From: Laspinema sp. D2d
Lineage (GTDB): Bacteria; Cyanobacteriota; Cyanobacteriia; Cyanobacteriales; Laspinemataceae
Direction: 5' to 3'
DNA: 48,363 bases
NCBI RefSeq assembly: GCF_025370755.1
Contig: NZ_JAMXFC010000004.1
Coordinates: 209,505 to 257,867 of the forward strand
The notes below the pieces were generated by a model. That model was not told where the DNA came from, searched no databases, and worked only from the letters and a program-made list of their open reading frames with translations. The translations under genes and the position numbers were made by a program. Positions within the stretch are counted from its first letter, which is position 1; the number at the start of each line of letters is the position of its first letter. Below are positions 1 through 48,363 of the stretch, piece after piece.

Positions 1-3000
1 GCCTTACTCGAAGCGCAACGCATCGCTCATTTGGGAAACTGGTCTTTGAATATGGGCACTCAAAAGCTCGTCTGGTCTGAAGAAACCTTTCGTATTCTCG
101 GATTTGACTCCCACCTCATTGAACCCACTTATCCCAAATTCTTAGAGCGAATTCACCCGGAAGATTTACACCAATTTCCCCGGAATTTTCACGACCTGGT
201 TGCCCTAAAATGGCCCCATGACCATGAATTTCGGGTTCTTTTACCCGATGGCACTGTCCGCTATATTCTCGGTAAAGGACAGCCGATTTTCAATGAATCT
301 GGAGAAAGAGTCGAACTTTTTGGCACATTCCAAGACATCACCGCCACCAAACTGGCCGAACAGGAGTTACGAGAAAGCGAAGAAAAATTCCGACAACTTG
401 CTGAAAATATTCGAGAAGTTTTCTTTATCCTGACCCAATCCGGTGAGATGATTTATGTAAGTCCCGCCTATGAAGAAATTTGGGCCAGGAGTTGCCAGAG
501 TTTATATCAAAATCCTCGGAATTGGTTAGAATCGATTCACCCAGAGGACCGCCCTTATATCCAAAGAAAGTTAATTCGGCAAATTAGCGAAGGAATGGAT
601 TTTGACGAAATTTACCGCATCGTGCAACCCCAGGGAGAAATTCGCTGGATTCGGGCGCGGTCTTTTCCCATTCAAAATCCATCGGGAGAATCCTACCGAT
701 TTGTGGGAATTGCCGAAGATATCACCGATCGCAAACAGGCGGAAGAAGCGGTACAAGAGAGCGAATCCACCCTCCGCAGCTTCTTTAATAGTGCCTCGAT
801 GTTGATGGGAATTGTGGAACTCTATCCCGATGATATTCTACATTTGACTGACAATCTTACCAGCGCCCAATTTTTTGGCACAACCCCCGAAGCGATGAAA
901 AATCGCTTTGCTACAGAGATGGGTGTTCCCCAAGGGGCTTTGGAGATGTGGTTGCTTTACTACCGCGCCGCCCAAGACACAGGAATGCCGGTAAAATTTG
1001 AGTACCGGCATCGAATGCCGGGGGGTGAAAAATGGCTCTCGGCCAGCGTTTGCCCCATTTTTGGAATCACGAGCGATCACCCTCGATTTTCCTACATTGT
1101 GGAAGATATCACCGATCGCAAACAAGCTGAATTCGCCCTTCAAGAACGAGAAAGGATTCTCCGAAATCTCGGAGATAATCTCGATAAAGGGCTGATTTAT
1201 CAGTTAGTCCGAGAACCCGATGGTCGCTATCATTTTGCTTATATTAGTGCCGGAATTAAGCGATTGATCGGCCTAGAACCCGAGGCTATTATCGCAGACG
1301 CCAGCTTATTACACGATCGAATTGTTCCTGAAGATCAACCCGTGAATGCCCAGCTTACGGAAGAATCTTTTCAAAATTTATCTCCCTTCCAAATGCAGAT
1401 GCGGAAGTACACCCAGAATGGAAAAATTCAGTGGTCTCAACTGCGTTCAGTGCCGCGTCGGATGGAGGATGGACGCACCATTTGGGATGGCATTGAAATG
1501 GATATCACGGAACTCAAGCAGATCCAAGAGGAACTACAACAAGCGAAGGAAAAAGCGGAAGCGGCCAACCAAGCAAAAAGTGAATTTTTGGCTAATATGA
1601 GCCATGAAATTCGGACCCCGATGAATGCAATTTTAGGATTTTGTGAATTACTCACTGGGATGATGACTCACCCCCAACAAAAGTCCTATCTTCACACTAT
1701 TGCTACGAGTGGACAAACTTTACTGGCCCTAATTAATGATATTCTGGACCTCTCTAAAATTGAATCCGGGAAGCTGGAGTTGAACTATGAACCTGTATTA
1801 ATTCGCGCTTTAGTGTGGGATATTCAACAGATTTTTTCCCAGAAGGCAGAAGCCAAAGGTCTGGGCATATTTATTGAAATTAGCGAAGCGGTTCCCGATG
1901 GGATTGTATTTGATGAAGTCCGCTTACGGCAAATCCTATTTAATGTGGTGGGTAATGCCTTAAAATTTACAGAATGGGGTTCTATTACGATTCATGTCAA
2001 TGCTGATTTATCCAGAAGTAGCGACCCGTATCACTTGAGTTTAGAGTTAGCCATCTCTGATACAGGAATTGGCATACCCTTGGAGCGCCAAGAGCATATT
2101 TTTGAGGCGTTTATTCAAAATGATGGGACCACAACTCGTAAGTATGGCGGTACCGGGTTGGGGTTAGCGATTACCAAACGACTCACGGAAATGCTGGGAG
2201 GAACAATTCACTTAAGCAGTCAACTCAATCACGGGAGTACCTTTACCTTTGTCTTTCCCGAGGTAGAAATTGCGAGAACCGAGAGGGGTAAGATAGAGTC
2301 TGTTCCTGTAGATGAAAATTTAGAGCAGTTCCAACCGGGAAGAATTTTAATTGTGGATGATGTCCCGTCGAATTTGGAGTTAATTGCGGGGTATTTTGGT
2401 GAAACGAAGCACGAACTACTGTTTGCTCGGGATGGACGGGAAGCCATTGAACAGGCGATCGCCTCCCAACCCCATCTGATTTTACTGGATTTGTGGATGC
2501 CTGAACTCAATGGCATTGAAGTCGCCGAATTTCTCAAAACCCACCCAGAAACCCAACAAATACCGATTGTAGTGGTCACCGCTTCGTCGCGATCCAGTGA
2601 TGAAGCCCTCGTTAAATCCGTATGCCAGGGGTTTCTCCGCAAACCGCTGATGCGATCGCAACTGGTTACCCTTTTAAAGAGTATTTTACCCCAGGAAGAA
2701 GGGGAAAACGCCCTGACCCTTTGTTCACCCATTCTGCCTATTTTGGACAGTGAACAACCCGGCGATCGTGAAGTAGTCGGAAAATTACCTGCATTACTGG
2801 AACAACTCCGCCAGGAAGAAGAAACCACTTGGCCGATGTTGTCTCAAAGCATGAAACGACGTGATTTAAGAAACTTTAGCGATCGCTTGCACGCTTGGGG
2901 GTTAGAATATCAATGTCAGGTACTCTTAGACTATGCGACGACTCTCCAAACCCAGATAGCCGCTTTTGACTGGGAACGCCTGCCTAAAACCCTAGAAAAA

Positions 3001-3030
3001 TTCCCCGAGGTTAGACGCTCATTATCATGA
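1..3030 (+). CDS. Hybrid sensor histidine kinase, 5' end cut by window edge. Three PAS/PAC-like modules, HisKA ([14 protein letters not shown]), HATPase_c (GTGLGLAI) and a C-terminal receiver (ILIVDD...[14 protein letters not shown]) with a roughly 150-aa tail.
   Basis: The frame is open from position 1, and the first start-like codon is TTG at 31. Canonical H-box, N/G1/G2 motifs and the receiver D/K residues are visible in the translation. Confidence 0.9.
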
Positions 3031-3230
3031 GTCCATCTTTACTGGGGCTGATGGTTCAAATTGAGAAAATCTTGTCCAGGGAATTGATTCCCCAAGCCTC
3101 CCGGGTGGTGGTCTGCCCAACTCAGAGTGCATCCGGTTCCTTGTTCTCAATCAACCCGAACTCCGCTTGTTTAAGGGACTCCCCGGCCAAACCTACCTCT
3201 AACTTTCCCCAATGATGTGGCACTAATTGG

Positions 3231-5330
3231 ATGAGTGCCTTGGGCCGCTGTTTAATTCTTACCCGTCAAATCCCAACTTTTATGTTGCTATTTAAACCCG
3301 AAGATTGTTTAATTTTAGTGGTAGATGACGTCAGACAAAATCTACAGGTCATTGGTGAAATATTAGAATTAGCGGGGTATGAAACCACATTTGCCCCGAG
3401 TGGTCAACAAGCTTTGTCTCGGGTAAAAACCGCCCAGCCGGATTTAATTCTTCTGGATTTAATGATGCCTGAAATGAGCGGAATAGAAGTCTGTGAAATT
3501 TTAAAAAAAGACCCTGATTTTAGCGAAATTCCGATTATTTTTTTAACCGCTAGTAATGAGATAGATAATTTATTGCAAGCTTTTAAAAAGGGAGCAAATG
3601 ATTATATCACCAAACCCTTTCGCTCCGAGGAAATTTTAGTTAGAATTGAAGCTCAGTTAACTAATAAAAAGCTCAAGCAAAAGCTCGAAGAAAAAAATCA
3701 GGAACTGGAGGCAGAAATTGGGGTTCGGCGACGCACGGAAGAATCCCTACAACAGGCCATAGAGTTAGCGAATGCCGCGAATCGGGCCAAAAGTAGCTTT
3801 CTAGCTAATATGAGCCATGAGTTGCGGACTCCTCTGAATGCAATTCTCGGGTTCACTCAGTTGTTGACCCATAGTTCCAACCTCACCCTAGAGCAAAAAA
3901 ATAATTTAAGCATTATTCATCGCAGTGGTGAACATCTTCTCAAGTTAATTAATGATATTTTAGATTTATCAAAAGAGGAAGAAGGGGAAATTACGGTAAC
4001 CCCATTTATCTTAAAAGATATATTGGTCGAACTTCAAGAAGTGTTTGCCCTGAAACTGCGAGAAAAAGGGCTTAAATTAGAAATTTTAGTAGAAAATCGG
4101 GTCCCGACCACCATTGAAAGCGATCGGCTCAAACTCCAGCAAATTTTAACCAACCTCCTGAGTAATGCCATTAAATTTACCTTCTCCGGAGGAATTAAAT
4201 TACGGGTCAATGCCATCTTAGACCCGGAAAAAACATGGTTAAGTTTTGAAGTAACTGATACCGGCATCGGGATCAGTCCCGAGGACCTTAGCAAACTATT
4301 CCAACCATTTGTACAGACGGAAACGGGCCTAGTTAACCCAGAAGGGGCAGGACTTGGGTTAGTGATCTGTCGTAAATATGTGCGCCTGTTAGGGGGAGAA
4401 ATTACCGTCAGTTCGGAACCCAATAGGGGAACTACGTTTAAATTTCAAATTGTTGTGAAGCCCGTAGAACCCAAGCACTCCGATAAAGAGCCCGATCCTA
4501 CCCTCCATCGCATTTTGGTGGCTGATGAGGAAGCCACGAACCGGGAAGTCTTAACCACTATGCTCTCATCCGAAGGATTTGAGGTGAGAGAAGCCAAAAA
4601 TGGTCAAGAAGCCCTAGAAATTTACCACAGTTTTGAACCCCATTTAATCTGGATGGATGTGCGAATATCCCTGGTGGATGGATGCGAAGCCGCCCAACAG
4701 ATTAAAGCAACTTCTAAAACATCCATCCCCCCCATTATCGCCATGACTACCCGGATTGTTGAGAAAGATAAAGACTCGATTTTATTGGCTGGATATGATG
4801 ATTTCCTCGTTAAACCGATTCAAAAATCTCAAGTTTTTGAAAAAATTTTTAAACACTTAGGGGTCCCGGACACTTTTGAAAAAATCCCGCCTAGTGAAAG
4901 TAATCAGTTGCGTTGGAAAAATTTCAAAAAATTACCTACGTCCATGCTTTGTGACCTAGAATATGCAACTTTAGCCCTGGATGATGACCGACTCGATCGC
5001 TTGCTTCCAGAAATTCCCCCAGAATGCGGCGAATTAGAACAAAATATTCGAGATTGTCTGGAAAATTTTGAGTATCAAATTATTTTGGATGCGATTAAAT
5101 CGGCTAAAATTGAACGGTTTGCCCACTCCCACTTGATCAGTGAATGGATGATGCAGATGACCCAGGCGGTCCATACGGCTGATCTCAGTGAAATCAAGGA
5201 ACTGATTGCTCGACTCCAACCACAAAATAGCGCATTAGCTAACCAGTTAGAATATCATTTAGGGAATTTAGATTATCAAAATATTCTCCGGGCGATCGCA
5301 GACTTGGAGGAAACCCAATCTCCAGATTAA
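3231..5330 (+). CDS. Hybrid histidine kinase/response regulator with REC-HisKA-HATPase-REC and a roughly 170-aa C-terminal tail. The true start is probably the ATG at 3282 (MLLFKPEDCLILVVDD).
   Basis: Motifs present: N-terminal receiver (LILLDLMMPEMSGIEV), H-box SHELRTPLNAILGF, G-boxes GAGLGLVICRKY, second receiver (ILVADEE...WMDVRISLVDG). The N-terminal half is noticeably AT-rich. Confidence 0.9.
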   Translation: MSALGRCLILTRQIPTFMLLFKPEDCLILVVDDVRQNLQVIGEILELAGYETTFAPSGQQALSRVKTAQPDLILLDLMMPEMSGIEVCEILKKDPDFSEIPIIFLTASNEIDNLLQAFKKGANDYITKPFRSEEILVRIEAQLTNKKLKQKLEEKNQELEAEIGVRRRTEESLQQAIELANAANRAKSSFLANMSHELRTPLNAILGFTQLLTHSSNLTLEQKNNLSIIHRSGEHLLKLINDILDLSKEEEGEITVTPFILKDILVELQEVFALKLREKGLKLEILVENRVPTTIESDRLKLQQILTNLLSNAIKFTFSGGIKLRVNAILDPEKTWLSFEVTDTGIGISPEDLSKLFQPFVQTETGLVNPEGAGLGLVICRKYVRLLGGEITVSSEPNRGTTFKFQIVVKPVEPKHSDKEPDPTLHRILVADEEATNREVLTTMLSSEGFEVREAKNGQEALEIYHSFEPHLIWMDVRISLVDGCEAAQQIKATSKTSIPPIIAMTTRIVEKDKDSILLAGYDDFLVKPIQKSQVFEKIFKHLGVPDTFEKIPPSESNQLRWKNFKKLPTSMLCDLEYATLALDDDRLDRLLPEIPPECGELEQNIRDCLENFEYQIILDAIKSAKIERFAHSHLISEWMMQMTQAVHTADLSEIKELIARLQPQNSALANQLEYHLGNLDYQNILRAIADLEETQSPD

Positions 5331-5435
5331 TTCCGCTCATCCGGCTTTCAGCCTCCTCTTTCTATTCCCCTCTTTACCCGCTAAATCTTGGAGAAAATTC
5401 AGTGGATTGCTTTGGGGTCTAATCATCTGGAAAGG

Positions 5436-6719
5436 TTAATGGTTAGATGGCTCTAAATTTAAACGCTTCCCCTCCAATTCCCAAGTTGTGATTGCAGGTT
5501 GAGTTTGAGCGATTAATCGGCCTCGCACCATGACATATCTCACCGGAGGCCGACGGCGTAAAACCTCAAATTTACTATCCGCTTGCCAGATAATTAAATT
5601 GGCCGGTTTGCCAATTTCTAAACCATAATTATCTTCAATTTGTAAGGTTTTTGCGCCGTGAGTGGTAACCATATCATAACAGGCATTGATTTCCTCAATT
5701 CCAGTCATCTGGCAAACATGAAGCGCCATGTAAGCCACATCCAGCATATTTCCGGTCCCTAAACTGTACCAGGGGTCCTGAATACAGTCCTGGCCTAAAG
5801 AGACATTTAAACCGTTTTGCCATAATTCTTTGACTCGGGTGATGCCCCGTCGTTTGGGATAAGTATCGGTGCGTCCTTGGAGAGTAATATTAATTAAAGG
5901 ATTCGCCACAAAGTTAATCTGCGATCGCCTCAAAAATCCCATCAATTTATTCGCATAAGCGTTATTATAAGACCCAAAAGCTGTCGTATGAGAAGCCGTG
6001 ACTCGCTCACCGAGGCCACTGCGAATGGCACAAGCGGCTACCACTTCCAGAAAGCGCGACTGGTCATCATCTATTTCATCGCAGTGAATATCAATCAGTC
6101 GCTCATACTGTTGCGCCAGTTCAAAGATCCGATGCACCGATCGCACTCCATCCTCCCGGGTCAATTCATAGTGGGGAATCCCACCCACCACATCCGCACC
6201 CAGTTTTAATGCTTCTTCCAGCAATTCTGCCGTCTGGACCTCTCCGTAAATCCCATCTTGGGGAAATGCGACCACTTGCAAGGTCATACAGTCTTGAATC
6301 GCCTCTCTCACTTCTAACAGGGTCTGTAATGCCGTGAGGTCTGGCGTACTCACATCAACATGAGTACGAACGAATAACACCCCCTGGGATGCCAATTGTT
6401 TCAAGGTTGCCATCGCCCGTTGCTTGACATCCGCCCGGGTCAATTGGGGCTTACGTTCCCCCCAAATTTGAATTCCCTCAAATAACGTACCGCTTTGATT
6501 GTACCGGGGTTCTCCGGCAGTTAAGGCAGAATCTAAATGAATGTGAGATTCAACCAACGGAGGACTAACCAAGTGACCCTGAACATTCAGTTCACGAGGG
6601 GCCTCTCTGGGAAGTTGGGGGGCGATCGCTGCGATCCGCCCCTCTTCCACCTGAATATCCACCTGTTCCCCAGTGAGTAAGCGACAGTCTCGCAAGATTA
6701 AGCGATCGCCCTCTATCAT
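5436..6719 (-). CDS. codA: Cytosine deaminase-type amidohydrolase (CodA-like)
   Basis: The segment SHIHLDSALTAGEPRYNQSGTLFEGIQIWGERK ... HCDEIDDDQSRF ... TASHTTA ... PKRRGITRVKEL matches the metal-binding HxH/H/D architecture and long blocks of enterobacterial CodA as I remember it. Confidence 0.85.
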   Translation of the reverse strand: MIEGDRLILRDCRLLTGEQVDIQVEEGRIAAIAPQLPREAPRELNVQGHLVSPPLVESHIHLDSALTAGEPRYNQSGTLFEGIQIWGERKPQLTRADVKQRAMATLKQLASQGVLFVRTHVDVSTPDLTALQTLLEVREAIQDCMTLQVVAFPQDGIYGEVQTAELLEEALKLGADVVGGIPHYELTREDGVRSVHRIFELAQQYERLIDIHCDEIDDDQSRFLEVVAACAIRSGLGERVTASHTTAFGSYNNAYANKLMGFLRRSQINFVANPLINITLQGRTDTYPKRRGITRVKELWQNGLNVSLGQDCIQDPWYSLGTGNMLDVAYMALHVCQMTGIEEINACYDMVTTHGAKTLQIEDNYGLEIGKPANLIIWQADSKFEVLRRRPPVRYVMVRGRLIAQTQPAITTWELEGKRLNLEPSNH

Positions 6720-6816
6720 GTTTTATCCCTGGATTGGCTAATTTTTTTCTAATGATGCTTTAATTCCGGTGACTCTTCGCCACTGGATAAATTTTGGCTG
6801 GATGAATGCCCACGGA

Positions 6817-7809
6817 TTAATCATACCAATCTTGCCGAACCATTGGTTCAGTAATTAAGACTAATAATCCTAAAATGACAATCACTAAAGCAAAGATTTG
6901 TTTAAGATTCAAAAAATCCTGAATCAAGATTGAACCCAAGAGAACAAACCATGCCGGGACACTGGCGATCGCGATCGCCCCCCGAGTCACTCCAGCGAGT
7001 AAAATGCCGTATGCAGTGAAGGAATAACCGACTAGAGTTAACATCCCTAAAATTAGACTCCCGACTATCAGACGGGGTAACTCCGAGAGTGGCATCGCGA
7101 TCGCAGTCCCGGGTAACGGGAAGATTAAACTCAGGGACGCAAATCCCAACAGGGTTGCCAAGGCGATCGCACTAAAAGGGAGGGGATGAAGCGATCGCGT
7201 CCCTCGATAGGTCAACAGCAAAGAACTCGCAAAGGCAATCCCCCCAACAATACCCGCCAAAATTCCCAAAAACCCTTGGATAGGAGTTGCCGCAAACATA
7301 GCCGGAACTTTTAAGGCGAATAAACTCCCAATAGTGACAATAGTCATCGCCGTAATCCGAGTTTGATGGGGACGATATCCCCAGAATTTCCAGGCCCCAA
7401 GGGTAGTTAAAATGGGATAGATCAGGAAAAATCCCACGACGACCCCAGCGGGAATTTGCCAACAGCCAATCGCGATCGCCTCCCACGCTACAAACAGGGA
7501 GAATCCACTCAGAATGGCAATCTTTAAGACCTTAGTATTTTCTCTTCGGAATATCTTTTTGAGGTCTTCTCCCAGTTGGGGATAATAAAATTTTCCCAGC
7601 ATCGGAATTCCCGCAACAGAGGCGAGGGTCTGTATCCAAAAAATTAACTGCCAATTCCCCGGCGTCTGCGGAAGCAATCCGCCCCATTCAATCGTTCCGA
7701 AGATGAATTTTTCCTGGAACATTATTCCGACGAAAATGGGAAACAAAGCTAACTGAACCGCAGCCAGCATCAGCAGCCATAAACCCGACTGAATATAAGA
7801 GGATCGCAT
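6817..7809 (-). CDS. Polytopic membrane protein with about 10 TM segments, possibly a DMT/EamA-type permease
   Basis: Hydrophobic segments run throughout and the two halves look similar. I saw no catalytic motifs. Confidence 0.55.
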   Translation of the reverse strand: MRSSYIQSGLWLLMLAAVQLALFPIFVGIMFQEKFIFGTIEWGGLLPQTPGNWQLIFWIQTLASVAGIPMLGKFYYPQLGEDLKKIFRRENTKVLKIAILSGFSLFVAWEAIAIGCWQIPAGVVVGFFLIYPILTTLGAWKFWGYRPHQTRITAMTIVTIGSLFALKVPAMFAATPIQGFLGILAGIVGGIAFASSLLLTYRGTRSLHPLPFSAIALATLLGFASLSLIFPLPGTAIAMPLSELPRLIVGSLILGMLTLVGYSFTAYGILLAGVTRGAIAIASVPAWFVLLGSILIQDFLNLKQIFALVIVILGLLVLITEPMVRQDWYD

Positions 7810-8121
7810 AGTAAATTGGCAGGATTTGAGTGATTTTCATGCCCTAAATTAGGCCAGTTTAGCAAGGGGAGTTGAGGGGAGCAATCCGGAATGAGGGCTA
7901 AGGTTTAATTCCTAGGGGGCTTTGTAGAATTTGGCAAGAAGTTTAATGCAAACTGTCCAAAAAATTGGCAGTAAAAACCCAGTTTCTTGTCTTTTAGCTT
8001 TAAAATTGTATCGGCACTCTCCTCTTCAGTTCTTGCCCCTACTCAGAAATGTTGTAAAGCCACCTTGTTAATTGTCCCCTTGATGGAATCGGGTATCCAT
8101 CCTTTTAGTCTCTCAACGAAT

Positions 8122-8556
8122 TTATTCTAAACCCTGACTCCGGACTTCTATACCACTGATGCCCTGAAGCACTGCCCCTGTAAAGTCCGTACCCGTAATA
8201 TTAGCACTAACTAAAATCGCATCAAGCAAATTTGTCCCGCTAAGATTGGCATAACTGAGGTTGGCACTAAACAAATTCGTCTCAATCAAAATAGCATTTT
8301 GAAGGTCAGCAGCGGTTAAATTGGCACTCATAAGATTGGCGTAAGTGAGAGTGGCTTCTCGCAAATTGGCACCCATTAAATCCGCACCCCGTAAATCTAA
8401 GCCGGTGAGGTCGGCCCCACTGAGGTCACAGTTGCGACATTCATTCCCGGTTTGTAGCTGCAAGAGGTGTTCGGGGTTCGCACTGCAAGCCAGATTGGGG
8501 AATATCCCCAGTTGAATCAATCCAACGGCTGTTGCTACTGTCATTTGTTTTAACAT
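8122..8556 (-). CDS. Secreted pentapeptide-repeat protein
   Basis: N-terminal signal peptide followed by A(D/N)LxG pentapeptide repeats (ADLTGLDLRGADLMGANLREATLTYANL...). Confidence 0.85.
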   Translation of the reverse strand: MLKQMTVATAVGLIQLGIFPNLACSANPEHLLQLQTGNECRNCDLSGADLTGLDLRGADLMGANLREATLTYANLMSANLTAADLQNAILIETNLFSANLSYANLSGTNLLDAILVSANITGTDFTGAVLQGISGIEVRSQGLE

Positions 8557-8599
8557 TGCTTGACCCTGAATAAGAGGGAAACGAACTGACTTTTTTCCT

Positions 8600-10342
8600 C
8601 TAAGTTAAATCAGTTTCAGTGGGAAAAACTGGATTTTGTGCCAGTTTTTCATGAAGGCGGTTCCGTTTGTCGATCGCATCGGTACAGGTGGGATCAACTT
8701 CCAGGGCCACGCCGTAGGATCGGGCCGCTTCGGGATAGCGATGCAATTTCTCCAAGCATTCTCCTCGGCGCAACCAAGCTGGGGAATGGGTGGGTTTCAT
8801 TTGGATCACCGTATCATAAGCACCGATCGCCTGGGGATATTGACCAATTTTACTTAGAACCCGCCCTCGTTTCATCCAGGGTTCATAATGGTTAGGCCAG
8901 ATAGCGATCGCCTGGTCATAGGCCACAATTGCATCAATATACCGCTGGGCTAAAGAGAGTAAATCCCCCCGTTTCATCCAGGCTTGAGCATCGTTGGGTT
9001 TAACTTCCAGCACTTTCCCAAAGGCATCGAGAGCTTCAGTATAGCGTTCGAGTTTTTCCAACACTTCGGACCGCTTCACCCAGGACCGATAAAGAAACAT
9101 CGGTTCTTGGGTCACTTGGACGACTTTTTCATAAGCAATTAAGGCTTCTTCATATCGTTGAAGTTGCTCTAAAGCCAGTCCTCGGTGATACCAAGCTTCG
9201 GGAAAATTGGGCTGAATTTGAAGGGCATTGCTCAGGGCTTGAATGGCATCTTTATAGCGGCCTAGCCCATACAAAGCCATGCCCCGACCCAACCAAGCTG
9301 TGGATAAATTGGGATTAATTTTAGTGGCTTGGTCAAAGGAACTTAAGGCGACTTCATACTGACCGGCATCCGAGAGGGCGATGCCACGATTCATCCAAGC
9401 TTCGGGCCAATTGGGATGTAATTCAATCGCTTTATCAAAACAGCCGATCGCCGCTTCTACCCATTGATGTTTGAGGGCACGGCCTTTATAAAACCAAACT
9501 AAGGGATTGCTGGGGGCGAATTGAATTACCCGATCAAAGGAGACGACGGCATCGGTATAGCGTTGCAACTTTTCCAAGCTGACTCCGCGATTAAACCAGG
9601 ATGCGGCATTCTCTGGGACGAGTTGCAGGGTGCGATCGTAAGCGGTGATGGCTTCGGTGTAGCGCTGTAGGCGATCGAGGGCAACTCCTTGATTAAACCA
9701 AGCGGCTGGATTTTGGGGGTCCAGGGCAACGGCTTGTTCCAGGGATGCTAAGGCCAATTCTGGGCGATCGAGGGCTAGGAAAGTTAGAGCTCGGTAATAC
9801 CATCCGCCAGAGAGTTTAGGTTTGAGTTTGACGACTTTATTAAAGGCAGTAACGGCGGCTTTATATTGTTGGAGTTCTAAGAGCGATCGCCCTCGAAAAT
9901 ACCAGGCTTCATATTGATTACTATTAATTTGAATGCTTTGATCAAAAGAAGCCAAGGCTTCCTGATATCGGTTTAGGTGAAACAGACACCGACCTCGGAA
10001 GGTCCAGCCCCAATAGTCATCGGGGTTGACTTGAATCGCCCCATCATAACCAGCGATCGCCTCTTCATAGCGATGTAAATTCATCAGGGCCGTGCCGCGT
10101 TTCAGTAAAGCCCGATGCATGGTGGGCTTTTTTTGAATCGCTCTATCATAAAAGCCGACGGCCCCGGCATAATTTTTTTGTTCATACAGTCGATTCCCCC
10201 GTTCATAGTCAGAACCCGCTCCCAGCAAGTGGTTGACCCAGGACCACACCGGGGCAATCGGTCTCGCCGGAGGTGAACTTTCCGGGGGCGATGGGGGTGG
10301 GGTTAACCCTTCGGGGGGCTGCAATTCGTCAAATTGGGTCAT
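8600..10342 (-). CDS. TPR-repeat protein with at least 12 TPR units and a Pro-rich N-terminus
   Basis: Recurring 34-aa units carry the W-x2-G-x2-L ... Y-x-(E/D)A-(I/L)-x-x-(F/Y)-(D/E)-x-A-(I/L) signature. Confidence 0.85.
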   Translation of the reverse strand: MTQFDELQPPEGLTPPPSPPESSPPARPIAPVWSWVNHLLGAGSDYERGNRLYEQKNYAGAVGFYDRAIQKKPTMHRALLKRGTALMNLHRYEEAIAGYDGAIQVNPDDYWGWTFRGRCLFHLNRYQEALASFDQSIQINSNQYEAWYFRGRSLLELQQYKAAVTAFNKVVKLKPKLSGGWYYRALTFLALDRPELALASLEQAVALDPQNPAAWFNQGVALDRLQRYTEAITAYDRTLQLVPENAASWFNRGVSLEKLQRYTDAVVSFDRVIQFAPSNPLVWFYKGRALKHQWVEAAIGCFDKAIELHPNWPEAWMNRGIALSDAGQYEVALSSFDQATKINPNLSTAWLGRGMALYGLGRYKDAIQALSNALQIQPNFPEAWYHRGLALEQLQRYEEALIAYEKVVQVTQEPMFLYRSWVKRSEVLEKLERYTEALDAFGKVLEVKPNDAQAWMKRGDLLSLAQRYIDAIVAYDQAIAIWPNHYEPWMKRGRVLSKIGQYPQAIGAYDTVIQMKPTHSPAWLRRGECLEKLHRYPEAARSYGVALEVDPTCTDAIDKRNRLHEKLAQNPVFPTETDLT

Positions 10343-10583
10343 AATTAACGAGGGCTAGGTTCTCAAAAATCGGTGATTAATCCAGGGTAATGAGCTTAAA
10401 CGACTGAGCAAAGCTGAACCGGCTGCTGATCTCTCCTTAATTTTGACATATAAAGACCCCTTCCTTTGCTCTAGGACTTCACTTCACTAGCAGCCAGAGA
10501 AACCGCGTCAGTTTACTCATTTTTGGGTCTTGTCGTTATGGGACCGATGGTCTAGTTGCCATTGTTTGCCCCATAAAAGCCCA

Positions 10584-10616
10584 TAAAAAAATATCCCCCC
10601 GATGGGAGATATTTTA
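10584..10616 (-). terminator. Rho-independent terminator downstream of the DUF4278 gene
   Basis: On the minus strand: hairpin AAAATATCTCCC-ATCG-GGGGGGATATTTT followed by a T7 run. Confidence 0.6.
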
Positions 10617-10685
10617 AGCGGTTAAGTTGTTGAGAATTTATACTCAGCCTTTAGCGAACCAGGCTGGGTCTCAAATTACTTTCCC

Positions 10686-11009
10686 TTAATGGGCAAGAAC
10701 CGGGATGCTCTTGAGTTCAGCCGTCAACCGGCTCAACATGGACCGCTGACGTTTTGCCCCTTTGACTTGCCGATCCATCATCAGACGGCGCGCTTGTTCC
10801 GGTGTCGAGGGATTTGCGGACTGCGGTTCACCAGTGGTCAACGCAACGCCCCGATACTTCAGTTCCACGGTTGCTTGTTGAACCGGCGCTTTCTTCTGAT
10901 TGCAAAATTTCCAATCTAACCCGCGATATTTACCAGCCAGTTCGCCTTCGGTAACATCAACTTCGGCGGGAGTATATTCGTAAGTGGTGCCACGATATGA
11001 AAGTTTCAT
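10686..11009 (-). CDS. DUF4278-family small protein
   Basis: The N-terminus MKLSYRGTTYEY is the hallmark of cyanobacterial DUF4278 proteins. A GGAGG RBS sits upstream. Confidence 0.75.
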   Translation of the reverse strand: MKLSYRGTTYEYTPAEVDVTEGELAGKYRGLDWKFCNQKKAPVQQATVELKYRGVALTTGEPQSANPSTPEQARRLMMDRQVKGAKRQRSMLSRLTAELKSIPVLAH

Positions 11010-11454
11010 GTTTTTCGCCTCCTAAATAGAGTCTTGTTTGTAGGTTGAGGCGCGTTCCTTCGGGAGTGACTCCCTACTTCCGTCCCTTGCCAGTTTCATG
11101 CCGTTCAGAGATGAACTGGCTTGTGGTTAGGGATGAACGATTTACTTTCTGTATTCATTGTTACCGTTTGAAACTGAAATGTCAAGAGTTTTTCAATTTT
11201 TTTTGACAAAATACCTCTTAAGGCATAGGGTGAACTCTATTGACTAAGCTGAAACATCTGTAGGGTGGGCATTTGGGAGGTTTTGGAGAGCCTTTACCCC
11301 CACCCCGGAGGTTTTCAGAGACTCCGACCCCCACGAAACCCTCCTGACTGCAACCGGGTCATCTGCCTTCATCAGAGTAGGGGGATTGCAAAGCAAGCCC
11401 CTGTTCCGGGTAATCTCAAGCCTTGACATGATTCAACAGAGGAGAAACCTGATC

Positions 11455-12222
11455 ATGACTTATCGAAATACAGCCCGTTATCTCTTGAGTGTCCTAATGG
11501 TGTTGGCCGGGGCTGCATCCCCCACCATCGGGGCGATCGAACAGCCTGTGCTTCAGGAAATAGAATCGAATCAAACTGCATTTTTCTGGCGACGACAGTC
11601 CGCACCCGATCGCCTTGAAGGAGTCTGGGGGATTACGGAAGCGAAAACTCCCCGGGGTCAAGCTTATACCGGCAGTCTGGATATCACCGCGATCGGGAAT
11701 ACCGACAACCTTTATCAAGTTTCTTGGGAAACCTCCGAAGGCAATTATTCCGGGTTGGGGTTCTATGAAGAGGGGCGCTTACTGGTGGGGGCCGGACTGG
11801 ATGAGGAGATTTATGGTGTGGCCCTGTATCGAATCGAGGACGATGGCACCCTAGATGGCAAATGGACCCTGAGTAGTGCCAAGGGTGAAGTCGGCACCGA
11901 ACTTGCCACCGGAGGGCGATCGGGACAGTTAGCCGGGACCTATCAAATTAGGAGTACAGACCCTGGAGAAGCCGATTCTTCGTTCAGTGGAGAATTAACC
12001 ATTACCGAATCCCGCGATATCTATCAAGTCACCTGGAATGTCGATGATCAAACCTATCGCGGGATCGGGTTGCGGGTGGATGATTGGCTAGTTGTCGGGT
12101 GGGGGACTAGCGCTAACCTTGCGGTGTTGGATTATGAATTTAAGGGCAATGAAGCGACGGCACGTTGGGCGAGAACCGGGAGTCGGGAACTGGGGATGGA
12201 AAAGATTTCCTTAGAAGATTAG
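11455..12222 (+). CDS. Secreted hypothetical protein with an internally duplicated beta-rich domain (start chosen at the ATG after a GGAG RBS)
   Basis: Signal peptide MTYRNTARYLLSVLMVLAGAASP. Two homologous modules (YQVSWETSEGNYSGLGFYEEGRLLVGAG... and YQVTWNVDDQTYRGIGLRVDDWLVVGWG...). The ORF track opens earlier at 11386. Confidence 0.7.
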   Translation: MTYRNTARYLLSVLMVLAGAASPTIGAIEQPVLQEIESNQTAFFWRRQSAPDRLEGVWGITEAKTPRGQAYTGSLDITAIGNTDNLYQVSWETSEGNYSGLGFYEEGRLLVGAGLDEEIYGVALYRIEDDGTLDGKWTLSSAKGEVGTELATGGRSGQLAGTYQIRSTDPGEADSSFSGELTITESRDIYQVTWNVDDQTYRGIGLRVDDWLVVGWGTSANLAVLDYEFKGNEATARWARTGSRELGMEKISLED

Positions 12223-12336
12223 ACGGCCCTCTCGTCAAGGGATTTACCCCAGGTCCCGTCCCCTCTCAAAGATTTCAGGATGATGCTCAATTCTGGACGA
12301 GAGCAGGAATAGAGGATGAAACGGAATTCGGTTGTG

Positions 12337-12370
12337 ATAGGTCTATAAAACCCCGCACCCTCAAGGGTGC
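12337..12370 (+). terminator. Rho-independent terminator (AAACCCCGCACCC-TCAA-GGGTGCGGGGTTTTCTT)
   Basis: A perfect 12-bp GC-rich stem with a tetraloop and a U-run, about 115 nt after the stop at 12222. Confidence 0.8.
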
Positions 12371-12625
12371 GGGGTTTTCTTGTAGCTTTGGACTAGAGAA
12401 CGACTTCAGTCGTTACTACAATCTGGGGGCAACGGTACAAGGGGAACGACTTTAAGTCTGTAGGTTTTAGGTTGATGGGGTAGGGGTAAGGGAGATCAGG
12501 TTAGAGTGATGTAAGCCGTCGATTAAAAACGATAGGCTAGAAATAAGACAAAGGCGTTCAAGCTAGTTTTTAGCTGAATTGCCTTTCGGGGATCTATAGT
12601 AATGAGTAGACACTAAGAAATACAG

Positions 12626-13093
12626 ATGGCGCAACAAAGCGAAGGCATCAAAATAGTCAGTGATAATCGCCAAGCCCGTTTTTTATATGAGATTCTGGAA
12701 ACCTATGAAGCGGGGATTGCATTAAAGGGGACCGAGGTCAAATCCATTCGGGAAGGGAAGGTAAATATCCGAGATGGGTATGTTTTGTTTCGGGATGCGG
12801 AGGCGTGGCTGCTTAATGTGAATGTTTCCCCCTATCAGACGGCCAGTCTCTATTTTAACCATGAGCCGACCCGGAGTCGGAAACTTTTGCTGCACCGGGA
12901 TCAAATCCGCAAATTGATTGGTAAGGTAGAACAGAAAGGCTTGACAATGGTACCGACGAAGATGTATCTCAAGCGTGGATTAGTTAAGGTAGAGATTGCT
13001 CTTGTCCGAGGTAAGCAGCTCCACGATAAGCGAGCGGCGGTGAAAGAACGGGACCACAAGCGGGAGATAGAACGGGCGTTAAAGCAGTATTAG
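12626..13093 (+). CDS. smpB: SsrA-binding protein SmpB
   Basis: GIKIVSDNRQARFLYEILETYEAGIALKGTEVKSIREGKVNIRDGYV ... LLLHRDQIRKL match the full-length conserved SmpB signature. Confidence 0.95.
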   Translation: MAQQSEGIKIVSDNRQARFLYEILETYEAGIALKGTEVKSIREGKVNIRDGYVLFRDAEAWLLNVNVSPYQTASLYFNHEPTRSRKLLLHRDQIRKLIGKVEQKGLTMVPTKMYLKRGLVKVEIALVRGKQLHDKRAAVKERDHKREIERALKQY

Positions 13094-13188
13094 CGCTTCT
13101 CGCAAGCTGCTTCCCACTCCCGGACTATCTACTGCAAAGGCGAGTTGCAAATGATGACCCCCGCTCCGATGAGCGGGTTGAGGGTCTT

Positions 13189-13371
13189 CTATCTGGAATA
13201 TCTGCGTTTGCGTCGGCGTGCGATTTCTTTGCGCTTACGCTTTTCTAGGGGAGTTTCAAAGTGACGCTGACGCTTCATATCTGCATAAATTCCCTCTTTT
13301 GCAACTTGACGCTTAAAGCGGCGTAGTGCAGATTCGATCGCTTCATTTTCGCCGACAACGACTTGAGTCAT
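13189..13371 (-). CDS. rpsU: 30S ribosomal protein S21
   Basis: [29 protein letters not shown]...[14 protein letters not shown] is the classical S21 sequence. Confidence 0.95.
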
Positions 13372-14375
13372 CCGGTATCCTCCTGAGTATCAACAATAAG
13401 ATGGGCGGGTGAAATATGCTCTACCCCAACTCGGGTAAGCTTGATATCCCAGTCACGGAAATAGCTGATGGGGGCGGTCCTCCCCTGTCGAGCCGTTTGC
13501 GAGGGTGGGGTTCACAATCGAAGGCTCGGAGATAGGAGCACAAAGCTGTCCCATCGCGCTTTGTCCGAAACTGGCTATCTGTTATGAATTGGCTTTAAAA
13601 CCCGATAGTGTTTGTTGGCTTGTCTGTATCGCAACAAACACGACAATCAAACTTTATCTGCGAAATATATTTTAACACAGAATGCCTCGGGTTCAGGAAA
13701 AATCCTTGATTGCCAGTCCTTAGCTCATGCGATCGCCGCTTGCTCAATTGTTCTCTCCCCTTAAGGTGAGTGCAAGGGGGCGATCGCCTCACGCATTCAG
13801 AGAAATCGGATTGTAACATGAGAATGGGGATGAGGTTTCCTTTGGTGTTTCTCTAATTCGGAAAACCTTGGGGTTCTGCACAGCCGGGGTCCCGGGGAGG
13901 AGCCTCTAGGGAGGGTTTAAATAGAGGTTGCTGGAGGGGGCAGGACCTGGTTTTAACGGGATAGCCCAGAGGAGGATTCTTTACCCTATCCCGGATTGGG
14001 AGCAATTTCCGTTCAGGTGGGGGATGAGGAGCCTCGGCTGGTTTTTCCAACCTTGGGGCGAGGGATTCAAGGCTCATGGGAGAGGCGATCGCGTCCCTTT
14101 ATTAAAAAATATCAAAACAATGGCCCGTTTTCATATTTTCTGTTTAAAACTCGTAAAATTAATATAAATACTTTGAGGTTGAGTAATTGATAAGTAAATT
14201 AACCTGTAACACCTAGAATAACCGCCCCAGGGCAAGGGGGTAATGTTGGGTATTCTTGACTAAAAATTTTCGGGGCAGGAGTTAGCTCAGTCAGTTGAGC
14301 GGCAGTTTAGGTAAATTACCGGCTCTGGGGAGCCCCGATTAAAATTAATATGCTAATCAAAGGTAGAATTCAGCA

Positions 14376-17063
14376 ATGATTCGTAGAAAAATAAAGCGCA
14401 GTTCAGCGCCAATATTAGACCGAGAAAATTTATTGAACCGGATTGCCAGTCGGATTCGGCAATCTTTAGAATTACATGAAATTTTAGAAACCACCGCCCG
14501 AGAAATTCGAGCTTTTTTAAATACCCATCGGGTCAAAATTTATCGATTTGAAGAAGATGGCAGCGGAGAGGTCATTGCGGAATCGATTCAAAGCGATCGC
14601 TTACCCTCAATGTTGGGGCTAAGGTTTCCCGCTACGGATATTCCCATGAAGTCCCGAGAGTTATTTCTAACGGCCCGTCAACGGGTGATCGTAGATGTGC
14701 CATCGGGACGAAAAACCACTGAAGAACTTGATTTTTCAGACAATGGAGAAAGTATCAGCCGAGGAGGTATCCGCTATTGGCCCGTAGACCCCTGTCATGG
14801 GGAATATCTGACTAATATGGGGGTATCTTCTTCTTTAGCCATTCCGATTCTCCATCAACACCATCTTTGGGGATTGTTGGTTTCTCATCATGGTAAACCG
14901 AGGCGATATTCAGAACGAGAAATTGAGATTGTCCAATTGCTGGTGGATCAAATGTCGATTGCGATCGCCCAATCCGATTTATTAAATCGTACTCGCAATC
15001 AAGCTCGCGATGAAGCGGTCCTTAATAAAATTAGTGGATTGCTGCACTCGCCTTTAGACCTCAAAAAAATTCGCCAAACTGTTTTGAAAGAAACGGTTTT
15101 AGCGTTAAAAGCTGATGGAGGCCGACTTTATATCAATCCAGACATGACTGGGGCAGTGGCTCAAATCTATACTTATGGTGTTCAACCGAGTATGGCTTGG
15201 ATTGAAGAAACAGATTGTTGGCAACAGTTGATTAATGGGAGTGATCAGATTGTGCCGACGCAGACCCAGACGGGGAGCGATCGCAAGGAAAATATCTCGG
15301 CCCCAGAACAGGCGATCTCTGAGGGATATGAACTCGATTTACCCGCTCATTTAAACGGGAATAAAGAAGCGCACCCTTCCTCACATTCTCCCGTTTATCT
15401 GCACAGTGTTAATATCGGCAATCTTTATCAAACCCCAGCTTTTAGTCCCTTATCCTCGGCTTTTAAACCGACTCAAATTCGCTCTATTTTGATTGTTCCT
15501 TTAAAATATAATAAACAATATTTAGGGTGTTTGACCCTGTTTAGGAATGAAATTGAAACCGAAACATTATGGGCGGGGAAAAATGATGTAGATGAACGAA
15601 ACCGGAGACCTCGCGCTTCCTTTGAAGCGTGGCGAGAACTTAAAAAAGGACAGACCAAAATTTGGAAAATTGAAGAAATTAAACTGGCTGAATCCGTGGG
15701 GACTCATCTCTATATGGCCGTGATGCAACGACGAGTAGAAAAGTTGATTCGTCATGAAGCCTCTCACGATCGCCTGACGGGTTTAGCCAATCGTCTTCTC
15801 TTTAACGAGCGCCTTTCTTTGGCCCTCGCTGATACCCAACACCGGGCCGAAATGCTCGGGGTAATTTTTCTGGATTTAGATGGATTTAAAACGATTAATG
15901 ATACCCTCGGTCATGCTTTGGGAGATGTGCTCCTCAAAATTGTCGCCGAACGTTTAAGTCGTTCTTTGCCCGAAGAAGATATGCTGGCCCGTTGGGGGGG
16001 GGATGAGTTTACGTTTTTAATTAATCATTTGAGTTCCGCTGAGGATGTGACGGAAATTAGCAACAAAATTTTACAGTGTTTTCACGACCCGTTTCGGTTA
16101 GAAGGTCAGGATTTTTATGTCAAAGCCAGCTTAGGAATTGCCCTAGCTCCCTATGATGGAGAAGATGTAGAAACACTTTTAAAAAATGCGGATGCAGCGA
16201 TGTATCGAGCCAAACAACAAGGGAGGAACAACTATCAGCTTTACACCCCCGCGATCGGGACGAAAGCTTTTGAAAGACTCGTGTTAGAAACGAGTTTGCA
16301 CAAAGCATTAGAACGGAATGAGTTCCGGATGTACTATCAACCTCAAATTAATTTAAAAACCGGACGAATTATCAGTATGGAAGCGCTGATTCGCTGGCAG
16401 CATCCTGAACTAGGGTTAGTTGCCCCCGGTGAATTTATTCCTTTGGCAGAAGAAACGGGTTTGATTTGTCCGATTGGGGCTTGGGCGATCGAAGCGGCAA
16501 CCTGGCAAAATTACCAATGGCAGTTAGCCGGACTACCCCCGATTAGAATGGCGGTCAATTTATCGGCGCGTCAGTTTCATCAACAAAATTTACTACAAGA
16601 AATCGCCCAAATTTTAAGACAAACCAAACTCGCTCCTTGCTATTTAGAGTTGGAAATCACGGAAAGTATTGCGATGGAGGATGTTGATTTAACCATTTCT
16701 CTCTTGCATGGATTCCATGAAATGGGAATTGCCATTGCCTTGGATGATTTTGGCACGGGATATTCATCGTTATCCTCCCTGAAGCATTTCCCGTTAGATC
16801 AATTAAAAATTGACCGTTCATTTATTCAGGAAGTCACGACTAAATCCCATGATGCGGCTATTATTGAGACAATTCTGACCCTAGGGCATGGGTTGAATTT
16901 AGAGGTGATGGCTGAAGGGGTGGAAACATTAGAACAGTTGGAATTTTTGAAGTCCGTAAATTGTGATGCCGCCCAAGGTTATTTATTTAGTCAGCCTGTT
17001 CCTGTGGAAATTGCCACTGAACTATACCGTCAGTCCACATTTTCTTTCCATCTGAGTTCATAG
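14376..17063 (+). CDS. c-di-GMP signalling protein GAF-(GAF)-GGDEF-EAL
   Basis: GGDEF active site RWGGDEFTFLI, EAL motif EALIRWQHP with downstream DDFGTGYSSL and EGVET, and N-terminal GAF-like region(s). Confidence 0.9.
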   Translation: MIRRKIKRSSAPILDRENLLNRIASRIRQSLELHEILETTAREIRAFLNTHRVKIYRFEEDGSGEVIAESIQSDRLPSMLGLRFPATDIPMKSRELFLTARQRVIVDVPSGRKTTEELDFSDNGESISRGGIRYWPVDPCHGEYLTNMGVSSSLAIPILHQHHLWGLLVSHHGKPRRYSEREIEIVQLLVDQMSIAIAQSDLLNRTRNQARDEAVLNKISGLLHSPLDLKKIRQTVLKETVLALKADGGRLYINPDMTGAVAQIYTYGVQPSMAWIEETDCWQQLINGSDQIVPTQTQTGSDRKENISAPEQAISEGYELDLPAHLNGNKEAHPSSHSPVYLHSVNIGNLYQTPAFSPLSSAFKPTQIRSILIVPLKYNKQYLGCLTLFRNEIETETLWAGKNDVDERNRRPRASFEAWRELKKGQTKIWKIEEIKLAESVGTHLYMAVMQRRVEKLIRHEASHDRLTGLANRLLFNERLSLALADTQHRAEMLGVIFLDLDGFKTINDTLGHALGDVLLKIVAERLSRSLPEEDMLARWGGDEFTFLINHLSSAEDVTEISNKILQCFHDPFRLEGQDFYVKASLGIALAPYDGEDVETLLKNADAAMYRAKQQGRNNYQLYTPAIGTKAFERLVLETSLHKALERNEFRMYYQPQINLKTGRIISMEALIRWQHPELGLVAPGEFIPLAEETGLICPIGAWAIEAATWQNYQWQLAGLPPIRMAVNLSARQFHQQNLLQEIAQILRQTKLAPCYLELEITESIAMEDVDLTISLLHGFHEMGIAIALDDFGTGYSSLSSLKHFPLDQLKIDRSFIQEVTTKSHDAAIIETILTLGHGLNLEVMAEGVETLEQLEFLKSVNCDAAQGYLFSQPVPVEIATELYRQSTFSFHLSS

Positions 17064-17490
17064 TTTACCCAGAGAAAATTCGCGATACTTATAACCAGAG
17101 GTTGCCCGATTGGGTCCGTCTGTCCCTGGATCTGACCCGTCGAGTTTTTTGTACCGCCTGCGTAAAGGTAAGCGATCGCCTCCTCATTTCAAAACATTGA
17201 ATTTAACCTCACCCTTTTATTGCAAATTGATGTTTCTGGCTTATAATATAATAATGACTCCACCCCCCACAGGGGGATAGTTCCTCTTTTACTCCGGGCT
17301 GCACCGCCCCCTTCAATCAGTTTTATCTCCTGATAGATTCACGACGCTACCCTGATATCCAATCGCCTTAAGCCAATTAAAATGATTCTTTAAAATAAAA
17401 AAGCTTGGGCATTTTAGAGCTATGCAACGGGGAAATTGTCCTTCGCCCTAAACTATCTCCGAATACTCTATCCTATAGGATTGAACGAAT

Positions 17491-18537
17491 ATGGGTGAAA
17501 AATTTTATTTTCCCAAGCTTGATGCCATTCGGGGAGCAGCCTGTTTTTATATTTTAATTCATAATTTTATTTACGGGTTACATAGTTTAAACCTCGTTCC
17601 GGATTTTGTTAAATTAATATTTTCGGCGGGACAAGAAGCCGTCATTGTATTTTTTATTTTAAGTGGATTTTTGGTCCGCATCTCTATATTCCGTCACCCG
17701 GATTTATCTTTTGGGACCTACTTCATTAAGCGATTTAGAAGAATCTATTTTCCTTTAATCCTTTCCATGTTGCTTTCGGTGTTAATTTTTGCCTGGAATG
17801 GAACGCTCCTTCACAAATTATCCGGGGTTGACATTATTGGTAATTTTTTGTTACTCCAGGATTTTGGTAGTGTTAAACCGGGAACTTGGTTTTACCCGTT
17901 TTTAGGCAATCTACCCCTCTGGTCATTATCCTATGAATGGTGGTTTTACTTGATGTTTTATCCCCTCATTCATTCGGTTATCAATCAAACTCGTCGGATT
18001 TACTCTGTTTTTTTATTTTCAGCAGGGTCCTATCTAACTTATGTGTTTTTTCCTAATCAAATTTCTTTAATTTGTTCTTACTTTATTATCGGATGGGTTG
18101 GGGTAGAAATAGCCAACTTATTTTTAAAAGACAGGACATTTACCTTTAAAAATATGCAACCCATTTTACTGACCCTATTCGGAATGGTGCTAATTTCTGC
18201 CCTTCCTGTGTTAGGGGAGTCTGAACTTAAGCCCGGTCACTATCCTTTTTTAATGTTTCGGCATTTCTTAGCAGCGTTTCTACTCTTGACCGGCGGACTG
18301 TATTGGTATCGTCATCACCTGATTTATTTTAATCGAATCTTAGGTTATTTTTCCATTTTAGCTCCCATTTCTTATGGAATTTATATATTTAGTTACCCCC
18401 TTTTAGTTCAATGGGGTTTGAATTCTAATTTACCGAAAAATTGGGCATTCTATGGATTAAATTTGATGATATTAATCGGCCTTGCTTATCTGACTGAGCG
18501 CAAGTGGCAACCGGCGATCGATCGCTGGATTAAATAG
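17491..18537 (+). CDS. Acyltransferase family 3 (OafA/OpgC-like) integral membrane protein
   Basis: N-terminus KLDAIRGAACFYILIHNF and about 10 TM segments. GC content is near 33-35% against about 50% in the flanks, with strongly A/T-ending codon usage. Confidence 0.75.
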   Translation: MGEKFYFPKLDAIRGAACFYILIHNFIYGLHSLNLVPDFVKLIFSAGQEAVIVFFILSGFLVRISIFRHPDLSFGTYFIKRFRRIYFPLILSMLLSVLIFAWNGTLLHKLSGVDIIGNFLLLQDFGSVKPGTWFYPFLGNLPLWSLSYEWWFYLMFYPLIHSVINQTRRIYSVFLFSAGSYLTYVFFPNQISLICSYFIIGWVGVEIANLFLKDRTFTFKNMQPILLTLFGMVLISALPVLGESELKPGHYPFLMFRHFLAAFLLLTGGLYWYRHHLIYFNRILGYFSILAPISYGIYIFSYPLLVQWGLNSNLPKNWAFYGLNLMILIGLAYLTERKWQPAIDRWIK

Positions 18538-18574
18538 ACCGATCGCCAATCTTGCTACCCCTCCCAAATCTCCC

Positions 18575-19723
18575 CTACAATCGACTCTTCAGCCAATTTA
18601 ACCAACCGGAACCCCGGCGGTTTGTTTTGGCTGTTGGTTGATTGGCAACCCATTGATTTAACTCTAGGGCAGTGGGAAACGGCACAGGGCTACTATAGCG
18701 CGATCGCAAGGGTTTCGCTAACGCATTATTATCTTCCCGTAACCCTTCATAAAAAAATAACACCTCTCCCGGAAGCCCACAAGCCCGATTGTAGTCGATC
18801 GCACTCAACAAATATTCCGGACTAATCCGATATTTGCCTAACTTAATCAAAATCCCTGGAGAAATGCGCGGTAACTGTTCGGAAAAACAAGGGCTGTTTA
18901 CCATTTGATTAACCACCCGTTGATAACTCTGAAAATCCCGGCGATAAATCTGAGGATGCATCAAATCTGTCAAGCCTCGGTTCAGCCAGGTTTGAGAATC
19001 TTGCAGGTATTCATTTAAACACCACGGATAAATATTGGGGGAAAGGGAAACCAATAAATTTGGATTAATTCCCTTAATTTGTTGAGACAGTTGCGATAAA
19101 AATTCCGTGAGTAAATCCGCCCGCCATTGCAACCACTGGGAGTCTTGACAATTGGACGGGGGATCGCACTGAAAGGTCTGACGATAAAGGTTTCGGGTAA
19201 ACTCATCGTAGCCCCCTTCTCGGGGGAATGCCGGGAGGCGATCATCTCCTTGGATACCTGCGATCGCGTAATTTTGGACCACTTCTAAAATTAACTGGGA
19301 CAAGAAATTTTGAACCTCTGGGTGCAAGGCATTCATCCACTCAAACCCATTTTTGTTGAGAAGATTTCCCGAGAGGTCTTTGGCGGCCCATTCCGGTTTT
19401 TTTTGCAGTACCATTCCCCCATTAGACTGATAGGAACTGGCGAATCCATATTCAAACCAGGGAATCACGGCAATCCCACAGGACTTCGCCGCTGCAATCA
19501 GTTCACCTAAAGGGTCTCGACCTTGATAGAGGGGATCAATTTCCATGCCAAAGGTCTCCCTTAAAACCCGACTGGGATAGAGGGTTAATCCTTTGGTCCA
19601 GACGACCGGAAAAATTACATTAAATCCTGTCTCGGCGAGAAAGGCGACTGCTTCATTGATTTTTTCTTGGGATCGGAAGACTTGACTATCGGTAGTCGTC
19701 ATCCAAACGCCGCGTATTTCCAT
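18575..19723 (-). CDS. GHL10 (glycoside hydrolase-like family 10, YngK-type) protein, paralog 1
   Basis: IRGVWMTTTDSQVF, then an (alpha/beta)8-like succession and WFEYGF. Related to the ORFs at 37748-39304 and 45967-47697. Confidence 0.75.
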   Translation of the reverse strand: MEIRGVWMTTTDSQVFRSQEKINEAVAFLAETGFNVIFPVVWTKGLTLYPSRVLRETFGMEIDPLYQGRDPLGELIAAAKSCGIAVIPWFEYGFASSYQSNGGMVLQKKPEWAAKDLSGNLLNKNGFEWMNALHPEVQNFLSQLILEVVQNYAIAGIQGDDRLPAFPREGGYDEFTRNLYRQTFQCDPPSNCQDSQWLQWRADLLTEFLSQLSQQIKGINPNLLVSLSPNIYPWCLNEYLQDSQTWLNRGLTDLMHPQIYRRDFQSYQRVVNQMVNSPCFSEQLPRISPGILIKLGKYRISPEYLLSAIDYNRACGLPGEVLFFYEGLREDNNALAKPLRSRYSSPVPFPTALELNQWVANQPTAKTNRRGSGWLNWLKSRL

Positions 19724-19851
19724 AATATTTTTGCTAAGAGGAGAGAGTCAGGGGCTATTGAGACAAAACCCCGTAGGTGGGTTTGAACTTACGGGGTGAT
19801 AAGGAATACAGGAGGTTAATCCGGGGAGAATCAGTGTTCCAAAAACGGATT

Positions 19852-20088
19852 CTAAGCGATCGCTTTTTCTAGGTACGGTTCTATCAGGGTCTCTGTCAGC
19901 AATTGCTGATCAAGTTCGCCCAGTTGTGTGGCAACTCCATCCCAACTACACAGGTTTTCTACTCGTTCTCGGGATGCTTCTTTGAGGCGATCGCCCCAGG
20001 TGGGATTGGACAGAATCCGATCAATCGCTTCAGCAAATGCCGCATCCTCTTGGGGTGGACAGAGTAATCCTGTTTCTTCGGCTTTCAC
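19852..20088 (-). pseudogene. C-terminal remnant of a GT4-type glycosyltransferase (78 codons, no upstream body)
   Basis: The translation LLCPPQEDAAFAEAIDRILSNPTWGDRLKEASRERVENLCSWDGVA resembles the C-terminal tail of GT-B glycosyltransferases (consensus from memory: L-V-P-P-x-D-x-x-A-L-A-x-A-I-x-x-L-L ... R-E-R-V-x-x-x-F-S-W). The upstream frame hits a stop within 15 codons. Confidence 0.45.
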
Positions 20089-20745
20089 AGTAAAGCACGA
20101 GTCACACCGACCCCCATAGCGGCGATTAACTTATACTTAACTGCCCCCAAAGAGTGGTAAACGTGAACTGACTTCCCCCCTTGTTGTTTCTTGAGTTCCC
20201 TTCCCACCGCGAGCGATCGCGGGTTTTACTTTGATCATACTGGATTGAGTAGCAACACCCCTTGTACTCGGATTAAAGCTCACATTCTTCCGTCCCGGGT
20301 TAACGTGAGAGAAAATATCCCATCTTGCCAGACAGATACGCCACTTTTAACCGTTACTTAGGGTAAACCCTCTAATCTTTGCGGCTAGATTAACGTTGCT
20401 GTTCATCATCCAACCGACTGAAGAGGTCGGGCGAGTTGAGTCGGGTGACTCACTTTCGATGAGAAGTTTCAGGGGACCCGCAGCAGTCATCTCCAATCCC
20501 TAACTCTCTCAGATGGAGGGGAAAATAGATGCGCAACCGGGTAACAGATTGGAAACCCAGCCTGGAGATACTGGGGACCCAACTCCTCCCGATTTAACCG
20601 TTACGTTAGGTGACCCCAATTACCTTTGGTCCACCTCGCGTCAAATCAATGGCATATTCTAAGTCAGTGAAACCCTTACCTAGACACTATTGAGGGCAAC
20701 TAAATCGGGGAGTGGGTTTCAGTTCTATCCAGTTTTTTTAAAAAA

Positions 20746-20801
20746 TTGCAAAATTCCTGGCAAAAGGTCTTTTCAGACCGAAAAAAACCTGCTATGATGT
20801 C
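20746..20801 (+). promoter_or_regulatory. Putative sigma70-type promoter for tRNA-Ser (-10 TATGAT at about 20795-20800)
   Basis: The extended -10 box gcTATGATg lies about 14 nt before the tRNA 5' end. The -35 is weaker (TTCAGA or TTGCAA). Confidence 0.4.
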
Positions 20802-20813
20802 TCAAGACACCTT

Positions 20814-20902
20814 GGAGAGGTGGCTGAGTGGTTGAAAGCGGCAGATTGCTAATCTGTTTTACGGTTTTAATCGTAACGAGGGTTCGAATCCCTCCCTCTC
20901 CG
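20814..20902 (+). tRNA. tRNA-Ser (anticodon GCU), class II with long variable arm
   Basis: GGAGAGG acceptor paired with CCTCTCC, D-loop AGUGGUUGAAAGC, anticodon loop uuGCUaa, long extra arm, T-arm GAGGGTTCGAATCCCTC, discriminator G. CCA is not encoded. Confidence 0.9.
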
Positions 20903-21016
20903 TTGTGAAAGCACTAAGGCTCCGATAAAACTCACCTGAGTTAATGATCGGCAACTCTGAGCAGATCTCAGCAAATGCTGGAGTTGAATGAGTCAGTGTA
21001 GAGCAATTTAGTTTAG

Positions 21017-21057
21017 AAATCCCCCACCCCTTGCAAAAGTCGTGGGGGATTTTTTAT
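21017..21057. terminator. Bidirectional hairpin terminator between tRNA-Ser (+) and the convergent minus-strand gene
   Basis: AAATCCCCCAC-(13 nt)-GTGGGGGATTTTTTAT. A/T runs on both sides. Confidence 0.7.
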
Positions 21058-21083
21058 GGTGGTTGGGTTCCCTGGAGCGATCG

Positions 21084-21926
21084 CTACCAGCGATAACCAA
21101 CACCGATATAGCCAACGGGGAAGGGAATTACATCATCAAAGTAGTACAACCCTGCACCAATATTACCCCCAGCGTACCAGCCATTATCCCATTGATAATC
21201 GCCACCGATGGTCGCATAGGGTAACGCCAAGGCTAGGGTTCCTACCCCCCAGGATCCCGTAAACTGTCCGGGAACCGCAGGCTGAAAGTATTTTTTGTAG
21301 GAGACGCCGAGTGACAGGTTAATACCTAGGACGCTATCAACTCCCTCGCCGTCCATCCTCACCCATCCAAAGTTGGGTAAATCAAAACCGGCGCTGTAGC
21401 GATAATTGGGAAAACGAGCCTGAGCCAGATCCGATTCCGAGGGGGATTGCGCTTCGGTGTTTTCCGGAAGAATAGCGGCCTCCCTTACGAAGTCCTCTTT
21501 ATTAAAATCAATGGATAGTTCCAAATCCTCAAGAACTGCGGGGTCAGTTTCCGTCAGTGGCGCGATCGCCGTTTCCCCTTCTTCCTGAGTTGATAGTGCT
21601 TCCAGACCTATTTCCGGGGAAGATTGCACTTCGGTGGTTTCTGGAAGGATAGCGGCATCCTTTACGAAGTCCCCTTGATTAAAGTCTATGGACAGTTCAA
21701 AATCCTCAAGAACTGCGGGGTCAGTTTCCGTCAGTGGCGCGATCGCCGTTTCCCCTTCTTCCTGAGTCGGTTGTGCCTCCAGATCCATCGGCCAGTGCCT
21801 CTCCACACTGGGTTGCTCTGGGAGACTGGGATATTGTGCGGTAGCCGGTAGGGTCTGTTGGATTGCTAACCAAGGCAATACCATCAAAGCACTATATCCG
21901 GCCCATTTTTTCCTCACACCCATCAT
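21084..21926 (-). CDS. Secreted protein: signal peptide, acidic region with a 59-aa in-frame tandem duplication, and a Gly/aromatic beta-rich C-terminal domain ending in W (putative outer-membrane beta-barrel-type)
   Basis: Signal peptide MGVRKKWAGYSALMVLPWLAIQQTLPATA. The duplicated module is QEEGETAIAPLTETDPAVLED(F/L)ELSIDFN. The C-terminus GWYAGGNIGAGLYYF...VGYIGVGYRW is paralogous to the C-terminus of the 22368-23163 ORF. Confidence 0.7.
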   Translation of the reverse strand: MMGVRKKWAGYSALMVLPWLAIQQTLPATAQYPSLPEQPSVERHWPMDLEAQPTQEEGETAIAPLTETDPAVLEDFELSIDFNQGDFVKDAAILPETTEVQSSPEIGLEALSTQEEGETAIAPLTETDPAVLEDLELSIDFNKEDFVREAAILPENTEAQSPSESDLAQARFPNYRYSAGFDLPNFGWVRMDGEGVDSVLGINLSLGVSYKKYFQPAVPGQFTGSWGVGTLALALPYATIGGDYQWDNGWYAGGNIGAGLYYFDDVIPFPVGYIGVGYRW

Positions 21927-22367
21927 AAGCCCTCCAAATTCATCAATAAACGTGAATTATTTTGCTTTGTTTTTGCATGAGTTCGGGTTTATAAAAAGTA
22001 AATTGGATTGGAAATGAATTGGCGATTGAACGCCAGAAATTCTTGAGAATAAAGCACCGAGATATTCCCCATAAATCCGCGTGTTCCATAAACCGCGAAA
22101 TCCACAAACTCAAAGCAAAAACTCTTAGCAATCTGCCATTCCAGGGCAAAAATTGGATAACCCAGAAGGGCAGATACTAAAACATTGTTAATGTAATCCA
22201 TCCCACTCCAAGATGCAATCTTCCCTGAGATGTATTTTCTTTGTTATGTAAACAAAACTTAACAAATAGTGGAAGGAGGAATACTACGCTTTTACTGAAG
22301 ATGGAGGGAAAGGGCGATCGCTGATTCCGATCACGAACCTATCGGAAAGGGGTTACGGCAAAGGCAT

Positions 22368-23163
22368 TTAAAACCGATACCCTCCGCCAACAAAGATTCC
22401 CACTTCAACCTCCTCAACATACCCAACATTTAAGGCAGCGTTAGCGACAAATCGGTCAAATAAGACTCGATCAATTCCCACCGTGCCAAAAAATCCAATG
22501 AAATTATCCTCATCCGTTGAAAGCGCAATGCCACTGCCGATATAAGGCGCAAGATCGACTTGTAAGCTATCGTCCGTATCCGCAAAGGGAAAGTCAATGG
22601 TGACCGGGACAAGCAGCATCAAGTCTTCTCCAAATAACAGGGAAGGACGGACAGACACTTGCTCGGCGAGGCCAATTTTACTTGTTAAGGCAAAACTTCC
22701 ACCTCCCAGGGGACTAGCATCATCACTTAACCCAACATTAATGGCAGCACCGATATAGTTACCCACGCCCCGACTGGTTCGACCCAGTTCAATATCGTTA
22801 TTTCGTTGAGCCAAAACCGGATGATTTTCCGCTTCAGTCGCAGGGTTTTGGGGAACGGTTTGCTGGTCGGGGATCCTGAAGTAATGGGGGGTGGCGATCG
22901 CTGTTGTTCCCGTCAATAATTCCGCCACATTTCCCGATTCAGTCGCGAGTAATGGCGGTGGATTTCCCCCCTCAGATTGGACTTCCCAGGAGAGCGGTTG
23001 AACGAAGGTATCCTCCGGCAACTGAGCGATCGCCTTTAACCCCAATTCCCTAGCCATATCTCCTGAGAATGATTCAGCCATCGCTTTTTTTGGACCACTC
23101 CCGCCCGGGAGAGCCATCAGACCCAATAAAAAAATACCCGTTGCGATCGATAGAAACTTCACA
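22368..23163 (-). CDS. Secreted beta-rich protein, a paralog of 21084-21926 in its C-terminal domain (start taken at the GTG after a GGAG RBS)
   Basis: Signal peptide (M)KFLSIATGIFLLGLMALPGG. The C-terminus ...NVGYVEEVEVGIFVGGGYRF ends in an aromatic residue. The ORF track extends to 23186. Confidence 0.65.
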
Positions 23164-23353
23164 ATTACTCCTAATAGGTACTTCAATGTTAAATGGGAGA
23201 AATTTTATTCTGAAAAGCCAAATTCAGCTTTAACGAATGCATCGCCCTCCGCAGACCCCCCCAGAACCTGACTCCGCGCCCAACCCAGGCGATCGCCTTG
23301 AGCTTGCACCCAGAACATCCTCACCCCCAAAAAACGCCAAAACCAGTCCCGTG

Positions 23354-24316
23354 TTACAGTGAACCCACCGCACTGGCAACTTGTTGGGAAACAAAAGGCA
23401 AAATCGCTTCATTTTTGCTGTGCGCCTTCCCTTCGGTAAAGACCACCAATAAATAAGGGCGCTGTTCCGGTAATTCAATATAAGCTGCATCGTGGCGAAC
23501 TGTACTGGTTAAACCAGCTTTAGACCAAATCCGACTCTGGCGATCGAGACCCGCACCCAAAAACCCGGTTACTTGATTTTCCGGGTCCTCCGCCAGGTCC
23601 TCGGGTTCTAGCGATCGCTTCATTAACTTCATCATCGCCGTAGTCGCTTTCGCCGAAACCGCTACCCCACCGACAATACTATGCAAGAGCCGTGCCGTCG
23701 CATTGGTGGTCAGCATATTGCGATTTTCCATTAACTCTCCCAGGAAAACCCGCTCGCGACCATAAGCCCCATCACACCAGGTTTTGTGATTAACATTGAT
23801 GGATTCCAATTCCGGCCATCCCAGAGACTGAAAGTAGCGATTGACTAAATTGCGCTGGTGCTTCCAGGTTTCAAACGGTCCTGGGGACAATTCTGGACCA
23901 CTGGTGGTCCCGGTTAACACATCCACCACCAGACTCGTGGCATCATTGCTGGAGTCCACAATCATATCTCGGATGGCCCGTTCTAACTCGGGGGACGTCT
24001 GAATCATCTCTTTTTCAATCCATTCATAGACCGCAACGAGATAGAACAGCTTGACCACACTGGCGGGATAAATCCGTTCCACGCCACGATAGTTAAATCC
24101 GCGAACAGGATGGTCCCAAAATGCATCGGGACTCAGGGCACCGCCAGTATTCACCGATACGGGTGGGTCATAAACCACCCAGGTCATTGCCAGTTGGTTG
24201 CGGTTTAATTGGGGGAATTGCTCCCAGGTTGCCGCTAGAATGCGATCGCCTAGGGTTTCGAGTTGCTCGTCTTTGCGGAAAAATGTCATGGTTCTCTCTG
24301 CGGTTGTTTGATTCAA
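23354..24316 (-). CDS. Class A beta-lactamase-like serine hydrolase
   Basis: SxxK motif (ASVVKL) at about residue 75, an SDN-like (DSSND) element, and a C-terminal KAG-type (SKAG) triad. Confidence 0.75.
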   Translation of the reverse strand: MNQTTAERTMTFFRKDEQLETLGDRILAATWEQFPQLNRNQLAMTWVVYDPPVSVNTGGALSPDAFWDHPVRGFNYRGVERIYPASVVKLFYLVAVYEWIEKEMIQTSPELERAIRDMIVDSSNDATSLVVDVLTGTTSGPELSPGPFETWKHQRNLVNRYFQSLGWPELESINVNHKTWCDGAYGRERVFLGELMENRNMLTTNATARLLHSIVGGVAVSAKATTAMMKLMKRSLEPEDLAEDPENQVTGFLGAGLDRQSRIWSKAGLTSTVRHDAAYIELPEQRPYLLVVFTEGKAHSKNEAILPFVSQQVASAVGSL

Positions 24317-24411
24317 AAGTTAGAAGTCAGAATCAATTATTCTCTCTTCTAGCGACTTTCCTACGGCAGTCGCGTTACTGTGCCTTAACAATTAAGCCTT
24401 GATTTCTAACT

Positions 24412-25137
24412 ATGGTTTCTCTGAGTCAGCTTCAATTTAATCTAGCTTCTAAAGGGTCCGATGCACCGCAATATCGATGCCGAGTCGATCTCAATCTGTA
24501 TGATTCCCCCCAGTGCGAGGCCCTGGCAACCCAGGCATCCGAGGGCCGTCTGCTGAAAATTGTCCTCCCTCCGTCGGAGGGGGCTGTAGAGGTCAAATTA
24601 TGTGAAGATGACTATCCCGGATGGGTAGCACTCACGGATTTGGAGCATCTGGACTTAGCCGAGTCCCCTTACCAGGCGATCGCCCGGGACCGGACCCAAA
24701 TAGAACCCCAAATCCCCGCTATCATTGCCTTTACCCACCAGGCCATGAGCGTCCCTAATGAGTATCTGTGGGGAGGAACCGTCCCCCCCAACTATGACTG
24801 TTCTGGGTTAATGCAGGCCGCCTTCCGCACTGCTGAAGTTTGGTTACCTCGGGATGCCTATCAACAGGAAGCCTTTACCCAACCTATTCCCCTGGAGGAA
24901 TTACAGGCGGGGGATCTCGTCTTTTTTGGAACCCCAGAAAAAGCCACTCATGTGGGTCTTTATCTCGGCGAAGGTCGTTATATCCACAGTTCCGGGAAAA
25001 AAGTAGGGCGCAACGGCATCGGCATCGATGTCCTCTCCGCAAACAGCGATGATCCCGTCAGTCGTTGCTATTATCAACAACTCCGAGGTGCAGGGCGAGT
25101 TTTAAGGAGTTATTTGCCCCAAGACTCGGAAATCTAA
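24412..25137 (+). CDS. SH3b-NlpC/P60 (C40) cell-wall peptidase
   Basis: An N-terminal SH3b-like beta domain, then the catalytic Cys in YDCSGLMQAAF and downstream HVGLYLGEGRYIHSSG (His). Confidence 0.85.
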   Translation: MVSLSQLQFNLASKGSDAPQYRCRVDLNLYDSPQCEALATQASEGRLLKIVLPPSEGAVEVKLCEDDYPGWVALTDLEHLDLAESPYQAIARDRTQIEPQIPAIIAFTHQAMSVPNEYLWGGTVPPNYDCSGLMQAAFRTAEVWLPRDAYQQEAFTQPIPLEELQAGDLVFFGTPEKATHVGLYLGEGRYIHSSGKKVGRNGIGIDVLSANSDDPVSRCYYQQLRGAGRVLRSYLPQDSEI

Positions 25138-25322
25138 AGCGTCGAAATCTTAATATTCTTTAACAAACTGGGGAAAAATCATTAGCATAAAAGAGGGGGC
25201 GGCAGATTGCGGCCTCCTCGCGCATCGGGACCCGATGAGATCCCACAGACAAGAGACGGGGTTTTTGGCCCTTTCTGGGTGGCTATCAAAGGCAGAAATG
25301 TGGTCAAAATATCCGGTTTGTC

Positions 25323-26651
25323 TTGTCGTTACTCGACCGATGCCCGAGCTCAGTCATTTGTTGCAGTGGAAGAAAAGGAACCAAGGTTTTGAAGGTATTT
25401 TTAGAGATAGAGCCGCAGCGTCGTCATAGCCTGTTGGGATTATTTGCGGCAGGCTTATTATTTTGGTCTTCTCTGGCTTCATTGCTGCCCACACTGCCGC
25501 TTTATGTCGAGCATATCGGGGGAACCAAAGGACAAATCGGGTTGGTCATGGGGGCATTTGCCCTGGGGTTACTCCCTTCCCGGGCTTGGTTAGGACCCCT
25601 GAGCGATCGCCGGGGTCGGAAAATTGTATTACGCTTGGGGACCCTTGTGGCAACGATCGCCCCGTTAGGATATCTCTTCGTCGATTCCATTCCCCTGTTG
25701 ATGGCATTACGGGCATTTCACGGCATTAGTATCGCTGCTTTTACCACGGCTTATAGTGCCTTAATCACCGATTTAGCCCCCGATCGCAATCGGGGCGAAT
25801 TGATTGGATATATGAGTTTGGTCAATCCTTTAGGGGTTGCCATTGGACCCGCCCTCGGAGGGTTTTTATTGGAAGCTGCCGGTTACCCACCCCTCTTTGT
25901 CATGGCATTTGGATTGGGACTACTCAGCTTCCTGTTACTCTATTTCGTCAGTGAACCTCTACGGGAGGATTTAAGCGCCCCCGCACTGGGCAAAGACTCG
26001 GAAAATCCCACCGCCAAAGCCGATTCGTTTTGGGGGCTGTTATGGAGTCCTCGGGTCCGAATTCCCTCCCTAGTCATGCTGCAAATTGGGTTAGTCTTTG
26101 GATTGGTAGCGACCTTTGTCTCTTTGTTTATTAAGGAGACAGTCAGTGATTTTAATCCGGGATGGTTTTATACCGCAGCAGCTATTGTGAGTTTTAGTAT
26201 GCGTCTGCTCACGGGTCGCGCCTCGGACCGTTACGGACGCGGACTCTTTATCTCCGGGGGTTTGCTGGCGTACTGTGTGGCAATGGTTTTGCTGTGGACT
26301 GCCCAGGATAGCCGGGATTTTTTACTGGCTGGGGCGGTAGAAGGATGTGGTGCCGGAATGTTTCTGCCGATGATGGTGGCCCTCGTTGCAGACCGCTGTG
26401 CACCCAAGGAACGGGGGCGATTGTTTGCGCTGTGTATTGGCGGGTTTGATTTGGGGATTGCTCTAGCGGGACCCATTGTGGGGGTTTTGGCAGAAGATAT
26501 AGGCTATCGAAATATTTTCGCGATCGCCTCGGTGCTGGCGTTCTTAGCCTTGGGGATTTTTCTCACCCAGTCCAATATGAATTTACGCCACTCGGTGAAG
26601 TTTGCCCTCGGTCGCGATCGCGACCTCTATGCCCTGCAAAAATCCTCCTGA
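25323..26651 (+). CDS. MFS transporter (12 TM). The true start is probably downstream of 25323.
   Basis: Twelve hydrophobic helices. MFS-like GRxxDRxGRK motif (LSDRRGRKIV) between TM2 and TM3. The first roughly 35 codons are non-hydrophobic and overlap other frames. Confidence 0.8.
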   Translation: MSLLDRCPSSVICCSGRKGTKVLKVFLEIEPQRRHSLLGLFAAGLLFWSSLASLLPTLPLYVEHIGGTKGQIGLVMGAFALGLLPSRAWLGPLSDRRGRKIVLRLGTLVATIAPLGYLFVDSIPLLMALRAFHGISIAAFTTAYSALITDLAPDRNRGELIGYMSLVNPLGVAIGPALGGFLLEAAGYPPLFVMAFGLGLLSFLLLYFVSEPLREDLSAPALGKDSENPTAKADSFWGLLWSPRVRIPSLVMLQIGLVFGLVATFVSLFIKETVSDFNPGWFYTAAAIVSFSMRLLTGRASDRYGRGLFISGGLLAYCVAMVLLWTAQDSRDFLLAGAVEGCGAGMFLPMMVALVADRCAPKERGRLFALCIGGFDLGIALAGPIVGVLAEDIGYRNIFAIASVLAFLALGIFLTQSNMNLRHSVKFALGRDRDLYALQKSS

Positions 26652-26662
26652 CCCAATGAACC

Positions 26663-26716
26663 AAAAATTTGGGGTGCTGAATTAGATTAAGCTAATTCAG
26701 CACCCCAAATTTGTTT
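26663..26716. terminator. Bidirectional terminator: perfect 22-bp inverted repeat AAAAATTTGGGGTGCTGAATTAG/CTAATTCAGCACCCCAAATTTGTTT
   Basis: Lies between the MFS stop (26651) and the convergent tRNA-Arg, flanked by A-run and T-run. Confidence 0.85.
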
Positions 26717-26728
26717 AGAGTTTAAAAA

Positions 26729-26802
26729 CGGGCTAGGAGGGATTCGAACCCCCGACACCGTGGTCCGTAGCCACGTGCTCTAGTCCACTGAGCTACAAGC
26801 CC
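26729..26802 (-). tRNA. tRNA-Arg (anticodon ACG)
   Basis: Reverse complement GGGCTTGTAGCTCAGTGGACTAGAGCACGTGGCTACGGACCACGGTGTCGGGGGTTCGAATCCCTCCTAGCCCG. Anticodon loop cuACGga, T-loop TTCGAAT. There is one U-U mismatch in the acceptor stem. Confidence 0.85.
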
Positions 26803-26838
26803 TTACCGCTTAATCATACTAACACAGGCTTTTGGAAA

Positions 26839-27357
26839 ATGAAACCCCCTTTTCAAAAAAATTCTGAAAATTCCCCAAACCCTTATCAGTTAAGCCATTT
26901 GGACGCTGAAGGACAAGCGCGAATGGTGGATGTGTCAGAAAAAGCAGTTACCCTTCGGCAGGCGATCGCCTTGGGACAAGTCCGGATGGATCGCGCAACT
27001 TTTGACCAAATTCAAGCCGGGAATGCCCCCAAAGGAGATGTCTTAGGAACAGCGAGACTGGCGGGAATTTTAGGTGCTAAACAAACCTCGGGGTTGATTC
27101 CCTTGTGTCATCCCTTACCCTTGCACAAAATTGATGTTGAGATTTTGCCCGACGAGGAACTTCCCGGCTATCGGATTCTCGCCGAAGTCAGGACCAAAGC
27201 CGAAACTGGGGTAGAAATGGAAGCCTTAACGGCAGTCTCCGTGGCGGCACTGACCCTTTATGACATGGCAAAAGCGTTATCGAAGGCGATCGCCATTGAA
27301 AGCATTCGCCTAGAAAGCAAGACTGGGGGCAAATCGGGAGACTATCAAGCCGATTAA
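26839..27357 (+). CDS. moaC: Cyclic pyranopterin monophosphate synthase accessory protein MoaC
   Basis: [18 protein letters not shown]...[10 protein letters not shown]...[31 protein letters not shown] matches MoaC throughout. About 13 extra N-terminal residues may reflect a later start. Confidence 0.9.
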
Positions 27358-27884
27358 AACGCTTTGGGAGTGGCATAAGGTTTGAGGACCTGCTCACCGA
27401 GGGTCACCAATTGTTGGGACCCTTCAATCATCAACAAATACCCGCCCTGGCGCAGATGATGATGATAAACTCCCACCGTGGAACCCTCGCCCAAAAAGCC
27501 AATTAACCCGCCCACCACCCCTCCCAAAACAGCGGCGATCGCCACCCCGCCCGGAATGAGCAACAGCGGGTTAAACCCCAGGGGGTTAATCAGTTCCAGG
27601 TGTAAAGCCAAAACCAATCCCGAACCCACCAGGAACCCCATTGTGGCAAACACCACTAAAAAACGGCGAGCTTGGTCCACCGCAATTTGCATCGGTTCTA
27701 ATAAACCCACACGAGCCGGAGAACTGTACCCTTCACCGACAATCGCCAGATGCTCCGGGGAAATCCCGTGATACTGTAAGAGTCGATAGGCGTCAAAAGT
27801 CGCTGCTTCATTAGCTAAGGGAATGATTGCCAGAGCGGTCTGGCGATTGCGAGAATGTTGCCGGAGTAAGCGCGAAGGAATCAC
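27354..27884 (-). CDS. Hypothetical membrane protein with an N-terminal soluble segment and a C-terminal Gly-zipper TM region; possibly YflT/general-stress-like
   Basis: GxxxG-rich helices ([23 protein letters not shown]). Overlaps the moaC stop by 4 nt in convergent orientation. Family assignment is uncertain. Confidence 0.5.
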
Positions 27885-28194
27885 AAAGCTGCTGGGGTGG
27901 TTGGGGTGGTGAAGGTTGCTACTTGCATTTTATCCTGTGTTTTTTGAACTAAGACTGGGGAAAAATCTTCTTTCTCCCTGGGAATAGGGAATTCATCCGG
28001 TAATCCCTTGGGGAAATGGATGGAAGAGCGCCCTAGTTTTGAAGCGTGTTAACAAATCTTGGCGAAAACCCAATGATCGGCAACTGCAATGAGGGGCGAT
28101 CGCTGATTGATTCGAGGTAGGGAAGACTTACAATTTTAGAAGTACAAGCCCGGGCCAAAACCCGAGCGACTTCAGTTCAAAAAACAGGTAATCT

Positions 28195-28446
28195 ATGCCT
28201 CCTCGTTGGCCTCGTCAACCCGATCGCAGCGAACCGGATTACCGGAAACTCGACGATCGCATGAATTTCGCCGTCCATGTCGCCCTGTTCGCGGCGAGCA
28301 ATTCCGGCCTCTGGTTTTTCCGCGCATGGCAATCTTCCCCCTGGACCTGGACCCCTTGGCTCACCAGCGCTTGGCTACTGCTGTTAATCGCTCATGGGGT
28401 GTATATTTTCGCAATTGCAAACTATTCCGAAAAATCTAATGGCTAA
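28195..28446 (+). CDS. Small 2-TM membrane protein (2TM-domain-like)
   Basis: A basic N-terminus is followed by two hydrophobic helices (NFAVHVALFAASNSGLWFF; WLLLLIAHGVYIFAIANY). Its stop overlaps the start of the next ORF in ATGGCTAA. Confidence 0.55.
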   Translation: MPPRWPRQPDRSEPDYRKLDDRMNFAVHVALFAASNSGLWFFRAWQSSPWTWTPWLTSAWLLLLIAHGVYIFAIANYSEKSNG

Positions 28447-28750
28447 TTCCAGTAACACTGAAAAAATAGAAGCCCTGGCTGCTCAGATTGCCGATCGCGT
28501 TTATATCGATGTCGCCAAATGGCGTCTGCGCTTAGATGACGCTCATCTGCACACCCTCGTGGCTGAACAACTCTATCCCTTAGTCAGCGACAATGCCGCT
28601 ATCAATGAATCCGACGTCAGCAAAGTGCTTGCGGGAATCAACGTTAATCTCGGTGGCGGACGGCGACAAATTCCCCTAATTGATCTGATTCCCACCGGAG
28701 AACAAATGGACCTCCTCCGCATTTTAGAAGAGTTTCAGCGCGAACTTTAA
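28439..28750 (+). CDS. Hypothetical soluble protein (103 aa), translationally coupled to the preceding ORF; start taken at MANSSNTEK
   Basis: A clean ORF with no compositional bias. The ORF track lists an N-extended form from 28394 that overlaps the upstream gene. Confidence 0.55.
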   Translation: MANSSNTEKIEALAAQIADRVYIDVAKWRLRLDDAHLHTLVAEQLYPLVSDNAAINESDVSKVLAGINVNLGGGRRQIPLIDLIPTGEQMDLLRILEEFQREL

Positions 28751-28931
28751 TCCTTCAGCATCGACACAGACCACTAGAACCCGACTCCACAAGAGCTTTA
28801 CCCCCAGTGGGGCGCTTGAGGAAAACATCCCTCGGGGGCATTTTTGGCCCCTGGGTCACTTTCTGACCTGAGCCGTATTTCTCAGGTCCAAATCAGGGTT
28901 TTGCGATCGGGAATCCAGCCTCACCAGGAAA

Positions 28932-29444
28932 ATGAGATTCATGAAAACACCCTCTAAAGTTTATTTGATCCGGCACGGGATCGCCGAAAACCGGGTAGAG
29001 AATGCCCCCGATGAGAAGCGCCAGCTAACCAAGGAGGGAGTTGAAAAAACCCGGAAAGTAGCCAACCGTCTGCATCATTTGAATATTCATTTCGATCTGA
29101 TTTTGACCAGTCCTCTGCTTAGGGCAAAGCAAACGGCTGATATTCTCCAAACCGCTGGTCTCGGTCAACAGATTAAAGAATCTACTTCCCTGGTTCCGAA
29201 TGGGGATATCAATAACTGGCTCAACTGGTATCAGCAATGGCGTCAAAATGGCGGGCATTGTTTGGCCCTCGTCGGACATCAGCCGGATCAGGGGAACTGG
29301 GCCGAAATTTTGGTGTGGGGAGAACCCAAAGAAGGACTGATCCTCAAAAAAGCTGGGGTGATTGGTTTGGTCCTCCCAGAAACCGGGGATCCCGTGGGGA
29401 ATAGTTCCCTATTTTGGCTAACCTCTCCCAAATTATTGCTATAA
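28932..29444 (+). CDS. sixA: Histidine phosphatase family protein (SixA-like phosphohistidine phosphatase)
   Basis: N-terminal RHG motif (VYLIRHGIAE) and a later H (LVGHQP), typical of the SixA/PGAM branch. An alternative start ATG lies at 28941. Confidence 0.75.
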   Translation: MRFMKTPSKVYLIRHGIAENRVENAPDEKRQLTKEGVEKTRKVANRLHHLNIHFDLILTSPLLRAKQTADILQTAGLGQQIKESTSLVPNGDINNWLNWYQQWRQNGGHCLALVGHQPDQGNWAEILVWGEPKEGLILKKAGVIGLVLPETGDPVGNSSLFWLTSPKLLL

Positions 29445-29689
29445 CCTGAATGGCTGATTCGTTATGGGTTACCTAAATCAACAGTTCATAACGAATTATT
29501 TCCCACTCCCTCGGGCTTGATTTCTGCACTCAAAGGGCTGAAAATGCTGATATCAGAACCTTTTATCCTCTTAGGCCCTGATCATTTTCCGGGCTGGGCA
29601 TCCTAAAGGATTTTTGGAAAAGCAGGAACAGTCCAAGCAGATCTGATAAGTTAGCTTGAAGAGATCTAATTACAGCGAAGGCTAAACCT

Positions 29690-30847
29690 ATGACTGTCGC
29701 GGACGAACTAAAGACCGGTTTTGAATTTAAGCCCGGGTTAGAAGGCGTTCCGGTCACCCTATCCAGTATCAGTTTCGTGGATGGGAAGAAAGGAATTTTG
29801 GAATATCGCAATATTCCCATCGAAGAGCTGGCCCTCAAAAGCACCTTTCTGGAAACCTCCTATTTATTGATCTGGGGGGAACTCCCGACCCAGGATGAAC
29901 TCGATGCATTTGAGAAGGAAATTCGCTATCACCGCCGCATTAAATATCGCATTCGGGACATGATGAAATGCTTTCCTGAAAGCGGTCACCCGATGGACGC
30001 CCTACAAGCCTCAGCTGCTGCCCTCGGCTTATTCTATTCCCGTCGGGCTTTGGACGATCCAGCCTATATTCGCGCTGCTGCGGTCCGGTTGTTGGCAAAA
30101 ATTCCGACAATGGTGGCGGCATTCCAAATGATGCGGAAAGGGAATGACCCGATTCAACCTCGGGACGATTTGGACTATTCGGCCAACTTTCTACATATGC
30201 TGACCGAACAAGAGCCAGACCCCTTAGAGGCTCGCGTATTGGACATCTGCCTGACGCTTCATGCAGAACATACTATCAATGCTTCGACCTTTTCGGCCCG
30301 GGTGACGGCTTCCACCTTGACGGACCCCTACGCGGTGGTAGCCTCAGCGGTGGGAACTCTGGCAGGTCCTTTACATGGAGGGGCCAATGAAGAAGTGATT
30401 GATATGCTGGAGGCCATTGGCTCGGTTGAAAATGTCCGACCCTACATTGAAAATTGTCTGAAGACTAAATCTAAGATTATGGGGTTTGGTCACCGGGTCT
30501 ACAAAGTTAAGGATCCCCGAGCGATTATCCTGCAAAATCTCGCTGAACAATTGTTTGAGAAGTTTGGCCGGGATAATTATTATGATATTGCTGTAGAGCT
30601 GGAGCGAGTGGTGGAGGAAAAACTCGCTTACAAAGGCATTTATGCCAATGTGGACTTTTACTCGGGTCTGGTTTATCGCAAGTTGGGGATTCCTACGGAT
30701 TTGTTTACGCCGATCTTTGCGATTTCCCGGGTGGCGGGTTGGTTGGCTCACTGGAAAGAGCAACTGGGAGAAAACCGGATTTACCGTCCCACCCAAATTT
30801 ATACGGGAACTCATAACGCGCCTTATATTCCGATCGCTGAACGTTAA
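29690..30847 (+). CDS. gltA: Citrate synthase
   Basis: Citrate synthase signature GFGHRVYKVKDPRA and catalytic His/Asp context (LHAEHTINASTF ... VDFYSG). Confidence 0.95.
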   Translation: MTVADELKTGFEFKPGLEGVPVTLSSISFVDGKKGILEYRNIPIEELALKSTFLETSYLLIWGELPTQDELDAFEKEIRYHRRIKYRIRDMMKCFPESGHPMDALQASAAALGLFYSRRALDDPAYIRAAAVRLLAKIPTMVAAFQMMRKGNDPIQPRDDLDYSANFLHMLTEQEPDPLEARVLDICLTLHAEHTINASTFSARVTASTLTDPYAVVASAVGTLAGPLHGGANEEVIDMLEAIGSVENVRPYIENCLKTKSKIMGFGHRVYKVKDPRAIILQNLAEQLFEKFGRDNYYDIAVELERVVEEKLAYKGIYANVDFYSGLVYRKLGIPTDLFTPIFAISRVAGWLAHWKEQLGENRIYRPTQIYTGTHNAPYIPIAER

Positions 30848-31245
30848 GGCGATCGCGACGGCATAGCGCAACTCTAGGCTGGAGGGACCTCTACTCAAGG
30901 GTGGGGTCTGGGTCCTGATTTTTCCTTCTAGCCGCGATCGCCACCCTTGCCCTTAGATTCTCACAATCTGAGGGTTTTTTGTTGGGTAACTCTGCGCCCC
31001 AAATAACCAACCCCGTTCCCAGCCCTAAAGCCGGAATTCTTGCCAACCCGCAGCAGCATCAACCCGATCGCGATCGCTCCAATAGCGATCGCCCCTTGAC
31101 CCTTTCCCTACCCTCCCCAGAAGGCCATCCTCTTCCTGAAAGACTGAAACTCAAGTCTCTCCCAGAGTTCTGGCGTCCATCGAGCGTTATACTGTTATTG
31201 CATTTAACCGAGTCGTAAGAAATCTTCACACTCTCAATAGGAAGC

Positions 31246-32364
31246 ATGAACCCAGGTATAGACCTACAAGGAAGTTTTATAAAAGCGCTCGCAGATTTGG
31301 GCCTTCCAGCGGGAGCAGCCAAAGCCATCTGGATGCCAATTCCTATGGTACTCATGCTAGTTGTTGCCACAATTGGCGTGCTGGTAACCGTCTGGCTAGA
31401 GCGAAAAATTTCTGCTGCGGTCCAACAGCGCATCGGCCCAGAATACATCGGTCCTTTGGGGATTTTAGCTCCCGCCGCCGATGGTCTCAAACTCTTGTTC
31501 AAAGAGGATATCCTGCCCGCGAAAGCCGACCCCATCCTCTTTACCCTCGGGCCCGTCCTGGTGGTAGTCCCCGTGTTCGCATCCTTCCTGATCGTCCCCT
31601 TCGGACAAAATCTCATCATTAGCGATGTCGGGGTAGCCATCTTTTTATGGATTTCCCTTTCCAGCATTCAGCCGATCGGCTTGCTGATGGCAGGCTATGC
31701 CTCCAATAACAAATACTCTTTGATCGGTGGATTGCGCGCAGCAGCCCAGTCAATCAGTTATGAAATTCCCCTCGCCCTCAGTGTGCTGGCAGTGGTGATG
31801 ATGTCCAACAGCCTCAGCACCCTCGACATTGTGGAACAGCAATCGAGCTATGGCATCCTCGGTTGGAACGTCTGGCGTCAACCCCTCGGCTTTATCATCT
31901 TCTGGATAGCCGCCCTGGCGGAATGCGAACGCTTACCCTTTGACCTCCCTGAAGCAGAAGAAGAAATCGTCGCCGGATATCAAACCGAATACTCGGGCAT
32001 GAAATTCGCCCTGTTCTACTTAGGGTCCTACGTTAACCTCGTCCTCTCAGCACTCCTAATCGCCGTGTTATATCTGGGTGGCTGGGAATCTCCGATCCCC
32101 GTAGAACTACTGGGCCAGTGGCTGGGTGTCAGCGAAACCACCCCTTGGCTGCAAGTGATTACCGGAACCCTCGGTATCACCATGACCCTGCTCAAGGCTT
32201 ACTTCTTTGTTTTCCTTGCCATTTTGATGCGGTGGACCTTACCCCGTGTGCGGATCGACCAACTCCTCGATTTAGGATGGAAATTTCTGTTGCCGGTTTC
32301 TCTGGTCAATCTGCTCTTAACTGCCGCCTTAAAGTTGGCCTTTCCCTTTGCCTTTGGTGGGTAA
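31246..32364 (+). CDS. ndhA: NAD(P)H-quinone oxidoreductase subunit 1 (NdhA/NuoH homolog)
   Basis: NuoH hallmark segments ([16 protein letters not shown]; [26 protein letters not shown]; [16 protein letters not shown]). Confidence 0.95.
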
Positions 32365-32472
32365 GCAAGGTTTTTTCGTTCAAAAACTGCCCAGTTATTG
32401 AGCGATCGCTTAATTTCATCTTGACTTCAGGTCACCACTCCCTATCACCTAGCAGTCATCGCCGAGAACACT

Positions 32473-33075
32473 ATGCTCAAATTCCTCAACCAAGTTAGCA
32501 ACTACGCCAAAGAAACCGTTCAAGCGGCCAAATATATCGGTCAAGGACTCTCCGTGACCTTTGACCATATGCGCCGTCGCCCAGTTACGGTGCAATATCC
32601 CTACGAAAAACTCATTCCTTCCGAACGGTATCGGGGTCGGATTCACTTTGAATTTGATAAGTGCATTTCCTGTGAAGTGTGCGTCCGCGTTTGTCCGATT
32701 AACCTACCTGTCGTCGATTGGGAATTCAACAAAGAAACCAAAAAGAAACAACTCAAACACTACAGTATTGACTTCGGCGTTTGTATCTTCTGCGCCAACT
32801 GTGTCGAATACTGTCCAACCAATTGTCTCTCCGCCACGGAAGAATACGAACTTTCCACTTACGATCGCCACGAATTGAATTTTGATAACGTGGCAATGGG
32901 ACGCTTACCTTACAAGGTCACCGATGATCCAATGGTGACCCCCCTCAGAGAACTCGCCTATCTACCCAAAGGCGTGATCTCTCCCCATGATTTGCCCCCA
33001 AACTCTCGTCGTGCGGGTCTGCGTCCCGAAGAAATTCGAGAAAAAATGGAACAAGAACAATCCACAGAAAAATAG
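32473..33075 (+). CDS. ndhI: NAD(P)H-quinone oxidoreductase subunit I (2x[4Fe-4S] ferredoxin-type)
   Basis: Two CxxCxxCxxxCP motifs ([12 protein letters not shown] and [12 protein letters not shown]). Confidence 0.95.
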
Positions 33076-33132
33076 GGAAAATTTGTCACCGGATGGAATG
33101 GGCTGATTGAACTCAGAATGAAGGATAACCCC

Positions 33133-33198
33133 AACAAATGACCCTAGACAAATGACCCCCGACAAAGGAACAACGACAAAGAACAAAGGACAAATACA
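33133..33198 (+). repeat. About five imperfect tandem 14-nt repeats (GACAAATGACCCYA / GACAAAGGAACAAC ...) immediately 5' of the ndhG start
   Basis: Read directly: gacaaatgacccta-gacaaatgaccccc-gacaaaggaacaac-gacaaagaacaaag-gacaaatacagtg. Confidence 0.7.
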
Positions 33199-33825
33199 GT
33201 GAATTTAGCGGAAGGCGTTCAGATAGTTTCGTTTGGCCTGCTGGCCGTGATGATGATAGGAGCTGCCTTGGGTGTAGTGCTCCTGTCTCAGGTCGTTTAT
33301 TCGGCCTTTTTATTAGGCGGCGTGTTTATCAGCATGGCCGGTTTGTATCTGTTGCTCAATGCTGATTTTGTAGCAGCGGCCCAAATTTTGATTTATGTCG
33401 GTGCCGTTAACGTTCTGATTTTGTTTGCCATCATGCTGGTCAACAAACAGGAGGATTTTACGAACCTTCCTAATTACTGGATCCGCCGGGGAGCAACCGC
33501 CCTCGTGGCTTTGGGATTATTTGCACTGTTGAGCACAATGGTTCTCTCAACTCCTTGGGCCATCACTCCAACTGCAGCAACCGCAGAAAATACCGTGGTG
33601 CAGATTGGTGAACATTTATTCAGCGATTTTTTACTGCCCTTTGAATTGGCTTCGGTCCTGTTGTTGATGGCAATGGTCGGCGCAATTATTTTGGCCCGTC
33701 GGGAGTTAATTCCGCCCGATCGAAAAGCTCAACTCGATTCAGCAGAACTGGATTTGAAGTTGCCGGAACGTCCCCGTGCACCCGTCCCGGCTCTCCGGGG
33801 AAATCGGGTCAAAACCCAAGAATGA
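33199..33825 (+). CDS. ndhG: NAD(P)H-quinone oxidoreductase subunit 6 (NdhG/NuoJ homolog), GTG start
   Basis: The NuoJ-like TM pattern, and its position between ndhI and ndhE, which is the conserved cyanobacterial ndhAIGE order. Confidence 0.9.
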   Translation: MNLAEGVQIVSFGLLAVMMIGAALGVVLLSQVVYSAFLLGGVFISMAGLYLLLNADFVAAAQILIYVGAVNVLILFAIMLVNKQEDFTNLPNYWIRRGATALVALGLFALLSTMVLSTPWAITPTAATAENTVVQIGEHLFSDFLLPFELASVLLLMAMVGAIILARRELIPPDRKAQLDSAELDLKLPERPRAPVPALRGNRVKTQE

Positions 33826-33929
33826 AAAGGGTAAAAGGACATCAAACATTGTCAAGTTTTACCGAGTTAAGGGGTGAATTTCACCGCCCCTTAATCATTC
33901 AAAAGCTAGTAAGATACTGATGAGGATTA

Positions 33930-34241
33930 ATGGAACTGCAACTCGAATACTTTTTAGTTTTGGCAGCCGCCTTGTTCTGCATTGGCATTTATGGCTTGAT
34001 TACCAGTCGCAACGCCGTCCGGGTGTTGATGTCGATTGAGCTATTGTTAAATGCAGTGAATTTGAATTTAATCGCCTTTTCTAATTTCCTAGACTCCGCT
34101 ACAATTAAGGGTCAGGTTTTTGGGGTGTTTGTAATTACTGTGGCGGCGGCGGAAGCGGCAGTAGGTTTGGCGATCGTCCTGGCTATCTATCGGAACCGGG
34201 ATACGGTGGATATGGAGCAGTTCAATCTCCTGAAATGGTAA
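33930..34241 (+). CDS. ndhE: NAD(P)H-quinone oxidoreductase subunit 4L (NdhE/NuoK homolog)
   Basis: 103 aa with 3 TM. The segments [10 protein letters not shown] and [13 protein letters not shown] are typical NuoK. Confidence 0.95.
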
Positions 34242-34275
34242 GAAGAGTCTGAGTCCCGAGGCTATGACTCTATTA

Positions 34276-34313
34276 AACCGGGTTTTTTAATAGAGACCCG
34301 GTTTCTAATTTTT
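34276..34313 (+). terminator. Terminator of the ndhAIGE operon (AACCGGG-loop-CCCGGTT then T-rich)
   Basis: Hairpin followed by tctaattttt, about 35 nt after the ndhE stop. Confidence 0.6.
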
Positions 34314-34495
34314 GGGGGAGATGGTTCGGGGCGGCTATTCAGTTTGGGTAGAATCTGGCAAGTGGCATCCTAAGCAAGTATATTTTGAGAATATTTAAGG
34401 GACTTATCAGGTGACAATCAAGAACTCATAGGCTGACTGAATAAACTGATAAATGCCCACAACAGAACATAAAACGGTTAGGGGGTTAGTCTCAA

Positions 34496-35416
34496 GTGCA
34501 GCTTAAAAATGCAATTATTGCTCATAAAGCCGGAGATGACCTATCTCGGCGATGGGCCGATCGATGCGCTCGGGAGTTGGAAAATCGCGGGTGTCATGTT
34601 TTGGTTGGACCTAGTGGGTCTAAAGATAATCCCTATCCTGTTTTTTTGGCATCCTCAACGAGTCCAATTGATTTGGCTGTAGTGTTTGGGGGGGATGGGA
34701 CGGCCCTAGCAGCGGCTCGACAACTGGCCCCGGAGGGAATTCCTATGTTGGCGGTCAATGTGGGGGGGCATCTGGGGTTTATTACCGAACACTTTGAGGA
34801 GTTTAAAGATACGGAACGAGTTTGGGATCGCTTGTTAGAGGACCGTTATGCGATTCAACGCCGGATGATGCTCCAAGGACGGGTTTATGAGGGGCATCAT
34901 ACGAATATGAAACCGGCGAGCGATCGCTTTTTGGCTTTAAATGAAATGTGTGTTAAACCCGCCGCAGCGGACCGGATGATCACCTCAATTCTGGAGATGG
35001 AAATTGATGGGGAGGTGGTGGATCAGTATCAGGGAGATGGTCTGATTGTAGCAACGCCTACGGGTTCAACCTGCTATACGGTTTCGGCAAATGGCCCGAT
35101 TATGCATGATGGGATGGAGGCGATCGCCGTGACTCCGATTTGTCCCCTCAGTTTGTCCAGTCGTCCCATTGTGTTGCCCCCAGGAGCCGTGGTCAGTATT
35201 TGGCCTTTAGCAGACCCGGATCTGAGTACAAAGTTGTGGATGGATGGGGTCATGGCGACCTCAATTTGGCCGGGACATCGGGTCGATGTGCGGATGGCAG
35301 ATTGTCGCGCTAAGTTTATTATTTTACAGGAAAATTATTCCTATTATCAGACTTTACGGGAAAAGTTACAATGGGCAGGGGCGAGAATTAAATATAATAA
35401 TAATCACCGCCATTAA
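34496..35416 (+). CDS. nadK: NAD(+) kinase
   Basis: GGDGT motif (VVFGGDGTALAAAR), NEMCV and DGLIVATPTGSTCYTVSANGPIM conserved blocks. Confidence 0.9.
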   Translation: MQLKNAIIAHKAGDDLSRRWADRCARELENRGCHVLVGPSGSKDNPYPVFLASSTSPIDLAVVFGGDGTALAAARQLAPEGIPMLAVNVGGHLGFITEHFEEFKDTERVWDRLLEDRYAIQRRMMLQGRVYEGHHTNMKPASDRFLALNEMCVKPAAADRMITSILEMEIDGEVVDQYQGDGLIVATPTGSTCYTVSANGPIMHDGMEAIAVTPICPLSLSSRPIVLPPGAVVSIWPLADPDLSTKLWMDGVMATSIWPGHRVDVRMADCRAKFIILQENYSYYQTLREKLQWAGARIKYNNNHRH

Positions 35417-35425
35417 AAGAGGCCA

Positions 35426-35497
35426 AAAACCACAGGCGATCGCCTCAATATCCCGGTGAATGTAGGGGGTTTTAAAGAGGCGATCGCCTGTGGTTTT
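35426..35497 (+). terminator. Long HIP1-containing inverted repeat (CCACAGGCGATCGCCTC ... GAGGCGATCGCCTGTGG) downstream of nadK
   Basis: 17-bp arms separated by about 30 nt, followed by TTTTAAA. Each arm is also self-palindromic around GGCGATCGCC. Confidence 0.5.
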
Positions 35498-36232
35498 AAA
35501 TACTTGCCACTCATTTTTTCAAAAGTTTGCACCGCCGGAAAATCTCTCCCAGAATCTTTAAAATGACTCTGGTTCATGACCTCGGCGGTTTCAACCGTTT
35601 TAATCCAGAATGTCCGATGGAACTTGCAACATTAAGGATGAAGAATAACCCGAAATTTCCCTCTAAGTGGGAGTCGCTGTGCCCAATTGATTGATTGTGC
35701 TTTTGACGCGCTTTTGCCGATTAAGAGGAGACCCCCCACTGGGGCGATCGCAGCCGGTGATTGTCCGTTCGGGGCCTCCTCTTAATTTTTCTGTTCCGAG
35801 GCGATCGCTAAGGATAAGGGTGAACAGACGAGTTCGGGGTGGCACCCGCTGGGGTCACTACAAACTGGAGGCACCTCATAATCACATAACGTTAAGGGTT
35901 GAGATTTAATTTGTACTGCCGCTATTAGGGTGGCAGATAAACCCATGATGCTAATCCAAAACAGCCGGTTCATAAACAGTTCACTCCATAGCAGATGACT
36001 GCCTGTTTATTCGGCTGCTGTAGAGCCATTTCCGAAGGAAGCGATCGTCTTAATTTCCAGAATCTACTCCGGCTGTCCTCACCCTGGATCCAAACTGGGC
36101 TGTGCCAACAAAACTGGATTCTGTATTTTAAGCTACAGCACCTCTTGGCAAGGGTAATTATATTAAATTGCTAACAGACTTAATAGAATTACATAGGCCA
36201 GTCGGTCTTTTTAGTAAAGGGATATAAAAGGC

Positions 36233-36273
36233 AATCCCGCCAGACTTCATTCTGGCGGGATTGTTGTTTTTTG
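36233..36273 (+). terminator. Orphan rho-independent terminator (AATCCCGCCAGA-CTTCAT-TCTGGCGGGATT-GTTGTTTTTTG) with no upstream ORF; candidate sRNA 3' end
   Basis: A perfect 12-bp stem plus a U-run, inside a 1.5-kb ORF-free region. Confidence 0.7.
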
Positions 36274-36996
36274 CGGGGGAGTTAAATTCAGGAACCCAGT
36301 TTTTGCAAAAGTCCAGGATTCACAGATGCATTGTTCTGGACTCTCACAGAATTATTCCCTATTTTGTGTCAGTCAGGAACCCCTACATGGAGAAAGTAAC
36401 TCGGCTGTAGCAAAATCTTCTCAAACCTATTCCTTACGGGGCAAAACACGAGCGATCGCTTATTTTCTAGCAAGCCCTCCGAGTCTGTTAATGTAGAACG
36501 ACTCAGGGATCTTCTATACAAGACTTCTGGCAAAATCGAGCTGCCCTCTCTCTCGGTCAAAATGATTGAAAGTCTCTATAAATGATCCCCGGTAAGCCCA
36601 ACCCCTGATCTTCAGAAAACGGTCACAACAACGGGTAGATTAATTTTCCAAATTTGGGAACTTTCCGGATATAAATTCTATCAATAATTGGCTTCTAACG
36701 GGGAATAATGTCAAACTCACAGGATTCAGCTCCCCTCAGCACGTAGATAATAGAATGTAGGGAATCAATATATCCTAAAATCTAAAGGGGAATCCGCCTG
36801 AACGAGAGGACCAAGGGAGATTTAAATCTCAGGGGTCCCAACAGACTGGAACCCACCCCTACACCGTTAGGGCAACCGATGAAGGATCGGCTCCCTTATA
36901 GGGGTAATTTAGAGTTGAGAGTTGTCGAGTAGCAATGGGTATTTTTTTTTACTATATTTTCCTATCCCCTCAATGAGTACAGACCCCCATACTATG

Positions 36997-37575
36997 ATTG
37001 AGATATTCGGACATTTCATTCAAAATCCGCCTCTGGGCACCGAGTATTTAATTCTGGGATTCTCCCCGAGTTCGGCTTCTATTAAAAAGCGATGGCGAAA
37101 TAATGGCTTATCAGCGGACTTTGTAGCCAATTATTTATCTACCTTTTTTGGAGACAATGGAGACCCCCAGAATCCTTGTCATAAAAAAGCGGAAAGCGCT
37201 CATAGCGTCAACTATATCGCCAATGAGTTATTAGAAAACGCGATGAAGTTTAGTGATTCCACCGTGCCGCATCCCACCACCCTTCAAATTCATTTATATG
37301 AAGATTCGATTATCTTAATGACCAATAATGGTATAAATGGAGAACAGAAGGCTGAGTTGCAGGCTTTCATTGAACAATTAAGTATCGGCGAACCTGAACA
37401 GTTATATCTGGAACAGTTAGAGAAGAATGCAGCGGCAGAGGACCCGACCAATTCAAGGTTAGGGTATTTAACGATTCTGAATGATTATCAAGGAAAAATT
37501 GGGTGGCAATTCGAGAGCTTTCCGGAAGAATCTAAAGGAATCTCTTTAACCACGATGGTGAAATTATTCTTATAG
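36997..37575 (+). CDS. Small GHKL/HATPase_c-like protein (anti-sigma-factor/histidine-kinase-type ATP-binding fold); hypothetical regulator
   Basis: N-box-like HSVNYIANELLENAMKFS and a downstream G-rich segment (MTNNGINGE). The ORF track opens at a TTG at 36922. ATG 36997 (MIEIFGHF) is the more plausible start. Confidence 0.55.
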   Translation: MEIFGHFIQNPPLGTEYLILGFSPSSASIKKRWRNNGLSADFVANYLSTFFGDNGDPQNPCHKKAESAHSVNYIANELLENAMKFSDSTVPHPTTLQIHLYEDSIILMTNNGINGEQKAELQAFIEQLSIGEPEQLYLEQLEKNAAAEDPTNSRLGYLTILNDYQGKIGWQFESFPEESKGISLTTMVKLFL

Positions 37576-37747
37576 CTAAAAATTAGTCAGTAAAAGATTC
37601 GTAATTGGCCTTGGGGCGAGATGACCAAGGTAATTTCGATCCCAGAGAGAGACGGGATTTTACTTGACCCACTTAGAATCTAAAAACCCGGAGCGAAAAA
37701 GCCAGGTTTTTATGTTCTAAGGGGGTCAGGTGCGGATTGCGGGACAC

Positions 37748-39304
37748 TTAGTTCAGTTGACAGAACTTGCGATCGCGATCGGATTCCGGTTCTTGCCACG
37801 AATAGGCAAAGTGACTAACAGAGTTAATCCGGGAAGAATAGCGCCGCAATGCATACATTTGGTCTTCTAAAGGCGGGCGATTCGTAACGGGAACGCCCCA
37901 ATCTCCAGCTAAAGCCGGGATAACCTGGGTGCCTTCCGGAGCCATGCTTAAAACCCGCTCAATTTCTTCCATAATACAATCAGGTTTTTGGCAATTGGCA
38001 TAAGCCATTGGATGCCATTCCATCTCCGGCGAAAAGCGATCCCAAGCTTGTAACCGAGAATCAAATCCTCCTTGACCAACGGGACGATTACCCCCGGGGA
38101 AAAATACCGCACCCGAAGGGATCCCTTGAGGTTGAACTTGCTCCACTGCCAGATTCACAAAATCAATAATTCCTTGCACGGCATGAGCGACACTGAGATA
38201 CCAGAGTTGCCATTGCAGGAGGGGCAGACGTTCCCCAGGGGTTCCCATTGTTTTAGAACCCGGGGGGTTTGTGCGACCTTGCCACATGGGTTCTGCCTCA
38301 TCAGGATAGAGGGCATCGACAGCAGCAATATCGTTCACAGTAATGAATCCTTGGGTAACGTAGCGCCGGATTAATTCCTGACCTTTTCGATTGAGCCCTC
38401 GTTGCAATAGGGTTTGCTGGGATGCTTCACTGTAAATCCAGAGGTCTGAGGGTTTGGTGACGACAGAAGCAGGGCCGACACCGCGTAGATAGCGGACGTA
38501 ATCGAATAACATTCCGTCCGGTTTGCGCTTGAGGACTTCTGCCAGCAACCAGGAGTAGTCCCGACGAGCTTGAGGACTGTAAGGGTCGATAAACCCGTGA
38601 TTAGCATGACTTTCCCCGACCTCTTCATGCAAGCTGGGGTCCTGCATGGCGGTGAGGGTATTCTGCCCTTGCCCGTTCCGGGCGAGTGCGCCTTGGCGGT
38701 CCGGGAGTTGGGCGTAGCTATAGCCAAAGTTCATAGTGAACAACCAAGCATAAGCCTTGAGCCCGCGTTCTTGGGCTTTTTGGATACTGTCGGCTAAAAG
38801 GTCAGCATTTTCATAGCCCGGGATCCGAACGACGGAAGGCCAAGGGGTGTTGTTTTCTGCCTGGGGTAGGAGGACTTGGCCGTCATAAAAGGCTTCGATA
38901 TAGACTTGGTTGTAACCTTTGTTAACGACTCGATCGAGGAGGGCATCTAAGGCACCGGGTTGAAGATCGCAGGGATACAGACGTAACCAGAGGGCTTGAT
39001 TTTGGGGCCAAGTTTGCTGGCGACATTCCTGTAAGCGTTCAGCTTCTTTGACCAGAAAGGCTTGATAGCGATCGCGAGCAGCCTGATCACCTTCCAGGGT
39101 GGCTTGCCGCAGTTGTTCTTTTTCGGCGATATCTGCTGGAGAAGCCAAACAGGACCCTTGAACTTGGGAGAGGGCCGGTTGGACCCAGAATGTGGGACTC
39201 ACGATCGCGGTTAGAACCGTTGCCAGTAAACCGCGATAAAAATGCTGCCAGTCAAGCGTCATCGCTGTTTTAGGTTTAAAAATTTTTTGGAGACGATTAG
39301 ACAT
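37748..39304 (-). CDS. GHL10 (glycoside hydrolase-like family 10) protein, paralog 2, with N-terminal signal/TM
   Basis: GYNQVYIEAFYDGQVLLP...AYAWLFTMNFGYSY blocks are homologous to paralogs 1 and 3. Confidence 0.75.
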   Translation of the reverse strand: MSNRLQKIFKPKTAMTLDWQHFYRGLLATVLTAIVSPTFWVQPALSQVQGSCLASPADIAEKEQLRQATLEGDQAARDRYQAFLVKEAERLQECRQQTWPQNQALWLRLYPCDLQPGALDALLDRVVNKGYNQVYIEAFYDGQVLLPQAENNTPWPSVVRIPGYENADLLADSIQKAQERGLKAYAWLFTMNFGYSYAQLPDRQGALARNGQGQNTLTAMQDPSLHEEVGESHANHGFIDPYSPQARRDYSWLLAEVLKRKPDGMLFDYVRYLRGVGPASVVTKPSDLWIYSEASQQTLLQRGLNRKGQELIRRYVTQGFITVNDIAAVDALYPDEAEPMWQGRTNPPGSKTMGTPGERLPLLQWQLWYLSVAHAVQGIIDFVNLAVEQVQPQGIPSGAVFFPGGNRPVGQGGFDSRLQAWDRFSPEMEWHPMAYANCQKPDCIMEEIERVLSMAPEGTQVIPALAGDWGVPVTNRPPLEDQMYALRRYSSRINSVSHFAYSWQEPESDRDRKFCQLN

Positions 39305-39580
39305 CAGGTACCCGTACAGAATCCACGCAGAAGTTTCTCAGCACTGTTCAGTTCTATCTTAGTTTTTCAGCATGATTGCCAGCCTTTGATTAGATTTGGG
39401 TTGGCAACGATCTCTAATCACCAAGGGTTTCATGTCATCCCCTTACCCCTCAACTGGGGGGTTCATAGATTGACTCATCTTTTTGGGCGAGGGCAATGTT
39501 GCGATCGCCCAAATAAAGACCCGTACAAGAGGAGTTAATTGTAAACAAAGCAACCCCATCCCGGATGGGAATTTGCTCGA

Positions 39581-40006
39581 TTAAGTTCCTCGACTCAGAG
39601 CCGATTCTACTTGTTTGAACTCTTGTTCAAGACGGTCTTTCAACTTTTTGGGGACCGGACGGTTAGGATAGGAATTATAATGTCCTGCTAATCCATTCAA
39701 TGCGGTTTGCATCGTGGTAAATGAAGCCAGCTTCGCCACAGACTCATCCCGACGATAGCGGGCAAAAAATTCGTTGATTCTTAGACGGGCGTCGGCCTGG
39801 GCCGAGGATTTCTCCGGGGAATCCTCCGGTAGTTCGATCGCCGTTCTCATACTATTAACCAATGAGAGGGTATCTTGGCGATAATCGCCAGTGAGCAGTC
39901 CATTACCCGAACAGCCCACCAAGGCGATCGCGACGACCAAGACTAGGGCCAGGAGGCGGGACCAATATTGTTTTAGGGGGATCATACAAACCAATCGTGT
40001 TATCAA
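39581..40006 (-). CDS. psb27: Photosystem II assembly lipoprotein Psb27
   Basis: Lipobox LVGCSG. LTGDYRQDTLSLV...YRRDESVAKLASFTTMQTALNGLAGHYNSYPNRPVPKKLKDRLEQEF closely matches Psb27. The lipoprotein start is probably the second Met (39985). Confidence 0.9.
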   Translation of the reverse strand: MITRLVCMIPLKQYWSRLLALVLVVAIALVGCSGNGLLTGDYRQDTLSLVNSMRTAIELPEDSPEKSSAQADARLRINEFFARYRRDESVAKLASFTTMQTALNGLAGHYNSYPNRPVPKKLKDRLEQEFKQVESALSRGT

Positions 40007-40544
40007 AATTAACGTCTATCGTATCTTGAATTGAGGAGTGGCGATCCCATCAAGGATTGGAATTTTTTGGGGCATTCATCAACTCAACCTCAGTCAAATG
40101 GCTCCACCCCGGATGCGATCGCCAGCCAGAACAGTCCCTCAATTCTTCTGGCTTCCTCCTTCTGAACCGTAAGCGGTTGAGAAAGGTGTCCTCGATTGTA
40201 ACAGATTGTTAAGAACAGTTTTCAACGGACTCCCGATCAGCTAGGGATGACAATTCAGAGCCGATGGCGACGAAAATGCCCTGAGCACCCTAGCAAAACT
40301 TACCCTACAGATTAAGCGTTACAATAGAACCTTATACTGAATGTGGCTCACCCCAATCCACCAGACATTACCAGAGTTCCAATCAATGGGTGATCTGCGA
40401 TCGCGGAATTTTTAGTACCCTGGGGTATAGGGGAATAGAAAATACCTGTAGAGTCGAAGGGACAAGGATGCCGGTAACGGAATCGAGTCAACCGGCTATC
40501 AAGCAGGAACTCCAGATCAGAAATCTGGGGAATCTCCCTCTCCA

Positions 40545-42212
40545 TTGCGTGGCAGTGGGAAGGAGAGAAGTCAAATGATTAAACAGAAATCACGAATCAA
40601 AGGGTCAATGAATATGGCACAAGAGCCTGTTTCTCCAGTGGTGCTAGTAATTTTAGATGGTTGGGGAGTCAGCGAATTAACCACAGGAAATGCTATTGCT
40701 GCTGCCAAAACACCCGTGATGGACAGCCTTCGGGCCGCCTATCCGAATACAACCATTCGCACATCCGGGAAAGCAGTAGGACTGCCGGAAGGTCAAATGG
40801 GCAATTCTGAAGTCGGTCACATGAATATCGGTGCCGGTCGAATTGTCAAACAAGAACTCCTGCGGATCACCGATGCGGTGGAAGATGGCTCCATCCTGCA
40901 TAACCCGGCACTGGTTAAAGTTTGCCAAGACATTAAAGAAAGCGGCGGAAAACTCCACCTCATGGGGCTTTGCTCCGAGGGAGGAGTGCATTCCCACCAA
41001 AATCATTTAATTGGACTACTCAGCCTCGCTAAAGCCCAAGGGCTGACCAACGTTTGTATTCACGCCATCACCGATGGCCGGGATACCTCTCCCAGAGATG
41101 GAGCAGAAGCCCTGGGAAAAATCGAAGCCGCAGCCCAGGAAATCGGCGTGGGTCGCATCGTGACCCTCAGTGGTCGATATTATGCAATGGATCGCGATAA
41201 CCGCTGGAATCGGGTAGAAATGGCCTATAAAGTCATGACCACCGATGGACCCGGTGACGGTCGTTCGGTCATCGAACACTTAAAAGAGTCTTACACCCAG
41301 GACCTCACCGATGAATTTGTCCTGCCGGTTCGGATTGCACCAGGAGCCGTAGAATCGGGAGATGGGGTGATCTTCTTTAACTTCCGGCCCGATCGCTCCA
41401 GACAACTGACCAGCGCCTTTGTAGACCCGAATTTTCAAGGATTTGAGCGGGAGAAAATTGAATCCCTCTCCTTTGCCACCTTTACCCAATACGATTCAGA
41501 ACTGCCCGTGTTGGTGGCTTTTGAACCCCAAAACCTCAGCAATATTTTCGGCGAAGTCGTCTCCAATCACGGTTTGCGGCAGTTGAGAGCAGCAGAAACG
41601 GAAAAGTATGCTCATGTCACCTATTTCTTTAACGGCGGTTTAGAGGAACCTTTTGAGGGCGAGGACCGGGAATTAGTCCAGTCGCCGATGGTGGCAACCT
41701 ACGACAAGGCCCCGGAAATGTCTGCGGAGGCTGTCACCGATGTGGTGGTTGCTGCGGTGAAAAAACGGATTTACTCCCTGGTGGTGGTGAACTATGCTAA
41801 CCCGGATATGGTGGGTCATACGGGAAATATTGAGGCTACTATTACCGCCATTGAAACCGTAGACCGCTGTTTGGGGCGCTTGCTGGATGCGATCGGGCGA
41901 GCTGGCGGCACTACTTTAATCATCGCCGATCATGGCAATGCCGAATATATGATCGATGAAGAAGGCAACCCCTGGACTGCTCACACCACCAATCCAGTCC
42001 CCTTAATTCTCGTCGAAGGCGAAGGGCGGAAAATTCCCGGACATGGCACTGAAGTCAAACTAAGAACGGATGCCTGTTTAGCCGATATTGCTCCCACTCT
42101 GCTGGAAATTTTACAACTGCCTCAACCCGAGGAAATGACGGGACGTTCTGCTATTGAATCTCCCGTTTTTAACCTACAGTCCTCACTCGAACCCCTGCGA
42201 ATTCCGGTCTAG
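40545..42212 (+). CDS. gpmI: 2,3-bisphosphoglycerate-independent phosphoglycerate mutase
   Basis: VVLVILDGWG, SEVGHMNIGAGR, ADHGNAE and full-length iPGM colinearity. The real start is likely at MNMAQEP (about 40611), leaving a roughly 22-codon spurious extension. Confidence 0.95.
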   Translation: MRGSGKERSQMIKQKSRIKGSMNMAQEPVSPVVLVILDGWGVSELTTGNAIAAAKTPVMDSLRAAYPNTTIRTSGKAVGLPEGQMGNSEVGHMNIGAGRIVKQELLRITDAVEDGSILHNPALVKVCQDIKESGGKLHLMGLCSEGGVHSHQNHLIGLLSLAKAQGLTNVCIHAITDGRDTSPRDGAEALGKIEAAAQEIGVGRIVTLSGRYYAMDRDNRWNRVEMAYKVMTTDGPGDGRSVIEHLKESYTQDLTDEFVLPVRIAPGAVESGDGVIFFNFRPDRSRQLTSAFVDPNFQGFEREKIESLSFATFTQYDSELPVLVAFEPQNLSNIFGEVVSNHGLRQLRAAETEKYAHVTYFFNGGLEEPFEGEDRELVQSPMVATYDKAPEMSAEAVTDVVVAAVKKRIYSLVVVNYANPDMVGHTGNIEATITAIETVDRCLGRLLDAIGRAGGTTLIIADHGNAEYMIDEEGNPWTAHTTNPVPLILVEGEGRKIPGHGTEVKLRTDACLADIAPTLLEILQLPQPEEMTGRSAIESPVFNLQSSLEPLRIPV

Positions 42213-42238
42213 GAAGCTCAGGGTCTGACATGGAGGTT

Positions 42239-42285
42239 TGTTCAAAGTCATTTTTTAATGGGAAATTGACAAATGACCTTGAACA
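42239..42285. repeat. 15-bp near-perfect inverted repeat (TGTTCAAAGTCATTT / AAATGACCTTGAACA) in the gpmI-secG spacer
   Basis: Read directly: 14 of 15 complementary bases with a 17-nt loop. Confidence 0.6.
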
Positions 42286-42342
42286 AATCAGAGTAAATTA
42301 AAGAAGCACTCAATTTCACTGATTTAGCCAGGTATCGCTGTC

Positions 42343-42576
42343 ATGAATATCTCAACGCTCGTCGAACTCATTTGGTTATTTTCTGCCATCAGTTTAATTA
42401 TTTTAGTCCTACTCCACAGCCCAAAAGGAGATGGAATTGGCGGGATTGGAGGACAAGCTCAACTGTTTACCAGCGCTAAAAGTGCAGAAACAACCCTTAA
42501 TCGGATCACTTGGGCATTGACGATTATTTTTATGGGCCTAACGGTGATTTTAAGTGCCGGATGGCTTGCTCCTTAA
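42343..42576 (+). CDS. secG: Preprotein translocase subunit SecG
   Basis: Two TM helices flanking the Gly-rich LLHSPKGDGIGGIGG motif typical of SecG. Confidence 0.9.
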   Translation: MNISTLVELIWLFSAISLIILVLLHSPKGDGIGGIGGQAQLFTSAKSAETTLNRITWALTIIFMGLTVILSAGWLAP

Positions 42577-42612
42577 ACCGCGATCGCCCCTTGAACAATT
42601 CACTCCAATTTA

Positions 42613-42646
42613 ACCCGGTTTCCCCTCAGAAGCCGGGTAATTTTTC
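42613..42646 (+). terminator. Putative secG terminator (ACCCGG-loop-CCGGGT-AATTTTT)
   Basis: Hairpin plus a U-run 37 nt after the stop. Confidence 0.5.
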
Positions 42647-43000
42647 ACGGATTTTCTATCGCTTCTGATAGCTCTGTAAAAACCCGCACCCTGAAGGGTG
42701 GGGCTATACGGACAAAGCCCGCGCAGGGGGGCTATAGAGCGAAAACGAACTTTTTTTAACCGGATTTTATATAGGATTTATCAATCTAGTGCGGTCCAGT
42801 TTTCGGGTCAAAGTCCCCCTTGACAAGGGGGATTTAGGGGGATCGTTCAGAGTTCAGGCGATCGCAAACCGCTATATCCCGACTATAGTCATGCTCTTTC
42901 CGAGTTTATAGTAATAACTTAAGTCTTTATTTTCCAGCGTTTGTAGTAACAACTTTATTGTTTATAAACCCTAATTTTTAATAACAACATCTTTCACCTG

Positions 43001-44392
43001 TTGTTACTCCTCATGTCATCCATGAAATTGTTAAAACCGAGTCTAGGCAATGCTCAAACTGTAACAGAACCGATCGCCATTGGACGTGCTGTGCTGCAAT
43101 TAGCCACCCCGGCGATCGCCCAACTGCTTCTCCAAGCCTTGGTGTTTCTCGCCGATCGCGCTATGTTGGGTCACTATAGCAGCATCGCCTTAGCCTCGAT
43201 GCGAATTAGTGGACCCTTGCATTGGTGTCTCTATAGCACCCTTTCCGCCTTCTCCGTAGGCACGATCGCCCTCGTGGGACGTGCTGTGGGTGCCCAAAAT
43301 AAATCCCTCAGTACCGCCACCCTGCGCGCCAGTCTAATGCTGGCATTAGGGACGGGACTGGCGATCGCCCTCGGTAGCACTGTCGGTTTAAATCCCTTAT
43401 TGGCATATCTTCCCTTCGGAACCCCGGAAGTCCAACAAGCTGCCTACGATTACCTCCGGATTATCTTGCTGGGAATGCCTCTGCAATTGCTCTCCATTGT
43501 TGCAGCAGCAGCATTGCAAGCTTCAGGGAATACTCAAATCCCCTTGTTTGTGGGACTGGTTGCCAATGCGGTGAATATTCTCCTCAATTACTGCCTGATT
43601 TTTGGCAATTGGGGTGCACTCAACCTGGGAATAGCCGGTGCAGCGATCGCCAGTGTGACAGCAATGGCAATTAATACGGTGATTTTAGGGATAATTTTGT
43701 ATCGGGGGACTCCGCGCTTAACCTTACGCGATCGCGGGGGGGAACTCCAAGCCTTGCGCCGATTATTCCGCGTTTCAGTACCCACGTTCAATGAACGCCT
43801 GTTTCGGAGTTTAGGCTATCTGGGGTTTAGTGCAGCGATCGCCACCTTGGGAACAGAAGCAATGGCAGCTTATGAGATTACCTTGGGAATTGAGGAAATT
43901 TGCTACTACATTGCCGAAGGATTTGGCATTGCCACAGCGGCGATCGTTGCCCAACAATTAGGAGCAAATCGACCGGATCAAGCCACCAGTAGCAGCATTA
44001 TTGCCACCGGATTAGCGGTTTGCTGTTTGAGTCTGGGTAGCCTGTTATTTTTGGGAATTCCCGAGGTATTGTTGGGGATTTTTTCCAAAGATACGGAGAT
44101 TATTGCGGCGGCGGTGCCTTGTTTATATATAGCGGCAGTGGCGCAACCGTTTATGGCAATGAGTATGGCGATCGAGCAAGCACTACGGGGTGCTGGAAAT
44201 ACGAAAACCGCTTTTTATGTCTCGGCGATCGGATGGTTTGGGGTGCGATTATTTGCCACCTATATTTTTGCGTTTGTGTTGAATTGGGGATTAGTAGGGG
44301 TGTGGATCGGTTCTACCTGTGATTGGATGATCCGGGCGTTGATCTTGGCGATCGTGTTTTGGCGCGGTAATTGGCGTGAGGTTATAGTCTAG
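43001..44392 (+). CDS. MATE family efflux transporter (NorM/DinF-like)
   Basis: 12 TM with internal duplication. Typical MATE motifs (PxxxQ in TM1; GLVANAVNILLNY; AQPFMAMSMAIEQALRGAGNT). Confidence 0.9.
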   Translation: MLLLMSSMKLLKPSLGNAQTVTEPIAIGRAVLQLATPAIAQLLLQALVFLADRAMLGHYSSIALASMRISGPLHWCLYSTLSAFSVGTIALVGRAVGAQNKSLSTATLRASLMLALGTGLAIALGSTVGLNPLLAYLPFGTPEVQQAAYDYLRIILLGMPLQLLSIVAAAALQASGNTQIPLFVGLVANAVNILLNYCLIFGNWGALNLGIAGAAIASVTAMAINTVILGIILYRGTPRLTLRDRGGELQALRRLFRVSVPTFNERLFRSLGYLGFSAAIATLGTEAMAAYEITLGIEEICYYIAEGFGIATAAIVAQQLGANRPDQATSSSIIATGLAVCCLSLGSLLFLGIPEVLLGIFSKDTEIIAAAVPCLYIAAVAQPFMAMSMAIEQALRGAGNTKTAFYVSAIGWFGVRLFATYIFAFVLNWGLVGVWIGSTCDWMIRALILAIVFWRGNWREVIV

Positions 44393-44465
44393 GGAAAGCA
44401 TCCGGGCGATCGCCGCGATCGATTTCTGGCAGTCAAAGGAGGTAACCCGAGGCGGCATAATAGAA

Positions 44466-44981
44466 ATGAGCCTCTGCTCGTCCACCTTCAGTGCTTTGAG
44501 CGCAGCTTTTATGGATAGATCCTCGATAGAACCGTTACTGGAAGACCTGAAAAACCCAACGGAGAAAGTCCGCGATCGCGCCACTCAAGAGCTTTGGCGA
44601 ATCTGGTTCCATCAAAAAGGCGTCTATGGGTTGGACTTTCTCCAGCGTGCTCAAGTGCTGCTGGATCGGGGTAATTTGAAAGAGGCAGAGGCGGTTCTCA
44701 CGGAACTGATTCAAGATCAGCCGGATTTTGCCGAAGCTTGGAATCGACGGGCGGTTCTGTATTACAGTATGGGGGACTATTACAAAGCCATAGAGGATTG
44801 CCGGGTGGCGATCGAACTCAATCCGGTTCATTTTGGCGCGCTACATGGACTGGGATTATGTTATGCCACCCTAGGAAAGTACCGCGACGCGATTCAGGCA
44901 TTCCAACAAGCCCTCGCTATTCAGCCTTTTGCTTTAATTAATCAACGCTTAATCCTAGAATGTACAGCCCGATTGAGCTAG
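44466..44981 (+). CDS. Small TPR-repeat protein
   Basis: Three TPR units (AWNRRAVLYYSMGDYYKAIEDCRVAIELNP; ALHGLGLCYATLGKYRDAIQAFQQALAIQP). Confidence 0.7.
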   Translation: MSLCSSTFSALSAAFMDRSSIEPLLEDLKNPTEKVRDRATQELWRIWFHQKGVYGLDFLQRAQVLLDRGNLKEAEAVLTELIQDQPDFAEAWNRRAVLYYSMGDYYKAIEDCRVAIELNPVHFGALHGLGLCYATLGKYRDAIQAFQQALAIQPFALINQRLILECTARLS

Positions 44982-45022
44982 GGTCATGAGTCATCCGTCC
45001 TGGGCCGCTTTAATCTTGACCT

Positions 45023-45052
45023 CAAAAAAAAACTACACGATTTGCGTGTAGT
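45023..45052 (-). terminator. Minus-strand terminator (CTACACG-CAAAT-CGTGTAG + T9) downstream of the 66-aa ORF
   Basis: The plus strand shows an A9 run then the hairpin, so it reads as hairpin plus T9 on the minus strand. Confidence 0.7.
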
Positions 45053-45214
45053 TAGAACCCAAATATCTCACTAAATTGTTAATTTAACAAGGGATTTAAA
45101 GTTGAATTGATGAGTGAATTTAATGTTTGAATCGAGAGATAAAGACGGTCAGTGTTTAAATTTTGAGTCGCTTTTAGAAAGTATCCGAGAAGGAACGGGA
45201 AAAGACTAGGGAGA

Positions 45215-45415
45215 TTACTCGGTGACTTTAATCCATCCCCGGCGCACGGCGTGCAGCAGACGGTCGATCGCCGCATAGTCTTCACAATTGAGGGTATTTT
45301 CTAAAAGGGCAGCCATTAAACCTTCCCGTTCGGTGATGGTAAGGAAACCGGCGTTCCAGGCTTGACCGAAGACTTCAGCAATCAGAGAGGTGGAGTAAAG
45401 GGTGGGTACTTGCAT
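45215..45415 (-). CDS. Small hypothetical protein (66 aa)
   Basis: ATG start and balanced composition. Its own terminator (45023-45052) lies downstream, which supports it as a real gene. Confidence 0.5.
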   Translation of the reverse strand: MQVPTLYSTSLIAEVFGQAWNAGFLTITEREGLMAALLENTLNCEDYAAIDRLLHAVRRGWIKVTE

Positions 45416-45966
45416 AGGGAGGTGTGGTTGAACTCTACCCTTTTAATATCTCCTGAAACTCAAGCTTTTACAGCGATCGCAAGGGTGGGTAACTCGTGAT
45501 ACTTATCAAAACGCGGGGTGATTTCAAGCCTCGGGTAATAGAGGAGCGGATCAGCTTATAGCTGTGATATGCATCACCGGAAACCGGAAAGCAGCCCCCT
45601 GACGAGGCCCAGTCATCCTCCCCTAGAGGCTAAACAGTGGGAAAGGGTTTAAATTTTCAAGGGAGTCAATTCCAGGAAAAGATCTGGATAAACCCACTGC
45701 CCCGTTGTATTGCTAATCCAGACGAGAAGGCTACGGAACCTGGAAAATTGAGATTGCCACAGAAAATCACTAGATTTTATGGGCGATCGCCTTAGCAGCC
45801 ACTGGGGAACGATAAGCAAAGCCTGGAACTGCTGCAAAGTCGGTTCGGTCAGCATCTCGAAGCCCTCCAAATTTAGAGTAGAACCCGGGATGATGGAATT
45901 CCCAATCTACGCTAACGTTATTAAGATTGTTGATGCAACGCGGGGTATCCAACGGGATAGATAAAG

Positions 45967-47697
45967 ATGAAATTGATGCGCTTAGTATTCCGAATTTTCC
46001 AGCAAAGACAACCGAAGCGCCGCATGGGTGCAGGCCAGTTATCAAACGACCTGTGGTCCCTATATCGGCGCATCGTGCGTACTTTTTTCACGGGAAATCC
46101 ACTCAAAATCCAGTTTGTAGTCTGGGGTTGTTTACTCTTGTTATTGCTCAACGTTCCGCCGGGGACCGCGCAGTATCCGCGCCCGGTGATGCCGCCTGCG
46201 GTTGCGCCCCCCACTGCAGTCCCTGCACCCATCAACAACCCTGGAGTTGAGCGGAACTCCCCTGAAATGACCCAACTCCAATTTCCACTCCAAGGCGATG
46301 ATCGGGTTCAAAAACTCGTCAGCATCGGCCATCAGCACGAATTTCGAGGGGTCTGGGTAGCCTCGGTGGCTAACATTGATTGGCCCTCGGCTAGTAATCT
46401 TTCCGTAGACGAGCAAAAAGCGGAATTGGTGAAGATCCTGGACCAGATGCAATCTTTAAATTTGAATGCCCTGGTCCTCCAAATTCGCCCCAATGGAGAT
46501 GCTTTTTATGCGTCGCAAATTGAACCTTGGAGTGGATGGCTGACGGGAACTCAGGGACAAGCGCCCCAACCTTTTTATGACCCCCTAGAGTTTGCGATCG
46601 CTGAAAGTCATAAGCGCAATATCGAGCTTCATGCTTGGTTTAACCCCTACCGCGCTAAAATGCCGGGGGAAAAATATGGCCTGAGTTCCAACCACATGGC
46701 CTCCATGTATCCCCAATATGCCTATCAATATGGGGATTTACTCTGGATGGACCCCGGAGCTAAAGAAGTCCAAGACCGGGCTTATGATGTGATTATGGAT
46801 GTGGTCCGTCGTTATGATGTCGATGGCATTCATATTGATGACTATTTCTACCCCTATCCCCAAGAAGGGGTGCGCTTCCCTGATAACGCCACTTATGCTG
46901 CCTATCAAAACAGTGGCGGAACTCTTGCACTCGCGGATTGGCGCAGAAAAAACGTCAACGATGCGATCGAACGGATTTGGAATGGGATTAAAACTGAAAA
47001 ACCCTACGTTAAATTTGGGATTAGTCCCTTTGGCATTTATCGTCCGGGAAAAGTCCAGGGAATTGTTGGGTTTGACCAATATGATGGACTTTATGCCGAC
47101 GTTAAAAAATGGCTAGATGAAGGGTGGCTGGATTATCTAGCGCCTCAACTCTATTGGCGGATTGACCCACCGCAACAAAGCTATCCGGTTTTATTAAACT
47201 GGTGGAGTCAAAATAATCCCCTGCGTCGTCATATTTATGCCGGAAATTATCTGAGCAAACTCGATGGCAATGGTTGGCCGATTTCTGAGTTTGAAAGACA
47301 GGTAGAAATTTCTCGCCAAGCAGTGGATCAACTATCCCTGGGTAATATTTTCTTTAGCATGAAAGTGTTTAAGGAAAATTGGCTGGGAATCAATGAGCGT
47401 TTTAGAGCAGCCGTCTATCCGTCTCAGGCGCTGCCTCCGACGATGCCTTGGTTAGATGCAATTCCTCCAGCAGCGCCAACAGGTGTCCGTGCCAATGATA
47501 ATGCGATCGCCTGGGATGCGGCTAATAATGATGTTCGCTACTGGACGGTTTATCGTCAAAATGGCAATCAATGGCAATTGGTCAAAGTTCTGAATTCCGG
47601 TGCCAATTCCATCACCGGATTGCAACCCGGAAGCTATGCCGTTTGTAGCGTAGACCGCATGGCGAATGAAAGCCCCGGTGTTGTCGTTTCTCTATAA
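45967..47697 (+). CDS. GHL10 (glycoside hydrolase-like family 10) protein, paralog 3, with a Pro-rich linker and C-terminal beta-domain
   Basis: FRGVWVASVANIDWPS...LNALVLQIRPNGDAFY...HAWFNPYRA...GIHIDDYFYPYP blocks. Internal hydrophobic segment FVVWGCLLLLLLNVP suggests a signal/anchor and a later true start. Confidence 0.8.
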   Translation: MKLMRLVFRIFQQRQPKRRMGAGQLSNDLWSLYRRIVRTFFTGNPLKIQFVVWGCLLLLLLNVPPGTAQYPRPVMPPAVAPPTAVPAPINNPGVERNSPEMTQLQFPLQGDDRVQKLVSIGHQHEFRGVWVASVANIDWPSASNLSVDEQKAELVKILDQMQSLNLNALVLQIRPNGDAFYASQIEPWSGWLTGTQGQAPQPFYDPLEFAIAESHKRNIELHAWFNPYRAKMPGEKYGLSSNHMASMYPQYAYQYGDLLWMDPGAKEVQDRAYDVIMDVVRRYDVDGIHIDDYFYPYPQEGVRFPDNATYAAYQNSGGTLALADWRRKNVNDAIERIWNGIKTEKPYVKFGISPFGIYRPGKVQGIVGFDQYDGLYADVKKWLDEGWLDYLAPQLYWRIDPPQQSYPVLLNWWSQNNPLRRHIYAGNYLSKLDGNGWPISEFERQVEISRQAVDQLSLGNIFFSMKVFKENWLGINERFRAAVYPSQALPPTMPWLDAIPPAAPTGVRANDNAIAWDAANNDVRYWTVYRQNGNQWQLVKVLNSGANSITGLQPGSYAVCSVDRMANESPGVVVSL

Positions 47698-47840
47698 CTT
47701 TAAATCGGATTAAATTAGCCTCCCATCCTCAGAGATGGAGCTATCAAAAAAAGGCCCCCTTGTAGGGGCTTTTTTTATTGTTCGTAGTGACGACTTCTGT
47801 CGTTTCTTCTATCCCGCCGTAAAATTATGCAGTAAAATTT

Positions 47841-48242
47841 TTATAATGTTTTGACCGTCAAGACTTGAGGCGGGACTGAATCCGGAGGATAGAGGAAATC
47901 TACCTGAACCGATCGCACCTCATTCGGGGCTAAATTTAAGGTAACTAAGGGGTCGAGAATTTGTCCTCGACGATGCCATAAATGCAGGTAACGGGTGATA
48001 GCTTCTCCATTATCATCAGTATATCGTAAGCGGACTGTTGAGCGGAAAAAAGGATAATCCCAAGGGGGTTGACGAAAGATTAATCCGCCTTTAGATAAGC
48101 GTTCTTCTTTCATTGGAGTTTCGAGAGTAACTGCCACTTGTTGCGGGCGATCGCTCTCGTTTCGCAGGGGTAAAGTTAAATCATAATGTACCCCATAATT
48201 CGCATGGGATTCATAGGCTGTATCCGGATAGCGAACTAACAA
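47841..48242 (-). CDS. Hypothetical protein (TTG start as listed). May be the 3' part of a longer or frameshifted gene running off the window end.
   Basis: 133-codon ORF. A second minus-strand frame is open from the window edge down to 48211 and overlaps the start region. Confidence 0.45.
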   Translation of the reverse strand: MLVRYPDTAYESHANYGVHYDLTLPLRNESDRPQQVAVTLETPMKEERLSKGGLIFRQPPWDYPFFRSTVRLRYTDDNGEAITRYLHLWHRRGQILDPLVTLNLAPNEVRSVQVDFLYPPDSVPPQVLTVKTL

Positions 48243-48363
48243 TTTTGCCGCTTGACTTTGACCTGTTCCTAATGTACCAGCCCGTAAGGGATAGAGTCGA
48301 GGGGAATGTTACCATTCCACCCCTCTCTTCCGAAACCGTGCGTGCGATTTTCACCGCACACGG

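Follow-up and report, generated by a model that had tools for sequence, protein, structure and literature searches.

A divergent pair of genes for a beta-lactamase-fold hydrolase and an NlpC/P60 endopeptidase in a conserved cyanobacterial neighbourhood

Four adjacent genes and their surroundings

Do four neighbouring genes that all appear to point at the cell envelope also work together there? The question is raised by a locus on a Laspinema (Oscillatoriales) chromosome, located in a stretch of 48,363 nucleotides (the window). In a preliminary description the genes were read as one peptidoglycan/outer-membrane module. All four open reading frames are present at the positions claimed (21084-21926, 22368-23186 and 23354-24316 on the minus strand, 24412-25137 on the plus strand) and are called here A, B, C and D. 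Two of them most likely start further inside: B at GTG 23162, with AGGAG ahead of it (the frame reaches TTG 23186), and C at ATG 24289, which yields the 311 aa length of nearly all homologs (the frame reaches TTG 24316). Between 18.5 and 27.9 kb the ORF and Pfam scans give the genes GHL10, A, B, C, D, MFS, MoaC and a membrane protein. The features are as follows.

20813-20903, plus strand: tRNA-Ser(GCT) (ARAGORN; Rfam tRNA, 65 bits)
21028-21058, no strand assigned: GC-rich hairpin with a T-run, in the gap separating gene A (3' end) from tRNA-Ser (terminator scan and sequence)
21084-21926, minus strand: gene A, encoding a 280-aa secreted protein: signal peptide, then an acidic/Pro-rich linker, then a C-terminal domain that is rich in Gly and aromatic residues and has YRW at its end (ORF)
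21087-21416, minus strand: C-terminal domain of A, residues 171-280 (profile search)
21445-21783, minus strand: tandem duplication in the linker of A, 177 bp (59 aa), 1.9 copies, 90% identity (TRF)
21927-22367, no strand assigned: conserved A-B spacer with three overlapping small putative ORFs (comparison of related loci)
22368-23162, minus strand: gene B, encoding a small protein of the outer membrane (264 aa when read from GTG 23162), with a signal peptide (cleaved between AMA and E), a disordered linker and an 8-stranded beta-barrel
22371-22766, minus strand: part of B that forms the barrel, residues 141-272 in the numbering of the 272-aa ORF
23354-24289, minus strand: gene C, encoding a 311-aa serine hydrolase of beta-lactamase fold, without signal peptide (Pfam PF13354)
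24290-24411, no strand assigned: divergent C/D intergenic region, 122 nt (sequence)
24412-25137, plus strand: gene D, encoding a 241-aa gamma-D-Glu-L-diamino-acid endopeptidase of AvPCP/NpPCP type, without signal peptide (PDB and Pfam matches)
24496-24642, plus strand: SH3b domain of D, residues 29-77 (Pfam SH3_16, 1.6e-15)
24760-25008, plus strand: NlpC/P60 domain of D, residues 117-199 (Pfam NLPC_P60, 2.1e-27)
25323-26651, plus strand: MFS transporter downstream of D (Pfam MFS_1, 6e-61; NCBIfam matches sub-threshold)
26729-26802, minus strand: tRNA-Arg(ACG), flanked by the MFS gene and moaC (ARAGORN)

The best reading of this region is an ordinary piece of chromosome with an old, conserved and envelope-flavoured gene neighbourhood. 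Its core is the C/D pair, which probably functions in cytoplasmic murein-peptide recycling. On the complete explanation, which combines the old neighbourhood and this recycling core with the B barrel and a lineage-specific A, our judgement is evenly balanced.

The divergent pair of C and D

Judged by its sequence, D is clearly the ortholog of the solved Anabaena/Nostoc enzymes AvPCP/NpPCP. Both PDB entries 2HBW (E 2.6e-89, residues 6-237) and 2EVR (3e-88) are matched over the full length. In the 2HBW alignment the catalytic triad C130/H180/H192 is the same as in AvPCP (NYDCSG, ATHVG, YIHSSG), and so are Y68 (DDYPGW) and D148 (LPRDAYQQ), which correspond to Tyr64/Asp144. This Tyr/Asp pair binds the free N-terminal amine of L-Ala and sets the recycling enzymes apart from lysins (PMC4600125). 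AvPCP-type proteins are stem-peptide recycling enzymes whose cyanobacterial homologs are without signal peptide; the activity of the cyanobacterial AvPCP/NpPCP is inferred from structure, docking and the biochemistry of YkfC (PMC2954226, PMC4600125). D is predicted to cut between gamma-D-Glu and mDAP in L-Ala-gamma-D-Glu-mDAP, acting on free stem peptides with a free N-terminal L-Ala. The SH3b and NlpC/P60 architecture, the Cys/His/His and Tyr/Asp residues and the missing signal peptide are common to both, and nothing of substance separates D from AvPCP/NpPCP apart from its origin in another cyanobacterial order. The initial assignment as an SH3b-NlpC/P60 peptidase divergent from C is right, with SH3_16 and NLPC_P60 both matched and D on the strand opposite to C.

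Also correct was the initial view of C as a class-A beta-lactamase-like hydrolase with SxxK: S86-V-V-K89 is present, and residues 157-294 match Pfam PF13354 (Beta-lactamase2) with 64.6 bits (cut-off 22, E 1e-17). C is a near-universal, highly conserved chromosomal gene in cyanobacteria. Its homologs number at least 7993; identity is 76-98% in the best 120, all of which carry PF13354, and 66-83% from one cyanobacterial order to another when the Laspinema clade is set aside. The motifs S86-x-x-K89 (SVVK), S122-x-N124 (SSN) and K266-A-G268 are all found (numbering of the 320-aa ORF), and the residues S86, K89, S122, N124, K266, A267 and G268 show no variation among 19 homologs and are at least 90% conserved in 81. 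The third motif reads K-A-G, against the usual K-T/S-G. Also conserved are G186-R-E188-R and N198-R-N200, which can be mapped to Glu166/Asn170 only with a structure, and a Glu166-like general base was not located in C from sequence alone. The N-terminus (MTFFRKDEQLETLGDRIL, starting MTFFRKDE) is hydrophilic and conserved by inspection and alignment; for C as well as D the absence of a signal peptide was judged by inspection.

The Pfam match, the SxxK and SxN motifs and weak matches to PER-type enzymes could be taken as signs of a genuine class A beta-lactamase, and hence of an antibiotic-resistance gene. Against this, C scores only 29.4 bits where the NCBIfam bla_class_A model has a cut-off of 200, and the class A enzymes in the PDB match at E>0.05 (0.06 or higher). 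In diderm bacteria the periplasm is where beta-lactamases work, whereas C is without signal peptide. Together with K-A-G in place of K-T/S-G and the near-universal chromosomal conservation, this makes a resistance function very improbable.

The solved protein closest to the C family profile in a PDB profile search is PBP-A (Tll2115, PDB 2J7V), a Thermosynechococcus DD-peptidase lying near the beta-lactamases of class A, at 16 bits and a non-significant E of 0.031. Membership of C in the PBP-A family was rejected on that value. Despite the weak match, the motifs of C line up with STIK/SDN/KTG of PBP-A, so that SxxK, SxN and KxG come in the same order in two cyanobacterial proteins. Differences are that PBP-A is an exported enzyme whereas C lacks a signal peptide, that C has K-A-G rather than K-T-G, and that C is about 40 residues longer N-terminally. 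PDB searches found no close solved or named relative of C. Its fold class and motif conservation place C in an uncharacterised beta-lactamase-fold family. Enzymes with SxxK and the beta-lactamase/PBP fold characteristically act on D-Ala-terminated peptides. PBP-A acts on muropeptides (PMC11189452). Fold, motifs and neighbourhood together suggest a similar role for C on murein peptides, although we know of no precedent for a cytoplasmic DD- or LD-carboxypeptidase of beta-lactamase fold.

The neighbourhood was compared in 80 loci selected as best C matches with one genome per species, a sample biased toward relatives. Of the 72 testable loci, 61 have D upstream of C in divergent orientation (59 of those with a distance of at most 600 nt), and in the other 11 D is not beside C. 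Geitlerinema PCC 7407 keeps only the C/D pair and differs on both flanks; more generally, the pair persists across orders where other synteny has decayed. Elsewhere the C/D spacer measures 3 to 317 nt (47 extracted spacers), with start codons as close as 3-25 nt, and by eye these 47 spacers share no common motif. A B-like gene follows C in 30 of 64 loci. Gene neighbourhood in relatives had been named as a check in the preliminary description, and the pattern found is one of conserved synteny rather than its loss.

We propose that C and D would serve the same cytoplasmic pathway, degrading murein stem peptides that are recovered in cell-wall turnover. C, an acyl-serine hydrolase whose fold is that of class-A beta-lactamases and PBP-A, would most likely remove the C-terminal D-Ala from tetra- or pentapeptides, a trimming role which elsewhere belongs to the unrelated LD-carboxypeptidases LdcA/YkfA. 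D would next cleave the gamma-D-Glu-meso-diaminopimelate bond of the trimmed peptide. This order, D-Ala trimming and then the gamma-D-Glu-DAP cut, follows the logic of ykfABCD in Bacillus subtilis (LD-carboxypeptidase YkfA, epimerase YkfB, endopeptidase YkfC), where a cytoplasmic YkfC-type enzyme is likewise linked genetically to a second peptide hydrolase (PMC2954226). The partner of D differs, however, in having a beta-lactamase fold instead of the S66 LD-carboxypeptidase fold and a predicted activity, and the two genes are divergent rather than in an operon. The ORF and Pfam scan of 18.5-27.9 kb yielded no S66 LD-carboxypeptidase, no enolase-type (L-Ala-D/L-Glu) epimerase and no peptide ABC transporter, and a ykfABCD-like recycling locus proper was rejected because neither the carboxypeptidase nor the epimerase lies beside D.

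It might be argued that C and D are neighbours merely by inherited order or shared promoter space, and that the substrate of C is unrelated to peptidoglycan, for instance another D-amino-acid-containing or an ester/amide metabolite. The tRNAs and moaC are likewise syntenic here without an obvious functional link, the intergenic region contains no conserved motif, the pairing is missing in 11 of 72 loci and no named or solved close relative gives C a function. Such an explanation does not readily account for a pair that is retained where both flanks have been replaced and across orders in which the remaining synteny decays, nor for the preference of SxxK enzymes of this fold for D-Ala-terminated peptides. 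Moreover, the nearest solved relative of C is a cyanobacterial DD-peptidase (PMC11189452). We consider mere adjacency somewhat unlikely and prefer the recycling pair. D itself could be tied to another process, because in many genomes it adjoins an ArnC-like GT2 gene followed by an MFS gene; in one of these (L069) D and the GT2 gene overlap by 4 nt.

Genes B and A beside the pair

B lies downstream of C on the same strand and encodes a closed 8-stranded antiparallel barrel. By inspection it has a signal peptide and an aromatic last residue: its hydrophobic N-terminus with the AMA/E site is conserved in homologs, and the C-terminal end is ...GYRF. Neither Pfam OMP_b-brl nor related models match B itself; among 25 relatives, one matches PF13505 at 0.083 and four match PF24653 at 0.0074 or higher. 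B differs from the known 8-stranded outer-membrane barrels (the OmpW, OprF/OmpA N-domain, NspA, PagL and OmpX class; OMP_b-brl) in this lack of a significant Pfam OMP match, in an unusually long disordered linker (~100 aa) ahead of the barrel, and in having no OmpA-like periplasmic domain.

A has GGAGG 5 nt ahead of its ATG, a hydrophobic N-terminus that is conserved in homologs and a probable cleavage site between ATA and Q after residue 30. Its 16 homologs all belong to the Laspinema / Oscillatoria acuminata / Phormidium CCY1219 group, and no Pfam or NCBIfam family was found for it. In the loci examined A occurs just 10 times, each time after B; in one locus where A is missing (L015), the order is C-B-tRNA-Ser. 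A is a lineage-specific gene inserted between B and the syntenic tRNA-Ser. The copy number of the linker repeat varies in relatives: alleles of 219-221 aa are one unit short and those of 278-282 aa have two copies. The C-terminal domain falls into an unnamed family whose members are small (115-155 aa), secreted and aromatic at their last residue. A profile search with this domain gives 104 representatives at E<=1e-3, most of them matching in that domain only, and all named members are annotated 'hypothetical protein'. Ten family members gave no significant Pfam match, except for an N-terminal CsgG/DUF3280 outside the domain in P0197.

At the nucleotide level the spacer between A and B is 73-89% identical in nine related loci, and it has no Rfam match; its three frames score alike and are broken in two loci (L002 and L008).

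Both proteins had been described as secreted, barrel-like and ending in W or F. The signal-like N-termini and the ends (...GYRW in A, ...GYRF in B) agree with this, and the barrel holds for B. For A the predicted structure has a mean pLDDT of 32.8, the alternating-hydrophobicity score is 0.72, no higher than in its own linker (against 1.15 for B), and the top PDB profile match is a weak one to an Acinetobacter OMP (E 0.05, 27 residues). The two had further been taken for paralogs, which we do not find: BLASTP gives E 0.52 and hhalign a probability of 0.3%, or 7.8% with deeper profiles of 38 and 25 sequences.

These results bear on the original idea of one periplasmic or outer-membrane remodelling module, made up of two paralogous barrels, a beta-lactamase-like hydrolase that is secreted and an NlpC/P60 peptidase bound to the wall. 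B is indeed an outer-membrane barrel, A and B have signal peptides, the D family acts on peptidoglycan-derived peptides, and the wider neighbourhood elsewhere contains the ArnC-like polyprenyl-phosphate glycosyltransferase and the MFS transporter. Nonetheless, an envelope compartment common to all four is not supported, C and D being without signal peptides (for the D family see PMC2954226), and the Tyr/Asp pair limits D to free stem peptides rather than the intact wall (PMC4600125). A/B homology is undetectable, 34 of 64 loci lack a B-like gene behind C, and the restriction of A to one small lineage speaks against a four-gene unit. For C and D the sequences already largely refute the model, and as a whole we regard it as improbable. 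Next to the proposed recycling pair, C, B and A may be co-transcribed, and A or B might have some part in the C/D pathway.

Flanking tRNAs and the transporter

Both tRNA genes said to flank the cluster are present. They do not mark its borders, however: tRNA-Arg is separated from D by the MFS gene (25323-26651), and both are syntenic across orders. The same tRNA-Ser lies downstream of C/B/A in L002, L004, L007, L009, L010, L015, L019 and L081, and the position of tRNA-Arg is also occupied in L002-L069, Nostocales included. A tRNA gene on each side, with the lineage-restricted A adjoining tRNA-Ser, might bring to mind a horizontally acquired island. This has next to no probability given that no integrase or mobile-element gene is found in 18.5-27.9 kb, that GC (0.47-0.51) is the same as in the surroundings, and that both tRNAs, like the genes they enclose, keep their synteny from one cyanobacterial order to another. 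If anything here is a local insertion, it is gene A alone. A mobile element was rejected on the same grounds (no mobility genes in 18.5-27.9 kb, typical GC, syntenic tRNAs), and PADLOC found nothing. The hairpin at 21028-21058 looks like a terminator, possibly a bidirectional one; such sites in the region are not above shuffled expectation in number. The MFS gene downstream of D is syntenic in about 30 loci.

Gene order and the conserved C/D pair

The four open reading frames that the preliminary description placed at 21084-25137 are present as described there, between two tRNA genes identified by ARAGORN:

20813-20903, forward strand: tRNA-Ser(GCT)
21084-21926, reverse strand: gene A, signal-peptide protein, ORF of 280 aa
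22368-23186, reverse strand: gene B, signal-peptide protein, ORF of 272 aa
23354-24316, reverse strand: gene C, beta-lactamase-fold protein, ORF of 320 aa
24412-25137, forward strand: gene D, SH3b-NlpC/P60 protein, ORF of 241 aa
26729-26802, reverse strand: tRNA-Arg(ACG)

Conservation of this order was assessed in 80 cyanobacterial loci encoding relatives of C (one genome per species), to which the window proteins were compared by tblastn and HMM searches. These loci are the best matches to C, and the sample leans toward the relatives of the query. Synteny of the kind that the preliminary description proposed to look for was found for C and D: in 61 of the 72 loci having sufficient upstream sequence, D is located upstream of C in divergent orientation, within 600 nt in 59 of those 61, and just 3-25 nt separate the start codons in several of the loci. 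The names of the loci span many cyanobacterial groups, among them Oscillatoria, Leptolyngbyaceae, Coleofasciculaceae, Chroococcidiopsis, Calothrix and Tolypothrix. The complete Geitlerinema PCC 7407 genome still has the pair, with different genes on both flanks. What is conserved as a unit is the C/D pair rather than all four genes. Across genomes the length of the C/D spacer varies from 3 to 317 nt, and inspection by eye revealed no evident regulatory motif common to them. We found no paper on the C family or on its conserved pairing with D.

An ArnC-like GT2 glycosyltransferase gene directly follows D in 28 loci, and is itself followed by an MFS gene; in one locus (L069) the GT2 gene, at 4294-5304 on the reverse strand, overlaps D by 4 nt. 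This GT2 is highly conserved and scores 257 bits with the undecaprenyl-phosphate glycosyltransferase model NF007986, which is under the cut-off of that model. It is missing at this site in the Laspinema clade, and the 48-kb window holds no copy elsewhere.

Gene D, gene C and a candidate recycling role

Gene D is already known in kind. It combines SH3_16 (residues 29-77) and NLPC_P60 (residues 117-199) domains in Pfam, and a search of solved structures aligned it over the whole length with the endopeptidases of Anabaena variabilis (AvPCP, 2HBW, E 2.6e-89) and Nostoc punctiforme (NpPCP, 2EVR, E 3e-88). In the structure-database alignment the catalytic residues Cys130, His180 and His192 are identical to those of AvPCP, and Tyr68 and Asp148 correspond to its identical Tyr64 and Asp144. 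The latter two bind the N-terminal L-Ala by its free amine and separate stem-peptide 'recycling' amidases from wall lysins (PMC4600125). The N-terminus of D has no hydrophobic segment, and cyanobacterial members of its group are described as being without signal peptides (PMC2954226). Based on the alignment, the conserved catalytic and L-Ala-amine residues and the lack of a signal peptide, D is identified as an ordinary ortholog of these structurally characterised gamma-D-Glu-L-diamino-acid endopeptidases, most probably working in the cytoplasm.

Gene C is from an uncharacterised family within a known superfamily. It passes the Pfam model Beta-lactamase2 with 64.6 bits (cut-off 22), with its C-terminal half only. 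There are at least 7993 homologs, nearly all of 311-316 aa and starting with MTFFRKDE; the start of C is therefore most likely ATG 24289 rather than TTG 24316. Outside the Laspinema clade its identity to homologs of different cyanobacterial orders is unusually high (66-83%). Residues S86, K89, S122, N124, K266, A267 and G268 (320-aa numbering) are invariant in 19 diverse homologs and at least 90% conserved in 81 genome-locus sequences. Searches of the PDB, both with the single sequence and with profiles, gave marginal matches only: the best solved relative, obtained with the family profile, is the cyanobacterial DD-peptidase PBP-A Tll2115 (2J7V), at an E value of only 0.03, with the SxxK, SxN and KxG motifs aligning in order. 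C is without a signal peptide. It is thus an acyl-serine hydrolase of the class-A/PBP-A fold, apparently intact in its catalytic residues and apparently cytoplasmic. Two narrower assignments were rejected. C falls outside the class A beta-lactamases, as its 29 bits with the NCBIfam model are far below the cut-off of 200, and outside the PBP-A family given the weak profile match. 'Serine hydrolase' is the only name that the C family bears.

Peptides ending in D-Ala are typical substrates of the SxxK fold. Given this preference for D-Ala ends, the known type of chemistry of D and the absence of signal peptides from both proteins, the most economical explanation of the pairing is a shared role in the cytoplasmic breakdown of recycled murein stem peptides. 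D would cleave free L-Ala-gamma-D-Glu-mDAP peptides between D-Glu and mDAP, and C, whose substrate we infer, could do the work of the LD-carboxypeptidases LdcA/YkfA, whose step precedes the endopeptidase in E. coli and B. subtilis (PMC2954226). Compared with recycling of that type, the putative difference of C/D is a beta-lactamase-fold enzyme in the cytoplasm. Several points call for caution: C carries a K-A-G motif, its general base was not located, D is often linked to the ArnC-like GT2 and the MFS transporter, and the pairing is absent in 11 loci. We consider it rather unlikely that C represents a cyanobacteria-wide family of cytoplasmic beta-lactamase-fold carboxypeptidases which, with an AvPCP-type D, forms the missing stem-peptide branch of cyanobacterial peptidoglycan recycling, that LdcA/YkfA has been non-orthologously replaced by this intracellular PBP/beta-lactamase-like enzyme, and that B may pass muropeptides across the outer membrane.

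Peptidoglycan turnover and recycling are barely characterised in cyanobacteria. The papers that we found describe released anhydro-muropeptides and the periplasmic PBP-A, and contain no cytoplasmic stem-peptide pathway. The almost constant pairing of a highly conserved, signal-less C with an AvPCP-type D yields a concrete two-gene hypothesis, which could be tested in model strains, for example in Anabaena and Nostoc with their solved D structures; nothing in the C/D result contradicts established biology. If C does act on stem peptides inside the cell, the range of the PBP/beta-lactamase fold would extend to cytoplasmic recycling, with a bearing on the diversification of class-A-like enzymes in cyanobacteria. 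If it does not, the record is still corrected as to the probable cytoplasmic location of C and D, the lack of relationship between A and B, and the signal peptide that the annotation of B appears to lose. The idea of four periplasmic genes forming one module, two of them paralogs, is only partly right.

Genes B and A

The hydrophobic N-terminus of B is kept in its homologs. Its likeliest start is GTG 23162, preceded by AGGAG; TTG 23186 also fits the alignment of homologs better than the public annotation (237 aa, starting MAESF), which appears to cut off the conserved signal peptide. The AlphaFold model (13-sequence alignment) is disordered from about residue 22 to 140 and forms a confident barrel over most of residues 141-272 (pLDDT 80-91). 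Sequence models (Pfam and others) do not recognise B. It is a new member of a known fold class, the small OMPs, divergent in sequence and with a long disordered linker ahead of its barrel. In 30 of the 64 testable loci C is followed on its own strand by a B-like gene. The gap from the C stop to GTG 23162 is 191 nt, in which a terminator scan found nothing convincing, and B may be co-transcribed with C. As a speculation, B could be connected with how wall fragments cross the outer membrane.

Weak matches to PF24653, a cyanophage outer-membrane-protein-like barrel, occur in 4 of the 25 B-like proteins of a deeper alignment (A5; loci L012-L068), and in BFVD the model of B finds phage OMP barrels as well. 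As folds, small OMPs like B are therefore common to cyanobacteria and the phages that infect them.

The preliminary description took A and B for paralogs; they are unrelated by BLASTP (E 0.5) and by hhalign (0.3%, and 7.8% with deeper profiles). The sole segment matched in the first hhalign comparison is an [LV]-A-Q junction, in many cases with basic residues after it, that directly precedes the beta-rich C-terminal domain in both families (A residues ~165-172, B ~124-130; alignments A4, with 38 sequences of the A domain family, and A5).

A has a conserved signal peptide with probable cleavage at ATA|Q. The acidic linker behind it includes a tandem duplication of 177 bp (59 aa) with 90% identity (21445-21783, reverse strand). 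Alleles among relatives have this unit once (219-221 aa) or twice (278-282 aa), and hence the linker differs in length between closely related strains. The C-terminal domain consists of 110 residues, with 17% Gly and 20% aromatic residues. An exhaustive profile search gave 104 representatives, all of them unannotated; most are 115-155 aa long, begin with a signal peptide and end in an aromatic residue. No Pfam or NCBIfam name matched A or 10 remote relatives, the cluster names are all 'hypothetical', the genomic context of one relative was uninformative, and the A profile found nothing significant in the PDB. The AlphaFold model (16-sequence alignment) is unusable at pLDDT 33, and the weak alternating-hydrophobicity score lends no support to a barrel. 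From its sequence A is assigned to an undescribed small-protein family. It is limited to ten loci, those of the Laspinema / O. acuminata clade and of Phormidium CCY1219, and in each of them it comes after B; one locus (L015) has the order C-B-tRNA-Ser, and A was therefore inserted between B and tRNA-Ser in one lineage.

The 441-bp A-B spacer (21927-22367) is 73-89% conserved in nine related loci and has no match in Rfam. It holds three overlapping small ORFs of 70, 68 and 53 aa; because all frames score alike and the ORFs are broken in L002 and L008, the spacer may be non-coding. The NCBI proteins NG796_04530 and NG796_04540 are exact matches to proteins of the cluster; by these matches the window was assigned to Laspinema sp. 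A4, an oscillatorian relative of Oscillatoria acuminata PCC 6304, and their numbering implies an NCBI-annotated feature in the spacer.

The tRNA genes and surroundings

Both tRNA genes belong to the conserved gene order: tRNA-Arg(ACG) has the MFS gene on one side and moaC on the other, from Laspinema to the heterocystous genus Dulcicalothrix, and tRNA-Ser(GCT) lies downstream of C/B in several orders. A horizontally acquired island was rejected, since the tRNAs are syntenic and the GC content of the cluster (0.47-0.51) is unremarkable, being the same as in the remainder of the window. The two tRNAs hold their places relative to C/B and MFS/moaC over several orders (L002-L081), which makes for an unusually stable neighbourhood.

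Over the region Rfam returned the two tRNAs and nothing else above threshold, the defence-system models of PADLOC gave zero matches, and a promoter scan stayed at chance level. A sub-threshold Rfam match to the plastid psbI-rps4 3'UTR (61.5 bits against 68; 20849-20902, reverse strand), antisense to tRNA-Ser, probably reflects the trnS gene at that plastid locus and no separate element. A 78-aa ORF lies at 19852-20088 on the reverse strand, separated from tRNA-Ser by an ORF-free stretch of ~700 bp; its matches are confined to the last ~60 residues of GT4 glycosyltransferases, and it probably represents the remnant of a gene. The gene at 18575-19723 (reverse strand) encodes a glycosyl-hydrolase-like protein of the GHL10 type (PF02638) that lacks a signal peptide and an NCBIfam name; in the Laspinema clade and in Phormidium CCY1219 this gene is likewise found in synteny on the far side of tRNA-Ser.

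Follow-up and report, generated by a model that had tools for sequence, protein, structure and literature searches.

A candidate NtcA-controlled small RNA and a divergent small protein gene between nadK and a GHKL-like gene in Laspinema sp. D2d

The tract that follows nadK in the 48,363-nt stretch of Laspinema sp. D2d DNA analysed here (the window) probably, though by no means certainly, consists of a pair of small, divergently transcribed units plus a spacer, with a plus-strand small RNA (sRNA) under NtcA control on one side and a minus-strand gene for a 63-aa protein on the other. Both sRNAs regulated by NtcA and small ORFs missing from annotations are expected between cyanobacterial genes, and the findings in this tract change no general concept; the candidate sRNA is plausible as a new small RNA of an ordinary kind.

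The tract (35417–36921) is without a convincing long ORF. The next long ORF begins at 36922, and the DUF6272 (GHKL-like) gene starts at 36973 or 36994. The first-pass annotation had described the tract as gene-free, as lacking any ORF of 70 aa or more, and as unusual for a bacterial genome. The statement on ORF length is marginally wrong, because a mechanical ORF of 72 aa with a TTG start is present at 35691–35909 on the plus strand; together with one of 63 aa it is the longest between the nadK stop and 36922. This 72-aa ORF was discarded as a gene candidate, being intact in one of seven relatives, with substitutions by codon position of 57/117/75. Nor is the tract gene-free, since its minus strand carries a conserved ORF of 63 aa (35782–35973). 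No ORF-free gap in the window is longer, but there are two more of over 1.2 kb (13094–14375 and 19724–21083), and ‘unusual’ is an overstatement for this genome. The features discussed here are the following (positions in the window).

35416, plus strand: nadK stop, the left edge of the tract
35426–35497, no strand assigned: HIP1-containing hairpin just past the nadK stop, with 21-bp perfect arms
35501–35719, minus strand: weakly constrained spacer, identity 0.76–0.85 (0.66 in L009) against a neutral 0.71–0.75 (0.51)
35720–35786, no strand assigned: long hairpin overlapping the small-ORF stop codon, found in this genome only
35782–35973, minus strand: 63-aa small ORF, kept in ten relatives, with a coding substitution pattern
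35974–36121, minus strand: conserved non-coding stretch upstream of the 63-aa ORF, identity 0.80–0.90 (0.67 in L009)
36122–36137, plus strand: NtcA-type box TGTA-N8-TACA, TGTATTTTAAGCTACA, with its core GTA at 36123–36125 and TAC at 36134–36136
36159–36164, plus strand: candidate -10 element TATATT (TAN3T), exactly 22 nt 3' of the NtcA-type box
about 36171–36273, plus strand: candidate sRNA of about 103 nt, its start placed at the box centre + 41.5 and its end at the last T of the run
36195–36208, plus strand: small 5-bp hairpin (A)GGCC-N4-GGUC(U), followed by U5, with a G-U/A-U exchange
36230–36273, plus strand: intrinsic terminator with a 15-bp stem including G-U, a 6-nt loop, GUUG and U6
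36274–36600, no strand assigned: variable, indel-rich spacer, conservation at or below neutral
36601–36972, plus strand: moderately conserved sequence in front of the DUF6272 (GHKL-like) gene

As a neutral yardstick we used identity at the four-fold degenerate sites of nadK, which is 0.71–0.75 in the relatives and 0.51 in L009, the most distant of them in the identity comparisons. The box and the -10 element reach 0.91–0.98 (0.83 in L009), and both the GTA-N8-TAC core and AATTATATT at the -10 are invariant in all nine genomes that keep the RNA. NtcA-activated promoters carry GTAN8TAC centred at -41.5 (PMC5714215), and the nsiR4 promoter has 22 nt between its NtcA box and -10 (PMC8491059); the geometry of 36122–36164 agrees with this centring and this spacing, which makes the stretch a candidate NtcA-activated promoter. 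The combined motif (GTA-N8-TAC, 21–23 nt, TA-N3-T) occurs a single time on both strands of the 48,363 bp, at 36122–36164, where 0.25 occurrences would be expected by chance in the window, or 0.095 with a 22-nt spacer. These sequence motifs predict the start site of the candidate sRNA and its dependence on NtcA. The N8 of the box is invariant too, a perfect TATAAT lies on the minus strand at 36163–36158, and part of the conservation could serve the promoter of the divergent small ORF.

Identity within the candidate sRNA itself is 0.83–0.90 (0.83 in L009), and no other non-coding part of the tract is as well conserved as promoter and RNA together (83–98% identity versus 51–75% at neutral sites). 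In a scan of the tract, the windows at 36150–36319 alone passed SCI > 0.77, with z of approximately -4 to -6; the fold z-score of 36171–36275 is -4.4, and the covariance model R1 scores 115–132 bits in the nine genomes. Between 97.7 and 98.1% of cells are paired, and stem variation consists of G-U/A-U/G-C exchanges only, all other changes falling in loops. Compensatory double changes are absent among the chromosomal copies and number two when the plasmid copies described below are added, in an alignment fitted to the model.

The terminator has a perfect stem of 13 bp (36232–36244 / 36251–36263), one more than first reported, extending to 15 bp with G-U (36230–36265) and followed by T6 at 36268–36273. 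Eight of its 15 pairs are G-C, the structure is conserved in nine genomes with invariant stems and a variable loop, and these are the properties of an intrinsic terminator. It is indeed an orphan, as had been proposed: it has no plus-strand gene ending upstream, because nadK has a terminator hairpin of its own at 35426–35497. The two basal G-U pairs, as well as C-to-U changes in the plasmid copies, pair on the plus strand only, and the U-run is longer and better conserved on that strand. In the small hairpin, G-U is replaced by A-U in two chromosomal and two plasmid copies, and the G-U position is an A-C mismatch on the minus strand in most copies.

Within the candidate sRNA there is no conserved start codon or ORF; reading frames are either interrupted or start without a conserved codon, codon periodicity is absent, and a tiny ORF (TTG at 36168, 19 codons) was rejected, its start codon not being conserved. 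An anti-terminator pairing of GGGAU with AUCCC was rejected as not conserved, GGGAU being lost in L004, L005 and L009. A search of the whole window with Rfam 15 at gathering thresholds gave no match in the tract, and the cyanobacterial Yfr, NsiR and 6S models suggested at first pass match nowhere in it; a permissive scan of the tract returned terminator-only matches to Bacillus/Listeria sRNA models, with 22–27 bits against thresholds of 49–60. A target search in the window, using RNAduplex on translation-initiation regions and k-mer complementarity, yielded nothing above shuffled controls.

On the opposite strand, the 63-aa ORF is protein-coding as judged by its evolution: it is open across species and shows an excess of third-position substitutions (28/31/102 by codon position in pairwise counts; 25/17/49 per column, p = 1e-4). 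Its ATG is preceded at a distance of 10 nt by GGAG, and the product has a hydrophobic, signal-like N-terminal segment followed by C-x7-C-x5-C-x5-C, the cysteine-rich part being probably extracytoplasmic. The protein is annotated as hypothetical in Laspinema olomoucense and Oscillatoria acuminata, has no Pfam family, and in a profile search against 1.84 billion representatives gave no real distant homologues, the matches being its own cluster and repeat-protein artefacts. A plus-strand ORF at 35995–36174 had looked coding (52/40/99 pairwise) and was rejected, with stops in five of seven relatives and a per-column periodicity of p = 0.19.

The flanks of these two units can be assigned provisionally. 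The conserved stretch 35974–36121 would comprise the 5' UTR and promoter of the 63-aa ORF, and the spacer 35501–35719, in which we found no conserved ORF or fold, its 3' UTR. The hairpin 35426–35497 (-46.8 kcal/mol, z -8.1) has an A-run on one flank and a T-run on the other and is therefore probably a bidirectional terminator, serving nadK on the plus strand and the small-ORF transcript on the minus strand; an equivalent A-run/stem/T-run hairpin follows nadK in every relative, while its sequence evolves at an approximately neutral rate. Towards the other end, the spacer 36274–36600 has no repeats elsewhere in the window, and 36601–36972, which shows no strong conserved fold and no Rfam match, presumably holds the promoter and 5' UTR of the DUF6272 gene. 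An RNAz-like scan detected no second conserved structure in 35500–35720 or 36600–36920. In L082, an 85-aa gene is called past the terminator; neither the window nor the other relatives contain a counterpart.

Homologues of the candidate sRNA were found only in the Laspinema/Oscillatoria acuminata clade, together with two paralogues on plasmids of O. acuminata PCC 6304. In about 70 further cyanobacterial genomes, R1 gave no match next to nadK; a pattern scan of metagenomes gave 30 chance matches, all of 23 bits or less, the same scan of IMG/VR gave six chance matches, and phage BLAST gave none. The small-ORF/RNA module can be dispensed with: L006 and L007 lack it, and L003 has a truncated version in which a deletion (36214–36915) has removed the 3' half of the RNA and the box has decayed to GCA..TAC. 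The paralogues on pOSCIL6304.01 and pOSCIL6304.02 score 68.8 and 66.8 bits with R1 and are found at the 3' end of a block of 255 bp common to both plasmids; the block is unannotated in the former, and in the latter two short hypothetical-protein CDS overlap it. Homology to the candidate sRNA extends over the small hairpin with its U5, the linker and the terminator of this block, whereas the 5' single-stranded part and the neighbouring genes differ. A -10-like hexamer (TAGATT) precedes the terminator at a spacing similar to that in the chromosomal copy; the plasmid copies are without an NtcA box and have weak U-runs.

Four other explanations of the tract were weighed. It is rather unlikely that 36113–36273 is the control region of the divergent small ORF and not an RNA gene, the NtcA box acting as an operator over a minus-strand -10 (TAAAAT in the box or TATAAT at 36163–36158) and the hairpin insulating against minus-strand read-through. 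The invariance of the N8 of the box, which exceeds what NtcA binding needs (PMC5714215), would fit such a role, as would the minus-strand -10-like hexamers inside the box and at 36163–36158, the score of the hairpin as a minus-strand terminator and the co-occurrence of small ORF and block in the same genomes. However, a control region leaves unexplained the 83–90% identity of 36165–36231, between the -10 and the hairpin, and the G-U pairs that are mismatched on the minus strand; the plus strand has the better and more strongly conserved U-run, the plasmid paralogues keep hairpin, linker and terminator without a nearby small ORF, and L009 and L081 have not kept TTGCCA, the candidate -35 on the minus strand. 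We regard as quite improbable that the unit is a long leader of the DUF6272 gene, with transcription usually stopping at 36273 and conditionally reading through to the gene some 700 nt further on. Unit and gene do share an orientation, and the deletion in L003 joins the promoter-proximal part to the retained gene, approximately 60–80 nt before its start. Yet the roughly 700 nt from terminator to gene include a non-conserved, indel-filled stretch of 330 nt and a separately conserved promoter-like region with TAGAAT at about 36750–36765; in addition, the alternative anti-terminator pairing is not conserved, Rfam contains no riboswitch or leader match, and L007, which is without the unit, has retained both the gene and the region upstream of it.

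Slightly less probable still is that the block is a functionless remnant of plasmid-derived or mobile DNA whose conservation reflects recent common ancestry. The location of the paralogues in a block shared by two plasmids and the variable presence of the module among close relatives would accord with such an origin, but identity is well above that of the four-fold sites of the adjacent gene in every comparison (0.83 versus 0.51 in the most distant), stems are invariant where loops vary, and there are no terminal repeats, no second copy in the window and no phage or IMG/VR homologues. We give the least credence to two independent sRNAs, ending at 35795 and 36273 in a gene-free tract, as first suggested. 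Both T-run hairpins are present in the window and fold better than shuffled sequence; the second one exists as described, with arms at 35720–35735 and 35771–35786 (15 of 16 positions paired), T5 at 35787–35791 and z of -4.45. It is, however, not conserved even in the closest relative (SCI 0.18): in relatives it is absent or does not close before the T-run, the site being a 43-nt indel (an insertion in most relatives; in L035 an arm is mutated). This single-genome hairpin is not an sRNA terminator, because its T-run consists of the last codons and the stop (AAA AAT TAA) of the 63-aa ORF on the other strand, and the plus strand ahead of it contains neither a conserved fold nor a conserved promoter-like element. 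What stands of the original proposal is thus the plus-strand unit ending at 36273, which is conserved, structured, non-coding and preceded by promoter-like elements.

Based on the reading of two divergent units, we propose the following hypothetical sequence of events, in which (i) under nitrogen limitation, 2-oxoglutarate-activated NtcA would bind TGTA-N8-TACA, centred 41.5 nt upstream of the start; (ii) NtcA would recruit RNA polymerase to the -10 TATATT (36159–36164); (iii) transcription would run from near 36171 to the terminator 36230–36273, giving an RNA of approximately 103 nt; (iv) this RNA would consist of an AU-rich single-stranded 5' part, the 5-bp hairpin with U5, an A-rich linker and the terminator hairpin; and (v) it would most likely act in trans by base-pairing via the invariant single-stranded CUUAAUAGAAUUA, UCUUUUUAG and AUAUAAAA. 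On the minus strand, the 63-aa orphan protein would be encoded from 35973 to 35782, its transcript probably ending at the shared hairpin 35426–35497. Transcription of the candidate sRNA, its action in trans and the existence of targets are thus postulates of this model. A further idea, which we consider unlikely, is that the RNA is the NtcA-controlled chromosomal member of an undescribed family whose plasmid-shared 3' scaffold is a reusable platform; the chromosomal copy would then couple nitrogen status to functions related to plasmids or to the secreted, cysteine-rich peptide encoded next to it, with the single NtcA box switching between an activated RNA promoter and an occluded, overlapping small-ORF promoter.

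If confirmed, a lineage-specific NtcA-dependent sRNA would join the nitrogen-control network of the mat-forming, filamentous Laspinema/Oscillatoria acuminata, a little-studied group for which we found no sRNA literature. It would also indicate that such sRNA genes can be recognised from sequence alone, by a canonical NtcA promoter, an orphan terminator and conservation exceeding the synonymous level, and the plasmid paralogues offer a natural comparison for telling scaffold from seed.

Like NsiR4, the candidate is encoded by a short gene of its own, which has an NtcA box 22 nt ahead of a TAN3T -10 and whose RNA combines an unpaired stretch with a terminator hairpin (PMC8491059, PMC5714215). 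It differs in having an additional 5-bp hairpin and in its distribution: NsiR4 is widespread, whereas the candidate was found in the Laspinema clade alone in searches beside nadK and in the metagenome pattern scan. Homology is not indicated by the 44-nt 5' portion of Synechocystis NsiR4, reconstructed from published primers, which aligns with a score of 14 against 12.2 ± 1.9 for shuffles, 119 of 500 shuffles scoring equally well. NsiR4 pairs through its seed with the gifA, pirA, glpX and pgk leaders; no CACCUCC-like anti-Shine-Dalgarno seed is present in 36165–36275, and no match to gifA-like or other targets was shown. The arrangement of a small ORF encoding a hydrophobic N-terminus with a divergent short RNA gene approximately 200 nt upstream also recalls the type I toxin-antitoxin pairs tisB/istR-1 and zorO/orzO. 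In contrast to these, the 63-aa protein has a conserved cysteine-rich, probably extracytoplasmic part and is not a bare membrane helix, the RNA promoter looks nitrogen-regulated, and 36165–36273 shows no complementarity or direct repeat with 35700–36120, the duplex energy of -25.9 being weaker than the shuffled-seed mean of -31.3. By description, the candidate falls into the same class as NsiR3, NsiR7, Syr6 and Ncr1071, non-coding transcripts from NtcA-bound or NtcA-activated promoters (PMC5714215, PMC4734099); those RNAs were described from Synechocystis or Nostocales, whereas the present candidate comes from Laspinema.

The orphan terminator at 36230-36273 closes a good candidate for a small RNA on the plus strand. 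Its stem comprises 13 perfect base pairs (36232-36244 / 36251-36263), or 15 counting G-U pairs, with a 6-nt loop and T6 at 36268-36273, and the fold of 36171-36275 has a z-score of -4.4, so that the perfect-stemmed terminator proposed in the first-pass annotation is real. The proposal that it fits an independently terminated sRNA also held, given a promoter motif of its own upstream, a conserved fold, and no conserved ORF or start codon found in the unit. With a predicted start at about 36171 and its 3' end at the last U of the terminator run, the sRNA would measure about 103 nt. In its predicted fold, an AU-rich 5' tail precedes a 5-bp hairpin (GGCC-N4-GGUC) with U5 after it, and an A-rich linker then leads to the terminator. 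A sliding structure scan, run over both strands of the entire tract, flagged 36150-36319 only (SCI 0.77-0.85, z -3.9 to -5.9). As covariation proper was not found among the nine orthologues, the evidence for the structure comes from thermodynamics and conservation.

Upstream of the predicted start lie two elements, listed here with the small ORF of the tract:

36122-36137, plus strand, NtcA-type box TGTA-N8-TACA, exactly 22 nt before TATATT
36159-36164, plus strand, -10 element TATATT
35973 to 35782, minus strand, small ORF of 63 aa: MNRLFWISIMGLSATLIAAVQIKSQPLTLCDYEVPPVCSDPSGCHPELVCSPLSLAIASEQKN

Read from its sequence, the putative promoter has the canonical architecture of NtcA activation: NtcA-activated promoters carry GTAN8TAC centred at -41.5 (PMC5714215), and the nsiR4 promoter has a 22-nt spacing to the -10 element (PMC8491059). 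The complete motif occurs once in 48 kb on both strands (expected 0.25, or 0.095 with the 22-nt spacer) and is invariant in all nine genomes keeping the downstream RNA. We lean towards a model in which NtcA would turn on transcription under nitrogen limitation, an sRNA of about 100 nt would be made from its own promoter and ended by the intrinsic terminator, and this RNA would act in trans. Targets could not be proposed from the 48-kb window.

The tract was aligned with eight to ten syntenic loci of the Laspinema clade, using nadK four-fold degenerate sites as neutral yardstick (identity 0.71-0.75 in close species, 0.51 in L009, the most distant locus).

Identity of tract segments to related loci (close species; L009)
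35417-35500, nadK hairpin: 0.73-0.83; 0.49
35501-35719: 0.76-0.85; 0.66
35782-35973, small ORF: about 0.90; 0.77
35974-36110: 0.80-0.90; 0.67
36111-36164, box and -10: 0.91-0.98; 0.83
36165-36273, RNA: 0.83-0.90; 0.83
36601-36920: about 0.8-0.88; about 0.6

Measured against this yardstick, the nadK hairpin is near neutral and 35501-35719 weakly constrained. The conservation on which the first-pass reading had been made to depend is well above neutral at 36111-36164 and 36165-36273, but at or below neutral, and indel-rich, at 36274-36600. At the equivalents of 36280-36600, three loci (L004, L005, L007) share a short element, GGGACTAGAAA.C.GGTTTCT.GCCGAATGGGTT.CTAA.GG, with a partial duplication in the variable spacer; the element, absent from the window, may represent a small repeat family.

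The gene order ndhG-ndhE-nadK, tract, DUF6272 (GHKL-like) gene, GHL10-like gene is kept in relatives. The source is a Laspinema-type filamentous cyanobacterium whose nadK product shares 99-100% identity with its counterparts in Laspinema palackyanum, L. olomoucense and related MAGs; HIP1 palindromes (GCGATCGC) are common in the window. The tract, described as unusual and free of ORFs of 70 aa or more, is indeed the longest gap in the window, yet the stretch from the nadK stop (35416) to the next long ORF (36922) contains mechanical ORFs, the longest being of 72 and 63 aa. Two further gaps of >1.2 kb without any ORF of at least 100 aa (13094-14375 and 19724-21083, the latter holding an 89-nt tRNA at 20814-20902) indicate that such gaps are not rare in this genome. 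The frame of the 72-aa ORF (35691-35909, TTG start) is not kept in relatives. Directly 3' of nadK we found a further hairpin (35426-35497, perfect 21-bp arms, z -8.1), flanked in every relative by an A-run on one side and a T-run on the other, and therefore likely a bidirectional terminator for nadK and for transcription coming towards it.

The tract is not gene-free, since the 63-aa ORF is open in 10/10 relatives with the region and most of its substitutions hit the third base of a codon (28/31/102 when counted pairwise; 25/17/49 when counted per column, p=1e-4). GGAG lies 10 nt 5' of its ATG, and the L. olomoucense and O. acuminata annotations already list the ORF as a hypothetical protein. 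It matched no Pfam family, and profile searching against 1.84 billion representatives returned nothing credible beyond its own cluster; the product, which has four conserved cysteines, looks to be an exported or membrane-anchored peptide restricted to the clade. The minus strand of 36122-36164 contains TAAAAT within the NtcA box and, at 36163-36158, a perfect TATAAT; together with the invariant N8 of the box (TTTTAAGC), this may point to an overlapping promoter of opposite direction that would serve the small ORF. That the conserved block is the control region and insulator of this ORF would accommodate such a promoter and seems to us fairly unlikely; the G-U pairs of the RNA and the C-to-U changes of its paralogues are paired on the plus strand only. 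A type I toxin-antitoxin pair of sRNA and small ORF was rejected because no complementarity was found. The first-pass annotation, whose observation is partly confirmed and whose interpretation is partly supported, had suggested that the tract may hold two sRNAs. The unit ending at 36273 stands as a candidate, and the second hairpin (35720-35786) exists in the window, followed by T5 (z -4.45), but it is not borne out as an sRNA terminator: its right-arm TTA is the small-ORF stop codon and the T-run is AAA AAT of the opposite strand. Most relatives have 43 extra nucleotides inside it, the closest has a mutated arm, none has a stem closing just before the T-run, and the SCI is 0.18; we give the two-sRNA version very little credence.

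R1, the covariance model of the candidate, scores 115-132 bits on the nine orthologues. Next to nadK, it found no match in about 70 further cyanobacterial genomes, and metagenome and IMG/VR pattern scans gave chance matches only. Two close relatives (L006 and L007; nadK 98% identical) have neither small ORF nor RNA; about 380 nt of unrelated sequence (L006 7002-7295, L007 1481-1861) replaces window 35490-36590, so the pair behaves as a 1.1-kb presence/absence unit. That the sRNA unit is instead a leader of the DUF6272 gene is quite improbable. In Phormidium pseudopriestleyi FRX01 (L003, 6566-6650), a 700-bp deletion equivalent to window 36214-36915 takes out the terminator, the spacer and the presumed DUF6272 promoter, and the NtcA box has decayed to GCA..TAC; the DUF6272 gene now lies just 3' of the decayed promoter, a possible case of promoter swapping in nature. 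Unexpectedly, both O. acuminata PCC 6304 plasmids proved in plasmid BLAST to carry paralogues of the 3' two-thirds of the RNA (R1 68.8 and 66.8 bits), with TAGATT upstream instead of the NtcA box and a different 5' single-stranded part. They lie 3'-most in a block of 255 bp, 77% identical between L113 2312-2566 (NC_019700.1) and L114 2317-2567 (NC_019694.1), which is the sole similarity between the two 5-kb loci retrieved and stops exactly at the sRNA-like terminator. The block is unannotated in L113 and overlapped by two short hypothetical-protein CDS in L114; DUF5906 and HNH-like genes neighbour one copy, and ParA and DUF6794 genes the other. A functionless plasmid-derived remnant would fit such copies and is very improbable; in the candidate sRNA, stems are invariant and loops variable.

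Elsewhere in the window, a glutamine riboswitch (Rfam RF01739, 53 bits; 11049-11141, minus strand) lies directly 5' of a DUF4278 ORF (10686-11009, minus strand), a second nitrogen-control element 25 kb from the candidate sRNA. IF7 and IF17, which inactivate glutamine synthetase, presumably belong to DUF4278, and this would then be a gifB-like arrangement. The window end cuts a match to a domain of group II introns (RF00029, 50.4 bits; 48291-48363, minus strand).

The Rfam comparison suggested at first pass gave no match of the candidate sRNA to any Rfam 15 family. The candidate shows no similarity to the part of Synechocystis NsiR4 rebuilt from published primers, a partial NsiR4, and lacks a seed of the CACCUCC type found in NsiR4. 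By sequence, the candidate is a new family within the known class of NtcA-type sRNAs.
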